A stretch of 64,000 bases of DNA from an uncultured SAR86 cluster bacterium (GCA_902595065.1 CACJOM010000002.1:60547-124546), one strand, 5' to 3'. Counted from the stretch's first letter, positions 1-64,000 are shown. Numbers and translations are program-made. The notes: generated by a model not told the origin, from the sequence alone.

Positions 1-1031
1 CTCCTATGACAAGGAATTGTTCACCAAGCGGAGTGCTCAACGAGTATGCTCCAACCTACTATGCCCGAAGAGCTCAAGGCGGAGTTGGTTTAATCTTGAC
101 TGAAGGGGTTGAAGTAAGTCATCGAGCTGCAAGCGGCTATCCAGATGTCCCAAATTTAGCAACAGATGACGCGAAAAAAATGTGGGAAAAAGTTGTTTCT
201 GAAGTTCATAAGAATAATTCATCTATCTTCTGTCAGCTATGGCATGTTGGTGGAATTAGAAAACCTGGGATGCCTCCTATGCCAGAAGTTCCTGGATTTA
301 CTCCATCCGGATATGTAGTTCCTGGTAAGAAAGTGGCACATGAAATGACGCTTGAAGAAATTAAAGAGTTGATAGAGGTTTATGCTAAAGATACAAAGAT
401 TTGTGAAGAAATTGGATTTGATGGCGTAGAAATTCATGGAGCGCATGGGTATTTAATCGATCAATTTTTTTGGGATCAGATTAATTTAAGAACTGACGAA
501 TATGGAGGCTCAATTGAGAATAGAGCTAGGCTTGCCAAAGATATCCTTGAGGCATCAAAGAAAAATACCTCTGAAAGTTTCAAAGTTGGCATAAGAGTTT
601 CTCAATGGAAGCAACAAGACTATGAAGCAAAAATTACTTCAGACGCAAACGAGCTAAATAAATTTTTTAATATCTTAAAAAATGCTGGGGCTGATTTTAT
701 TCATTGCAGCAATCGTCGTTTTTGGGAAGGAGAATTTGAACCTAAGGGCCCAAACTTAGCTGGAGTCGCAAAAAAGGCAACAGGACTTCCAAGTATAAGT
801 GTGGGCAGTGTTGGACTGGATAAAGATTTTATAAAACTCTATTCTGGCGACCATAAAACACAAACTGCCGATTTAAACATTCTTCATGAAAAGCTGCATA
901 AGTCTGAATTTGATTTAATTGCAGTTGGAAGAGCTCTTTTGTCAGACCCTGATTGGGCTAATAAAGTTCAAGACGGGAAAGAGGACCAAATTGTGCCTTT
1001 TGATAAAAGCTTTGTTGAAAATTACGTTTAA
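1..1031 (+). CDS. NADH:flavin oxidoreductase, Old Yellow Enzyme family (5' end outside window)
   Basis: ORF 6..1031. The frame is open back to nt 3. The first residues (P)MTRNCSP match the internal APMTR strand of OYE proteins, so roughly 25-30 N-terminal codons are missing. The VEIHGAHGYLIDQFF active-site region is present. Confidence 0.8.
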   Translation, partial: PMTRNCSPSGVLNEYAPTYYARRAQGGVGLILTEGVEVSHRAASGYPDVPNLATDDAKKMWEKVVSEVHKNNSSIFCQLWHVGGIRKPGMPPMPEVPGFTPSGYVVPGKKVAHEMTLEEIKELIEVYAKDTKICEEIGFDGVEIHGAHGYLIDQFFWDQINLRTDEYGGSIENRARLAKDILEASKKNTSESFKVGIRVSQWKQQDYEAKITSDANELNKFFNILKNAGADFIHCSNRRFWEGEFEPKGPNLAGVAKKATGLPSISVGSVGLDKDFIKLYSGDHKTQTADLNILHEKLHKSEFDLIAVGRALLSDPDWANKVQDGKEDQIVPFDKSFVENYV

Positions 1032-1033
1032 AT

Positions 1034-2218
1034 TTAATTGCTTATATTCAGAGATCTGACGCTCATTACATGCTCAACTGATCGAAGTTGATCAATTAGT
1101 TTTTCACTTGCCTGGCATTCTAAATCGATCAAGTTTATGGCAATTTCATCTCTGCTTTTATTAGTCATTTCAGCAATGTTGATATTACAAGCAGCAATTG
1201 AATCAGTAATTTTGCTAATCATTCCGGGTTCATTATGGTTGATGATAACTAAGCGGTGATCAGTCCCTCTTGAAAGCGAGATTCTTGGAAAATTTACAGA
1301 ATTCAAGATAGTGCCATCTTGAAGATAATTAACCATTTGATTTGCAGCCATTACAGCACAGTTAACTTCCGCCTCTTTTGTGCTAGCGCCTAAATGCGGC
1401 AAAAGCACTACATCATTTTTCTTCACGGAACGCTTGATAAGCTCCGGAGTTGGAAAATCTGTTACAAACTTGCCTAAATTACCATCCTCAAGCTCAGCTA
1501 TGACATCGCTGGTATTAACTATTCCGCCTCTGGACAGATTAATAAGCCTGGCACCTTTTTTAAGTTTGCTTAAGTTGGATTTGTTAATTAGATTTTTTGT
1601 TGCCTCAACAAGCGGAACATGGAGTGAAACATAGTCTGATTGTTGCAAAAGTGCGTCCATGGTCTCAGCTTTTTCAACCTCTCGCGGTAACCTCCATGCA
1701 CCCTCTATAGAAATGTAAGGGTCATATCCTACTAGTCTCATTCCTAGGGTATGAGCAGCTTGCGCAAGCATTGAACCAATTGATCCAAGCCCAACTATTC
1801 CTAGTGTCTTGCCAGCCAGCTCATTGCCAGCGAAGGTTTTTTTTTGAGCCTCCATTGCCTTGTTCAAGCCTGAAGCGTCTTTAAGATCAAGATTCTTTGC
1901 AAATTCAATCCCATCAATTATGCCTCGAGAAGAAAGCAACATGCCGCATATAACAAGCTCTTTTACTGCATTTGCATTTGCACCGGGGGTATTAAAAACA
2001 ACAATTCCTTTCTGGGTTGCATCATCAATAGGGATGTTATTTGTGCCTGCTCCGGCCCTTGCTATGCACAAAAGATTTTCTTCAAATTCTTCTTTTGCGA
2101 GAGTGTGACTTCTAAGCAATATCCCATCAGGATTATTAGACACTTCTTTGAATTTATTTCTACGAAGAATATCAAGGCCATCTTCAGCAATATTATTGAA
2201 AGTTTTAAAATTAAACAT
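1034..2218 (-). CDS. serA: D-3-phosphoglycerate dehydrogenase with C-terminal ACT-like domain
   Basis: 394-aa ORF. It has the 2-hydroxyacid dehydrogenase NAD-binding loop GIVGLGSIGS, HLGAST near the catalytic His, and a C-terminal ACT-like segment (RLVIINHNEPGMISKITDSIA...). Confidence 0.8.
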   Translation of the reverse strand: MFNFKTFNNIAEDGLDILRRNKFKEVSNNPDGILLRSHTLAKEEFEENLLCIARAGAGTNNIPIDDATQKGIVVFNTPGANANAVKELVICGMLLSSRGIIDGIEFAKNLDLKDASGLNKAMEAQKKTFAGNELAGKTLGIVGLGSIGSMLAQAAHTLGMRLVGYDPYISIEGAWRLPREVEKAETMDALLQQSDYVSLHVPLVEATKNLINKSNLSKLKKGARLINLSRGGIVNTSDVIAELEDGNLGKFVTDFPTPELIKRSVKKNDVVLLPHLGASTKEAEVNCAVMAANQMVNYLQDGTILNSVNFPRISLSRGTDHRLVIINHNEPGMISKITDSIAACNINIAEMTNKSRDEIAINLIDLECQASEKLIDQLRSVEHVMSVRSLNISN

Positions 2219-2389
2219 GTTTACCAGTCAGGGGGACTTAATTAAAAGTTAGCTTAGTTTATTACATTAAATACCAAACCAAAACACTGAGAACTATTTA
2301 ATTGAAGAAATTTAAAAATATCTTATGCTAGAAGCTCTGAAATCATTTTAGAGAAATTTATTTTTGCATTACATGCCAAAGATTTATTT

Positions 2390-3853
2390 TTAATTATAAG
2401 TCTCTATAAGGACTCTAAGAAGTTTTCTCCATTCAATCAAGTCGTTTGAATTAAAAACTTTTGATCTTGGTTCATAAATGGTTCCATTTCCTGATTGCAT
2501 TTTTTGCAAATCGTCAATAGAAAAGAAATGGGCCCCTATGCCAGCAGTAATTGCAGCGCCAACAGCTGTGGACTCCAAGCTTGAGGGAACTTGCACCTCC
2601 TGACCCAAACAATCTGCTAATAGCTGACAAAACATTGAATTAGCAGCCATACCACCATCAATAGATAAATTATTAATTTCTATCCCATCAATTTTTAGAG
2701 CTTCTTTAATATCAATGACTTGATATATTAATGACTTAAATGCAGCGGTAACCATATCTGTTTTAGTTGAGTCCCTTGTCAAACCGTAAAAAGCTGCTCT
2801 AATTTCTGAATTCCAATGCGGAGCTCCAATTCCCGTAAAAGCAGGAACAAATAAAACACCATTAGACTCACCACTTGCTTGAAGAAAATTGATGCTTTGC
2901 GAAGAGTCTGAAAAGAATTCCATATTATCTCTAAGCCATTGAATAATTGTTCCTGCTGAAAAAATACTCCCCTCTAATGCATATGAAACCTTACCAGAAA
3001 GGCCGTATCCAATAGTGTTTAGAAGACCTGATGTTGACTGCATTGACTCATCGCCTGTATTCACCATCAAAAAACATCCTGTTCCAAATGTTGCTTTCAT
3101 TTGACCTGACTGAAAACACCTTTGGCCCACTAATGCACTTTGCTGATCACCTATCACTCCAGAGATTTGGATCGTTTTGTCGCCTCTGACTAGAGTTCCA
3201 AAATTACTGTCGGAAGAATGTACCTCTGGGAGCATTGAGCTCGGGATATTAAAAATTTCAAGAAGCTCAGCATCCCACTCTTTTCTATGTATGTTATATA
3301 AATTTGTTCTAGATGCATTGGTAACATCAGTTTTATAAATATCTCCGCATGTCAATTGCCACAATAGAAAAGTATCTACGGTTCCAAAACGCAATTTTCC
3401 AGCATCAGCCTTCTCCCTAGCACCATCTACGTTATCTAAAATCCATGAAATTTTTGTTGCTGAAAAGTATGGATCAAGCAAGAGTCCTGTTTTGCTCTTT
3501 ATATTTTCTTCTACTCCATCATTTTTAAGTTGCATGCATTGTTCTGCAGTTCTTCTATCCTGCCAAACAATTGCATTGTAGATAGGCTGTCCTGAATCCG
3601 CATCCCACACTAAAGTTGTCTCACGCTGATTTGTTATCCCGATGGCTATAATATCCGAACAAGCATCAAGCACAGGATCAATAGTTGCATAGACAGAATT
3701 CATTAATTCCTCAGGTTCAATCTCTACCCAACCATCATTGGGGTAAATTAATGGGTATTCTTTTTGCTCTGAATGAATAATTTGTAGTTCTTTATCAAAC
3801 GCCACAGTTCGTGTGCTTGTAGTCCCTTGGTCCAAAGCTATTAATACTGTCAT
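2390..3853 (-). CDS. glpK: glycerol kinase
   Basis: 487-aa ORF in the FGGY kinase family. N-terminal ALDQGTTSTR, plus VWQDRRT and GDQQSALVGQ, are typical of GlpK. No glpF is adjacent. Confidence 0.9.
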   Translation of the reverse strand: MTVLIALDQGTTSTRTVAFDKELQIIHSEQKEYPLIYPNDGWVEIEPEELMNSVYATIDPVLDACSDIIAIGITNQRETTLVWDADSGQPIYNAIVWQDRRTAEQCMQLKNDGVEENIKSKTGLLLDPYFSATKISWILDNVDGAREKADAGKLRFGTVDTFLLWQLTCGDIYKTDVTNASRTNLYNIHRKEWDAELLEIFNIPSSMLPEVHSSDSNFGTLVRGDKTIQISGVIGDQQSALVGQRCFQSGQMKATFGTGCFLMVNTGDESMQSTSGLLNTIGYGLSGKVSYALEGSIFSAGTIIQWLRDNMEFFSDSSQSINFLQASGESNGVLFVPAFTGIGAPHWNSEIRAAFYGLTRDSTKTDMVTAAFKSLIYQVIDIKEALKIDGIEINNLSIDGGMAANSMFCQLLADCLGQEVQVPSSLESTAVGAAITAGIGAHFFSIDDLQKMQSGNGTIYEPRSKVFNSNDLIEWRKLLRVLIETYN

Positions 3854-3874
3854 AAAGTCTCCAAAAATATCAGG

Positions 3875-3883
3875 TTATCCACA
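3875..3883 (+). promoter_or_regulatory. DnaA box (perfect TTATCCACA) upstream of nrdA
   Basis: Exact 9-mer TTATCCACA in the glpK/nrdA intergenic region. Confidence 0.55.
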
Positions 3884-3922
3884 ATTTACTCACTTCGTTC
3901 TCACAATCAATAAACACCATTT

Positions 3923-3969
3923 ATACAGCATATTGTGAAAAATTTAAAAGAATTCACAATATATTGTGT
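3923..3969 (+). promoter_or_regulatory. Tandem NrdR boxes upstream of nrdAB
   Basis: Box 2 (3954-3969, tCACAATATATTGTGt) is a perfect palindrome matching the NrdR consensus acaCwAtATaTwGtgt. Box 1 (3923-3938, atACAGCATATTGTGa) has a perfect right half and a degenerate left half. Centre-to-centre spacing is 31 bp, the usual three-helical-turn arrangement. Confidence 0.7.
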
Positions 3970-3984
3970 TTTTTGCTTGATTAT

Positions 3985-3993
3985 TTATCCACA
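3985..3993 (+). promoter_or_regulatory. DnaA box (perfect TTATCCACA) upstream of nrdA
   Basis: Second exact TTATCCACA, same orientation, 110 bp downstream of the first and 114 bp upstream of the nrdA ATG. Confidence 0.55.
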
Positions 3994-4106
3994 ATGTAAG
4001 AATATTGATGTTGGTTAAAGAAATTTAAAAAAAGACGTTTTGACCCCACCCATTGATGAGTTTTTTAAAAACTTATCAACGAAAGAAACAAACATAGAGG
4101 ATAAAA

Positions 4107-7001
4107 ATGACAATACAAGAGTTAAGTAAGACTCAAGAAAGTGCTGGGCAAGAAGCAATTGGATCAATACCATCAGAAGATTTAAATATCACAGCACCTG
4201 GAAAGCTAAGGGTGATAAAACGCAACGGTAAGGTTGTTCCATTTGAAGAAGACAAGATAAAAGTTGCCGTAACAAAAGCTTTTTTAGCAAATGAATCTGG
4301 TAATGCAGCAGCAAGCGAAAGAATTCATAGAAAAGTTGAAGACATCACCGCAGATGTTCAGGAGGTTTTCAAAAGAAGAATGCCATCCGGCGGCACTCTA
4401 CATATCGAAGAAATACAGGATCAAGTAGAGCTCCAGCTCATGCGCAACGAGGAATACGTAGTAGCTAGAAAATATATTTTATACAGAGAAGAAAGAGCAG
4501 CTGAAAGAACAAAAGATGTGCCTCAAAAATCAAACATAGATGCGCCTAAAATTTCTGTAACAAAAAGTGATGGGACTCAAGTTCCATTGGATATAAACAG
4601 ATTAGCCGCTGTTGTTAATCACGCTTGTGATGGTTTAGAGGATGTAAGCGCTGATTCAATTCTTGAGGAGTCAATTAAAAATCTATATGACGGTGTATCC
4701 GTAAGCGATATGAAGTCCTCTCTTGTCATGTCAGCAAGAACAAAAGTAGAGCAAGAGCCAAATTATACGTATGTTACTGCAAGAATTCTTTTAGATGAGC
4801 TAAGAAGCGAGGCTTTATCCTTTTTGGGAATAGCGGAAGAAAGCTCACACCCAGAGATGCAGAAATACTATCCAGAGGCATTTAAAGCATACATCGACAA
4901 AGGGGTTGAACTTCAAATGCTGGATCCTATTCTGAAAGAATTTGATCTAAAAAAACTAGGAGAGGCCATCGATCACGACAGAGACTACCAATTTACATAC
5001 CTAGGTCTTCAGACTCTTTATGATAGATATTTTATCCATTATCAAGACACAAGATATGAACTACCTCAAATCTTCTTCATGAGAGTCGCTATGGGGCTTG
5101 CCGTTGAGGAAAAAGATAAAGAGGATCGAGCTATAGAATTCTATAAATTGCTCTCAAGCTTTGACTATATGAGTTCAACACCTACTCTTTTTAATTCTGG
5201 AACTCTGCGCCCACAACTTTCTTCATGTTATCTAACAACTATTCCAGATGACCTTGACGGAATTTTTGGTGCAATGAAAGACAATGCGCTGCTTTCTAAA
5301 TGGGCTGGTGGCCTAGGCAATGATTGGTCCCCTGTGAGAGCGCTAGGTTCTTACATCAAAGGAACCAACGGGAAAAGCCAAGGTGTTGTTCCTTTTTTAA
5401 AAGTTGCAAATGATACTGCTGTTGCAGTAAATCAAGGTGGTAAAAGAAAAGGAGCCATGTGTGCTTACCTTGAAACATGGCATCTCGATATAGAAGAATT
5501 CTTAGATCTAAGAAAAAATACTGGCGATGACAGAAGAAGAACTCATGATATGAACACTGCCAACTGGGTACCTGATTTATTTATGAAAAGAGTTGAGTTA
5601 GATAAAAACTGGACTCTTTTTTCTCCTGGAGAAACACCAGATTTGCATGATCTAACGGGCCTCGCATTTGAAAAAAGATATGAAGAATACGAAGCTCTAG
5701 CTGCTGAAGGAAAAATGGATCAACACAAAACCATTCCTGCCAAAGATCTGTGGAGAAAAATGCTAACTATGCTTTTTGAAACAGGTCATCCGTGGATCAC
5801 TTTTAAAGACTCATGCAATTTGCGCTCTCCGCAACAACACATTGGAGTCATTCATTCATCCAATTTATGTACCGAGATAACCCTGAACACTAGCAATGAT
5901 GAAATAGCTGTCTGCAACCTTGGATCAGTTAATTTACCTCAGCATATGAAGGATGGTGCTTTAGACCAAGAGAAAGTAAAGCAAACGGTAACCACCGCAT
6001 TGCGCATGCTTGATAATGTTATTGACATAAATTATTACTCCGTTGATACAGCTAAAAATTCAAATCTCAAACATCGTCCAGTTGGAATGGGGCTTATGGG
6101 CTTTCAGGATGCGCTATATATGCAAGATGCGCCCTACTGTTCTGATGCGGCCATTGAATTTGCTGACCGAAGCATGGAAATCATTAGCTACTATGCAATC
6201 CACGCATCAAGCGAATTAGCAAAAGAAAGAGGAACGTACCCTTCTTATGACGGCTCTCTTTGGAGCCAAGGAATTTTTCCAAAAGATTCAATAGATATTT
6301 TAGAAAAAAACCGAGGTAGTGAATTTATAAAGGTTGATAAGTCTGAAACTCTAGATTGGGACAAACTGCGCAAGAAAGTAAAAAAAGATGGTATGAGAAA
6401 TTCGAATGTTATGGCAATTGCCCCTACAGCAACAATTTCTAATATTACTGGTGTCACTCAATCAATTGAACCGACTTATCAAAATCTATATGTTAAATCC
6501 AACCTTTCTGGTGAATTTACCATCGTAAATCCTCACCTGGTTAGAAAACTCAAAGGACTTAATTTATGGGATGACGTCATGATCAATGACTTGAAGTATT
6601 TTGAAGGCAGCTTGAGTGAAATATCGAGAATTCCTGATGATATTAAGAAACTGTTCTCGACTGCATTTGAAGTTGAACCACGATACATCGTTGAATCAGC
6701 AAGCAGAAGACAAAAATGGATAGATCAAGCTCAATCATTAAATCTATATATCGGTAATGCCAACGGTAAAAAACTAGATCTTACATACAGAATGGCTTGG
6801 TATTCTGGTTTAAAAACTACTTACTATCTTAGATCTATAGCAGCAACCACAACAGAAAAATCAACCATCAACCAAGGAAGCTTAAATGCAGTCAGCGCTC
6901 AAGCTGAGTCAACACCAGAAGTTCCTCATGAACTAGGTGCACCAGCTCCTGTGCCAGAAGCATGCTCTTTGGATGATCCTGACTGCGAAGCCTGTCAATA
7001 A
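4107..7001 (+). CDS. nrdA: class Ia ribonucleotide reductase alpha subunit, long form with two N-terminal ATP-cone-like segments
   Basis: 964-aa ORF. ATP-cone 1 is [16 protein letters not shown]...[10 protein letters not shown] second, degenerate cone is [16 protein letters not shown]... The catalytic NLCTEI loop and C-terminal Cys pairs (...[13 protein letters not shown]) are present. AGAGGA lies 8-13 nt upstream of the ATG. Confidence 0.95.
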
Positions 7002-7014
7002 CACGGAGAAAGAA

Positions 7015-8259
7015 ATGTTAAATTGGGATGAATATAATAAAGAAGAGACTCAAGTAGCTCCTTCAATACAAAATACAGCAACGGAAGCACCTAAACATGC
7101 TGAATCAATTGCTAAGCCAGAACCCGTTTCGGAAGTAGCTCCTATAGCTGTTGAGGCTGGCTCCAGAGCAGAGGCTGCTAGAAAGGCCATGGAGACCTTT
7201 GATGCATCAGAGGGCGTGAAAGAGCTAGATGAGATGCACAATGGCAGAGTTCAAGTTGATGATAAAGCTATGATCAACTGCAAAGCAGACCTCAATCAAT
7301 TAGTTCCATTCAAATATGATTGGGCATGGCAAAAATATCTTGATGGAAGTGCAAATCATTGGATGCCACAAGAGGTAAATATGACTGCAGATATTGCACT
7401 TTGGAAATCAGAAGACGGCTTAACTGAAGATGAGAGAACGATTGTAAAAAGAAATCTTGGGTTCTTCTCGACTGCAGACTCATTAGTTGCTAATAATTTG
7501 GTTCTTGCTCTCTATAGATTGGTAACAAATCCTGAATGCCGCCAATATATTTTGAGACAAAGCTTAGAGGAAGCAATCCATACCCATGCATATCAATACT
7601 GCATTGAATCACTTGGCATGGATGAAGGTGAAATATTTAATATGTATCGAGAAATACCAAGTGTTGCTAAAAAAGCAGCCTGGGGCCTAAAGTATACTCA
7701 ACAAATCTCTGATCCAACCTTTCAAACTGGAACAACAGAAACCGACAAGCAACTCTTAAGGAATCTGATAGCATTCTATTGTGTGCTTGAAGGCATCTTC
7801 TTTTACTGTGGTTTTACTCAGATCTTATCAATGGGAAGGCGCAATAAAATGACAGGAACAGCTGAGCAATTCCAATACATATTGCGAGATGAATCCATGC
7901 ATGTAAATTTTGGAATTGATGTAATTAATCAAATTAAAATTGAAAATCCGCATCTTTGGGATGAGGAAATGAAAAACGAAGCAGCTCAGATGATTCTTGA
8001 AGGAACTGAGCTTGAGATTCAATACGCAAGAGATACTATGCCTAGAGGTGTTTTAGGTATGAATGCTTCCATGATGGAAGAATACCTACAATTCATCGCT
8101 AATAGACGTCTCACCCAAATTGGATTAGAGGAAGAATTTAAAGGTGCAACAAACCCGTTCCCTTGGATGTCAGAAATAATGGATCTTAGAAAAGAAAAGA
8201 ACTTCTTTGAAACTAGAGTGATTGAATATCAAACTGGGGGCGCATTAAACTGGGAGTAA
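7015..8259 (+). CDS. nrdB: class Ia ribonucleotide reductase beta subunit (about 70-aa N-terminal extension)
   Basis: The ORF track opens at 6937, but ATG 7015 is preceded by GGAG (7005-7008) and lies 14 nt after the nrdA stop. Ferritin-like di-iron motifs are present ([20 protein letters not shown]). The C-terminal region PFPWMSE...TGGALNWE is typical of R2. Confidence 0.9.
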
Positions 8260-8340
8260 CATAAATCCTGGTTGATTGATATCAATACAATTTAAATCTC
8301 TAGGCTATAATAAAGCATTACAAACTAGGGGAAAATTCAA

Positions 8341-9672
8341 ATGACTGAGAATCATCAGCCAACAAAAGGCTATCGCACTTTTGTATTGATATTGCTCACA
8401 ATTGTCTATGGATTTAATTTTATTGATCGACAAATTGTAGGAATATTAGCTCCTTTTATACAAGCAGATCTAAACCTGACTAATACAGAGTTGGGGCTTT
8501 TGATAGGCTTAGCATTTGCAGTCTTCTATACAACAGTTGCAATTCCAATAGCTTGGCTAGCAGATAGATATAACAGAGTAAATATACTTTCGATAGCACT
8601 TGCAACATGGAGTGGGTTTACAGCGCTAACTGGGCTAGCAACTAATTTTGTTCAGATTGGTCTTGCAAGAATGGGAGTTGGCATTGGTGAAGCTGGTGGC
8701 AGCCCTCCTTCTCATTCAATTATCTCAGACATGTATCCAAAAGAGGAGAGAGCAAGCGCTCTTGGAGTATATGCTATGGGTATACCAATTGGTATCATGG
8801 CAGCTTATTTTGTAACAGCAGCCTTGATAGGCGCTTCCAGTGAGGATGTGAACTGGAGAGAAATTTTTGTCTTTCTTGGTGTTACCGGAATTCTCTTAGC
8901 TGTAGTTGTGAAATTTGCAATACGTGAGCCAGTTCGTGGAGCAATGGAGTTTGGTGATCATAGAGAAATTGTAAAACCACCTTTTCTTCAATCCCTAAAA
9001 ACCCTTCTAAGAATTCCAGCATGGTGGGCTATGTGTTTTGGAATTGCTTTTGGTTCCTTTGTTTCTTATTCCAAATCAGCATTTCACACTAAGTACCTTG
9101 TAACACTAGATCCAAATTTCGATTTCCAAACTTTGGTTATTATTTTAGGATTTATAAATGGAATTACATACGCTGGAGGAGCTTTTTTTGGAGCAAGACT
9201 TGCCGATCGATGGGGTAAAATAGATATTAGAGCCTATGGGTGGTTGCCAGCAATTTCAATTGCCCTATGTCTTCCTATTGGAATTGCGGCTTGGTGGTCT
9301 ACCTCAGTTGAAATGAATCTAATATTTACATCTTTCTTCTTGATATTTATGGGTATTTATCTAGGACCAAGTTTTGCAATAGCCCAAACCTTGGCCCCTA
9401 TTCACATGCGTGCTATGTCTACTGCCCTATTCTTTTTTATTTTAAATATGATTGGATTAGGTCTTGGTCCAAGCATCTCAGGCTGGATGATTGATATATT
9501 TAAAGCAAGCAATGGTGAGGTTGAGTCAATTAGATATGCCATGACCGTGACGTCTCTAATATTCATACCATCAATCATTAGTTTTTTAGTTGTTGCGCGC
9601 AAACTTCCGCAAGATTGGGCAACTGCCGAAAAAACTAATCGTGAGTTAGCAACAGAAGGTTCAAATGATTGA
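8341..9672 (+). CDS. MFS transporter
   Basis: 443-aa ORF with about 12 predicted hydrophobic spans. It has an N-terminal FIDRQIVGILAP motif and an MFS loop signature (LADRYNR). Confidence 0.8.
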   Translation: MTENHQPTKGYRTFVLILLTIVYGFNFIDRQIVGILAPFIQADLNLTNTELGLLIGLAFAVFYTTVAIPIAWLADRYNRVNILSIALATWSGFTALTGLATNFVQIGLARMGVGIGEAGGSPPSHSIISDMYPKEERASALGVYAMGIPIGIMAAYFVTAALIGASSEDVNWREIFVFLGVTGILLAVVVKFAIREPVRGAMEFGDHREIVKPPFLQSLKTLLRIPAWWAMCFGIAFGSFVSYSKSAFHTKYLVTLDPNFDFQTLVIILGFINGITYAGGAFFGARLADRWGKIDIRAYGWLPAISIALCLPIGIAAWWSTSVEMNLIFTSFFLIFMGIYLGPSFAIAQTLAPIHMRAMSTALFFFILNMIGLGLGPSISGWMIDIFKASNGEVESIRYAMTVTSLIFIPSIISFLVVARKLPQDWATAEKTNRELATEGSND

Positions 9673-9919
9673 AGGTTTTTTACAATATGGTCAGTGGGTA
9701 ATTTTGCTCTTAAGCATTCTCAGTTTAGCCTTAGTAAGCTCAGTAAAGCATGAAACAAGATTGAATGGTTACATTTTGACAGGCATCAGTAGATTTGCAG
9801 GCGCCCTAGTATTTATTTTTGTTGATTTGCCCGCGTTTGTGATCGCTAACCTCATCCAAACTTATATTGCTTTTAAGGGATATCACAATAATAAGAAAGC
9901 AGGAGATAATAAAAAATGA
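9665..9919 (+). CDS. small hypothetical membrane protein (84 aa)
   Basis: ATG start overlaps the MFS stop by 8 nt, and its own stop overlaps the GST ATG by 4 nt. There are two or three hydrophobic segments and a basic C-terminal tail. I recognise no family. Confidence 0.4.
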   Translation: MIEGFLQYGQWVILLLSILSLALVSSVKHETRLNGYILTGISRFAGALVFIFVDLPAFVIANLIQTYIAFKGYHNNKKAGDNKK

Positions 9920-10527
9920 AACTATACAACAATCAAATGGCCAATAGCCCTAGAAAAGTAAGAATGTTTATATCTGAAAAGAATATAAAAGATATTGAGA
10001 TGGTTGAGATTGACCTAATGAAAGGGGAGCATAAGACTGCAGAATATCGTTCAATAGCTCCCAATTCCAGAATTCCTGCACTTCAGTTAGATGATGGCAC
10101 TGTTATTATGGAATCAACTGCTATATGTAGATATTTGGAATCTTTATATCCAGAGCCAAACTTATTTGGCGAAAGTCCAATGGAGATTGCTTCAATTGAG
10201 ATGTGGCAAGCAAGAATTTATAGTGAGCTCATGATTCCATTAGCAATGGGATTTCGACATTTGCATCCAGCAATGTCAGCATTGGAAACTCAGAATAAAG
10301 AATATGGCGAAACCCAAAAAAATATCGGTGTTAAGTCTTTAAAATACTTTAATAGTGTTCTTTCAGAATCTGAATTCGTTGCTGGTGATAGATATACCTT
10401 TGCAGATATTCAAATGATAACAACTACAGATTTTTTTATAGGCCTTAATCAATTAAAGCTGGAAGATTATCCTGAGATTCAAAGACATACTGATCTGATG
10501 TCTCAGCGAGAAAGTTTTTCTGCTTAA
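9916..10527 (+). CDS. glutathione S-transferase
   Basis: 203-aa ORF with a thioredoxin-like GST N-domain (SPRKVRMFISEK...IPALQLDDGTVIMESTAICRYLE). AGGAG lies 11 nt upstream. Confidence 0.8.
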   Translation: MKLYNNQMANSPRKVRMFISEKNIKDIEMVEIDLMKGEHKTAEYRSIAPNSRIPALQLDDGTVIMESTAICRYLESLYPEPNLFGESPMEIASIEMWQARIYSELMIPLAMGFRHLHPAMSALETQNKEYGETQKNIGVKSLKYFNSVLSESEFVAGDRYTFADIQMITTTDFFIGLNQLKLEDYPEIQRHTDLMSQRESFSA

Positions 10528-11429
10528 GATTTATCTGCCTGCTCAAGAATTTTTATAGTTTGCTCAGGGCCACTAAAAAGCTCTCTTGCATCTTCCATGT
10601 CAGATACCGAATCCCATCCAGCTGCTATATTTTCAGGAGTCATATTATCCCCAGTTCCAAGAGCTAAGCCCATTGTCTCAAGGATTCTAAACCTAGTAAA
10701 AACACCAGCCCCGGCACCAATAATAGCACCATTTTCGCTTTCCTCACTTGCTAGGTAGATTACAGCTGGAGTGACATATTCAGGCAAAAATCTCTCTCCG
10801 ATTCCCTCTGGAAATAGTGAATCTGTCATCCTTGATAAAGCTACAGGAGCAACTGCGCTGGAAAATACATTATATTTTTGACCTTCTATTTTTAAGCAAT
10901 TCATTAATCCAATCATCCCCATTTTTGCCGCGCCATAGTTTGCTTGACCAAAATTTCCACACAAACCACCCGATGAAGTGGTAAAAATTATTCTGCCAAA
11001 ATTTTGCTCTCTCATTATTGGATAAACTTCATGAGATGCATAGAAGCTCCCTTGAAAGTGCACATCCATCACCTGATCAAACTCTTCTGTTGTAATCTTA
11101 TGAAAACTTTTGTCTCTTAAGATGCCAGCGTTATTAACTAGAATATCTATTCTGCCCCATTCCTCCAAGGTTTCTGAAACCATTTTAGATACCCCTTCTT
11201 TGTCTGCAACGCTAGAGCCATTTGCAATCGCCTCTCCCCCTTCAGCCTTTATTTCCTCAACAACTGTATTGGCTGCATCGCTTGCACCACCTGAACCATC
11301 AACAGCACCACCAAGATCGTTAACCACGACTTTTGCACCCCTTCTTGCAAATTCAAGCGCATGCTGCTTTCCTAAGCCTCCTCCTGCGCCTGTTACAATT
11401 ACTACTTTGTCATCAAATCTTATAGTCAT
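10524..11429 (-). CDS. short-chain dehydrogenase/reductase, MFE-2 (3-hydroxyacyl-CoA dehydrogenase)-like
   Basis: 301-aa ORF. It has the TGAGGGLG cofactor loop, NNAG, and a YGAAK catalytic Tyr/Lys. The N-terminal pattern FDDKVVIVTGAGGGLGK..VVVNDLGG resembles the SDR domain of multifunctional enzyme type 2. Confidence 0.8.
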   Translation of the reverse strand: MTIRFDDKVVIVTGAGGGLGKQHALEFARRGAKVVVNDLGGAVDGSGGASDAANTVVEEIKAEGGEAIANGSSVADKEGVSKMVSETLEEWGRIDILVNNAGILRDKSFHKITTEEFDQVMDVHFQGSFYASHEVYPIMREQNFGRIIFTTSSGGLCGNFGQANYGAAKMGMIGLMNCLKIEGQKYNVFSSAVAPVALSRMTDSLFPEGIGERFLPEYVTPAVIYLASEESENGAIIGAGAGVFTRFRILETMGLALGTGDNMTPENIAAGWDSVSDMEDARELFSGPEQTIKILEQADKS

Positions 11430-11460
11430 GGTTATCTCCGTGTTGTTAGATATATTTTAA

Positions 11461-12684
11461 CTAATTTGAACCTGAAAAAATGGACTCAGGCTGAAAATTT
11501 TTATCTTTTAGAAGACTCATCTCTAATCTAAAACCATTAGTTAGAGCTCTTTTAAAAAGCATGAACTGCTTGGGTTTATTAACGCTATCAACTGCAATTA
11601 AATACCCATCTTTTCCATAGCAAGCTATAAATTCAGCAGCATCTATATCACCAATAATATGACATTCTTCATAGCCACTTGATAAACCTGCCATCTGTAA
11701 TTTTAAGTCATATTGATCTGACCAAAACCATGGCAACTCATTATTGAAAAGCTCATTTCCAACAATAGATGAAGAAACAACTTTTGATTGGGCTAATGCA
11801 TTTGGAACACTCTCAAGCCTGAATTCATAGTTAAATAAGGCATTGAATGAAGAGGCGCAATCGCCTAGCGCTAGGATATTTGGTATGGAAGTTCTGCAAT
11901 ACTGATCTGTCTTGATTCCATTACTACATTCTAAGCCAATTGAATCTGCAAGTTGCGAGTTAGGGATGGCTCCTATGCCTACTAGAACTATATCAGCTGC
12001 TAGACTTTCACCAGACTCTAAAGAAACTGAATGAATCATTTGATTTTCAGCATTTAAACTAGTTACTTTTGCATTACAAATAATCCTAACTCCTTTTTTG
12101 GAATGAAAATCATTATAAAATTCCGAAACCTCTGGACTAGTTACTCTTTGAAGAATTCGCTCTTCTGCCTCTAGGATGGTAACTTTTAAGCCAAGCTCTA
12201 TCATGGCTGAAGCTACCTCCAACCCTATGTATCCTCCGCCAATCAAAACTATTTCTTTCTCGGGAGTGATTTGTTGTTGCATAGATACTACATCAGTTAT
12301 TTGCCTCAAATAGAATAAATTTTTTGAATCGGCATTTTCCATTGGCAACAATCTTGGAGTTGCTCCAGTGGCAAAAACTAAATAGTCAAAATCAAAGGAG
12401 ACATCCTTTGCAATAGCTAGGTTTGATTCTAAATCAATGGAATCAATTTTGGTATTCAAATTAATTGAGATCTTTTGCTCTTCATAAAAATCAGCAGATT
12501 TAAAGCCCAACTTTTCTATTGCAATATTTTGCTTAAGAAAGTCTTTTGAGAGCGGAGGTCTATGGTAAGGGAGATACTTCTCATCACTAATTATCGTGAT
12601 TTCTCCATCAAAACCATCCTTTCTTAGCGCAAATGCTGTATTTGCACCAGCATGACCTCCTCCAATAATTAAAACTTTAGTCAT
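11461..12684 (-). CDS. FAD-dependent NAD(P)H:ferredoxin/rubredoxin reductase family oxidoreductase
   Basis: 407-aa ORF with two dinucleotide-binding motifs (IIGGGHAG and LIGGGYIGLE) and a conserved LGDCA segment, as in putidaredoxin/rubredoxin reductases. Confidence 0.8.
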   Translation of the reverse strand: MTKVLIIGGGHAGANTAFALRKDGFDGEITIISDEKYLPYHRPPLSKDFLKQNIAIEKLGFKSADFYEEQKISINLNTKIDSIDLESNLAIAKDVSFDFDYLVFATGATPRLLPMENADSKNLFYLRQITDVVSMQQQITPEKEIVLIGGGYIGLEVASAMIELGLKVTILEAEERILQRVTSPEVSEFYNDFHSKKGVRIICNAKVTSLNAENQMIHSVSLESGESLAADIVLVGIGAIPNSQLADSIGLECSNGIKTDQYCRTSIPNILALGDCASSFNALFNYEFRLESVPNALAQSKVVSSSIVGNELFNNELPWFWSDQYDLKLQMAGLSSGYEECHIIGDIDAAEFIACYGKDGYLIAVDSVNKPKQFMLFKRALTNGFRLEMSLLKDKNFQPESIFSGSN

Positions 12685-12705
12685 TGATTGAACCGATTGG
12701 ATTTA

Positions 12706-13329
12706 ATGAAAACATATCTATACTTATCTCTTATGAAGAATAAAATTGTAGCTCACAAAGACCTAAAAATTCGAATAGAAGAAGGTTTTTTTAATACTGT
12801 TGATTCCGATACATTGCTTAAAAATTTTATAAAAAAGCTTCCCTGGGAGTCGATGACAATTAAAATGTTTGGCAGGGATACGAAGATTCCTAGATTGCAG
12901 TGCTGGATAGGTGATCAAGGGTGTGAATACAGATATTCAGGCAAACAATTAAATCGTCAAGCTTGGAATCAGGATCTAATCATGATTAGAAAAAGAATTT
13001 TTAAAAAATTCAAGATTGATTTTAATTCAGTGCTGGCAAATTACTACAGAGACGGCAAAGACTCAATGGGATGGCATTCTGATGATGAAAAAGAACTCGG
13101 TCCTAATCCAACCATAGCCTCAATCTCTTTTGGCAGCGAAAGAGATTTAGTTTTTAAAAATAAAATAAGCAGAGAGACTCTTGCAATCCCTCAAACTAAT
13201 GGATGTTTAATCTTGATTTATGGTGAGACTCAAAAAAATTGGCAACATTCTATAAAAAAGACTCAAAAAGTCATTGGCCCACGAATTAATCTAACGTTTA
13301 GGAATATAATAAACAAAAATAATTTTTAA
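12706..13329 (+). CDS. alkB: Fe(II)/2-oxoglutarate-dependent dioxygenase, AlkB family
   Basis: The ORF track starts at TTG 12688, only 3 nt from the divergent ATG. The first ATG is 12706, and 12733 is also possible. The HxD...H triad (WHSDDE ... WQHSI) and RINLTFR are present. Confidence 0.75.
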   Translation: MKTYLYLSLMKNKIVAHKDLKIRIEEGFFNTVDSDTLLKNFIKKLPWESMTIKMFGRDTKIPRLQCWIGDQGCEYRYSGKQLNRQAWNQDLIMIRKRIFKKFKIDFNSVLANYYRDGKDSMGWHSDDEKELGPNPTIASISFGSERDLVFKNKISRETLAIPQTNGCLILIYGETQKNWQHSIKKTQKVIGPRINLTFRNIINKNNF

Positions 13330-13340
13330 GGATTGTTAAA

Positions 13341-14336
13341 ATGAATAGAGTTAAAGTTGTTGTTACTGGTGCTGCAGGTCAAATTAGTTACTCTTTAATA
13401 CCTAGATTAGTAGATGGAAATACATTTGGAGATAAAATTGTTGATCTCGAGTTAGTAGAAATCCCTCAAGTAGTAGATAAATTAGAGGGTCTGGTAATGG
13501 AGTTAGAAGATTCTAATTTTCCTAATATGGGAAATGTAAATTACACATCAGATTTTGAAGAAGCTGCAAAAGATGCAGACTGGTTCCTCTTAGTGGGAAG
13601 CATTCCTAGGGGAATTGTATTCAATGGTAAAAAAATTGAAGAACGGGCAGACTTACTTCAAATTAATGGAGGTATTTTTGTAGGCCAGGGTCAAGCAATT
13701 GGTAGATTTGGTAAATCAGATGCAAAAATCTTAGTGGTAGGCAATCCAGCTAACACGAATGCCCTAATTGGCAGGCATGCAGCAAAGAATGATTCACAAT
13801 TATGGATGGCCATGACGATGCTGGATTCAAGTAGAGCAAGGTCTGTTTTATCAAAGAAACTTAATATTGGAATCGGTGACATAAGCAAAATGATCATATG
13901 GGGAAATCATAGTCCGACTATGTACCCTGACTTTGAAAATGTTATTGCAAATGGATCGTCTGGAAAAGATCTTATCGATGATATGAATTGGGTTAGTAAT
14001 GAGTTTTTACCAGTTGTGCAACAAAGGGGTAAAGCTGTGATTGATTCGCGAGGAGCATCCTCTGCAACCTCAGCAGCAAAAGCTGCCCTAGATACGGTTA
14101 TTGCTTGTGAGAACCCTTCGGCGTCTGGAGATTGTTTTAGTGCGGCAGTAATAAGTGATGGTAGTTATGATCTTCCAGAGGAAATTATTTGTGGCATGCC
14201 TTTGATGACCACTCCAGAAGGTAAAGTTGAGATTGTAAGAGACATTGTTTTATCTGATTTTGCAAAAGGAAAAATAAAAATTTCAACAGATGAGTTGATT
14301 GATGAAAGAGCTGCGGTTAAGGATTTATTAAAATAA
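13341..14336 (+). CDS. mdh: malate dehydrogenase (NAD-dependent, long cytosolic-type family)
   Basis: 331-aa ORF. VVTGAAGQISYSL Rossmann start, GNPANTNA and WGNHS motifs are present. Confidence 0.9.
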   Translation: MNRVKVVVTGAAGQISYSLIPRLVDGNTFGDKIVDLELVEIPQVVDKLEGLVMELEDSNFPNMGNVNYTSDFEEAAKDADWFLLVGSIPRGIVFNGKKIEERADLLQINGGIFVGQGQAIGRFGKSDAKILVVGNPANTNALIGRHAAKNDSQLWMAMTMLDSSRARSVLSKKLNIGIGDISKMIIWGNHSPTMYPDFENVIANGSSGKDLIDDMNWVSNEFLPVVQQRGKAVIDSRGASSATSAAKAALDTVIACENPSASGDCFSAAVISDGSYDLPEEIICGMPLMTTPEGKVEIVRDIVLSDFAKGKIKISTDELIDERAAVKDLLK

Positions 14337-14786
14337 ATGAGTAAAAGTGGATTAAATGATTTCTTGCTAGAAGTTATCCACAATGAATCTGTTAGATCGG
14401 TTTTAGCAATCACAGAAAAAAATTTAAGCACTTTTGCAAATGCATGCGAGGACATACTTAAAAGCATGTCGATTATTAGCTTAAGCCAACTAGACTCCAA
14501 TGGTGCTTTGCCGAATGATTTATGTATAGTCTTTGACGATATGCCAATATCAAAAACACAAATTGGCTTAATTAAAAATAGTCTTGCTCAAAAGATATTG
14601 GTTCTTAAAAAAAGTAAAGATGATAATGACCATCAAAATTTCTTAGAGCTAGGCTTTACTCACGACAATGAAATAAAACCAGCAAGAGTTTATTCCTATA
14701 ACTTAAAAACCTATAACAATAAAAGAGGCTGGAATAATCCTGAGGGATGGGCTAATCCTGAAAATTTTGAAAAGTATAGATGGTAG
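14337..14786 (+). CDS. hypothetical protein (149 aa) with Trp-rich C-terminal motif
   Basis: The ATG directly abuts the mdh stop (TAAATG). The stop lies 3 nt from the convergent lysS stop. The C-terminus is YNNKRGWNNPEGWANPENFEKYRW. I cannot confidently assign a family. Confidence 0.5.
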   Translation: MSKSGLNDFLLEVIHNESVRSVLAITEKNLSTFANACEDILKSMSIISLSQLDSNGALPNDLCIVFDDMPISKTQIGLIKNSLAQKILVLKKSKDDNDHQNFLELGFTHDNEIKPARVYSYNLKTYNNKRGWNNPEGWANPENFEKYRW

Positions 14787-14789
14787 CTC

Positions 14790-16280
14790 TCAAGATTTTA
14801 ATTGAGGGAATAAAATAACATCCCTTATTGAGCTTTGATTTGTTAGCATCATAACCAATCTATCTATTCCAATGCCAACTCCTACTGCAGGTGGCATGCC
14901 ATGCTCCAATGCAGTAATATAATCCTGGTCAAAGCCCATTGCTTCATCATCGCCATCTGCTTTAGCTCTAGCCTGATCTTTAAATCTCTCCGCTTGATCA
15001 TCTGGGTCATTTAATTCACAAAAGCCATTAGCGATTTCCTTGCCTCCAATAAATAATTCAAATCTATCAGCGATAGCCGGATTTTCATTATTTCTCCTTG
15101 ATAATGGTGATACCTCTACGGGATACTCTGTAACAAATGTTGGTTGAATAAGTTGATTCTCTACTGTCTTTTCAAAAATCTCTAATAAAATTTTTCCAGC
15201 TCCCCAAGATTTCTTAAGTGGCACTTTGAGTGACTTCGAATAACTTGTAAGCTTGTCCAAACTTGTTAAATCCTCAATGCTTAGATCGGAGTTATGTTCT
15301 AACACTAAATTATTAAGAGTTTTGATAGAAAAATTAGAAAGATCTATTTTGTCGTCATCCCATTCAATTTCATCATTATTACCAATTGCTGCTGAGGCTG
15401 ATTGAATAATATTCTTAGTGAAATCTATTGTTCCATTAAAAGTAGCAAAAGCAGCGTAAAACTCTAACATCGTAAACTCTGGGTTATGCCTTGTAGACAA
15501 CCCTTCATTCCTAAAACTTCTATTAATCTCAAAAACCTTTTCAAATCCTCCTACCAATAGTCTTTTAAGGTGGAGCTCGGGTGCAATTCTTAAAAAGAGC
15601 TCCCTATCGAGAGCATTATGTTGAGTTACAAAGGGTTTAGCTACAGCTCCACCAGGTATGGAATGCATCATAGGGGTTTCTACTTCAAGAAAACCATCCT
15701 CAATCATTGTAGCTCTTACAGATGACACTATTTGAGAACGCTTAATAAAGATCTCTTTTGATTCAGGGCTACTCATTAAGTCCAAGTATCGTTGGCGATA
15801 TTTAATTTCAATATCAGCTAAGCCTTTATGTTTTTCAGGCATCGGTCTTAGCGATTTGGTGATTAGGACAATTGAGTGAGCCTCGACTGTTAGTTCTTCT
15901 GTTTTTGTTTTAAATAAATTACCATCAACACCGATAATATCTCCAAGATCCCATGATTTAAAATTTTTATATAAATCTGGATCTATATTATTTTTACTGA
16001 TGTAAGCTTGAATGTCTCCTGAGCCATCTCTAATAGTTACAAAGCTGGCATTGCCCATCACTCTTTTTAAGACTATTCTTCCTGCAACTGATAGATTAGT
16101 GATTTTTTTATCTTCAAGCTCCTCTTTATTTAAGTGGCCATAAGAATCATGCAATTCTTGAGCCTTATTAGCAGGAGTGAAGTTGTTTACAAAAGCTATA
16201 TTCTGCTCTCTAAGCTCTTCAAGCTTCCTTCGTCTCTCTTCTAATATAGAGGCCTCGCCACCAATATTTGAATCACTCAT
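14790..16280 (-). CDS. lysS: lysine--tRNA ligase, class II
   Basis: 496-aa ORF with an OB-fold anticodon-binding region, then class II motifs (FRNEG, GGFEKVFE, GIGIDRLVM). It abuts the prfB stop, the classical prfB-lysS pairing. Confidence 0.95.
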   Translation of the reverse strand: MSDSNIGGEASILEERRRKLEELREQNIAFVNNFTPANKAQELHDSYGHLNKEELEDKKITNLSVAGRIVLKRVMGNASFVTIRDGSGDIQAYISKNNIDPDLYKNFKSWDLGDIIGVDGNLFKTKTEELTVEAHSIVLITKSLRPMPEKHKGLADIEIKYRQRYLDLMSSPESKEIFIKRSQIVSSVRATMIEDGFLEVETPMMHSIPGGAVAKPFVTQHNALDRELFLRIAPELHLKRLLVGGFEKVFEINRSFRNEGLSTRHNPEFTMLEFYAAFATFNGTIDFTKNIIQSASAAIGNNDEIEWDDDKIDLSNFSIKTLNNLVLEHNSDLSIEDLTSLDKLTSYSKSLKVPLKKSWGAGKILLEIFEKTVENQLIQPTFVTEYPVEVSPLSRRNNENPAIADRFELFIGGKEIANGFCELNDPDDQAERFKDQARAKADGDDEAMGFDQDYITALEHGMPPAVGVGIGIDRLVMMLTNQSSIRDVILFPQLKS

Positions 16281-17376
16281 TTATACTCCTTGGGTTAGAC
16301 TAGCTTTAATAAAAATATCTATATCTCCATCTAGGACTGAAGAGATATTACCACTTTCAACGTTTGTTCTTAAGTCTTTAATGCGAGATTGATCTAAAAC
16401 GTAGGAACGAATTTGGCTGCCCCAGCCAATATCAGACTTACTATCTTCTAATAACTGTTGTTCATCTTTCTGCTTTTGTAATTCAAGCTCATAGAGTTTT
16501 GATTTGAGTTGTTTAAAGGCATTATCTTTATTTTTGTGTTGAGATCGATCATTCTGGCACTGCACAACAGTGCCGGTTGGAACATGAGTTAAACGTACAG
16601 CTGAATCTGTTTTGTTAACGTGCTGACCGCCAGCTCCAGAGGCTCTATAGGTATCAATTCTTACATCAGCAGGATTTAACTCAACTTCAATTGACTCATC
16701 AATTTCTGGAGAGATAAATACAGATGCAAATGATGTATGTCGCCTACTCCCTGAATCGAAAGGTGACTTCCTAACCAATCGATGAACTCCAGTTTCCGTT
16801 CTTAACCATCCATATGCATAACTACCTTTAATCAGCAGTGATGCTGATTTTATTCCGGCGACCTCTCCGGGTGAATGTTCAATTACTGACACGGAAAATT
16901 CGTGCTTTTCAGCCCATCTCGTATACATTCTAAGAAGCATATCAGCCCAATCTTGAGCTTCAGTTCCACCTGAGCCAGATTGGATATCGATAAATGCAGA
17001 GTTAGGATCCATTTTATTAGAAAACATTCTATTGAACTCTAGATCTTCTACACTTGAAATCAGAGCTTGGGCTTCTTCCTCAATTTCATTGATAGACGCA
17101 TCATCTGATTCTTCAATTGCAATATCTAAAAGATCAAGATTATCGTTGATAGCTTCTTCAGCAGATAAAAAGAGATTTAGAAATTTTTCTATATCTGTTT
17201 TTTCTTTATTAAGAGATTGGGATAGCTCTAAATCAGACCAGGTAGACTCATCAGACAATCTATTATTAATATCTTCTAACGCACTTTCTTTATCAGCTAC
17301 GTCAAAGATGCCCCCGGAGATCGTTCATACGATCTCGGAGATCATTAAGGACTGATTTAATTTCACCTGTTTCCAT
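16281..17376 (-). CDS. prfB: peptide chain release factor 2, requires programmed +1 frameshift
   Basis: Frame 0 is ATG 17376 ... METGEIKSVLNDLRDRMNDLRGHL, then in-frame TGA (17304-17302). Slipping +1 on CTT TGA C continues as DVADKESALEDINNRLSDESTW... into ORF 16281..17258. The SPF and GGQHVN motifs are present. The joined product is about 364 aa. Confidence 0.95.
17301..17316 (-). promoter_or_regulatory. RF2 autoregulatory +1 frameshift site (SD-like GGGGG + CTT TGA C)
   Basis: The minus strand reads CGG GGG CAT CTT TGA C. E. coli has AGG GGG TAT CTT TGA C. The +1 frame is in phase with ORF 16281..17258. Confidence 0.9.
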
Positions 17377-17443
17377 GGACTCGTATTTTAATCTCTTTAT
17401 CGAGTCTATGAAACAATAAATAGAATAAACATTGAAACTGACT

Positions 17444-18022
17444 TTATTTTGATTCTCTAATCATAGGAAATGCAGGAGGAGAGCTCTCAAATTGCACCTT
17501 TCCAATCTCCACAAAACCATGTCTTTCATATAAAGCTTTGTTTTGCTCATTGGATGCTTCTAAATAAGCCCTATCACCTCTTTCATCAATCATTTGCAAT
17601 GCTTCCTTAAGCAGGAAAGAACCAATACCTTTTCTTTGTTGTGCTGGATCAACAGCAATAAAAGACAAGTACCAAGCATCATCTGGGTGATATTTCTCAA
17701 ATTCTTCAAAAAATTTTGCAGCTACCTCAACACGATCAGAGGGGATATATTCAAAGGTTGGTTCTAGAACAGAATTATCAAAATCAATTCCAGGCGGATG
17801 CCAAAGAGACGATCCATACAAATTCTCTTCTGAGTAGACAATATTATTTTCAAAAGCAATCTTTGAAAATTCCTCCATCCATATATCAAAGCATTTTAAA
17901 AATGATGCTGCGTCAGGAAAAACCCATCTAATCAATGCATCTGAAGCAAAGCCTAACTTAAGAACCCCTTTCACGCGGTCTAAATCTGTTTGAGGTGCTT
18001 TAATTATTTTTGGTATATCCAT
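17444..18022 (-). CDS. GNAT family N-acetyltransferase
   Basis: 192-aa ORF with the acetyl-CoA-binding motif A, QQRKGIGSFLLKEAL, and a C-terminal YERHGF. Confidence 0.75.
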   Translation of the reverse strand: MDIPKIIKAPQTDLDRVKGVLKLGFASDALIRWVFPDAASFLKCFDIWMEEFSKIAFENNIVYSEENLYGSSLWHPPGIDFDNSVLEPTFEYIPSDRVEVAAKFFEEFEKYHPDDAWYLSFIAVDPAQQRKGIGSFLLKEALQMIDERGDRAYLEASNEQNKALYERHGFVEIGKVQFESSPPAFPMIRESK

Positions 18023-18033
18023 AAATTAAATAT

Positions 18034-19410
18034 TTAGTTATTTAGGTTAATAAAATTAATAATTTGATTGTAATCAGCGTCAAATGTATGAAGATGCTCA
18101 TCTTTCTCAAAAAGGTTACTTAAAGATGCAGGAAGTGAACTTATTTCTATGTTCAAGTCTTCATATACTTTGGGAAATTTTGCAGGATGTGCGGTTGATA
18201 AAACAACAAAATGATTACCTGAATCACTTTTCTGGAAGGCCTCAACGGCAGCAACGGCTGTATGAGGATCTAAGATGTATCCGTGTGTATCGTAAATTTC
18301 TTTAATCATGTTTGTTGTCTCTGCATCATTGACCTTGTTTGAAGAAAAAAGGTCATCTTTCTTTTTCCAAATTTTCTGATCAAACTCAATTGGAAGATCG
18401 GGAAAATTATTAAACATTGTTGAGGATTTAGAAGAATCCCTATCTAAAAAAAGATCATATACCAGTCTTTCAAAATTACTCGCCACACTTATATCCATGC
18501 TGGGTGATAAAGTTTCACGAACATGTTGCTTTGAATAGTTATTCTCGCTAAAAAATCGATGCAAAATATCATTATTATTTACAGCTACAGAAATTTTTTT
18601 CATGGGTAGCCCCATTTTATGGGCTGAATAGCAAGCAAATACATTACCAAAATTTCCAGTCGGGACTGAGAAAATTAAATCTCCCTTTTGGTGCAGTTTA
18701 TTAAAAGCATAGAAGTAATAACAAATTTGGCCAATAATTCTAGTCCAGTTGATTGAATTAACCGCTAGTAAGTATTGATTATTTTTTAAAAAATCACGTT
18801 TTTTAAAAGCTAATTTGACTAAGTCTTGGCAATCATCAAATGTTCCGCTAACTCTTAAGGCAAATACATTTGAAGCATTGATGGTGCTCATTTGTCTTCT
18901 TTGAACTTCAGACATATTCCCCGTGGGAAGCATGATGAAGCTTTTAATTCGATCATAGTTTTTACATGCATCAATAGCAGCTGAGCCAGTGTCGCCGGAT
19001 GTTGCGCCTAGAACAATTGCTGTTCTATTTTCAGATTCTAGTACTTTATTAAAAAAAGCTGCAGCCAATTGCAATCCAAAATCTTTAAATGCCGCAGTAG
19101 GACCGTGAAAAAGTTCTAGTATTGAAACTGAATTTACTTCTTTAATACCAATTAAGTCCTTATGCTCAAAATCATGCCAGGTTGATTCAACTATATTTAT
19201 AGTTTCATCTTGAGAGAAAGATGATGCAGTAAATAACGGCACAACACATTTGGCTATCTCTATGAAGGAGGTTTTGGACCTAATTTCATCTAAATCAACT
19301 TGTGGCCAGTAATCTGGCATAAAAAGACCACCATCGTCAGCAAGGCCTTGCATTAAAATTGATGCAAAATCTTTTCCAGAATCTTTTCCGCGAGTGGAGT
19401 GAAAGAGCAT
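18034..19410 (-). CDS. thrC: threonine synthase (long form)
   Basis: 458-aa ORF with N-terminal FHSTRG..GLADDGGLFMP. The PLP-lysine region is HGPTAAFKDFG. Confidence 0.9.
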   Translation of the reverse strand: MLFHSTRGKDSGKDFASILMQGLADDGGLFMPDYWPQVDLDEIRSKTSFIEIAKCVVPLFTASSFSQDETINIVESTWHDFEHKDLIGIKEVNSVSILELFHGPTAAFKDFGLQLAAAFFNKVLESENRTAIVLGATSGDTGSAAIDACKNYDRIKSFIMLPTGNMSEVQRRQMSTINASNVFALRVSGTFDDCQDLVKLAFKKRDFLKNNQYLLAVNSINWTRIIGQICYYFYAFNKLHQKGDLIFSVPTGNFGNVFACYSAHKMGLPMKKISVAVNNNDILHRFFSENNYSKQHVRETLSPSMDISVASNFERLVYDLFLDRDSSKSSTMFNNFPDLPIEFDQKIWKKKDDLFSSNKVNDAETTNMIKEIYDTHGYILDPHTAVAAVEAFQKSDSGNHFVVLSTAHPAKFPKVYEDLNIEISSLPASLSNLFEKDEHLHTFDADYNQIINFINLNN

Positions 19411-20663
19411 TATAGATCCTCGATTCTAATAATTTTAGAATTTAAAACTTCCTGGTGACTATCTAGTGCCTTTAAAGCAATTTGCATCTCACTTTCAACA
19501 ATCGGGTCAGTAAAAATTACAACAGGAACATTGTTATTCTCTAATTGATCCTTTTGGATAACCTTATCAAAACCAATTGTGTGATCAGCAAAAATTTTGC
19601 TAATCAATGCCAAAACGCCAGGCTCATCTTTAACTTCTAAATAAACATAATATTTAAAAATTAGATCATCAAAATTCTGAAGAGGAGGTTTGCTTGAAAA
19701 GTCTGGATATAGCATTGGTGGTGATTTGCTATATCTTGAAAGTGCGAATAAATCTGAAATTAAACCAGAAGCTGTTGATTCTTTACCAGCACCAGAACCA
19801 GCTATATGAAATTCACCAAGAAGGTTTGTATCAAATTGAATGCCATTCCTGACACCTTTTAAACCTGCTAAGCTTGAGTCCTTTCGAAGCATTACTGGAT
19901 GGCTTCTTAACTCAACACCATTTTCATTTAATTGTGCAACTGCCAGATGCTTAACTGTCATATTGAAGTCATTTGCATAGGTAAAATCCTGTGTTTGAAT
20001 ATTCTCTATCCCTTCAATATAGAAATTTGGTGATGGAAGACCGCTATTAAAGGCTAATGCAGCAAGGATACCAATTTTATGAGCTGCATCAGTTCCATTA
20101 ACATCTAAACTTGGATCAGGCTCAGCATATCCCTTGCGTTGAGCTTCCTGCAAAACAGACTCATAAGAAGCGCCCTCCTCCATTTTGCTCAATATAAAAT
20201 TTGTTGTGCCATTAAGCATACCAGCAACTTTAAAAATTTTATTTGCGATTAAGTCATTAGAAAGGATCTTAATAGCAGGCGTTCCTGCGCAAACAGCTGA
20301 TTCAAATAAAAGTTGTACTTTATTCTTAAATGCTAATTCAATTAATTCTTCCCCATGCTCAAAAATCACAGCTTTATTTGCAGTGACAACATGCTTTCCA
20401 GAATTAAGAGCTCGCGTGATTAATTCTTTCGCTGTTTCAACTCCTCCAATTAACTCAACAAGCACATCTATATCTTCTTCAACAACTGCAAAAATATCTC
20501 TTAAGATTTTAGTGGAACCTGGATCACAGATAGGATTATCTCGTCGGGCACCAATACAGCAAATTTCAAAATTAGCATTGGCTTCATTCTCACTAACCAA
20601 CTGCTCATATAGCCCAGTTGCAACATTTCCCCAGCCACAAATACCTATTTTTAATTTAGCCAT
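19410..20663 (-). CDS. hom: homoserine dehydrogenase with C-terminal ACT domain
   Basis: 417-aa ORF. NAD-binding IGICGWGNVATG, LNGTTNFIL, and a C-terminal ACT-like segment are present. It overlaps thrC by 1 nt. Confidence 0.9.
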   Translation of the reverse strand: MAKLKIGICGWGNVATGLYEQLVSENEANANFEICCIGARRDNPICDPGSTKILRDIFAVVEEDIDVLVELIGGVETAKELITRALNSGKHVVTANKAVIFEHGEELIELAFKNKVQLLFESAVCAGTPAIKILSNDLIANKIFKVAGMLNGTTNFILSKMEEGASYESVLQEAQRKGYAEPDPSLDVNGTDAAHKIGILAALAFNSGLPSPNFYIEGIENIQTQDFTYANDFNMTVKHLAVAQLNENGVELRSHPVMLRKDSSLAGLKGVRNGIQFDTNLLGEFHIAGSGAGKESTASGLISDLFALSRYSKSPPMLYPDFSSKPPLQNFDDLIFKYYVYLEVKDEPGVLALISKIFADHTIGFDKVIQKDQLENNNVPVVIFTDPIVESEMQIALKALDSHQEVLNSKIIRIEDL

Positions 20664-20666
20664 AAT

Positions 20667-21380
20667 TTAATTTAATCTAGTTAGTAGCTCAGCAGGAGGA
20701 AGATATCCTGGAAGCAGTTCTCCATTAGATTTAATTATAGCTGGAGTCCCAGTAATGCCAATCTTTTGGCCAAGAAGAAAATGGCTTTCAACAGGATGAT
20801 CCAAACACATGGATATCTGCACATCTATACCTTGCTTCATTCTAGTTAATGTATCTTTTGGATCGTTTGAACACCAAGCTGTAACGATTTTATTATATGA
20901 AACAGATTCTGGTCCTGATCTCGGAAAGGCAACATAATTAACAGTTATACCAAGATCATTAAAATCCTTAATTTCATTATGGAATTTGCGACAATAACCG
21001 CAATCAACATCTGTAAAAATAGTAACTTGATGTTTTTCACTTGCAGATTTAAAAGTAATAAAATCATCCTGAGATAATGCGTTATCTAAAATACTTTTGC
21101 GTTTTAAGTTAATTTCATCCTTGGTTGTGTTTTGTAACATATTGCCATTTACTGCATACAATTCTCCATAAAAAAAGAAATCGCCATCTTTGGAGGCATA
21201 AATAGGCTGTAAATCTCCAATATCTACAACAAATAAATTCTCTATCTTTGATTCTTTTATGCTTTGTACCGTCATCCCTTCTGGAAGTACTGCATTTATC
21301 TTAGAGGCAATCTCAAGTTCATCAGATTCTATATTAGAAATAAAAATTAAAAGAAATACAGCTAATAATATCCTCATCAT
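20667..21380 (-). CDS. dsbC: thiol:disulfide interchange protein DsbC
   Basis: 237-aa ORF with a signal peptide and a CGYC active site (DVDCGYCRKFH). The xerD-dsbC-hom-thrC order matches Pseudomonas. Confidence 0.8.
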   Translation of the reverse strand: MMRILLAVFLLIFISNIESDELEIASKINAVLPEGMTVQSIKESKIENLFVVDIGDLQPIYASKDGDFFFYGELYAVNGNMLQNTTKDEINLKRKSILDNALSQDDFITFKSASEKHQVTIFTDVDCGYCRKFHNEIKDFNDLGITVNYVAFPRSGPESVSYNKIVTAWCSNDPKDTLTRMKQGIDVQISMCLDHPVESHFLLGQKIGITGTPAIIKSNGELLPGYLPPAELLTRLN

Positions 21381-21383
21381 TAA

Positions 21384-22286
21384 TCAACCTCTTGGGTGGT
21401 GTTGTTTAACCATATCGCTAAGTCTTTGTTTTGCGATATGAGTATATATCTGAGTTGTAGATAGATCACTATGGCCTAAAAGCATCTGAACTGAACGAAG
21501 GTCTGCACCATTATTAAGTAAATGTGTTGCAAATGCATGTCTTAAAGTATGTGGAGAAATATCCATGGAAAGTCCAACTGCTTGGAGATATGTCTTAATT
21601 CTGTGCCAAAAAGCCTGACGGGTAATTTTTTTTCCTTGTTGACTAATAAAAAAATCTCTTGAATTAAGAGATAAATTATTTTTTCTTCTAAACTCAATGT
21701 AATCAATTAACCATGAGAGAGCATTATCTCCAAAAGGAATCATTCTTTCTTTTCTTCCCTTGCCCATTACCTTGATCAAAGATCTATTTAAGTCAATATT
21801 GCTGTATTGTAAATTAATAAGCTCACTAATTCGCACACCAGTAGCATACATTAACTCAATCATAGTTCGATCTCTTAAACCAATAAAAGTGGTGCAATCT
21901 GGGGCATCAATTAAGCTTTGCACATCAATGATTGATAAAGACTTTGGTAAAGATTTAGCGTTCTTTAAGCCAGCAAAGTTTATTAAAGGATTAGATTTTA
22001 AAAGTTTTTTCTTGCTGAGATAGTAAAAAAAATGTTTCAAAGATGAGAGTTTTCTGTTGATGGTTGAGTGGGATAGATTTAAATTTTGAAAATGTTTTAG
22101 ATAACTTTGTATATCCTCTTCAGTTGTTCTTAACACCGGATGTTTTTTTGTTGATAGCAACCATTTACTAAAAGCCTGGCAATCGTTTGAATAAGCTTTA
22201 ATAGTATTTTCAGATAGACCTTTTTCAAGTCGAAGGCTTGATAAAAAAGAATCTATTAGGGGATCCTTTTTTAAGTCAAAAGACAT
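21384..22286 (-). CDS. xerD: site-specific tyrosine recombinase XerD
   Basis: 300-aa ORF. It has catalytic RHAFATHLL and LGHSDLSTTQIYTH, and the N-terminal LEKGLSENTIKAY typical of XerD. This is the chromosome-dimer resolvase, not evidence of a mobile element. Confidence 0.85.
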   Translation of the reverse strand: MSFDLKKDPLIDSFLSSLRLEKGLSENTIKAYSNDCQAFSKWLLSTKKHPVLRTTEEDIQSYLKHFQNLNLSHSTINRKLSSLKHFFYYLSKKKLLKSNPLINFAGLKNAKSLPKSLSIIDVQSLIDAPDCTTFIGLRDRTMIELMYATGVRISELINLQYSNIDLNRSLIKVMGKGRKERMIPFGDNALSWLIDYIEFRRKNNLSLNSRDFFISQQGKKITRQAFWHRIKTYLQAVGLSMDISPHTLRHAFATHLLNNGADLRSVQMLLGHSDLSTTQIYTHIAKQRLSDMVKQHHPRG

Positions 22287-22290
22287 GAGA

Positions 22291-22893
22291 TTAATCTAGT
22301 CTTTCTTTTATTCTTGCAGATCTACCAGATCTTTCTCTGAGGTAATAAAGTTTAGCTTGTCTTACATCACCCTTTCTTTTAACAGTTATAGAGTCAATCA
22401 TTGGGCTATGGAGTTGAAAAGTTCTTTCAACACCAATGCCGCTGGATATTTTCCTAACAATAAAAGCTGAATTAAGACCGGCTTTTTTTATGTTCATGAC
22501 TACCCCTTCAAAAGCCTGCAACCTTGTTCTATCTCCCTCTCTAACTTTTACGGATACTACAACAGTATCTCCAGGTCTGAATGATGGTATATCTTCCTTT
22601 AATTGGCTTGCTTCAAACGATTCAATAATTTGCGCAGGTGTTTTTTCATCAACCGAAATTGGTGCAGCTTCTTCAGCCTGTTCCTCTGCTGGTACCTCAT
22701 CAGTTGCATGCACTTCTTCTTGAGGAACTTCGGATTCTGAAGCCTCTTCAGATGATAAACCTTCAGAAGATGCAGGAGAATCCGTGACTTCTTCAGAAGC
22801 TTCTGCTGATGAAGATTCATCTGAAACAGCTTCGTTTGCATCAACATTTTCAGTTGTTGTTGCTTCTATATTTTCGTTATCTTTATCTGCCAT
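22291..22893 (-). CDS. rplS: 50S ribosomal protein L19 with ~85-aa acidic N-terminal extension
   Basis: 200-aa ORF. The C-terminal 115 aa ([23 protein letters not shown]...[19 protein letters not shown]) is canonical L19. There is no in-frame ATG/GTG/TTG between M1 and the conserved domain. Confidence 0.9.
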
Positions 22894-22913
22894 GATTTTG
22901 CCTAAAAAATGAG

Positions 22914-23645
22914 CTATAGGATACGCTTAGAAGCTAAATCTTCCAAGAGTTTTTTTTGTTTTTTTGTTAATTTTATATTTTGTAATAATTCTGGCCTTCT
23001 TTCAAAAGTTCTTATCAAAGCTTGATTTTCTCTCCATTCCTCTATTTTTTGATGATCTCCTGATAGCAATATCTCAGGAACTAGCTCTGTATTGAAATTT
23101 TCAGGCCTTGTAAATACTGGTCCTTTTAAAAGGCCTTGACTTAATGAGTCTTGCTCAACAGATCTTACATTACCAATAACTCCTGGAATAAATCTTGATA
23201 AAGAATCAATAAGAGCCAATGCGGCAAACTCCCCTCCGCTTAAAATAAAGTCACCAATTGAAATTTCTTCATGGATATATTGTGAAATAAATCTTTCATC
23301 AATTCCTTCATATCTTCCTGCAATAATAGTGATACATGTTAAAGAAGATAGTTCTTTAGCTTTTTTATGACTTAAAAGTTTGCCTTGCGGAGAGAGATTT
23401 ATTACTCTTCCCAAAAGATCGTCTGGAATATCTTTAAGTGACTTCTCTAGGGGTTCAGCCATAAGTACCATGCCCTCTCCACCACCATAAGGCTTATCAT
23501 CAACCTGGCCATGCTTATTCATGTGATAATCTCGTAAATTCAGGATATTAATTTGAATGTCCTCTCTATCTATGGCCTGGCCAAGCACACCATAATTTAA
23601 TGCTTCAAAAATTTCAGGAAACAAAGTAATGATATTAATCTTCAT
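22914..23645 (-). CDS. trmD: tRNA (guanine37-N1)-methyltransferase
   Basis: 243-aa [21 protein letters not shown] and [10 protein letters not shown] motifs are present. Confidence 0.95.
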
Positions 23646-23651
23646 AAAAAA

Positions 23652-24188
23652 TTAATAATCTTCCTGCCAATCAACTAATATTGAATTTTTTGATTTTTCA
23701 ACCGAAATAATGACTCTATTCTTAATAAAAGGAATCAAAATATTTTTTATTTGTTTTTTCATTGGTTTTACAACAAGAATGTCATTAGCTCCATAGTTAT
23801 TAACTTCGTCAACACGACCAAGGTGTTGGCCTTCAAGATTTATAACATCCATACCCACTAACTCAAACCAATAAGCTTCATTGGTTTCTAGTTCGGGTAG
23901 TTCTGATTTAAGAATATATATGTCCTTTTGACCAAATTCACTAATCTCATCAACATCATCAAAGGTTTTAAGCTTTGCAATAATATTTGCATTACTCTCT
24001 TTCATGTATTCAAAATGCACTTCTTCCATTGCTGACGATGATAAAGCGAAAAACTTTTTAAAGGAAAATAGTGTTGCTGGGGTTTGGGCAAATGATCTAA
24101 GAAAAAACTCCCCTTTGAGACCTCTGGTTTTGCCTATTTTGGCAATGAGGATAAATAGCGAAAGATCTGCTGTATTATTTTTTCTCAT
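23652..24188 (-). CDS. rimM: 16S rRNA processing protein RimM
   Basis: 178-aa ORF with N-terminal IGKTRGLKGEF, a PRC-barrel C-terminal half, and the expected position in the rpsP operon. Confidence 0.85.
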   Translation of the reverse strand: MRKNNTADLSLFILIAKIGKTRGLKGEFFLRSFAQTPATLFSFKKFFALSSSAMEEVHFEYMKESNANIIAKLKTFDDVDEISEFGQKDIYILKSELPELETNEAYWFELVGMDVINLEGQHLGRVDEVNNYGANDILVVKPMKKQIKNILIPFIKNRVIISVEKSKNSILVDWQEDY

Positions 24189-24189
24189 C

Positions 24190-24530
24190 GTCTGAAGATT
24201 CTTCTTCAGATTCTTCTACTGGAGCTTCTTCTGCTGGAACTTCTTCTGTGACTTCCTCAGCTGCTTCTTCTGCTGGAGCTTCTTCTTCAGCTTCTTCTTC
24301 AGCTGCTTCTTCAGGTGCTGCTTCTTCTGCTGGAACTTCTTCTTCAGCTGCTTCTTCAGGTGCTGCTTATTCTGCTGGAGCTTCTTCTTCAGGTGCTTCT
24401 TCTGCTGGAGCTTCTTCTTCAGCTGCTTCTTCAGGTGCTGCTTCTTCTGCTGGAGCTTCTTCTATGACTTCTTCTGCTGCTTCTTCTGCTGGAGCTTCTT
24501 CTGTAACTTCCTCTGCTGCTTCTTTAGCTT
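24190..24530 (-). repeat. In-frame GAA/GCA-rich tandem repeat (45-nt unit, about 3.7 copies plus degenerate flanks) encoding (E/A/P)n
   Basis: Near-identical 45-nt units lie at 24301-24345, 24346-24390 and 24421-24463 (plus strand agctgcttcttcaggtgctgcttcttctgctggaRcttcttcttc), with a 30-nt partial unit at 24391-24420. The repeat spans the rpsP stop codon. Confidence 0.85.
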
Positions 24531-24870
24531 GCGCTTCTAAGTCAGCTATCTTTTGTGCTTTTATTGCTTCTTTCTTTTGCGCTCTTTTATCTTTTTTTGC
24601 ATCAAGCTTGGCTTGAAGCTCATCTGGAGAAAGTCTTGCATCTTTAGCTAATTCTTTAACTTTATCTGAAAGCTGAGCTCCTTGAGAAATCCAATGATCT
24701 AGTCTTTCTACATTAAACCTCATTCTTTCTTCAGAGCCTTTTGCTGAAGGATTAAAAAAACCCAAGCGCTCAATAAATGCACCATCTCTTGGTTTTCTGG
24801 AATCAGCAACCGTTATAAAATAATACGGGTTTTTTTTGGCCCCACTTTTTGCAAGTCTAACTACTACCAT
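24367..24870 (-). CDS. rpsP: 30S ribosomal protein S16 with long Lys/Ala/Glu/Pro C-terminal extension (as annotated, ends at TAA inside a repeat)
   Basis: The first ~82 aa ([41 protein letters not shown]...) are canonical S16. An 85-aa low-complexity tail follows. Confidence 0.9.
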
Positions 24871-24916
24871 AATAAAAATTATCTATTAATAAAATGGTGT
24901 GTATTTTAGGTTAACC

Positions 24917-24944
24917 TTGACGAATTTGATAGTGTTAATATATA
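24917..24944 (+). promoter_or_regulatory. candidate sigma70 promoter for ypjD-like/yfjD
   Basis: TTGACG (24917-24922), a 16-nt spacer, then TATATA (24939-24944), 22 nt upstream of the GTG start at 24967. This rests on sequence match only. Confidence 0.3.
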
Positions 24945-24966
24945 AAGATTACAAAAAAATAAGATT

Positions 24967-25530
24967 GTGTCATTTCCATTAACTACATTTATAGCTTTAA
25001 TTAGCTATTTTATATCTCGAGCGTTTTTAAAGTCATCAAAGCAAGTTTACGTAGGGCTATTTTTAGCTTTGCTAATGATTGTTGGTATAATGGCTTACTC
25101 AAAAGGTATTTCTATATTAGGACTCCACATTTCTGCTACAAGTTTTAGCATTGTGATATTGATAGTTACTTTTTTTGAAACAACCATGCTAGAAAGGCAC
25201 ATAACAAAGATCAAAAAAGGAGAAATTGGGTCTAATGAAAAATCTGTAGAAAGAGAATATAACGAAATATTTGTTTTAATTGGATTTGGACTGCTAGGAA
25301 TAATTTTATCTCTTGTTTCTGGGCTTATGGTTCTTGGTGAACTTGATTTAGAATTAATTTTTAAAATTGTCTTTACTTTGTTTGCTTTGATTATTTATAT
25401 GCTTACATTTTTAGGGATAAAATATGCAAATTTAAAAGTTCGATACGCAGTTAGAGGGACTATTCTTTCTTTTGCTATGGTTCTTTTGGCATATTTTGGA
25501 AATTCAATTTTTTTAATAAACTTTATATAA
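24967..25530 (+). CDS. ypjD: YpjD-like (CcsA-related) inner-membrane protein, shortened
   Basis: 187-aa ORF with a GTG start, multi-pass. From memory, its C-terminus (IVFTLFALIIYML...VLLAYFGNSIFL) resembles E. coli YpjD (...LTLAYFGSRIV). It sits directly upstream of yfjD, as in E. coli and Pseudomonas. Confidence 0.5.
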   Translation: MSFPLTTFIALISYFISRAFLKSSKQVYVGLFLALLMIVGIMAYSKGISILGLHISATSFSIVILIVTFFETTMLERHITKIKKGEIGSNEKSVEREYNEIFVLIGFGLLGIILSLVSGLMVLGELDLELIFKIVFTLFALIIYMLTFLGIKYANLKVRYAVRGTILSFAMVLLAYFGNSIFLINFI

Positions 25531-25537
25531 ATTCCTC

Positions 25538-26791
25538 TTGGGCACTAATTCAATTTCTTTTTTATTTTTAGCACTGCTTGTGTTGCTGATCTTTTCTGCA
25601 TTTTCCTCTGGTTCTGAGACTGGGATGATGGCATCCAATAAAGTGAAATTAGGAAATTTGTCAAAGGGTTCAAAGGGTGCAAGAAGAGCACTTAAGTTGC
25701 TGCAAAGACCTGATGTACTACTTGCATCAATTTTGATTGGTAATAACTTTGCTAATATCTTGGCTTCTGCGATAGTAACAATAATAATGATTGACTACTT
25801 TGGTGGTAATGTATTGCTTGGCTCAATCATTCTAACCCTTGTTATCTTAATTTTTTCTGAGATAACTCCAAAAACCATTGCAAGTGTTTACCCAGAAAGT
25901 TTTGCAACTAAATCATCATGGCTATTAAAAACATTAGTAATTATTTTTAGACCATTGGTCTGGCTAACTAATATTCTGAGCTCAAGAATACTTAGACTGT
26001 TTAATGTTGATCCAATGCAATCAGCAACCAATGATAATTTAAACTCTGATGAATTAAGAACATTGCTTGATGATCATGGTGATTTAATTCCAAATCAATC
26101 TAGAGAGATGCTTTCCTCAATCCTAGGTATGGAAGAATTAACGGTTGAAGATATCATGACACCTCATGCTGAAATTATTGGAATAGACATCACAAAAAGT
26201 GTTGAAGACGCTCAAAAAATTATTGGCTCATCTTATTACAGCAGACTACCAGTTTTTAAAAAATCTATTGATCAAGTAATTGGAATGTTACATCTAAAAG
26301 ACTCACATGAGTTTATTGAGGTCTTTGAAGCCGGAAGTGATGTAAAAAGCATACTTTTTGATACAACATTCATATCTCAGTCTACAACTATTTCCACTCA
26401 ACTTAGTCAATTCCAAAAGCAGGATAATAATCTTTCATTAGTAGTTGATGAATATGGTGAAATACAAGGGCTTTTGACTATGGAGGATATTTTTACAGAG
26501 ATAGTTGGAAAATTTGGTGCCGCTAAAGCGGAATTAGAGAAAGAATTCCTTGTAAAGAAAGACGGTACGGTTATTGCAGATGGAAACTCAAAAATTAGAG
26601 AATTAAATAATTTTATGAATTGGGATATTGACGAAGATGGTTCAAAAACGATCAATGGAGCAATTACTGATTTCCTTGATCAAATTCCTCAAGAAAATGT
26701 CTGCTTGGAAATTGATGATTACAGAATAGAAATTTTAAATATAGATGATAATTCTATTGAAAAAGTAAAAATTAAAAAAAAGGAGAGCTAA
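25538..26791 (+). CDS. yfjD: CNNM/CorB-type transporter (DUF21 + CBS pair + CorC_HlyC)
   Basis: 417-aa ORF with a TTG start. The N-terminal SAFSSGSETGMMA...LIGNNFANILAS closely parallels E. coli YfjD. CBS-pair and C-terminal transporter-associated regions are present. Confidence 0.85.
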   Translation: MGTNSISFLFLALLVLLIFSAFSSGSETGMMASNKVKLGNLSKGSKGARRALKLLQRPDVLLASILIGNNFANILASAIVTIIMIDYFGGNVLLGSIILTLVILIFSEITPKTIASVYPESFATKSSWLLKTLVIIFRPLVWLTNILSSRILRLFNVDPMQSATNDNLNSDELRTLLDDHGDLIPNQSREMLSSILGMEELTVEDIMTPHAEIIGIDITKSVEDAQKIIGSSYYSRLPVFKKSIDQVIGMLHLKDSHEFIEVFEAGSDVKSILFDTTFISQSTTISTQLSQFQKQDNNLSLVVDEYGEIQGLLTMEDIFTEIVGKFGAAKAELEKEFLVKKDGTVIADGNSKIRELNNFMNWDIDEDGSKTINGAITDFLDQIPQENVCLEIDDYRIEILNIDDNSIEKVKIKKKES

Positions 26792-26810
26792 ACTCTCCTT
26801 TTAAAATTTT
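26774..26810. terminator. bidirectional intrinsic terminator between convergent yfjD and the 26818-27447 gene
   Basis: The stem is AAGGAGAG (26780-26787) paired with CTCTCCTT (26793-26800), with a 5-nt loop. It is flanked by an A-run on the left and a T-rich run on the right. It overlaps the yfjD stop codon. Confidence 0.7.
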
Positions 26811-26817
26811 TGGTGCG

Positions 26818-27447
26818 TTACAAATAATGAACTAATAGTCCAAAGATTAATGTTAGAACAACTCCAGAATGTATAACTGCTTTTACAGAAGTAATCATTG
26901 CATTCATTTTTCCAAATAGTGCATTTGCCTCGATTAACAAAATAATTGCCAAACCTATCCAAAGACTATTCATGCTTGTTTCTGCAATCATTGGCAAAGC
27001 ACCACCATGAGCAGAATAGACCATCAAGTAAAGCATTGGCAATGAAAACAAAGTGTTGGTTCGAGAAGCCAGTCCTGCTTTAGCGCCTGCATCTGCTGCG
27101 TCAGGAGCACCAGCAATAACTTTCTTTTGATTTGGCCAAATAACAAACCAAACATTTGCGGCCATAAATGTCGCCATTACTGCGCCCAACACAATACCAA
27201 TATTAACTGTAATACTTAACCAATATAGTAAATACAAACCAGTTAAAAATGTAAACGCTGCTGCCCATCTAAAGTACCACAAAGCATTTGGAACTAATTT
27301 CTGAACTACATCGGACTTTGCAGAAGCTTCTGACTCTTTGAAATATTCAGTTTGGACAAAATTAAAGTAATAAAGTAGTCCTATCCAAAGCACTCCAAAA
27401 AGAATGTGAGCAAATCTGATTAGCACTGTTCCAAGATACGCTTCCAT
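26818..27447 (-). CDS. hypothetical multi-pass membrane protein
   Basis: The ORF track starts at TTG 27453. ATG 27447 sits 7 nt from AGGAG (27455-27459) and is the better start. There are about 5-6 hydrophobic spans. The N-terminal HILFGVLWIGLLYYFNFVQ motif is reminiscent of the membrane domain of PuuD-type proteins, but that is from memory only. Confidence 0.5.
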   Translation of the reverse strand: MEAYLGTVLIRFAHILFGVLWIGLLYYFNFVQTEYFKESEASAKSDVVQKLVPNALWYFRWAAAFTFLTGLYLLYWLSITVNIGIVLGAVMATFMAANVWFVIWPNQKKVIAGAPDAADAGAKAGLASRTNTLFSLPMLYLMVYSAHGGALPMIAETSMNSLWIGLAIILLIEANALFGKMNAMITSVKAVIHSGVVLTLIFGLLVHYL

Positions 27448-27496
27448 ATTCAAACTCCTAAAATTAAAGTTGTGATTAAATAATTATATATCTTGC

Positions 27497-27531
27497 AAAA
27501 AAAAACGGGGAAGAAACCCCGTTTTTTTTAA
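27497..27531 (-). terminator. intrinsic terminator of groESL
   Basis: The minus strand reads ACGGGG-UUUCUU-CCCCGU followed by nine U. The stems are at 27505-27510 and 27517-27522, about 25 nt downstream of the groEL stop. Confidence 0.85.
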
Positions 27532-27546
27532 ATTATAGCAAATGAC

Positions 27547-29211
<1,665 letters not shown>

Positions 29212-29231
29212 CTAATAATTAATTAAATTTT

Positions 29232-29519
29232 TTAACTGAAAATGCCGTAAATATCACTTTCACTGAGCATAAGATATTCATCACCATCAATTTTTACTTC
29301 ATTGCCGCCATACTGACCAAATATCACTAAGTCACCAACTTTGACGCCCATTGGAGCAACTTCTCCATTATCCTGTCTCTTTCCAGGCCCAACAGCAACA
29401 ACTTCACCCTGAGAAGGCTTTTCTGTAGCTGAGCCAGGCAAAACAATTCCACCAGGTGTAGTTTGTTCTTCATCTGTTCTTTTAACTAAAACTTTATCGT
29501 GTAAAGGTTTCAATTTCAT
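29232..29519 (-). CDS. groES: co-chaperonin GroES
   Basis: 95-aa ORF ([14 protein letters not shown]...GGIVLPGSA). AGGAG lies 8 nt upstream. Confidence 0.95.
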
Positions 29520-29598
29520 TGCAAATCTCCTGCTTTAAAAATAACAATTTCCCCTATAACTTAAGGCTAAGTGTTATCTATGGCTTAAAAAAATTAAT

Positions 29599-29949
29599 TC
29601 AATAGTTCGGATATAAATCTTTTAACAAATTTATGAAGAAACTTCCGACTAAGATTCCTAAGAAATCAGCGAAAATATCTAAAAATTCAAAAGACCGATA
29701 GGGTATATATATCTGAATTATCTCAATCAATATTCCGTAGGCGAGGACTATAACATAAAGCCATAATTCCTTGGAAATAATTCTGCTTAGCCAGCTAATA
29801 ATAATTAGATATAAAAAACAAAAAAAATGAAGCAATTTATCACTCAAGTTTACTGAGGATTCGACCTCAAGCTCCTGAACGGAAAGAATTGATATAAATA
29901 CTACAGAAATTACAAGAATAAACCTTGAAATATGCCTAATTACTAGCAT
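29599..29949 (-). CDS. VanZ-like membrane protein
   Basis: 116-aa ORF with 4 hydrophobic spans. It shows the DKxxHFxxF...E.IQ...P.R.F...D pattern of the VanZ family. It overlaps the ampG stop by 14 nt. Confidence 0.6.
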   Translation of the reverse strand: MLVIRHISRFILVISVVFISILSVQELEVESSVNLSDKLLHFFCFLYLIIISWLSRIISKELWLYVIVLAYGILIEIIQIYIPYRSFEFLDIFADFLGILVGSFFINLLKDLYPNY

Positions 29950-31198
29950 GGTTTTTCTTGTACATCATTATTAATAACAATGCAGGAATAGACATAGCAG
30001 AAGTAGTATAAAAAAAGTATGCCCAACCACTCTCAAGAGATGACATTGATACATAATAATCAGCTATAACGCCTGAAAAACCACTGAAAAATTTACCTGG
30101 AAGCATCATGAATGATGTCAACATAGCATACTGAACAGCGGTAAATTTTTTCGAAACCAAACTAGTTAAAAAAGCAATATTTATAGTGCCCACTAGGCCT
30201 GCCGCAAAGCTATCCAAACCAACAATTAAAGATAGAAGAGAAATATTTGCCTGGGCAGTTGCAACATAAGCAAAAAATAAATTCGTGAATAAAACGCATA
30301 TACCCCCAAATAGCAGGGCATTAAACAAAGAAATTCTTTTTATTAATAGGCCGCCAATGAAAAAACCAATAACTGACCCAAAAAGAGCAATCGTTTTAAC
30401 AAGGGCTCCTATTTCAGTTTTTGAAAATCCCAAGTCCAAATAGAAAGGCATAGCCATTGGCCCCATAACAATATCAGTAAGCCTATATGTAGAGATTATC
30501 AATAACAGCAGAGCTGCAGACCATAAGCCGAAGCGATTGAAAAAATCTTTAAAAGCTTCAAAAAGAGCTTTATCAAATCTTAAAATAGCAATTTCTTGAT
30601 TATTTGGCTCGTAACATATCAATGCTCCTGCCGATCCTATCAACATAAGAATGCCCATTAATTGATATACATAAGACCAACTATATAAATCAGCAAAAAT
30701 TAATGCCGTCGATGTAGCGACGAGAATTGCAACTCGATATCCTAATTGATAACTAGCCGCTAGATCACCTTGCTCTTTTGCTTCTCCAATCTCAATTCTT
30801 AAAGCATCTACTGCAACATCTTGAATTGAACCAAAAAAAGCTGCAAAAAATGCAAGCAGTGCTAATAATTGAATATTTTGCAGTGGGTCTATAAGACTCA
30901 TTCCAATTAATGATAAAAATATCGCCGATTGGGAAAAAAGGATCCACCCTCTTCTTTTTCCAAAAAATTTGAATCCTGGGATTGAATATCTATCTACAAA
31001 TGGTGCCCATAAAAATTTTAAGGAGTATGTGAGAACTAACCAAGCAAAAAAACCAATTTCAGTTAAAGAAATTCCTACATCTCTTAGCCAGGCTGTAAGA
31101 GTTGAGAAAACAAGCATGTAAGGAAGACCAGAGGCAAAACCAAGCAATAAAATACCTATTAACTTTCTTTTCATAACATTGATTGTAATAAAGTCCAA
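29936..31198 (-). CDS. ampG: muropeptide (anhydro-MurNAc-peptide) permease AmpG
   Basis: MFS protein. LGFASGLPYML...LKFLWAPFVDRY...GKRRGW matches E. coli AmpG closely. The track start is TTG. The internal ATG 24 nt downstream (MKRKLIG...) would give an ATGA overlap with the ampD stop and may be the true start. Confidence 0.85.
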   Translation of the reverse strand: MDFITINVMKRKLIGILLLGFASGLPYMLVFSTLTAWLRDVGISLTEIGFFAWLVLTYSLKFLWAPFVDRYSIPGFKFFGKRRGWILFSQSAIFLSLIGMSLIDPLQNIQLLALLAFFAAFFGSIQDVAVDALRIEIGEAKEQGDLAASYQLGYRVAILVATSTALIFADLYSWSYVYQLMGILMLIGSAGALICYEPNNQEIAILRFDKALFEAFKDFFNRFGLWSAALLLLIISTYRLTDIVMGPMAMPFYLDLGFSKTEIGALVKTIALFGSVIGFFIGGLLIKRISLFNALLFGGICVLFTNLFFAYVATAQANISLLSLIVGLDSFAAGLVGTINIAFLTSLVSKKFTAVQYAMLTSFMMLPGKFFSGFSGVIADYYVSMSSLESGWAYFFYTTSAMSIPALLLIMMYKKNHASN

Positions 31199-31707
31199 TC
31201 GAATAATGGTCCTGGATCTGTTTTTCTACCTGGAGCTATGTCTGCATGACCCACAATATTTTGTTTTTTAATTTTTAAGTCTATGGATAAAAAATTAATC
31301 AATCTTGCTAAAGAGTGATATTGTTCCCTTTCAAACTCCTCGTCATCGCAACCCTCTAACTCAATGCCAATTGAGAAATCGTTACAGTTCTCCTTTCCTT
31401 TATATGAAGAAATGCCGGCATGCCAAGCTCTCTTATGGGTGGGCACAAACTGAATTAATGCTCCCTTGCGTGTAATTAAAAAATGAGAAGAAACTTTGAG
31501 ATTCTTAATCGATTCTAAAAACTCATCTTTGCGTGGATCTAGGCAGTTTAAAAATAAATCTTTAATTAATTGAGTATTGTAAAAACCTACTGGAAGGCTA
31601 ATAGAATGTATGACAATCAAATCAACTATTGCATTATATGGTCTTTCATCAAAATTCGGAGATGGGCAAAATTCTGCAACATCAATAATGCCATCTTGAG
31701 AGATCAT
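31171..31707 (-). CDS. ampD: 1,6-anhydro-N-acetylmuramyl-L-alanine amidase AmpD
   Basis: 178-aa ORF in the amidase_2 family. IVIHSISLP, RAWHAG and GHADIAPGRKTDPG motifs are present. Confidence 0.85.
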   Translation of the reverse strand: MISQDGIIDVAEFCPSPNFDERPYNAIVDLIVIHSISLPVGFYNTQLIKDLFLNCLDPRKDEFLESIKNLKVSSHFLITRKGALIQFVPTHKRAWHAGISSYKGKENCNDFSIGIELEGCDDEEFEREQYHSLARLINFLSIDLKIKKQNIVGHADIAPGRKTDPGPLFDWTLLQSML

Positions 31708-31776
31708 ATTTTTCCTCTAGACATATAGACAGTGTAATGGATGATATTTAAGACATAAAATTTTTTTACTTTTGGA

Positions 31777-32718
31777 TCAGCGTAATTCAGGAGGCAGTCT
31801 AAAATATATATTTTCTTTATTCTCCCCTAACTCTTTGGCAACTGTATTTAATTCAAGGCTAATTGCTTGTACAACACTCTGAACAATTGATTCTGGTGCA
31901 GACGCTCCGGCTGTTATACCAATACTGCTATATTTAGATAAAGATTTTAAATCAAGCTCCTCGGGACCATCTATCAATACAGAAGTAGCTCCACACTTTT
32001 CAGCCAACTCTTTTAGACGGTTTGAGTTAGAGCTATTTCTTGAGCCTATAACAACAATAAACTCACTCTCTAAAGCAAGTTGTTTAACAGCATCCTGTCT
32101 ATTTTGAGTTGCGTAGCAAATATCATCGCTTTTTGGTTTTAGAATTTTAGGAAACTGCTCATATAAGATCTTAACTATGGCAATAGTATCATCAAGGCTA
32201 AGAGTCGTTTGTGTTACGTATGCAAGATTTTCAGGCTGCGAGACGATTAATGATCCAGCTTCTGCTTCATCTTGAACAAGATAAATTTTGCTATTTGACT
32301 TGATGGGATTATGCCTTCCTAGCGTTCCTTCTACTTCAGGGTGCCCTTCATGACCAATTAAAATAATATCTCTGCCGGCCCTGACATGTCGCTGAACCTC
32401 ACTATGAACCTTGGTTACTAGAGGACACGTAGCATCGAAAGAGACCAAGTTAAATTCTTCAGCTTCTTTCTCAACCTTCTCAGATACTCCATGAGCACTA
32501 AAAATAACATGAGATGATTGAGGGACCTCGCTGAGTTCATCTACAAATATTACGCCTTTTGACTTTAATTCATCTACTACAGTCTTATTGTGCACAACTT
32601 CATGGCGAACATAGATTGGTGGTCCAAATTTTTTTAAAGCTTGATTGACTATATCAATAGCTCGATCTACTCCAGCGCAAAATCCTCTTGGATTTGCCAA
32701 TAAAACTTTGGTCTTCAT
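31777..32718 (-). CDS. ispH: 4-hydroxy-3-methylbut-2-enyl diphosphate reductase
   Basis: 313-aa ORF. ANPRGFCAGVDRAI, HEVVHN and the ATCPLVTKVH Cys ligands are present. Confidence 0.95.
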   Translation of the reverse strand: MKTKVLLANPRGFCAGVDRAIDIVNQALKKFGPPIYVRHEVVHNKTVVDELKSKGVIFVDELSEVPQSSHVIFSAHGVSEKVEKEAEEFNLVSFDATCPLVTKVHSEVQRHVRAGRDIILIGHEGHPEVEGTLGRHNPIKSNSKIYLVQDEAEAGSLIVSQPENLAYVTQTTLSLDDTIAIVKILYEQFPKILKPKSDDICYATQNRQDAVKQLALESEFIVVIGSRNSSNSNRLKELAEKCGATSVLIDGPEELDLKSLSKYSSIGITAGASAPESIVQSVVQAISLELNTVAKELGENKENIYFRLPPELR

Positions 32719-33215
32719 TGTGATCTATTTTGAAGAAATTTTTTAAACTCCGTCAAGAAGAATAAAGCAGCACCAATTGAAATAAAAGCATCGGCAAAAT
32801 TAAAAATAAAAAATGAAGTATTGCCAACATGAAAAAATAAAAAATCAGTTACCACTCCATCTGGCAATCTATCAAGAATATTTCCAAGCGCTCCAGCAAT
32901 AATCAATATCAAAGAAAGACGATATATAGATGACTCTTCTGTTTTGTATAGTGAGTGAAGATAAGCAACTATTACTAATCCAAAGAGAGATAAACCAAAA
33001 CTAAACGCATTATTATTAAAATCAAAAATACTAAAAGCTATCCCTGAATTGAATACTAGCAATAGATCTAATATTGGTATCAGCGGGATTGCCTCTCCAA
33101 AGACTAAGTTTTCTTCTGCAACAAATTTTGACACTAAATCAATTGCAATTAAAAACAATATAACAAGATAGCCTTGTTTTATACTAAGCAAATCTTCTGT
33201 CCTCTCCTGGGCCAT
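32715..33215 (-). CDS. lspA: lipoprotein signal peptidase II
   Basis: 166-aa ORF with 4 TM spans. NSGIAFS and FNFADAFISIG catalytic Asp regions are present. It overlaps ileS by 32 nt and ispH by 4 nt. Confidence 0.85.
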   Translation of the reverse strand: MAQERTEDLLSIKQGYLVILFLIAIDLVSKFVAEENLVFGEAIPLIPILDLLLVFNSGIAFSIFDFNNNAFSFGLSLFGLVIVAYLHSLYKTEESSIYRLSLILIIAGALGNILDRLPDGVVTDFLFFHVGNTSFFIFNFADAFISIGAALFFLTEFKKFLQNRSQ

Positions 33216-35955
33216 CTAAGTTTTCTACACACCTATTACATAATTCTGGATGCTTGCCATTGGAGCCAACAGATTCATTTCTATGCCAACATCTCACGCA
33301 TTTCTCTGCAGTTGATTTGGACACAGATATTTTGAAAGAGTCTCCTTGTAGAATATTGCACTCTGAAACAATAAAAAAGAAATGCATTTCTGAAGCAAAT
33401 TTATTCACCAAGTTAAAATCATCAGAATCAAGAATTAGCTCAATTGATGCATCCAATGAACCCTTTATAATTCCAGCAGCTCTAGACTCTTCAATGTTTT
33501 GATTGACCTCTTCTTTGACCTCCAACATTCTCTTCCAGTCTTCATTTGAAAGATCGCTCTTAGAACTTTCTAAATCTTTTAAGGTTGCCAAAAATACTGA
33601 GTCTGCCTCTGCCAAAAGAAAATCATTGCCTTGCCAAATCTCCTCAGCTGTAAAAGATAAAACAGGTGAGATTAATACAACAAGCTGATTGACAATTAAT
33701 TGCATTGCAGTTTGAGCTGATCGTCTTATCTCAGAATCTTGCTGAGTGGTATATTGCCTATCTTTGATAATATCTAGATAAATGCCGCCTAATTGATTGA
33801 CACAGAAATTATGTATTCTCTGAATAACTTGGTGATATGAATATGCTTTATAAAATTCCTTTACATCCTCTTGCAAAAGAGCGAGTTCATACAAAACCCA
33901 TTTATCAAGCTCAAGTAAATTATTTAGTTCAATTGAATCCTTTTTTGCATCAAAATCATTAATATTACCCAATAAAAATCTAAAGGTGTTTCGGATTCTT
34001 CTGTATTGATCTGAAACCCTCTTAAATATCTCATCAGAAGCAACCATTTCACTTCTAAAATCAGTTGAGGCAATCCAAAGTCTTAAAATATCAGCGCCCA
34101 ATGTATCCCAAATTTTTTGAGGTGCAATAGTGTTGCCTAAAGATTTAGATTGTTTTCTGCCTTCATCGTCAACTACGAATCCATGAGTGAGAACTGAGTG
34201 ATAAGGAGCCATGCCATTTGTTGCAATGCCAGTCAGCAAGGACGATTGAAACCATCCCCTATGCTGATCTGATCCCTCTAGATAAAGATCAGCAACCACA
34301 TCTGCACCATACAACTTATCTAAAACACACATGTGAGTTACGCCTGAATCAAACCAAACATCCAAGGTGTCATAAACCTTAGAATAGGACTCAGCATCAT
34401 CAATCAAGGAATCAAGACTTAAATTATCCCAGCCCTCAATACCCTCGTTCTCAATAATATCTGCAATTTGATTAAAAAGCAGATTCTGCTTAGGATGAAT
34501 TTCACCCGTTTCATTATGAATAATTAGGGTAATTGGAACGCCCCAACTTCTTTGTCTCGAAATACACCAATCAGGGCGATCTTCGAGCATTGAAAGAATG
34601 CGTTCCTCTCCCCAGCTGGGCTCCCAATTTACATCTTTAACTGCATTAACTGCTCCATCACTAAGGCCAGATTTATTCATTGAGATAAACCATTGTGGGG
34701 TTGACATAAAAATAACTGGTGACTTATGCCTCCAACAATGTGGATAAGAATGATTGTATTGTTGATGAGCAAGCAATGAATTGTTGTCCTGCAGTAATTC
34801 AATAACAATTGGATCTCCTTTCTTAGTGCTTAAGCCGCTTAATGGTCCGTACTCTTCTTTAAAAATGCCACGATTATCCAAAGCTTTTACAGATTCAAGA
34901 CCATTTTTTATACAAATAAAGTAATCATCCAGCCCGTGCGCTGGAGCAGTATGCACACAACCAGTCCCACTCTCAGTGGTGACATGGTCTCCGTGCAATA
35001 GCCTTGATTCCCTTTCATATATAGGATGAGCCATGACGATCTCAGTAATTTCTTTTCCTAAAACTGATCCAAGAATCTCTAGCTCCATGCCCCATCTATC
35101 AGAGCATGCATCCAATAGTTCTTTTGCAATAATAAAATGATCCTTATCGCCTCTAGCAAAAATATACTCAATTTCTTCATGGATACAAACAGCAACATTT
35201 GATGGGATAGTCCATGGAGTTGTCGTCCAAATTACGAAATATGCTTCTTCAACTTTATCAACTTGAAATGTTGAGCAAAGCGACTCAATAGATTTGGGCA
35301 ACACTTTAAACTTCACATCGATAGAGTGAGATTGCTTATCCAGATACTCTACTTCAGCCTCGGCTAACGCTGATCTGCAATCCATGCAAAAATGGACAGG
35401 TTTTTCTCCTTGCTCAAGATGTCCATTAGCAATGATTCTTCCTAAAGCACGAACAGTGTCTGCTTCAAAACTTTTATTTAATGATAGATATGGATTCTCC
35501 CAATCACCCAATACTCCCAATCGAATAAAATCATTTCTTTGATTATCAACCTGAGATTGAGCATATTCTCTGCAAGCTTTAATAAATGATTTTTTATCTC
35601 TAACAAGATCGCTTCCCTTTCCATGTTTTTTTTCAACGTTTAGTTCAATTGGCAAGCCATGACAATCCCAACCAGGAACATATGGCGCATCTTTTCCAAT
35701 CATGCTTTGAAATTTTATTGTGATATCTTTAAGGGTTTTATTAACCGCGTGACCTAAATGAATGTCTCCATTGGCATAAGGAGGTCCATCATGGAGAATA
35801 AACTTTTCCTTATGAGCATTTTGCTCTCTAATTTTTTGATAGAGGCTAATAGAGTTCCAAAATTCCAATATTTCTGGCTCTTTTCTGGGCAAACCAGCTT
35901 TCATTGATAAATCAGTTTCAGGGAGATTTAAAGTATCCCGATATTCTTTGCTCAT
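33184..35955 (-). CDS. ileS: isoleucine--tRNA ligase
   Basis: 923-aa ORF. HLGHA (HIGH), KQSKS (KMSKS) and a C-terminal Zn finger (CVRCWHR...CNRC) are present. Confidence 0.97.
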   Translation of the reverse strand: MSKEYRDTLNLPETDLSMKAGLPRKEPEILEFWNSISLYQKIREQNAHKEKFILHDGPPYANGDIHLGHAVNKTLKDITIKFQSMIGKDAPYVPGWDCHGLPIELNVEKKHGKGSDLVRDKKSFIKACREYAQSQVDNQRNDFIRLGVLGDWENPYLSLNKSFEADTVRALGRIIANGHLEQGEKPVHFCMDCRSALAEAEVEYLDKQSHSIDVKFKVLPKSIESLCSTFQVDKVEEAYFVIWTTTPWTIPSNVAVCIHEEIEYIFARGDKDHFIIAKELLDACSDRWGMELEILGSVLGKEITEIVMAHPIYERESRLLHGDHVTTESGTGCVHTAPAHGLDDYFICIKNGLESVKALDNRGIFKEEYGPLSGLSTKKGDPIVIELLQDNNSLLAHQQYNHSYPHCWRHKSPVIFMSTPQWFISMNKSGLSDGAVNAVKDVNWEPSWGEERILSMLEDRPDWCISRQRSWGVPITLIIHNETGEIHPKQNLLFNQIADIIENEGIEGWDNLSLDSLIDDAESYSKVYDTLDVWFDSGVTHMCVLDKLYGADVVADLYLEGSDQHRGWFQSSLLTGIATNGMAPYHSVLTHGFVVDDEGRKQSKSLGNTIAPQKIWDTLGADILRLWIASTDFRSEMVASDEIFKRVSDQYRRIRNTFRFLLGNINDFDAKKDSIELNNLLELDKWVLYELALLQEDVKEFYKAYSYHQVIQRIHNFCVNQLGGIYLDIIKDRQYTTQQDSEIRRSAQTAMQLIVNQLVVLISPVLSFTAEEIWQGNDFLLAEADSVFLATLKDLESSKSDLSNEDWKRMLEVKEEVNQNIEESRAAGIIKGSLDASIELILDSDDFNLVNKFASEMHFFFIVSECNILQGDSFKISVSKSTAEKCVRCWHRNESVGSNGKHPELCNRCVENLDGPGEDRRFA

Positions 35956-35961
35956 AGAGAA

Positions 35962-36906
35962 TTATTCCAGTATTTCTTTAGCTTGAGATATGTCTTGAAG
36001 AATTTGTTCTTTTAATAGGTTAATGTTATCAAATTTCTTCTCATCACGAAGTTTATTTTTGAATTCTACAGTCAATCTTTGACCATATATAGACTCACTG
36101 AAATTAAATATATGTATTTCTAGAACAGGCTTAGATCCGTCTACTGTGGGTCTAATGCCCATATTTGCAATTCCATTGAAAGACTCTCCCGCCAACGAAC
36201 ACTTGACTGCATAAACACCAGCTATAGGAAGTCTTTGTTTTGGTATCCATAGATTTGCTGTTGGGACTCCAATAGTTCTACCCAATTGTTTTCCATAAAC
36301 CACTTTTCCTGAAAACGTATAGGGTCGCCCTAGTAATTGTGCTGCCAACTCAAACTTGCTCTGTAAAAGGGCCTCTCTTATTCTTGTAGAGCTTATTCTT
36401 AAACCATCTCTTGAGACTGTTTTATTGGCAATTACTTCTGTTCCGTTGCTCTTGCCCCAATCTTTTAATAGCTGAAAGTCGCCAGCCCGCTCAGCTCCAA
36501 ATCTAAAATCATCACCAATGATTAAATGTTTTAAGTTAAGTTGGGCTAGAACATCATCAAGAAAACTCTGTGGAGTCATTGTTTTAAGAGATTTATTAAA
36601 TTGAAGAAAAAATGCAAAGTCTATTCCAAAATTTTTTAGCAACTTTACTTTTTCTCTCCAAGGGCAAATTCTCGGAGGTGCTGAAGAATTTTCATCTTTA
36701 GCTGCAAAATACTCAGATGCATGCGGCTCTGTAAAAAATACTAAAGACGCACTTGAGCTCTCTCTCGCCTTATCTTTTACCTGATTAAGAATTGCTTGAT
36801 GCCCAAGATGCAAACCATCAAAATTCCCAATGGTTCCACTCATCGACTGATTTGGAAACTTCCTGTTGAAAGTTTCTATGTTTCCTATTCCTCTAATTAA
36901 GTACAT
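35962..36906 (-). CDS. ribF: bifunctional riboflavin kinase / FMN adenylyltransferase
   Basis: 314-aa ORF. GNFDGLHLGHQ, PTANL and a C-terminal kinase domain are present. Confidence 0.9.
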   Translation of the reverse strand: MYLIRGIGNIETFNRKFPNQSMSGTIGNFDGLHLGHQAILNQVKDKARESSSASLVFFTEPHASEYFAAKDENSSAPPRICPWREKVKLLKNFGIDFAFFLQFNKSLKTMTPQSFLDDVLAQLNLKHLIIGDDFRFGAERAGDFQLLKDWGKSNGTEVIANKTVSRDGLRISSTRIREALLQSKFELAAQLLGRPYTFSGKVVYGKQLGRTIGVPTANLWIPKQRLPIAGVYAVKCSLAGESFNGIANMGIRPTVDGSKPVLEIHIFNFSESIYGQRLTVEFKNKLRDEKKFDNINLLKEQILQDISQAKEILE

Positions 36907-38453
36907 TATTTAAAATCAGCTGGCCTAACGCCTAAAATAAAACTCGCTCCAAAATAAATTATTAATGAGCCAATGACGGCAGCAACTAGATGCAAAAGCC
37001 TTTGAGCTTGACTAAATAATTCAAAATCAAAATATTGATTAAAAATTGATAAAAATGATATCAAAGCAACACTAGCTATTAACACTTTTAAAGAGAAGGC
37101 GCTAAAAATTCCAGAAAAAGAAATTAACCCATCTCTTTTAAGAATAAAACTTAAAATTATTACGCTTACTATCGCAGAAATAGAACTGGCAATTGCTAAA
37201 CCAAGATGCCCTAAACCAAAATAGAATGCTAATAGGTAGTTCAGACATATATTTATCAATAAACTTAAAAATGCTATTAACATAGGAGTTTTGGTATTTT
37301 GTCTTGAAAAAAATGCTGGAACCAATACTTTCATGGCCATAAAAAAGGGTAGCCCAAATGAGAAACCTATTAAACTCAAGCTGGCTTGCTGCACGTCACT
37401 CCACAAAAAAGCTCCTCTTTGAAAAATAGTAGCCAACAATGGGGATGCAAATAAAGCCAATCCAATTAACGAAGGGATAGCTAGAAAAAAAACTAACTTA
37501 AACGCATGCTCGAGCTGTTCAGTATAAGCTTGAATTTCTTTTTGAGCATAAGCCTTTGAAAGGCTAGGCAAAAGAACAGTTCCAATAGCAATGGCAAATA
37601 TTCCCATTGGGAATTGTATTAATCTATCTGAAACATATAGCCAGGTTGGGCTACCTGTAATTAACAAAGATGCAAAAATAGTATCAATTAGTAAATTTAT
37701 TTGAGCTATGCCTCCCGCAACAATAGCTGGAAGAATAAGAATAAAAAATTTTTTAACTCCGGGGTTCTGAAAATCAATTTTTGGTACAGGGATTTTTTTT
37801 ATCGTTGCTAAAGGCGCAATCTGAAAAAGTAATTGAAGAAATCCTGCTAGAAGCACTCCCCAAGCAAGAGCCATAACTGGTATATCTATTTTTGGAGCAA
37901 CTAGCCATGCTGAACCAATTAAACTCAAATTGAAAATTAAGGGAGTTATTGCTGGAATAGAAAATTTATTATGAGAATTTTGAATGCCAGCTGCAAAAGC
38001 AACAAGAGAAATTAGTGCAAGATAGGGAAACATAATTCTTAGAAGACTGACAGCTAAATCCTGTTTTTGTATATCAAAATAAAAGCCTGGAGCAAATATC
38101 AAAATAAATATTGGTGCAAACAGTAAAGCTAAGGCTGTAAATATAAAGAGCGCTGAGAGCAAAATACCAAATAAAGCATTTAGAAAATCTTGACTGCCCT
38201 TGTCATCTTTGCTGCCTAAATACTCAGAGTATATTGGGATAAAAGCTTGGCTAAATGCCCCTTCAGCAAAGAACTTTCTGAAAACATTTGGAATTTTAAG
38301 TACAACCACAAAAATATCATGAAAAATACTTGCCCCAAGCAGATTGGTTGTAAAGATGTCTCTAATTAAACCGGCCACTCTTGAGATTAAGGTCCAACCA
38401 CCCACTTTAATGGTTGAGAAAAAGTTTAAATGGGAAGCAGTTTTGTTGGTCAC
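36906..38453 (-). CDS. murJ: lipid II flippase MurJ
   Basis: 515-aa ORF with about 14 TM spans. The N-terminal SR..GLIRD and FFAEGAFSQAFIP motifs are present. Confidence 0.9.
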   Translation of the reverse strand: MTNKTASHLNFFSTIKVGGWTLISRVAGLIRDIFTTNLLGASIFHDIFVVVLKIPNVFRKFFAEGAFSQAFIPIYSEYLGSKDDKGSQDFLNALFGILLSALFIFTALALLFAPIFILIFAPGFYFDIQKQDLAVSLLRIMFPYLALISLVAFAAGIQNSHNKFSIPAITPLIFNLSLIGSAWLVAPKIDIPVMALAWGVLLAGFLQLLFQIAPLATIKKIPVPKIDFQNPGVKKFFILILPAIVAGGIAQINLLIDTIFASLLITGSPTWLYVSDRLIQFPMGIFAIAIGTVLLPSLSKAYAQKEIQAYTEQLEHAFKLVFFLAIPSLIGLALFASPLLATIFQRGAFLWSDVQQASLSLIGFSFGLPFFMAMKVLVPAFFSRQNTKTPMLIAFLSLLINICLNYLLAFYFGLGHLGLAIASSISAIVSVIILSFILKRDGLISFSGIFSAFSLKVLIASVALISFLSIFNQYFDFELFSQAQRLLHLVAAVIGSLIIYFGASFILGVRPADFK

Positions 38454-38459
38454 TTAATA

Positions 38460-38852
38460 TTAAGGTGTTTCTTTTTCAAAATCTAATGCGGCTGAATTGA
38501 CACAATACCTCAAACCAGTGGGGTGCGGACCATCTGTAAAAACATGCCCAAGGTGCGCATCACACTTTGAACATCTAATCTCTGTCCTGACTCTTGAAAG
38601 AGAATAATCCTCTAATTCATTGATATTATTGTTATCTGCAGCTTTATAAAAACTGGGCCATCCACAGCCTGCATCAAATTTTGTTTCAGATTTAAAAAGC
38701 GTCTCACCACAGCAAATACAAGTGTAAATCCCGTCCTCAACATGATCCCAATACTGACCAGTGAAAGGTCGCTCTGTCCCACTTTCTTGAGTTACATAAT
38801 AAGACTCGGGTGAAAGTTCTTTTAGCAGCTGTTCTTTTGATTTGCTAGACAT
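38460..38852 (-). CDS. msrB: peptide-methionine (R)-S-oxide reductase
   Basis: 130-aa ORF with two CxxC zinc pairs (CICCGE, CSKCDAHLGHVF) and the catalytic RYCVNS. Confidence 0.9.
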   Translation of the reverse strand: MSSKSKEQLLKELSPESYYVTQESGTERPFTGQYWDHVEDGIYTCICCGETLFKSETKFDAGCGWPSFYKAADNNNINELEDYSLSRVRTEIRCSKCDAHLGHVFTDGPHPTGLRYCVNSAALDFEKETP

Positions 38853-38908
38853 ATGTGTAAATAGAATTTCTTTTGCTATAAGTATAATCCATACAAGCGT
38901 TTTCTAAA

Positions 38909-39631
38909 CTATGATTTAACTTCCCAATTTCTTACCCAGTAAATAAACAAGGTATCTATTAGCGCTATCAAAACCTTAATAACATATTTTGCCATGGAGA
39001 TAGCAAAAGCTTGGGTGAATGTTAAATCTGTGGCAAGAACCCAGGTAAATTGATATATCAGGGTATCTATTAGTTGGGATGCCATGGTAGAAAGATTATT
39101 TCTAAGCCATAGCTTTTTTCCATTTGTTAAGTTTTTTAAGTAATGAAAAAACCATACATCAAATCTTTGACTAACAAGGTATGCCGTTAAAGAGCCAATA
39201 ATAAAAATAGGTGAATAAAATGCTAAAACTGAAATAGCCTCGTGGACCTCTGCAGCTGATCCAGTTAGGTCAGAGGGTAGAAACTTTGTACTAAGCACCA
39301 AGGTCAGCATTACTGCTATGTTTGCAACAAATCCGAGCATGACAGCTCGATTGGCCTCATCTTTACCAAATTTCTCATTTAAAAGATCGGTAGCAAAGTA
39401 AATGCCAGAGTACAGAATTGCGCCCATGCTAACATTGAACTGCATTCCAAATAGAGTTAATTCACTAACTTTTCCACCTTGAAGGTTACCAAGAACTATT
39501 CCCAAGATTACGGCACAATACAAACCATACTTACCAAAAAATCTATATAAAAAAATTGCTAGCGATAAGTCGTAAAAAACAACCAATAACCATAAAGTTT
39601 CTTGATTTAAATTGCTAAAGAGGCTGTCCAT
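38909..39631 (-). CDS. yhhQ: queuosine-precursor transporter, YhhQ/VUT family
   Basis: 240-aa multi-pass membrane ORF. Overall similarity to YhhQ is judged from memory (conserved YxxTDLLNE-like FATDLLNEKFG and the ASQLIDT region). Confidence 0.7.
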   Translation of the reverse strand: MDSLFSNLNQETLWLLVVFYDLSLAIFLYRFFGKYGLYCAVILGIVLGNLQGGKVSELTLFGMQFNVSMGAILYSGIYFATDLLNEKFGKDEANRAVMLGFVANIAVMLTLVLSTKFLPSDLTGSAAEVHEAISVLAFYSPIFIIGSLTAYLVSQRFDVWFFHYLKNLTNGKKLWLRNNLSTMASQLIDTLIYQFTWVLATDLTFTQAFAISMAKYVIKVLIALIDTLFIYWVRNWEVKS

Positions 39632-39729
39632 TTGGGAATCATTATTACATATAAATTTACATAATTAGGTTACATTCATGGATTACAAAGTTAGAATTAT
39701 TAATTGAATAAATATACAAAGATAGTCAA

Positions 39730-41304
39730 ATGAGTGAATTAGGTTTTTATAGATTTGCAAATTCACACCCTGATGAAATTGCCATCGTTGAACCATCTGA
39801 AAAGATATGGACAAGAGGTGAATTGCTTGCAAAAACTAATCAGCTAACCCATGCCTTGAGAGAGTTTGGAGTCAAGAGCGGTGATGTAGTAGCAACTGTG
39901 CTGCCTAACTCCGTTGAATACTACATAGCTTACCTTGCATGTGCGCAATCTGGCTTTTATATGGTCCCCATTAACTGGCATCTAGCTGGACCAGAAATAG
40001 CATACATTCTTGAAGATTCAGGAGCGAGAGCATTTATTGCCTCTGGCGAAGTCGCCGCCATGGAAGAAGCATGCCAAAAAGCTGTTTCAGCAATTAATTT
40101 TCCAGAGCAAGGATGCATTAGCACAACTCCAATGAATGGATTTACGCATTTAAATGATTTTATAAGCTCTCAACCAACGACCAATCCAGAAGAAAGAACT
40201 GCTGGTCAAGTCATGAATTACACATCTGGCACAACCGGAAAACCAAAGGGTGTTAAACGCGCATTAGTTCCTGGCGACCCTGATGATGTGTTGAGCATGT
40301 TTGCAATGATACTGAGTTTTTTTGAAATTCAACCGCAGGAAAAAAATGTTCACATCGTTGGATCCCCTCTTTATCATACTGCGGTTTTGGTTCACTCTTC
40401 GGCAGCTTTACATTATGGACATTCTGTTGTTCTGATGGAAAAATTTGACGCGCAGCAAATGCTTTATCTTATTGATAAATACAAAGTTACAACAAGTCAC
40501 ATGGTTCCAACTCAGTTTCATAGGTTGTTGCAGTTGCCAGATGAAACCAGAAAAAAATATGATTGCTCATCAACTCGTGCAATGATTCATGCTGCTGCGC
40601 CCTGCCCAATTCATACTAAGCAAGCAATGATTGAATGGTGGGGAAATTCTATCTGGGAATATTATGCTGCCACAGAAGGAGGTGGAACGGTTGTTGATGC
40701 TCAGTCATGGTCAAAGTTTCCTGGAACAGTTGGTAAAGCATGGCCGGGAGCCGAAATAAAAATTATCAATGATGATGGAATCGAAGCTGAAACAGATAAT
40801 CAAGGTACGGTTTTTATGAAGCTTGGTGAAGCAACAAAATTTGAGTACAAGGGTGATCAAGCAAAGACAAAAAAAGAACGGTTAGTAATTGATGATCAGG
40901 TTTACTTTACTGTGGGTGACATAGGATATTTAAATGATGAGGGATATTTATTTCTGTGTGATAGGAAGATAGATATGATTATCTCAGGTGGAGCCAATAT
41001 ATACCCAGCTGAGATTGAGAGCGCTTTTCTAATGCATCCCGCTGTTGCTGATGTTGCAGTATTTGGGATTCCGAATGATGAGTGGGGAGAAGAGGTAAAA
41101 GCTGTTGTAGAGCTTAACAAGGATTACCAGTCTTCTGATGAGCTTCTTGCAGAACTGATGAACTTTGCACAGGAAAATCTTGCAAAAATGAAACTACCAA
41201 GAAGCATAGATTTTATTGAAAAACTTCCTAGAGATGAAAATGGTAAATTATACAAAAGAAGACTCAGAGATCCCTACTGGGAAAATCATTCTTCAAACGT
41301 CTAA
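39730..41304 (+). CDS. acyl-CoA synthetase / AMP-dependent ligase
   Basis: 524-aa ORF. AMP-binding motif YTSGTTGKPKGV, YYAATEGG, GDIGYLNDEGYL and a C-terminal KLYKRRLR are present. Confidence 0.8.
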   Translation: MSELGFYRFANSHPDEIAIVEPSEKIWTRGELLAKTNQLTHALREFGVKSGDVVATVLPNSVEYYIAYLACAQSGFYMVPINWHLAGPEIAYILEDSGARAFIASGEVAAMEEACQKAVSAINFPEQGCISTTPMNGFTHLNDFISSQPTTNPEERTAGQVMNYTSGTTGKPKGVKRALVPGDPDDVLSMFAMILSFFEIQPQEKNVHIVGSPLYHTAVLVHSSAALHYGHSVVLMEKFDAQQMLYLIDKYKVTTSHMVPTQFHRLLQLPDETRKKYDCSSTRAMIHAAAPCPIHTKQAMIEWWGNSIWEYYAATEGGGTVVDAQSWSKFPGTVGKAWPGAEIKIINDDGIEAETDNQGTVFMKLGEATKFEYKGDQAKTKKERLVIDDQVYFTVGDIGYLNDEGYLFLCDRKIDMIISGGANIYPAEIESAFLMHPAVADVAVFGIPNDEWGEEVKAVVELNKDYQSSDELLAELMNFAQENLAKMKLPRSIDFIEKLPRDENGKLYKRRLRDPYWENHSSNV

Positions 41305-42938
41305 TGGAGTTTAATGCTGCTGATATTTTTGAGGGAGTTGTAGATAGGATCCCTTATAGAGAAGCAGTGGTTCTTGGATCTACTCGCCTAACTTACCAAG
41401 AGTTAGATGCACGAACTAACAAAGCAGCAAATGCCTTAAAAAAACTTGGAATTAAAAAAGGTAGTCATATCGGAATTTATGCTTTCAATTGCATAGAGTG
41501 GCTAGAGGTGATGCTTGGGGCATATAAATTATGTGCAATTCCTATAAATATTAACTATAGATATGTAGAAGAGGAACTCAAATATCTAATTGATAACGCG
41601 GACATGGAAGCTGTCTTTTATCACAAGCAGTTTGGTGAAAAACTCAATAATATTAGAAATGATCTGCCTCTATTAAAAGATTTCATTTGTATTAATGATG
41701 GCTCAGGGGCTGATGATGTAATTGAAGAGAGTTATGATTTTGAGGCTCTTATCTCAAATGAAGATGATTCAAGACTAAGTGTTGAACGATCGGGTGACGA
41801 TAGATACATACTATACACGGGTGGCACGACTGGTATGCCAAAAGGCGTTGTCTGGCGTATGGAAGATGTGCTGATGACTCTAGGAGGTGGCATTGATGCA
41901 GTAACTGGAGAAAAATATCCCACTCCTGAGGCATTTGCAGATAAATGCTTGCAAGACCAAACAACTGCTCTTGCATTAGCCCCACTCATGCATGGCGCTG
42001 CTCAATGGCAATCGTTTAATGCTTTTTTTTCAGGTTGGAAATTCATTCTTAATGATCAAATTTCATTTGACGCGAATTATATTTGGGAAATTATTGCAAA
42101 AGAAAAAGTGATGAATCTAACTATCACAGGCGATGCAATGGGAAGACCGCTTTGTGACGCACTCCCCTCCGCATTAGAAAAAGGTTTAGACCTATCATCA
42201 TTATTTGTTCTGGCAAGCACTGCATCTGTTTTCAGTGCATCCATCAAAGATACCATCCTGGAATATCTACCAAATCTTTTTCTTATAGATGCAGTGGGAT
42301 CATCTGAAACTGGAGCAACGGGTGTAAACATTCATACGAAAGATGGAAAATTAAAAGATTCTGGCGGGGGTCCAAAATTTACAAAACCTAACTTTAGTGA
42401 AATTGTAAATCTTGAAACATTAGAAATAATCCAACCTAGTGACACGGCAACTATTGGTTATTTGGCAAGAAAGGGGCATGTACCGGTTGCATACTATAAA
42501 GACGAGGAAAAATCTAAAAAAACCTTTATTGAGATTAATGGAGAAAGATATTCAATACCAGGAGATATGGCTAAATATGAGGAAGATGGTCAGATGACTC
42601 TTCTTGGAAGAGGAAGTGTTTCAATTAATTCAGGCGGAGAAAAAATATTCCCAGAAGAAGTTGAAATGGCTCTGAAAGCTCATCCAAACATATTTGATTG
42701 CCTGGTAGTTGGAGTTAAAGATGAAAGATGGGGGCAAAAAGTTGTTGCTGTAATTCAAAGAAGAGAAAACTCTGAGCTCTCCCTCAATGAAATAAAAGAT
42801 ACTGCCTCAAAATATATAGCCAGTTACAAAATGCCAAAAGAAATAGTTTTTTCTGAATTGATAGAAAGAGCTCCATCAGGTAAGCCTAATTATCAATGGG
42901 CGCAAAAATTTGCTAATTCACAATTAAACATAAAATAA
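41304..42938 (+). CDS. acyl-CoA synthetase / AMP-dependent ligase (second, divergent paralogue)
   Basis: 544-aa ORF. YTGGTTGMPKGV, GSSETG, GDMAKYEEDGQMTLLGR and SGKPNY are present. Its start overlaps the upstream stop (TAATG). Confidence 0.8.
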   Translation: MEFNAADIFEGVVDRIPYREAVVLGSTRLTYQELDARTNKAANALKKLGIKKGSHIGIYAFNCIEWLEVMLGAYKLCAIPININYRYVEEELKYLIDNADMEAVFYHKQFGEKLNNIRNDLPLLKDFICINDGSGADDVIEESYDFEALISNEDDSRLSVERSGDDRYILYTGGTTGMPKGVVWRMEDVLMTLGGGIDAVTGEKYPTPEAFADKCLQDQTTALALAPLMHGAAQWQSFNAFFSGWKFILNDQISFDANYIWEIIAKEKVMNLTITGDAMGRPLCDALPSALEKGLDLSSLFVLASTASVFSASIKDTILEYLPNLFLIDAVGSSETGATGVNIHTKDGKLKDSGGGPKFTKPNFSEIVNLETLEIIQPSDTATIGYLARKGHVPVAYYKDEEKSKKTFIEINGERYSIPGDMAKYEEDGQMTLLGRGSVSINSGGEKIFPEEVEMALKAHPNIFDCLVVGVKDERWGQKVVAVIQRRENSELSLNEIKDTASKYIASYKMPKEIVFSELIERAPSGKPNYQWAQKFANSQLNIK

Positions 42939-42940
42939 TT

Positions 42941-43963
42941 ATGAGAATTGAGACTTATATTCCCGGTTTATCTAAAAATACCATCGAAATAGTTAAGCAT
43001 GCTGAATCTCTTGGATATGATGCGCTGGTTTCTGGGGAGCTAAACAATGAGCCTTTCCTACCTGTTCTGCTTGGATTGGAACATTCCAAAAAAATGATTG
43101 TAAGAACTGGATTAGCTATAGCTTTTCCAAGAAGTCCTATGACCGTTGCTAACATGGGTTGGGACTTACAGTCATTTAGCGATGGTCGTTTTCAACTTGG
43201 CTTAGGAACTCAAGTTAAAGGTCATAATGAAAGAAGGTTCAGCGTACCTTGGTCTCCACCAGCACCAAGAATGCGAGAATATATTCTTGCCGTCAAAGCT
43301 ATTTGGAACACATGGAAAACAGGGGAAAAATTAGACTTTCAAGGCGAGCACTATACCCATACCCTTATGACCCCAATGTTTACTCCGCCACCTATGGATT
43401 GCGATGTCCCTCCAATTTATGTTTCTGGTCTTGGGCCTGGAATGGCAAGAATCGCTGGTGAAGTAGCTGACGGATTATTGCTTCATCCCATGTGCTCTCC
43501 AAAATACATAAATGATATTATTTTGCCAGCAGTAACCGAGGGCGCAAAAAAGTCGAACAGAGATCCTAAAGAATGTGAATTACTTTGGGGCGGATTCATA
43601 GCAACCGGAGAAACAGAAGAAGATCTTAAAACAGCTAAGAGAAATGTTGCTGCGAGGATAAGTTTTTATGCTTCAACTAGAACCTATAGACCGGCTCTAG
43701 ATTTTCATGGCTGGGGCGATGTTAATGAAGCTTTGCATAAATTATCTGTGGAAGGAAAATGGGAAGAAATGTTTGCTTTGGTCACAGATGAAATGGTTGA
43801 AACTTTAGGATTTTGTGGCACTGGTGAAGAAGTGGCTAACAGCTTGAAAGATAATCTGGGCCCTATCTGCAGTGCTGCAATGTGGAATGAAGTCGAACAT
43901 CTTGGCACTGATCATTCTAAAGATGAGCATGTGAGTCATTTAATTCAAATTGCAAAAGGATAA
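42941..43963 (+). CDS. luciferase-like (LLM) flavin/F420-dependent oxidoreductase
   Basis: 340-aa ORF with TIM-barrel LLM features (GRFQLGLGTQVKGH..RF). From memory it resembles the 'probable F420-dependent oxidoreductase' LLM subclass. The cofactor cannot be determined from the sequence alone. Confidence 0.65.
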   Translation: MRIETYIPGLSKNTIEIVKHAESLGYDALVSGELNNEPFLPVLLGLEHSKKMIVRTGLAIAFPRSPMTVANMGWDLQSFSDGRFQLGLGTQVKGHNERRFSVPWSPPAPRMREYILAVKAIWNTWKTGEKLDFQGEHYTHTLMTPMFTPPPMDCDVPPIYVSGLGPGMARIAGEVADGLLLHPMCSPKYINDIILPAVTEGAKKSNRDPKECELLWGGFIATGETEEDLKTAKRNVAARISFYASTRTYRPALDFHGWGDVNEALHKLSVEGKWEEMFALVTDEMVETLGFCGTGEEVANSLKDNLGPICSAAMWNEVEHLGTDHSKDEHVSHLIQIAKG

Positions 43964-45388
43964 ATGATTTCTATAAAACCTCATGCGTATGCTGAGCTTC
44001 CTCAAGAATTCTATACTCTCCAAAATTGGCAAGGCTTTAATAATCCCTTGCTCATTATTGAAAATTCTCAACTGAAAAAAGAGTTAGGCCTTGAAAATAT
44101 TAAGAAGCAAGAACTTTTAGATATTTTTAACGGCTCTTCATCAATTGAAAATCTCAAACCCCTATCCATGGCATATTCTGGCCATCAGTTTGGGCAATAT
44201 GTAGAACAATTAGGAGATGGCAGAGGATTATTGCTAGGGGAGATAGATTCATCAGAAGGCTTGATTGATATCCATCTTAAGGGAGCTGGTAAAACTCCCT
44301 ACTCTAGATTTGGGGACGGGCGAGCTGTTTTAAGGTCTGTGATTAGAGAATATTTATGTGGAGAAGCAATGCATGCTTTATCAATTCCAACATCAAGAGC
44401 TTTAATGATTATTGGCAGTGATGAAATGGTTATCAGAGAAAAAAGCGAAACGGCGGCAATGCTTGCAAGAACAGCCAAAACACACATCAGATTTGGCAAT
44501 TTTGAATACTTTCATTACAACAATAAACCAGAGCATGTGAAAGTTTTAGCTGACTTTTGCATTGATAACTATCCTGCTTACTTTTCAAGAACTAAAAATA
44601 AATATGAAGACTTCTTTAGGTCAGTTGTTAAGCATACGGCATGCATGATAGCTCAGTGGCAAGCCTGTGGCTTTAGCCATGGAGTTATGAATACTGACAA
44701 TATGAGTATCTTAGGAGAGACATTTGATTATGGTCCATATGGTTTTATGGAAGACTATCTTCCAAGTTATGTCTGCAATCACTCTGATCATCAAGGAAGA
44801 TATGCATTTAAGAACCAGCCATATATAGGATTGTGGAACTGCTCTGCTCTTGGCCATGCATTGTCCTCACTAATTTCTGAGGAAAGCCAAGATGAAATCC
44901 TGAAGACATATGAATCAATTTTTCAAAATAAGTTAGCTGAGCTATATCGAAAAAAACTTGGATTTATAAATTCACATAATGAGGATGCTCAATTAATTCA
45001 GGGTCTGTTAGATATCATGGAATCTGAAAAACTAGATTATACAAACACATTTAGAAATCTTGCTCAGGCTGTAACTGAAGTCAAAACAAATGAACTAAAT
45101 TCAGATATTGCTATGTCTTGGATCAAATCCTATCAAGAGCGCCATCACAAAGAATCTGAACCTATTGTTGAAAAAATATTGGTCATGAATGCAAATAATC
45201 CGAAATATATTCTAAGAAATTATATGGCGCAGGAAGTTATAGAAGCAGCTGAAAATTCAGATTACTCAACTCTTGGAACATTGATTGAAGTAATTACTTT
45301 TCCTTATGATGAGCTAGAGAAATATGAACATTTTGCTTGCAGATCACCAGATTGGGCGAAAAACTTAGAAATTTCCTGTTCTTCTTAA
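43964..45388 (+). CDS. selO: protein adenylyltransferase SelO (YdiU)
   Basis: 474-aa ORF. YSGHQFG, GDGRAVLRSVIREYLCGEAMHALSIPTSRAL and NTDNMSILGETFDYGP are present. The C-terminal ...SCSS has Cys at the position of Sec in human SELENOO. The ATG abuts the upstream stop. Confidence 0.9.
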   Translation: MISIKPHAYAELPQEFYTLQNWQGFNNPLLIIENSQLKKELGLENIKKQELLDIFNGSSSIENLKPLSMAYSGHQFGQYVEQLGDGRGLLLGEIDSSEGLIDIHLKGAGKTPYSRFGDGRAVLRSVIREYLCGEAMHALSIPTSRALMIIGSDEMVIREKSETAAMLARTAKTHIRFGNFEYFHYNNKPEHVKVLADFCIDNYPAYFSRTKNKYEDFFRSVVKHTACMIAQWQACGFSHGVMNTDNMSILGETFDYGPYGFMEDYLPSYVCNHSDHQGRYAFKNQPYIGLWNCSALGHALSSLISEESQDEILKTYESIFQNKLAELYRKKLGFINSHNEDAQLIQGLLDIMESEKLDYTNTFRNLAQAVTEVKTNELNSDIAMSWIKSYQERHHKESEPIVEKILVMNANNPKYILRNYMAQEVIEAAENSDYSTLGTLIEVITFPYDELEKYEHFACRSPDWAKNLEISCSS

Positions 45389-46495
45389 TTCATTAAAAAA
45401 TTTAAGGTCTATATCTTCGTCTAGTATTTTTATATCTTTAAATGAATAGAAATTAAAATCATGTCTTGGAGGATGATTTGCCCTTTGGGATGCGAAATCT
45501 TTTTCTAAATCTTTTCTCTGTACAGCCTTTAATTCATCTGAAATTAATTTTAAGTCAAGTTCTTTATGAAAAACGGAAGCCGGGAATGAGAGCTCACGAA
45601 TATCTTTAATTATTTTATGAAACCCATACGGCCAATCTGCAGGGATCTTTGATTTCGCTGGTTGAATTTTTAAACAATTAAATGCTTTTGCACATTCCTC
45701 AGCAATAATTTTAGCTCCATTTAACTTTCCATCTAAGCTATAGCCTGCGATATGGGGTGTTGCAATATAAGATTTTTTAATTATTTCTAGGTTTGGGTTA
45801 GGTTCATTTTTCCAAACATCAGAAATATAAATTAAGTTATTCGATTCAAATACTAAAGCTTCGCATACAATCTCTCCCCTAGATGTATTAATGAGGATTT
45901 TATTTGACACTTTCTTAATATGAGATTCATTAATTAAATTATATGTTGGATGTTCGCCTGTCTCTGACAGGGGTGCATGAATAGTTATCAGATCACATTC
46001 AAGAACGCTATCTAAATCTACTAATTCAGAATGTGGGAGAAATGGGTCACATGCATAAACTTTAAAGTTTAAAGACTGAAGAATTTTATATAACCGTCTT
46101 CCAATATTACCATAACCAATTATTCCAATACTTTGGCTTGGATTGAAAAGATCGTCTTTTATTAACTCTCCAATTGCCGCCATGACATAATGAATAACAC
46201 TAAAAGCATTGCATCCAGGCGAATGAGACCAAGCAATATTTTGAGTATCTAAATAATTTATATCTAAGTGATTAATTCCTGCGGTTGCAGAACCAACATA
46301 GCTAATCCTTGTATCCTCACATATTCCCTGATTAACAAAAAGAGTTGAGCGGACTAACAGGGCATCAATATTTTTTAAATCAGCAGAAGACACAGTGTTT
46401 GAATCAAATGACTGAAATGAATACTCAGCATCGAAAAACTCAGCTAATCTGTTTTCAATTTCAGGGATCTGTGAATCTGCAGCTATGTTGATCAA
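45365..46495 (-). CDS. pdxB: erythronate-4-phosphate dehydrogenase
   Basis: 376-aa ORF. N-terminal architecture is like E. coli PdxB (...ALLVRS...VN), with NAD loop GIIGYGNIGRR and a C-terminal dimerisation domain. Confidence 0.8.
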   Translation of the reverse strand: MINIAADSQIPEIENRLAEFFDAEYSFQSFDSNTVSSADLKNIDALLVRSTLFVNQGICEDTRISYVGSATAGINHLDINYLDTQNIAWSHSPGCNAFSVIHYVMAAIGELIKDDLFNPSQSIGIIGYGNIGRRLYKILQSLNFKVYACDPFLPHSELVDLDSVLECDLITIHAPLSETGEHPTYNLINESHIKKVSNKILINTSRGEIVCEALVFESNNLIYISDVWKNEPNPNLEIIKKSYIATPHIAGYSLDGKLNGAKIIAEECAKAFNCLKIQPAKSKIPADWPYGFHKIIKDIRELSFPASVFHKELDLKLISDELKAVQRKDLEKDFASQRANHPPRHDFNFYSFKDIKILDEDIDLKFFNELRRTGNF

Positions 46496-47163
46496 TGGGA
46501 TTTATCCCTAAAGATCATGCTTTTTATCCAGCCTAAGAAAGAATTCTTACCAAGGGTATAGCGATCTAGCAAGTCAAAGTCTTTAGCAAGCTTGGCTGGA
46601 TCCTGAAAAAAATCTTCCCGCGTTATAAATTCATTTTCATCTAAATCTCTGATAAACACAGCAGGGTTTCCAGCGTAAATAGTATTTTTAGGAATATCCT
46701 TTGTGACAACTGACCTCGCTCCAATAATGCTATTTGCTCCAATTTTTACACCTTTACAAATCATCGCGTCCTCACCAATCCAAACATTTTCTTCCAACAC
46801 TACTGGTCTAGGATCTCCAACCACCTTTGTTCTGTCATAAATACCATGCCAGTCAGCATCCGTGATACATGCGCCGTGACCGAACATGCATGAATCTCCA
46901 ATAGAAACACTATCAGCGGCCATAATCCTGACCCCTGGGGAAATTAGAACATAATTTCCAATATCTACCATCCCATTCCAGTCACCAGTATCCCAGCTAG
47001 TGATCTGAATATAATCATCTGGTGCAGATATAAATGTTGGAAAATTTCCAACAGAAATATTAGAGCCAAATAATTTTATATACCATGGTTTAAAAAATAT
47101 GGGCCCTTTCCCTAACGATTTAAATTGGGGACGAATAAATCTGTTGACATATCTAATTGTCAA
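46492..47163 (-). CDS. left-handed beta-helix (hexapeptide-repeat) acetyltransferase
   Basis: 223-aa ORF with hexapeptide repeats (IGDSCMFGHGACI...VWIGEDAMICKGVKIGANSIIGARSVV), in the maltose/galactoside O-acetyltransferase-like family. There is a 4-nt overlap with pdxB. Confidence 0.7.
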   Translation of the reverse strand: MTIRYVNRFIRPQFKSLGKGPIFFKPWYIKLFGSNISVGNFPTFISAPDDYIQITSWDTGDWNGMVDIGNYVLISPGVRIMAADSVSIGDSCMFGHGACITDADWHGIYDRTKVVGDPRPVVLEENVWIGEDAMICKGVKIGANSIIGARSVVTKDIPKNTIYAGNPAVFIRDLDENEFITREDFFQDPAKLAKDFDLLDRYTLGKNSFLGWIKSMIFRDKSH

Positions 47164-47242
47164 TTTTGAAGATATTTTTTTAAGCCAATATGGGCGACTA
47201 TCTTTTCTAATTTTCTCTCTCCAATTTTATTTCAGTCCTTGT

Positions 47243-48646
47243 ATGATAAAGTACCGAGAAATTTCTGGGCTTATTTTTTTGAAAAACTTAATAAAAGAAT
47301 TAAAGCAATTACTCAAAATTGGAATTCCAATTTATGGATCTCAAATCTCATATATGGGTATGGGAGTAACAGATACTATTGTTGCAGGTCGAGCAAGTGC
47401 TCTTGATTTATCTGGGTTAGCTATTGGAAATGCTCTTTCCATGCCCTTTTATTTTCTTCTGGGAGGTTGTTTATTCGCAGTAACCCCAATAGTTGCACAA
47501 TTATTTGGGGCGAAAAAATATGAGGAAATTGGTCAAAAGGTAAGAGAGATTCTTTGGGTTGCATTAGTACTGGGTTTTATTGGTTTCATTCTTTATAGAA
47601 ATTTAAGTATTTTTATTCCTTTCTTTGATATTGAAGATAATATTGCACAGATTTCAGACGGATACTTAAAAGCCATGTCATTTGGTTTTGTTGCCAACAT
47701 GCTTTTTACCTGTCTACGTTGCTACAGCGAGGGCATGGGCCTCACTCTTCCAGTTTTTTGGGTTGCTTTTATTGGCATGTTGCTAAATATTCCGCTTGAT
47801 ATCATTTTTGTATATGGATATTTTGGAATACCTCCCATGGGAGGAGTTGGGTGTGGAATCGCAACATCAATTAATATTGTTATTGGTTTGTTTGTTTTGA
47901 TATTAGTAATTCTAAAAAAGAAGGAATACAAACCCACTAAATTATTCTCAAAATTTTCTGGCCCCAACTCTAACACCACCAAAGAAGCTTTAAAACTTGG
48001 AGCACCAATTGGGTTTGGAGTATTTGTAGAATTAAGTATGTTTTCAGGCGCGGCATTAATTCTGGGATCGCTTGGTGCAATAGTAATCAGTGCTCACACT
48101 GTAGCAATAAATATCGCTAGTGTTTTCTTTATTTTGCCTTTATCTTTTGGTCTGGCTGCAGCAACAAGAATAGGTCACCTTGTAGGGGAGAGAAATCTTT
48201 TACAAGCAAAGTATGCTTCTCATGTTGCTGTTTTAATATGTTTTGTTGGGGCAGTAGCAAATACCATAATAATTCTTGCCTTTAGGGAAGCTCTAGTTTC
48301 TCTTTATACTGCTGATGTTGCAGTTATCGCTATCGCGATGAATCTTCTCATCTTTGCTGCAATCTTTCAGATTCCTGATGGGATGCAAATGGGGGCCTTG
48401 GGCAGTCTTAGAGGTTACAAAGATACTTTTGCTCCAATGCTGATGCTAATTTTAACTTATTGGTTGATTGCCCTGCCAGGCGGATACTATCTTACTTACC
48501 ATGGAATATCGAGCAATTCTCTTGGTCCAGCTGGAATTTGGATTGGAATGATTACTGGGCTAACGGCATTTGCATGCCTAATAATTCCAAGACTAAATTA
48601 TATTGCAAATAAATTTATAGCTAGAGCTAGCCCAGAACTTCCTTAG
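47243..48646 (+). CDS. norM: MATE family multidrug efflux transporter
   Basis: The track ORF opens at 47099 inside the divergent gene. The first plausible start is ATG 47243 ([10 protein letters not shown]...). There are 12 TM spans, and [11 protein letters not shown] is similar to NorM. Confidence 0.8.
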
Positions 48647-49492
48647 TCTTTGCACCAATTTGAAGGAGATTCTCCGCTATATGAACACCACACTCTTTGA
48701 GCTTCTTAATTTTGTCTGCGGCTGTTCCTTTCCCGCCAGCAATAATTGCTCCTGCATGCCCCATTCTCTTTCCTGCAGGCGCTGTTTGTCCTGCAATATA
48801 TGAAATTACAGGCTTTGAAATATTATCTTTGATATATTCAGCGGCTTCTTCTTCAGCTGTTCCTCCAATTTCACCAACCATGACTATGGCTTTAGTTTGA
48901 TCATCTAACTCCATCATCTTCAGAACATCAATAAATGATGTTCCAGGAATTGGATCTCCTCCAATACCAACACACGTGCTCTGACCAAGACCAAGATCAC
49001 TAGTTTGCTGCACAGCCTCATAAGTCAAAGTACCAGACCTGGAAATAATTCCAACTGAGCCTTGCAAATGAATACTGCCTGGCATAATTCCTAACTTTGC
49101 TTCACCTGGAGTTATGATTCCTGGACAGTTAGGACCGATTAATGTGATGCCCAGCTCATCAACTCTCTTTTTAACTATGAGCATGTCTAAGGTTGGCACT
49201 CCCTCTGTAATGCATATTATTAATTTAATTCCAGCATCAGCCGCCTCTAAAATAGAGTCTTTACAAAATTGCGCTGGAACAAAAATAATTGAAGCATTTG
49301 GTTGAACCGCTTCTACAGCCTCATGCACTGAATTAAAGACAGGAACACCTAGATGGGTTTGCCCTCCTTTACCTGGAGTGACTCCACCAACAATATTTGT
49401 TCCATATTCAATAGATTGCTCTGAATGTAAAGTAGCTTGGGAGCCAGTGAAACCCTGAACTAAAAGACGTGTATTTTTATCTACTAATATGC

Positions 49493-49496
<4 letters not shown>
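48627..49496 (-). CDS. sucD: succinyl-CoA synthetase alpha subunit
   Basis: 289-aa [23 protein letters not shown] and the catalytic MGHAGAI are present. Confidence 0.95.
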
Positions 49497-52080
<2,584 letters not shown>

Positions 52081-53301
52081 TCATAAATTTAAAAGAAGTT
52101 TTTCAGGGGACTCTAATTGATCCTTTATAACAATTAAAAATGCTACAGCCTCCTTCCCATCTAGAAGTCGGTGATCATAACTAAGAGCTAGGTACATCAT
52201 AGGCCTGATAACTATTTCGCCGTCTATAACAACTGGTCTATCTTGAATAGTATGCATTCCCAAAATAGCAGTTTGTGGAGCATTCAAGATTGGAGTAGAT
52301 AACAATGATCCAAAAACGCCGCCATTTGAAATAGTAAAAGTACCACCCTGCATTTCAGCTATTGAAAGCTTTCCACTCTTAGCTTTGTCTGAATAATCTA
52401 GGATTGATTTTTCAACATCTGCTAATCTTAAATTATCCGCATCTCTAATTACTGGAACAACGAGACCTCTTTCAGTTGAAACAGCTACGCCTACATCCTG
52501 ATAACCATGATATACAATATCACTTCCATCAATGGATGCATTGACTACAGGGAATTTTTTTAGAGCCTGGACTGCTGCAAGAACAAAGAAGCCCATAAAG
52601 CCAAGCTTTACTCCATGCTCAGTGAAAAAATCTTCTCCAAATTTAGCTCTTAGATCTTTAATGGGTTTTAAGTTCACTTCATTGAATGTAGTAAGCATTG
52701 CTGTCTCTTGCTTCACACTTAATAATCTATTGGCTATAGTTGAGCGCAATCTAGACATTGGCACTCTTTCTTCTAACCTATCAGTTGAAATTTCAAGAGC
52801 AGGCGAATCATTTTGCTTTGTAGTCTTTTTATCTTCTAAAGGTTCGTCGAGATGATTGACTATGTCCGCCTTGGTAATCCTTCCATCTTTTCCTGAGCCA
52901 TCAATGCTATCCTCATCCAAATCATGTTCTTTTAATAATTTTTTTACTGCAGGTCCATTTGCTTTGGATTGATTCACATTTGGTTTAATACTTTCTGCTT
53001 TGCCTTCATTGCTAATTTTAGAAACATCATCAGCAGATGATTGAATGTCACCTTCAGGTTGACCTCCTTGCTCAAACTCTGCTATTAATTCAGCGCTTAG
53101 TACTACCTCACCTGCAGGTTTTAAAACCTTCGAGATAATTCCATCAAATGGAGCTACAACCTCTAAGACAACTTTATCGGTTTCGATTTCAGCAATAACT
53201 TCATCTTGTTTTACAGATTCACCTTCTTTCTTAACCCAATTTGCAATGGTTCCATCTGCCACAGATTCTGGGAATGTTGGGGATTTAATTTCAATTGACA
53301 T
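52081..53301 (-). CDS. sucB: 2-oxoglutarate dehydrogenase E2, dihydrolipoyllysine succinyltransferase
   Basis: 406-aa ORF. It has a single lipoyl domain ([10 protein letters not shown]), an E3-binding domain and the catalytic DHRLLDG. Confidence 0.95.
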
Positions 53302-53310
53302 AATTATTCT

Positions 53311-56124
53311 CTAGGATGCAAAAGCCTCGTTAACCAAAGCTTCTTGTTGTTGATTGTGTAATTTATTTAGACCAACTGCTGGAGCAGATGATGCTTTTCT
53401 GCTGATTAATTGTATTTCGGTATTATTAATTCTATCTAATACTATTTGCAATCTATGACGATGGCTAAACCAAGCCCCCTGATTACTAGGCTCCTCCTGA
53501 CACCAAATAAATTGTTTGGCATTCTCGTAAGACTTAATAATTTTTTCAAGTGTGTCATAAGGAAATGGATAGAGTTGCTCTATACGTAATATAGCCGTAT
53601 TTTTGATCTTAAGCTCCTCTTTTTTGGCCGCCAGATCGTAATATACCTTTCCCGAACACAGGATAATTTTTTTAATCAATTTAGGATTTGAATGAACATC
53701 ATCAATTACATACTCAAAAGATCCATCAGTTAAATTTTCAATTGATGAAACGCATTGAGGATTTCTTAATAAGCTTTTTGGAGAAATAATGATCAGCGGT
53801 CTTCTCATTTTTCTTATTGTTTGTAATCTGAGAAGGTGATAAATCTGTGATGGAGTGCTTGGTACACATACTTGAATATTTTCATTTGCACACAGTTGTA
53901 AAAATCTCTCTAGTCTTGCACTACTATGTTCTGGACCTTGACCTTCATATCCATGAGGAAGAAGCATTACTAAACCTGAAAGTCTTTCCCATTTATGCTC
54001 AGCAGAGACAATAAATTGATCTATGACCACTTGGGCTCCGTTCACAAAATCTCCGAACTGAGCTTCCCATAATACGAGACCAGATGGTCGAGTTGCAGAG
54101 TATCCATACTCGAAACCTAAAACTGCCTCTTCGGACAGCAAAGAGTCATAAATATCAATTGTTGTATTTGCATTACTTGCAATTTCAACTAATGGCATTG
54201 CGCCCTTTCCATCCTCTTGATTTAAAACAACTGCATGACGATGAGAAAATGTTCCCCTCCTAATATCTTGGCCTGAAAATCTGATTGGATATCCTTGATC
54301 CAATAATGTTGCATAAGCCATATTTTCAGCAAAACCCCAATTCACTGGAATTTCTCCATCTACCATCTGGAGCCTGTCAGCAAAGATTTTTTCTACCTGC
54401 CTTTGAAGCACGAAGCCCTTGGGTGGAGTAAAAGCTATTTGAGCAAGTTCATTAAATCTATCTTTATTAAATGCTGATTCAATTGCCTCATCTCCACTTT
54501 GATTAATATATGGGGTCCAATCAAACCACATGGATTCGTTAGGTTGTGTTGCTAGATTATGAGCAACAGAGTCTCCTTTCTCTATTGTAGATCTATATTT
54601 TTTTTCTATTTCATCACACTCAGATTTTGAAGTTACTCCAGCTTTAATAAGCTGCTCTTGATATAAGGTTTTAACTGAGGGGTGATTAGAAATCTTTTGA
54701 TACATTATTGGCTGTGTTGATGACGGCTCATCTGCTTCATTATGACCTCTCCTTCTGTAGCAAAAGAGATCCAAAACAATATCTTTTTTAAAGTTATGCC
54801 TATACTCGCATGCTAGTTTAGCCGCAAATACAACCATTTCTGGATCATCTCCATTAACATGAAGGATGGGTGCCTCAACCATTTTAGCTACATCAGTAGC
54901 ATATTGAGTTGATCTTGAGTCCTCTTCATTGGACGTAGTAAATCCTATCTGATTATTTACTATTACATGAATTGTGCCTCCGACTCCATAGCCTCTTGTC
55001 TGTGACATCTGCAGAGTCTCCATTACAACTCCTTGACCAGAAAATGAAGCATCTCCATGAATTAAAATAGGAACAACGAGTTCTTTGTTTTTATCATTCA
55101 GACGATCTTGTCTTCCTCTCACTGAACCAAGAACCACTGGATCAACAATCTCAAGATGAGAAGGATTATTTGCTAGAGAAACATGCACCTCTCCATTGGG
55201 AGTTAATATATTAGATGAGAAGCCTAAATGATATTTAACATCTCCTGAGCTTGCTCCCTCTAGTTCAAAATTTTCTTCAAACTCTGCAAATAATTCTTTC
55301 GGAGATTTTCCTAAAACATTAACTAATAAGTTCAGTCGTCCTCTATGCGCCATACCAAAGCAAATTTGTTCAGCACCAAATATTCCACAATTTTGTATCA
55401 AACTATCGACCAGAGGAATAAGAGACTCGGCTCCGTCAATTCCAAACCTTTTCATTCCTGGATATCTGGATGCTAAAAATTTAGCCAGGCCTTCAGCTGA
55501 GCTTAAGCGTTTTAAAATATATTTTTGTTCGTCTTGATCAAAATTTAATTTTCCTAAATTTGGCTCCAATCTATTTTGAAACCAAGATCTCTCAGATAAG
55601 GAAGAAATATAGTTATATTCAATTCCCAAGGTACCGCAATATATCGACTCCAAAGATTGGATAATTTCAGATAAAGTTGCTGAACTTTTATCAATCTTTA
55701 GAGTATCAGTGTCAAAGGATTCAGATAAATTTGAATTATCCAAACCATGAAAATTAATATCTAAATCATCACAATGGCGAATTTTCTTTAATCCTAATGG
55801 ATCTAAATTTGCTTTGTGGTGTCCTCTATTTCTATAAGCTTGTATCAACTGAATAACTCTGACTTGTTTAGAATTAGTCTCAATGTTAGTTGGAGCAGAC
55901 TGAATCGGGGGGTTAACCTCATCTTCTTTAAACCGTTCAATAACTTCTTTATGGGAAACATCTTTTTGTGCGCCATTAATACTAGGCAATGATTCAAAGT
56001 ATATTTTCCAATCATCAGGAACTGATGAAGGATTTTCTAAATATGATTCGTATAAAGATTCTAAGTAAGAGCTCTGGGCACCTGCTGCATGAGAAGTAGA
56101 CCAAAATGTCTCCATATTATTCAT
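53311..56124 (-). CDS. sucA: 2-oxoglutarate dehydrogenase E1
   Basis: 937-aa ORF. It has a ThDP-dependent E1o architecture, with GMAHRGRLN, HGDASFSGQG and LLPHGYEGQGPEHSS. Confidence 0.95.
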   Translation of the reverse strand: MNNMETFWSTSHAAGAQSSYLESLYESYLENPSSVPDDWKIYFESLPSINGAQKDVSHKEVIERFKEDEVNPPIQSAPTNIETNSKQVRVIQLIQAYRNRGHHKANLDPLGLKKIRHCDDLDINFHGLDNSNLSESFDTDTLKIDKSSATLSEIIQSLESIYCGTLGIEYNYISSLSERSWFQNRLEPNLGKLNFDQDEQKYILKRLSSAEGLAKFLASRYPGMKRFGIDGAESLIPLVDSLIQNCGIFGAEQICFGMAHRGRLNLLVNVLGKSPKELFAEFEENFELEGASSGDVKYHLGFSSNILTPNGEVHVSLANNPSHLEIVDPVVLGSVRGRQDRLNDKNKELVVPILIHGDASFSGQGVVMETLQMSQTRGYGVGGTIHVIVNNQIGFTTSNEEDSRSTQYATDVAKMVEAPILHVNGDDPEMVVFAAKLACEYRHNFKKDIVLDLFCYRRRGHNEADEPSSTQPIMYQKISNHPSVKTLYQEQLIKAGVTSKSECDEIEKKYRSTIEKGDSVAHNLATQPNESMWFDWTPYINQSGDEAIESAFNKDRFNELAQIAFTPPKGFVLQRQVEKIFADRLQMVDGEIPVNWGFAENMAYATLLDQGYPIRFSGQDIRRGTFSHRHAVVLNQEDGKGAMPLVEIASNANTTIDIYDSLLSEEAVLGFEYGYSATRPSGLVLWEAQFGDFVNGAQVVIDQFIVSAEHKWERLSGLVMLLPHGYEGQGPEHSSARLERFLQLCANENIQVCVPSTPSQIYHLLRLQTIRKMRRPLIIISPKSLLRNPQCVSSIENLTDGSFEYVIDDVHSNPKLIKKIILCSGKVYYDLAAKKEELKIKNTAILRIEQLYPFPYDTLEKIIKSYENAKQFIWCQEEPSNQGAWFSHRHRLQIVLDRINNTEIQLISRKASSAPAVGLNKLHNQQQEALVNEAFAS

Positions 56125-56132
56125 CCTTTAGC

Positions 56133-56870
56133 TCAACTCATTCCATCTGATGCAATAATATTTTCTTTTTTACTCCCTGATAGAAGCATAGATTTTATTT
56201 CACCAATTGCTTTATTTGGATTTAAATCTTTTGGACAAACATTCACACAATTCATAATTCCATGACATCTGTAAACACTAAATGGATCAGATAATGCTTC
56301 AAGCCTCTCAGCAGTTTTAGTGTCTCTGGAATCTGCAATAAATCTATAAGCTTGCAACAATGCTGCTGGACCAACAAATTTATCTGGATTCCACCAAAAA
56401 GATGGGCAACTAGTTGAGCAACAAGCACATAAAATGCACTCATACAGCCCATCAAGTTTGTCTCTATCCACAGGTGACTGAAGCCTTTCTTGAACTGGAG
56501 GCTGAGTTTCATTCTGAAGAAAAGGTTTGATTTTATCGTATTGAGCATAAAACTCAGTCATATCAACGACTAAATCACGTATAACAGGTAGACCGGGCAA
56601 TGGTCTAAGTTCAATCTTATTATTTTTGATAGCTTCAGAAATTGGAGTTATGCAAGCTAGTCCATTCTTTCCATTTATGTTCATGCCATCAGAACCGCAT
56701 ACTCCTTCTCTGCAAGATCTTCTATAAGAGATTGATGAATCTTGCTCTTTAAGAAGATTTAATAATTCAAGCAGCATAATGTCCTTTTCAGGCTTTTTAA
56801 TTGAATATGTTTGCGTATAAGGAAACTTATCTGTTTCTGGGTTGTATCTATAAATGTTTACATCAATCAT
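56133..56870 (-). CDS. sdhB: succinate dehydrogenase iron-sulfur subunit
   Basis: The track start is TTG 56882. ATG 56870 (MIDVNIYRYNP...) matches the N-terminal length of E. coli SdhB. The Cys clusters CREGVCGSDG, CILCACCSTSC and CHGIMNCVNVCP are present. Confidence 0.95.
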   Translation of the reverse strand: MIDVNIYRYNPETDKFPYTQTYSIKKPEKDIMLLELLNLLKEQDSSISYRRSCREGVCGSDGMNINGKNGLACITPISEAIKNNKIELRPLPGLPVIRDLVVDMTEFYAQYDKIKPFLQNETQPPVQERLQSPVDRDKLDGLYECILCACCSTSCPSFWWNPDKFVGPAALLQAYRFIADSRDTKTAERLEALSDPFSVYRCHGIMNCVNVCPKDLNPNKAIGEIKSMLLSGSKKENIIASDGMS

Positions 56871-56889
56871 TTTTAATCTCAAATAAAAA

Positions 56890-58674
56890 TTAATACGTTC
56901 TTACCTTTGGCTCAAAAGTTTCAACCTGAGCGGGAGCAAAATTAACATCTCTTTTGTTCAAAGTTTTTTGAATTGGATCATATAAAGAATGACACAACCA
57001 ATTCTCATCATCACGCTCCTTAAAATCATCTCGTGCATGTGCTCCTCTACTCTCAGTTCTCTGAAATGAAGCAATTGCAGTTGCTTCGGCAACTTCAAAT
57101 AAGTTTTGCAATTCTAAAGCCTCTACCCTGCTGGTATTAAAAGCCATGCTCTTATCTTTAAGATGAAGGTTGGAAATCTTTTCACGAATATCTCCGAGAG
57201 CTGCAACGCCTTTTTCCATGTAATCTCCTCTTCTAAAAACACCAAAGTAATTCTGCATCACAGATTGCAGCTCTCTCTTTACCTCAGCAACTTCAAACCC
57301 TTCATTGGAGGAATTAATTTTATTAAGGCTATCAAGAGCTTGATCAATATCATCTCTATCAGCATTAGCAACTCCACCGCCCGTTTTCAATGCTTCTTGA
57401 ATATGAATACCAGCTGCCCTTCCAAAGACAACTAGATCAAGAAGAGAATTTCCTCCTAGCCTATTAGCGCCGTGAACTGAAACGCATGCAGCCTCGCCAA
57501 CTGAAAATAAACCGGAAACAATTTCATCTACACCATTGGATTGAGTATAAGCTTGTCCATGAATATTTGTTGGCGTTCCGCCCATCATGTAATGGCATGT
57601 AGGTACAACTGGTATTGGATTGTATACTGGATCTACTCCGGCAAAGGTTCTTGAAAGTTCGCATATTCCTGGAAGTTTTGCATTCAACACATCAGCCCCC
57701 AAATGATCTAGCTTTAAAAATACATGATCTTTATTTTCACCGCAGCCTCTACCCTCTAGGATCTCTAATACCATCGATCTTGCAACAACATCTCTTCCAG
57801 CTAGATCTTTAGCATTAGGTGCATATCTCTCCATAAATCTTTCGCCCTCGGCGTTAATTAAATATCCTCCTTCTCCTCTGCAGCCTTCTGTAACTAAAGA
57901 GCCTGCTCCGTATATTCCAGTTGGATGAAACTGCCACATTTCCATATCTTGCGCAGGAAAACCTGCTCTTAATGCCATCCCTAGACCGTCTCCAGTGTTA
58001 ATAAGAGCATTAGTAGTTGAGGAATATATTCTTCCAGCGCCACCAGTAGCCATAACTGTTGCTTGTGATTTTAAATATGCAACTTCACCAGATTCAATTG
58101 AAAAAGCAATAACACCTGTCACTTCCTTAGCTTGGTTAAGCACCAAATCTACTGCAAACCATTCATTAAGAAAATTTGAACCCTCCTTAATGTTGTTTTG
58201 ATAGAGTGTGTGTAGTAAAGCATGTCCAGTTCTATCAGCAGCCGCACATGTTCTTGCTGCTTGACCACCTTTGCCAAAATCTTTTGACTGCCCGCCAAAA
58301 GGACGTTGATATATTCGTCCGTTGTCAAATCTAGAGAAAGGCAGACCCATATGCTCAAGTTCGAAAACTGCCTTTGGTCCTTCTGAGCACATATACTCAA
58401 TTGCGTCTTGGTCACCAATATAATCTGATCCCTTTACAGTATCGTACATATGCCAACGCCAATCATCATTTGGATCTGCGCTAGCGATTGCACAAGTGAT
58501 TCCTCCTTGAGCAGAAACTGTATGAGATCTAGTTGGAAAAACTTTAGAAACAACAGCTGTCTTTAATCCAGATTTAGCAAGCTCAAGAGAAGTTCTCATG
58601 CCTGAGCCTCCCCCTCCAATAATGAGCGCATCAAATTCTAATGTTTTGATATTTGAAGAATTGTAGGTTTCCAT
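56890..58674 (-). CDS. sdhA: succinate dehydrogenase flavoprotein subunit
   Basis: 594-aa [11 protein letters not shown], the covalent-FAD His region [10 protein letters not shown] and [11 protein letters not shown] are present. Confidence 0.97.
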
Positions 58675-58675
58675 A

Positions 58676-59026
58676 TTATGACCAGATTATTAAAAGATAA
58701 AAAAAGATAAGAAGAACGCCGATAAAAATAAAAATGAACTCAAAACCTTTTCTAATAAAATCAGCATGAGATGATAGGAATGGAGAAATAAAACCTAAAG
58801 TCCTTTTTGTTAGGTAGTCAGTTCCTATAGTCCATAAACCTGCAAATGCATGTAAACAAGCCAAGATGATAAAAAAACTTAATGACAGTTTGAATGTTAG
58901 GCTCTCTGAAAGAAATTGAAAACTAAATCTATCAGTAAATCCAATTGATCCCATATACCCAAGAAATAATAAAAAATAAATTGCAGAATATCGTTGCAGG
59001 TACCAAATGAATTTTCCTAATTTCAT
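58676..59026 (-). CDS. sdhD: succinate dehydrogenase membrane anchor subunit
   Basis: 116-aa ORF with 3 TM spans, positioned between sdhC and sdhA. It overlaps sdhC by 4 nt. Confidence 0.8.
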
Positions 59027-59403
59027 GTTAAAGCTAATATTGTTAGTAAAGAAATTACAAAAAAGAATATTAATGCAACCATTGCTGATGTATTTGATGA
59101 TGATAAAGTCTCGCTAATTAAGTGAAAATCCATCAGCATATGTCGAATTCCTGCTATGACATGATATTCAAAAACCAATATATTAAAAAGGACAAATGTT
59201 CTTATAAAAATGGATGTATTATATGAATCCATGAAAAGAGCAAATGAATCTGAGCTTTGGAGCAGCAGGTTAAAAATAAATACTGAAACAGGAAGCACGA
59301 GAAAAAATATAAACATTCCTGAAACCCTATGAGTTATTGATAATAAGGCAGATAATGGGAGCTGAATTTTAAATAAATTAATGTAAACTGGTTTTATAGA
59401 CAT
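59023..59403 (-). CDS. sdhC: succinate dehydrogenase cytochrome b556 subunit
   Basis: 126-aa ORF with 3 TM spans and the heme-ligand region SITHRVSG. Confidence 0.85.
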   Translation of the reverse strand: MSIKPVYINLFKIQLPLSALLSITHRVSGMFIFFLVLPVSVFIFNLLLQSSDSFALFMDSYNTSIFIRTFVLFNILVFEYHVIAGIRHMLMDFHLISETLSSSNTSAMVALIFFFVISLLTILALT

Positions 59404-59461
59404 TTGTTACTTTTTTGGCGCTTTATTGGTCTAAATTATACGTAATTTAAATAAGAAAATC

Positions 59462-60856
59462 TTATTTTTTTGATTTTTTTACGTGCTTTATCAGTCTTTT
59501 TTTCTTTTTAATTTGTCGAGTTGATAACTCATTTTTTTTACCCTCATAAGGATTGTCTCCTTTCTTAAAAATAATACTTAACTCAACACTATTTAAATTT
59601 AACTCTTCTCTAAAAGAGTTAATTAAATAACGTTTATAATTTGAGGGTATTTTGTTTGAAAAATTTGAATGAATTATAAATTTTGTAGGATGAATACCTC
59701 CAAAATGGACATATCTCATTTTAATTTGTCTACCAGAAATACTTGGTGTATTGGTTGAGCTGATAAACTTTAAAAGCAATTTGTTTAACTTGCCAGTAGA
59801 AAACTTAGTTTTTGCTAATTTATTGACCCTAGCAAGAGTATTAAATAGTTTTTTAAATCCATACTTTTGGAGAGCCGAAATCTCAACCAAGATTAAATTA
59901 TTCAAAGCAGAGTTTTGAAATTTTTTTGTTTGCTTCAGATCAGATAATTGGTCTTTAGAAAGCTCATCAACTTTATTCAATGCCACAACAACTGGCTTCC
60001 CATAACCTCTTATCAAATTTAGAATGCGAAGATCCTGATCTACTATTCCATCTGAGACATCGATTAACATCAGCACAATATCTGATTCATCAACGGCATG
60101 CATGGCCCTGACATAAGAAAAATACTCAACTGAGTGACTTTGTCTATATTTCTTTCTAATACCTGCAGTGTCAATAAATATAAAATCCTCATCATCAAAC
60201 ACAAAAGGCACATGAATAGAATCAATAGTTGTTCCCGGTAGGTCAGAAACAATTAAACGATCCTGTTTTGTAAATTGATTAATAAATGTAGATTTACCAG
60301 CATTTGGCCTCCCAATCACAGCAATTTTTGTACCTAGAGTATCTTCATTATTGCTTGAACTAAGCTCAATAAATTGCTTTGAGATATAAGTTTGTAATTC
60401 TTTAATGCCTTGGGAATGCTCTGCGCTAATTTCAAGTATATCTCCAGAACCCATTTTTAAAAGATCTTCTTTTGCATTCGATCTTTTTCTTATGTCAATC
60501 TTATTCAAAACAATAAAAAATTCCTTATTCATTTTTCGAATTAACTGAAAAAGATCTATGTCATCTGCGGTTAACTCCTCTGAGGCATCAATTAATAATA
60601 AGATCAGGCTGGAATCTTCAGCAGCTATAAATGCCTGCTGAGTTATTGCTGCACTAAATTCCGTATTCTCTGAACCAACTCCGCCAGTATCAATAACTAA
60701 ATATTGCTTGTCTTTGATAGTTGCATAGCCAAAATTTCTATCTTTAGTAAGTCCAGAAAAATCAGAAACAATTGCATTTCTAGTTTTAGTGAGCTTGTTA
60801 AATAAAGAGGACTTCCCTACATTAGGTCGGCCAAGAATTGCGATTGAATTTAACAT
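59462..60856 (-). CDS. der: ribosome-associated GTPase Der (EngA)
   Basis: 464-aa ORF. It has tandem G-domains (GRPNVGKSSLFN, GRPNAGKSTFIN), a KH-like C-terminal domain and a basic tail. Confidence 0.95.
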   Translation of the reverse strand: MLNSIAILGRPNVGKSSLFNKLTKTRNAIVSDFSGLTKDRNFGYATIKDKQYLVIDTGGVGSENTEFSAAITQQAFIAAEDSSLILLLIDASEELTADDIDLFQLIRKMNKEFFIVLNKIDIRKRSNAKEDLLKMGSGDILEISAEHSQGIKELQTYISKQFIELSSSNNEDTLGTKIAVIGRPNAGKSTFINQFTKQDRLIVSDLPGTTIDSIHVPFVFDDEDFIFIDTAGIRKKYRQSHSVEYFSYVRAMHAVDESDIVLMLIDVSDGIVDQDLRILNLIRGYGKPVVVALNKVDELSKDQLSDLKQTKKFQNSALNNLILVEISALQKYGFKKLFNTLARVNKLAKTKFSTGKLNKLLLKFISSTNTPSISGRQIKMRYVHFGGIHPTKFIIHSNFSNKIPSNYKRYLINSFREELNLNSVELSIIFKKGDNPYEGKKNELSTRQIKKKKRLIKHVKKSKK

Positions 60857-60870
60857 TATGGAATAGCATC

Positions 60871-62013
60871 TTAGAGCTTGATTGCTATTATATTAGAATC
60901 TTGATCAACGACATATGCAAGGTCTCTAAAAGTTACAATACTGATAATTGGTTCCGCAGAAACTTTCTTTCTACCTTGAGTCAAACCTGTTGCTGGATTA
61001 ATGGCATGAACATACCCTTCAAAATCACCAACAAGCATTAAATTTTTGTACATGACACCACTAGACAGTTGTCTTCGCAAGTATTCTTGAGAAGTCCAAG
61101 CTGGGTCTAAATTAACAAGAGAAAATGATAAAATTGAACCATTATCTTGTATAACCATAATCATATTATTAGTTACTACAGGTGAATGAAATGACGAAGA
61201 TTTACTATTCCAAACTGGTCTCTTTTGAGAAATGTCAAAAGCTGTTAAGTTGCCTTGGTAATTAGCAGCAAAGAGCAGTTGTTTTGTTATTACAGGTGCT
61301 GAATCTGCATCTATTAGATTTTCAAGTTCAGAAGACCCCTCAACAAAAGAAATAGGTTGATCCCATAGAAATAATCCTGTTTCTAACTGAAATGCTCCCA
61401 GCCTTCCATTATCAAAGCTTGCATAAACTATGCCATCTTCAAGAATAGGCTCTCCTGTACCCCGAATAGTTAAAGCAGGTAGCTGAGATCTATATATCCA
61501 TTTTTGTTCACCAGAATTTGAGTTTAGGGCGATCAATTCGCCAACAGAGTTCTTTACTATGATTAAAGATGCGGTAACCTTTGCCCTTGATAAGACCTCA
61601 CCGCCAACATTCTTTTCCCAGATAATTTCTTGAGTATCAGAATTAATGGCAATTACAAAACCATTTACATCAGAAACTATCAACTTACCAAAGCCAGAGG
61701 CAATACCGGCAGATAATTGACGATCTAAGCCTATTTTCCAATTTTCTTTACCAGTTTTTGGATTTAAAGAAACAATGTTGCCCTCTGGATCAGCAACTAA
61801 CATGTTTCCAGAATAATATGAGGGCTTAAAAGAGGATAAATTACTTTCTCCTTTAAGAGATTTCTTCCATTCAACTGAAATTGAAAAGTCTTTTTGAATA
61901 GACTTGAGTTCAACAGGCTTTAGATTGTCAACGTCATCATCTGACCAAAAAGCCAGGGTAGAGCATGAAGAAATAAGTATTAAACAAATACTGATAAGTA
62001 AATTTTTTACCAT
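60871..62013 (-). CDS. bamB: outer-membrane protein assembly factor BamB
   Basis: 380-aa ORF with a lipoprotein signal and lipobox (LISSC) and PQQ-like beta-propeller repeats. The yfgM-bamB-der synteny is conserved. Confidence 0.85.
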   Translation of the reverse strand: MVKNLLISICLILISSCSTLAFWSDDDVDNLKPVELKSIQKDFSISVEWKKSLKGESNLSSFKPSYYSGNMLVADPEGNIVSLNPKTGKENWKIGLDRQLSAGIASGFGKLIVSDVNGFVIAINSDTQEIIWEKNVGGEVLSRAKVTASLIIVKNSVGELIALNSNSGEQKWIYRSQLPALTIRGTGEPILEDGIVYASFDNGRLGAFQLETGLFLWDQPISFVEGSSELENLIDADSAPVITKQLLFAANYQGNLTAFDISQKRPVWNSKSSSFHSPVVTNNMIMVIQDNGSILSFSLVNLDPAWTSQEYLRRQLSSGVMYKNLMLVGDFEGYVHAINPATGLTQGRKKVSAEPIISIVTFRDLAYVVDQDSNIIAIKL

Positions 62014-62018
62014 TAGAG

Positions 62019-62663
62019 TTATTTCTTAAGTTTATTTATTTTCATCTTCAGAATAGATTTCTCAGATTCATTTTGAGTATTCTGCAGGGCTAATGAATAT
62101 TGATCTAGAGCCAAACTATTTTTATTTAGGCCAGCTAAAGCATCTCCTCTTAATTCATAGACAAGAGGGTGCTCATTATTAGCATTAAATGACTCTAGGA
62201 CTTCTAAGACATTAGAAAAGTTATTATTGCTTAGCTCAATTCTTGAAATATTAATTTTAGCAACTGAATTAAGCATTTTGTTTCCAAATAAGCCTGAAGA
62301 AGCATCCAAAAGATCATAAAAGTCTTCTAAGGCAACATCAAGCTGCCCTTCTTTTGCCAAGGAAGAGCCTCTTACCATTCTAGCTAGCTGTGCATACCCA
62401 GTTCTACTATATTTTTTTTGTAATTGATTAAAATGGTCATCGCTATCTGCTTTTAAGGGTGCTTCTGTTGAAATTGAAGAAAACCAAGCATCGTAGATCT
62501 CTGCAGCTTTTGCATTTTTAGAAGCAGTATACGATTTATAGCTTAATGAAGAAATTAATGCTATTGAGGCAATTAAAAATATCATCAAGAAAGTATTCTT
62601 ATGATCTTTAAAAAAATTTACAAGCGCTGAGAATCTTTCCTCATCTGTAATGTACTCTGCCAT
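62019..62663 (-). CDS. yfgM: YfgM-like TPR membrane-anchored protein
   Basis: 214-aa ORF with a single N-terminal TM followed by a TPR-like region. It occupies the conserved position between hisS and bamB. Confidence 0.7.
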   Translation of the reverse strand: MAEYITDEERFSALVNFFKDHKNTFLMIFLIASIALISSLSYKSYTASKNAKAAEIYDAWFSSISTEAPLKADSDDHFNQLQKKYSRTGYAQLARMVRGSSLAKEGQLDVALEDFYDLLDASSGLFGNKMLNSVAKINISRIELSNNNFSNVLEVLESFNANNEHPLVYELRGDALAGLNKNSLALDQYSLALQNTQNESEKSILKMKINKLKK

Positions 62664-62671
62664 AATCTCTC

Positions 62672-63916
62672 CTAAAGATTAGTATATTTTTGTATGACTT
62701 CATTTAAGCTGAGAAGTTCTTGCTCGCCACTCTCAGAAAGGCTTTTCCATATTATCTGATCATTTTTTATCTCTTCCGCCCCAATTATAATTGCATAACC
62801 GCAATTGTTCTTATTGGCTCTTCTCAGCTGAGATTTCAAACTCCCCTCACTTAAAAATGTATCGAGGATAATACTATTATTAGCACTTCTTAAATCATCG
62901 GCTATTTTATATGTTTTTTTGTCAATCTGCTCTCCAACAATAATAAATCCAACTTTTAATGGTTGTTTTATATTTTCAATATTGAGAAGTTCTATTATTC
63001 TTTCAACCCCAATGGCAAAACCTATGGCATACATATCTTTTCCACCGAGTTGCTTTGAAAGATTGTCATATCTTCCTCCTCCAAGGAAAGCATCTTGCGC
63101 TCCAAGCTTTTCTGAAACAGTTTCAAATACAATGCCGGTGTAATAATCTAGCCCCCTTACCAAGGATTGATCAATTTGAATATCACAATTATTGCTAAAG
63201 GCATCTACAAGATTTTTTAAGAAGATCTTGGAATCGTTTGAAATAAAATCTTGAAATTTTGGTCCTTCTTTGAGTAATTCCTGAGTAGATTTTTCTTTAG
63301 AGTCTAGTACTCGCAAAGGATTAGATTTTAATCTTGCCTGATCTTTTTCATGTAATTCATTAATATGTGGCTTTAAAAAAGCAGTCAGTGAATTGCAAAA
63401 ACTTTCCTTGGCATCTTGATCACCAAGATGATTTATTTTAATTGTATAGTCTGAAATACCAATTAATTTATTGATCTGCAAAACCATGCTGATTAACTCA
63501 TATTCTGCAATTCCCTCCTCATAACCAAGATACTCAACTCCAACTTGATGGAATTGCCTAAATCTGCCTTTTTGTGGCCTCTCATATCTAAACATCGGTC
63601 CTTGATACCAAAGTTTATGTTTCTCATGTTCTTGTTTTTTTTGAATAATTGCTCTGATAACGCTAGCTGAACCCTCCGGTCTTAAGCTTATACTTTCATC
63701 GTTACGATCTAAAAATGAATAGAGTTCTTTGTTTACAATATCAGATGAGTTCCCGACTGATCTTGAAAAAAGCTCTGTAGACTCCAATAGTGGGGTACGA
63801 ATTTCATGAGTATTAAAAGAATGAAAAATTTTAGAAAGCTTTGATTCGAATATGTGCCACCTCTCTAAATCTTCAGGAAATAGATCAGGCATACCTCTTA
63901 ATGATTGAATCTTCAA
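62672..63916 (-). CDS. hisS: histidine--tRNA ligase
   Basis: 414-aa ORF with a TTG start. LRGMPDLFP, class II motif 2 (FRYERPQKGRFRQFHQ) and GGGRYDNL are present. Confidence 0.95.
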   Translation of the reverse strand: MKIQSLRGMPDLFPEDLERWHIFESKLSKIFHSFNTHEIRTPLLESTELFSRSVGNSSDIVNKELYSFLDRNDESISLRPEGSASVIRAIIQKKQEHEKHKLWYQGPMFRYERPQKGRFRQFHQVGVEYLGYEEGIAEYELISMVLQINKLIGISDYTIKINHLGDQDAKESFCNSLTAFLKPHINELHEKDQARLKSNPLRVLDSKEKSTQELLKEGPKFQDFISNDSKIFLKNLVDAFSNNCDIQIDQSLVRGLDYYTGIVFETVSEKLGAQDAFLGGGRYDNLSKQLGGKDMYAIGFAIGVERIIELLNIENIKQPLKVGFIIVGEQIDKKTYKIADDLRSANNSIILDTFLSEGSLKSQLRRANKNNCGYAIIIGAEEIKNDQIIWKSLSESGEQELLSLNEVIQKYTNL

Positions 63917-63919
63917 TTT

Positions 63920-64000
63920 TTAACCTTTTGCAATTATGTCTATAGAATTTTTCTTTTCGAGCTGTTCTTTCACTTGCTCCTCTATTGTATCAACAAGTTT
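63920..64000 (-). CDS. ispG: 3' end of an upstream gene, probably ispG (partial, 26 codons)
   Basis: The minus frame is open from the window edge (...KLVDTIEEQVKEQLEKKNSIDIIAKG*) with TAA at 63922-63920. The identity is inferred only from the conserved ispG-hisS-yfgM-bamB-der order in gammaproteobacteria. Confidence 0.4.
   Translation of the reverse strand, partial: KLVDTIEEQVKEQLEKKNSIDIIAKG

Follow-up and report, generated by a model that had tools for sequence, protein, structure and literature searches.

In the window analysed here, a 64,000-nt stretch of DNA from an uncultured SAR86 cluster bacterium, rpsP is the first gene of an rpsP-rimM-trmD-rplS cluster, in an order that is the same on contigs L001 and L094-L101 (Table 1). 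The rpsP product scored 81.8 bits against Pfam Ribosomal_S16 (cut-off 27), placing the S16 domain at aa 9-68. Judged from this domain boundary, about 85-100 aa of the annotated 167-aa protein form a C-terminal tail, which opens with a non-repetitive linker kept in close relatives and runs on into an acidic repeat array. As written, S16 ends in ...EEAPAE. The terminus ESEEESSDDEKK is missing and comes in frame 51-62 codons later, and the 14-nt overlap with rimM that is typical of SAR86 is not reached by the open reading frame as written, whose stop lies 178 nt upstream of rimM.

Past this stop the rpsP frame stays open for exactly 63 codons, as the first-pass annotation had stated, to a second TAA 14 nt inside rimM, and the translation ends in EESEEESSDDEKK. 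No in-frame ATG, GTG or TTG with which these codons could start on their own was found in 24178-24366. An unbroken rpsP would comprise 231 codons and encode 231 aa. Tryptic digests would miss the tail of this read-through form, which lacks K and R from about K116 to K230. Overlapping junctions had also been reported for other genes of the operon; these are in fact gaps of 6 nt (rimM-trmD) and 20 nt (trmD-rplS). The 178-nt gap is large, as had been said, but it is not unique and ranks fourth among about 57 gaps in the window.

Table 1. Features of the rpsP-rimM region, in window coordinates
Feature	Position	Strand	Basis or remark
rpsP as written	24367-24870	minus	167 codons + TAA stop, ATG 24870-24868; ORF list, translation
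Canonical S16 domain, aa 9-68	24667-24846	minus	Pfam PF00886
K/A/Q-rich linker of S16, about aa 83-118	24517-24624	minus	Translation; unchanged among 20 database variants
Acidic E/A/P repeat array of S16 tail, TAA within	24211-24516	minus	TRF, codon layout
216-nt block absent from L001	24287-24502	minus	27-nt direct repeats (AGAAGAAGCTCCAGCAGAAGAAGCAGC) at bounds; edges ambiguous within repeat
45-nt copy 1	24412-24456	minus	GAA at 24444-24442
30-nt partial unit between copies 1 and 2	24382-24411	minus	
45-nt copy 2	24337-24381	minus	Bears the TAA
Premature in-frame TAA of rpsP	24367-24369	minus	T at 24369 (coding strand), G in both sister copies
45-nt copy 3	24292-24336	minus	GAA at 24324-24322; first codon GTT, not GCT
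63 open codons past TAA in rpsP frame, almost certainly distal S16 tail	24178-24366	minus	Homologous to tails of intact relatives
C-terminal motif ESEEESSDDEKK of SAR86 S16	24178-24213	minus	20/20 same-population variants; type in 43/43 species
Probable ancestral rpsP stop TAA	24175-24177	minus	Position relative to rimM ATG fixed in 43/43 relatives
14-nt overlap of probable ancestral rpsP end and rimM start (ATGAGAAAAAATAA)	24175-24188	minus	
rimM, 178 aa, ATG 24188-24186	23652-24188	minus	Pfam RimM + PRC_RimM
trmD, same operon	22914-23645	minus	PF01746
rplS, acidic N-terminal extension of about 87 aa	22291-22893	minus	Pfam L19 = aa 88-198 of 200

Upstream of rpsP, a 187-aa membrane-protein-like ORF (24967-25530) runs in the divergent direction, with no Pfam match on record in relatives. 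A simple scan of the 96-nt spacer between the two genes (24870-24967) revealed no sigma-70-like promoter. At the other end of the operon, the S/E/A-rich extension of bL19 is a second acidic extension that assemblies mishandle: in rplS of metagenome contig L002 (1467-1566) the acidic region lacks 167 nt, a length not divisible by three, and the L19 call there is no more than a 68-aa fragment.

The repeat array and the in-frame stop

The 45-nt unit of the array reads GCT CCA GCA GAA xAA GCA GCA CCT GAA GAA GCA GCT GAA GAA GAA, and one base each sets its three copies apart. The codon layout, in which the TAA lies inside a near-perfect copy, agreed with the first-pass annotation, minor matters of repeat phase aside, in setting this copy apart from its sisters at that codon by a single G-to-T on the coding strand, and in finding GAA in both sister copies (75 and 45 nt away from the TAA). 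The array had been called a 45-nt tandem, and the 45-nt copies are indeed present, but the tandem is not pure since a 30-nt partial unit intervenes. TRF gave periods of 15, 45 and 75 nt, the last with 95% matches.

The T at 24369 was found in no other repeat copy, and mis-joining or read mis-placement among copies therefore cannot have created it. Targets for a stop mutation are plentiful: 56 codons are GAA, and of 232 codons 103 lie a single step away from a stop. The tail has two further oddities. At 24465-24463 the codon is ATA (Ile), compared with ACA (Thr) in sister units, and the resulting EEVIEE is absent from the database variants. At 24336-24334 GTT replaces GCT in copy 3, which again, like TAA and ATA, is a T on the coding strand. 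These T-yielding changes at 24465-24463 and 24336-24334 could reflect AT-biased mutation or errors.

S16 tails in the population and across SAR86

With the read-through form as protein query, many metagenomic S16 proteins were recovered, 20 of which share the N-terminal 118 aa of the window's protein, one mismatch being allowed. Lengths in this set run from 147 to 180 aa, and every one of the 20 same-population variants ends in ESEEESSDDEKK. The exact RimM of the window is found on four other contigs, namely three metagenome contigs that end inside the S16 tail and L001 (CACJJY010000025.1), from the SAG assembly GCA_902593835.1, which, the repeat left aside, differs from the window by one SNP over about 4.8 kb. 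The S16 of L001 is intact at 159 aa and equals the window gene minus a 216-nt block that contains the TAA. In the pairwise alignment the two were 100% identical over the final 137 nt of the tail and over the start of rimM.

Conspecific contigs (about 98% identity) were gathered via the exact GroEL of the window. Intact S16 genes were found on the SAG contig L094 (176 aa), the k141-named short-read contig L095 (147 aa) and the JGI contigs L099 and L100 (263 and 229 aa, respectively). Three contigs with "pilon" in their names (L096-L098) have about 258-278 codons riddled with frameshifts, and the Tara scaffold L101 has an N-gap within the S16 tail. The intact alleles of 229 and 263 aa place the 231-aa form within the natural range. 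For this one species, recognized by identical GroEL and S16 N-terminus, S16 thus measures 147-180 aa in short-read-type assemblies versus 229 to about 278 codons in long contigs, and the contig names suggest that repeat collapse may often account for the short-read forms.

The TAA of the window is absent from about 70 alleles (the 20 variants, 43 species and the intact L094, L095, L099 and L100), and no clean in-frame nonsense codon was seen among about 70 other intact or long S16 alleles. The 167-aa product is not on record among 153 billion gene positions, where two other proteins of the window are also missing, perhaps owing to differing start calls; this collection seems not to contain the window's own genome. 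A 24-mer spanning the TAA had no match in JGI metagenome contigs, a search with almost no power since the GAA control matched only seven times; none of these seven was clearly a SAR86 rpsP, and one had weak repeat similarity. A 167-aa S16 ending in ...EEAPAE (P0045) was considered as a second truncated allele and rejected, as it traces to a contig end (L093) and to an assembly chimera (L092) in which unrelated sequence follows the stop. The broken tails of P0100, P0104, L016, L022, L023, L024, L063, L071 and L083 likewise proved to be frameshifts, N-gaps, inversions or chimeras and not nonsense changes.

The wider survey scanned one genome per species and yielded 80 loci (L005-L084), nearly all titled SAR86 cluster. 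Of these, 43 have an intact rpsP, 30 are on contigs that break off within the tail, and seven are scrambled by an N-run, chimeras, an inversion, frameshifts or a deleted tail. The intact representatives encode S16 of 144-299 aa (median about 200), each with an acidic E/A/P repeat tail that differs in length and unit; natural tails run past the S16 domain by some 60 to 215 aa, and their length is hence not tightly constrained. All 43 share a short non-repetitive terminus of the S-S-D-D-E-K-K type (more generally S-S-[DE]-[DN]-E-x-K), which is ESEEESSDDEKK in the relatives of the window and SEEKDSSDDESK, DDSSEDEKK or ESSDSEDEDEKS in more distant SAR86. On these comparisons, SAR86 bS16 consists of the canonical domain, a K/A-rich linker, a variable E/A/P tail and a fixed end, ESEEESSDDEKK. 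One contig from a Planctomycetaceae-labelled MAG (L022, PBCP01000015.1) carries a SAR86-type S16 that is 97% identical over aa 1-94 and has an abnormal tail end; this contig is probably mis-binned or chimeric.

The junction with rimM is equally regular. The rimM ATG is invariant in 43/43, and the rpsP stop ends 14 nt past the A of this ATG. Just upstream of it the Ser codons are TCT TCA in 37 of the 43, with no synonymous variation. The sequence TCT TCA GAy GAT GAr is kept across SAR86 at the position corresponding to 24175-24200 of the window. This conservation free of synonymous change suggests an RNA-level constraint in the rimM initiation region, instead of or besides one on the protein.

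Origin of the stop codon

The openness of 63 codons is by itself weak evidence of coding: 4.4% of mononucleotide shuffles of this A/G-rich stretch also stay open, and the repeat is largely open in another frame as well. Such behaviour is expected of GAA/GCA low-complexity repeats, and it would suit a stretch that is truly non-coding, as a spacer or a regulatory element, or one with another product, in which the open frame is a by-product of composition. A plus-strand ORF of 122 aa (24248-24616) and terminator-like hairpins could be cited in its favor. Nevertheless, the antisense ORF, rich in poly-S/A, is a mirror image of the repeat, and the hairpins occur on the antisense (plus) strand only and mirror the repeat in the same way. 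No Rfam family was found in the stretch, the one match (mir-2756) scoring 26 bits against a threshold of 61 on the wrong strand and being a chance product of the low-complexity repeat, and a promoter scan gave no match in the 178 nt. Above all, the stretch matches the translated tails of intact relatives codon for codon, including the non-repetitive motif and the position of the stop. That a frame should end by accident in the exact motif and rimM overlap of all intact relatives is far beyond chance, and the homology effectively refutes a non-coding origin or a different product, which we regard as scarcely credible. The shared terminus and stop position identify the 178 nt as rpsP coding sequence, almost certainly cut by a single private base difference. 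This bears out the first-pass view of the apparent spacer as S16 tail. In the junctions of relatives, none of which stops at the window's TAA, the opposing pattern of a shared stop followed by downstream indels was absent.

Programmed or tolerated read-through of the TAA, with both a 167-aa and a 231-aa S16 being made, had been offered as one explanation. Its only support from the sequence is that the downstream frame is uninterrupted, keeps register and closes with the conserved motif, and basal read-through of a stop codon is never zero. In this respect the locus resembles programmed read-through, where an in-frame stop precedes a long open homologous frame. It departs from such systems in that the stop is not conserved, no stimulatory element accompanies it and the strongest stop serves as a normal terminator. 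Relatives have GAA at this codon or lack the copy altogether, so there is nothing on which selection for read-through could have acted. Among the 57 long ORFs of the window TAA is the most frequent true stop (34), seven ordinary genes there end in TAA with a G behind it, and UAA is the least leaky stop codon of bacteria. With no Rfam family or special structure, and plain repeat downstream, read-through is very improbable. The TAA appears to be an ordinary lesion, either a recent mutation or a base error, without a recoding signal.

Between these two the evidence is divided. On our preferred reading the T at 24369 is real in the sequenced DNA and marks a nonsense allele that arose recently and only in this lineage, in which one G-to-T turned the GAA of one 45-nt copy into TAA; we consider the case for such an allele evenly poised. 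The rest of the window is clean, with 57 long ORFs intact and no indels relative to a 14.7-kb short-read contig. Lineage-private substitutions number 357 over 21.6 kb (259 synonymous, 63 non-synonymous and mostly conservative, 28 intergenic, no other nonsense), a profile that looks evolved. The large stop-prone target and the loose constraint on tail length were counted in favor of a real allele. G-to-T is a rare class among the private substitutions (8/350), which corresponds to about 0.2% of G sites on the private branch (8 over a self-estimated ~4,300 G sites, a rough figure), and the chance that an unconstrained tail acquires such a stop would be roughly 10%. Since the allele is absent from other S16 records, any real allele must be rare. 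The downstream remnant lacks any decay, and the single lesion and intact downstream frame indicate that the gene is not a decayed pseudogene.

The undecayed remnant fits a base error equally well. The alternative is a sequencing, amplification or consensus error, the true rpsP having 231 codons, ending in ESEEESSDDEKK and overlapping rimM. The stop is private to the window's assembly, and the 63 codons after it are perfectly preserved up to the terminal 137 nt shared with the near-clone L001. With a single SNP to L001 in 4.8 kb there was little time for divergence, provided that the short L001 allele is genuine. That the terminus and the rimM overlap are so strictly conserved points to selection against losing them. 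G-to-T, rare as a natural change here, is a classic oxidative-damage artefact, and the repeat is a proven trouble spot, as seen in the 30 of 80 contigs that break and the seven that are scrambled, in the N-gap of L101 and in the frameshifts of L096-L098. Against this, errors of other assemblies at this site are breaks, collapses, frameshifts and chimeras, never a clean single-base substitution; no sister copy could have supplied the T; and the remaining window has no broken gene or indel relative to relatives. Repeat-copy mis-joining, part of the error idea in the first-pass annotation, is thereby removed as a source of the T, while a base or consensus error stays likely enough to be a serious contender, somewhat short of probable.

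Consequences and relation to known systems

If the TAA is real, S16 would be made as a 167-aa protein with its ribosomal domain intact, about 50 aa of acidic tail and the conserved terminus gone. A tail of about 50 aa is within the natural range, so that the ribosome should function, and the truncated S16 would presumably be tolerated. Ribosomes would terminate 178 nt upstream of rimM and no longer cross its start codon, and the 63 codons downstream would be a fresh, undecayed remnant. The stop/start overlap, the mark of a translationally coupled pair, is kept in 43/43 relatives, and rimM translation is probably coupled to rpsP termination under normal conditions. No Shine-Dalgarno sequence of the GGAG/AGGA type was found upstream of the rimM ATG; translation of rimM may therefore depend on the passage of ribosomes that translate rpsP. 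Of the possible costs a drop in RimM is the most plausible one, and TrmD and bL19, each with a short spacer of its own, would be touched less directly. The 178 nt that would no longer be translated contain 29% G and 19% C and, judged by the loading-site preferences of Rho, this G-rich, C-poor composition makes Rho-dependent polarity unlikely.

C-terminal extensions of bS16 are known from other bacteria. In Cutibacterium acnes a 65-aa extension binds uS4 and its flexible or disordered C-terminus has no EM density, and bS16 of Mycobacterium smegmatis is also extended (PMC10085706). As in these species, a canonical domain is followed in SAR86 by a clade-specific C-terminal extension. Unlike theirs, the SAR86 tail is strongly acidic (E/A/P) and built of tandem DNA repeats, its end is a fixed motif linked with the start of rimM, and S16 length varies about 2-fold between species and from 147 to 263 aa within one. 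A literature search found no description of an acidic S16 tail in SAR86. The rpsP-rimM-trmD-rplS operon is standard in E. coli and other bacteria (PMC10931766). The gene order of the E. coli trmD operon is the same in SAR86. In E. coli a short spacer separates rpsP from rimM, whereas the SAR86 rpsP stop lies 14 nt inside rimM in 43/43 species, an overlap that the premature TAA of the window turns into an apparent 178-nt gap. Like young unitary lesions elsewhere, the change is a single disabling one, with no secondary decay and with intact orthologues in all relatives. It differs from such lesions in dispensable tails in that an essential ribosomal protein is affected, its core being untouched, and in that the junction with the next gene is lost.

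The annotation should record an rpsP of 231 codons interrupted by an internal stop, in place of a 167-aa gene with a spacer behind it. As a standard single-copy marker S16 is treacherous in SAR86, where 37 of 80 species-representative assemblies are broken or scrambled by its repeat tail, and the discrepancy between 147-180 aa in short-read assemblies and 229 to about 278 codons in long contigs makes database S16 lengths for SAR86 unreliable. The lesion itself is ordinary, and what is learned about the biology around it and about the mis-assembly of the tail is of greater use. The order-wide acidic repeat tail, with its fixed end overlapping rimM, represents an undescribed ribosomal-protein extension.

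Should the TAA be carried by living SAR86 cells, it would be a natural knock-out, and the distal polyacidic bS16 tail, the order-wide terminus and the rpsP-rimM overlap would all be dispensable. The SAR86 S16 tail would then be a fast-evolving, repeat-driven decoration of the ribosome surface, with 147 to about 278 S16 codons in one species; bL19, encoded nearby, has a similar acidic extension. The reading as a whole, in which the allele is real in living cells, tail, terminus and overlap can be lost and the tail is a surface decoration, is held only tentatively, at a shade below even. If the truncation is real, it would give the first hint on the dispensability of the SAR86 S16 extension.
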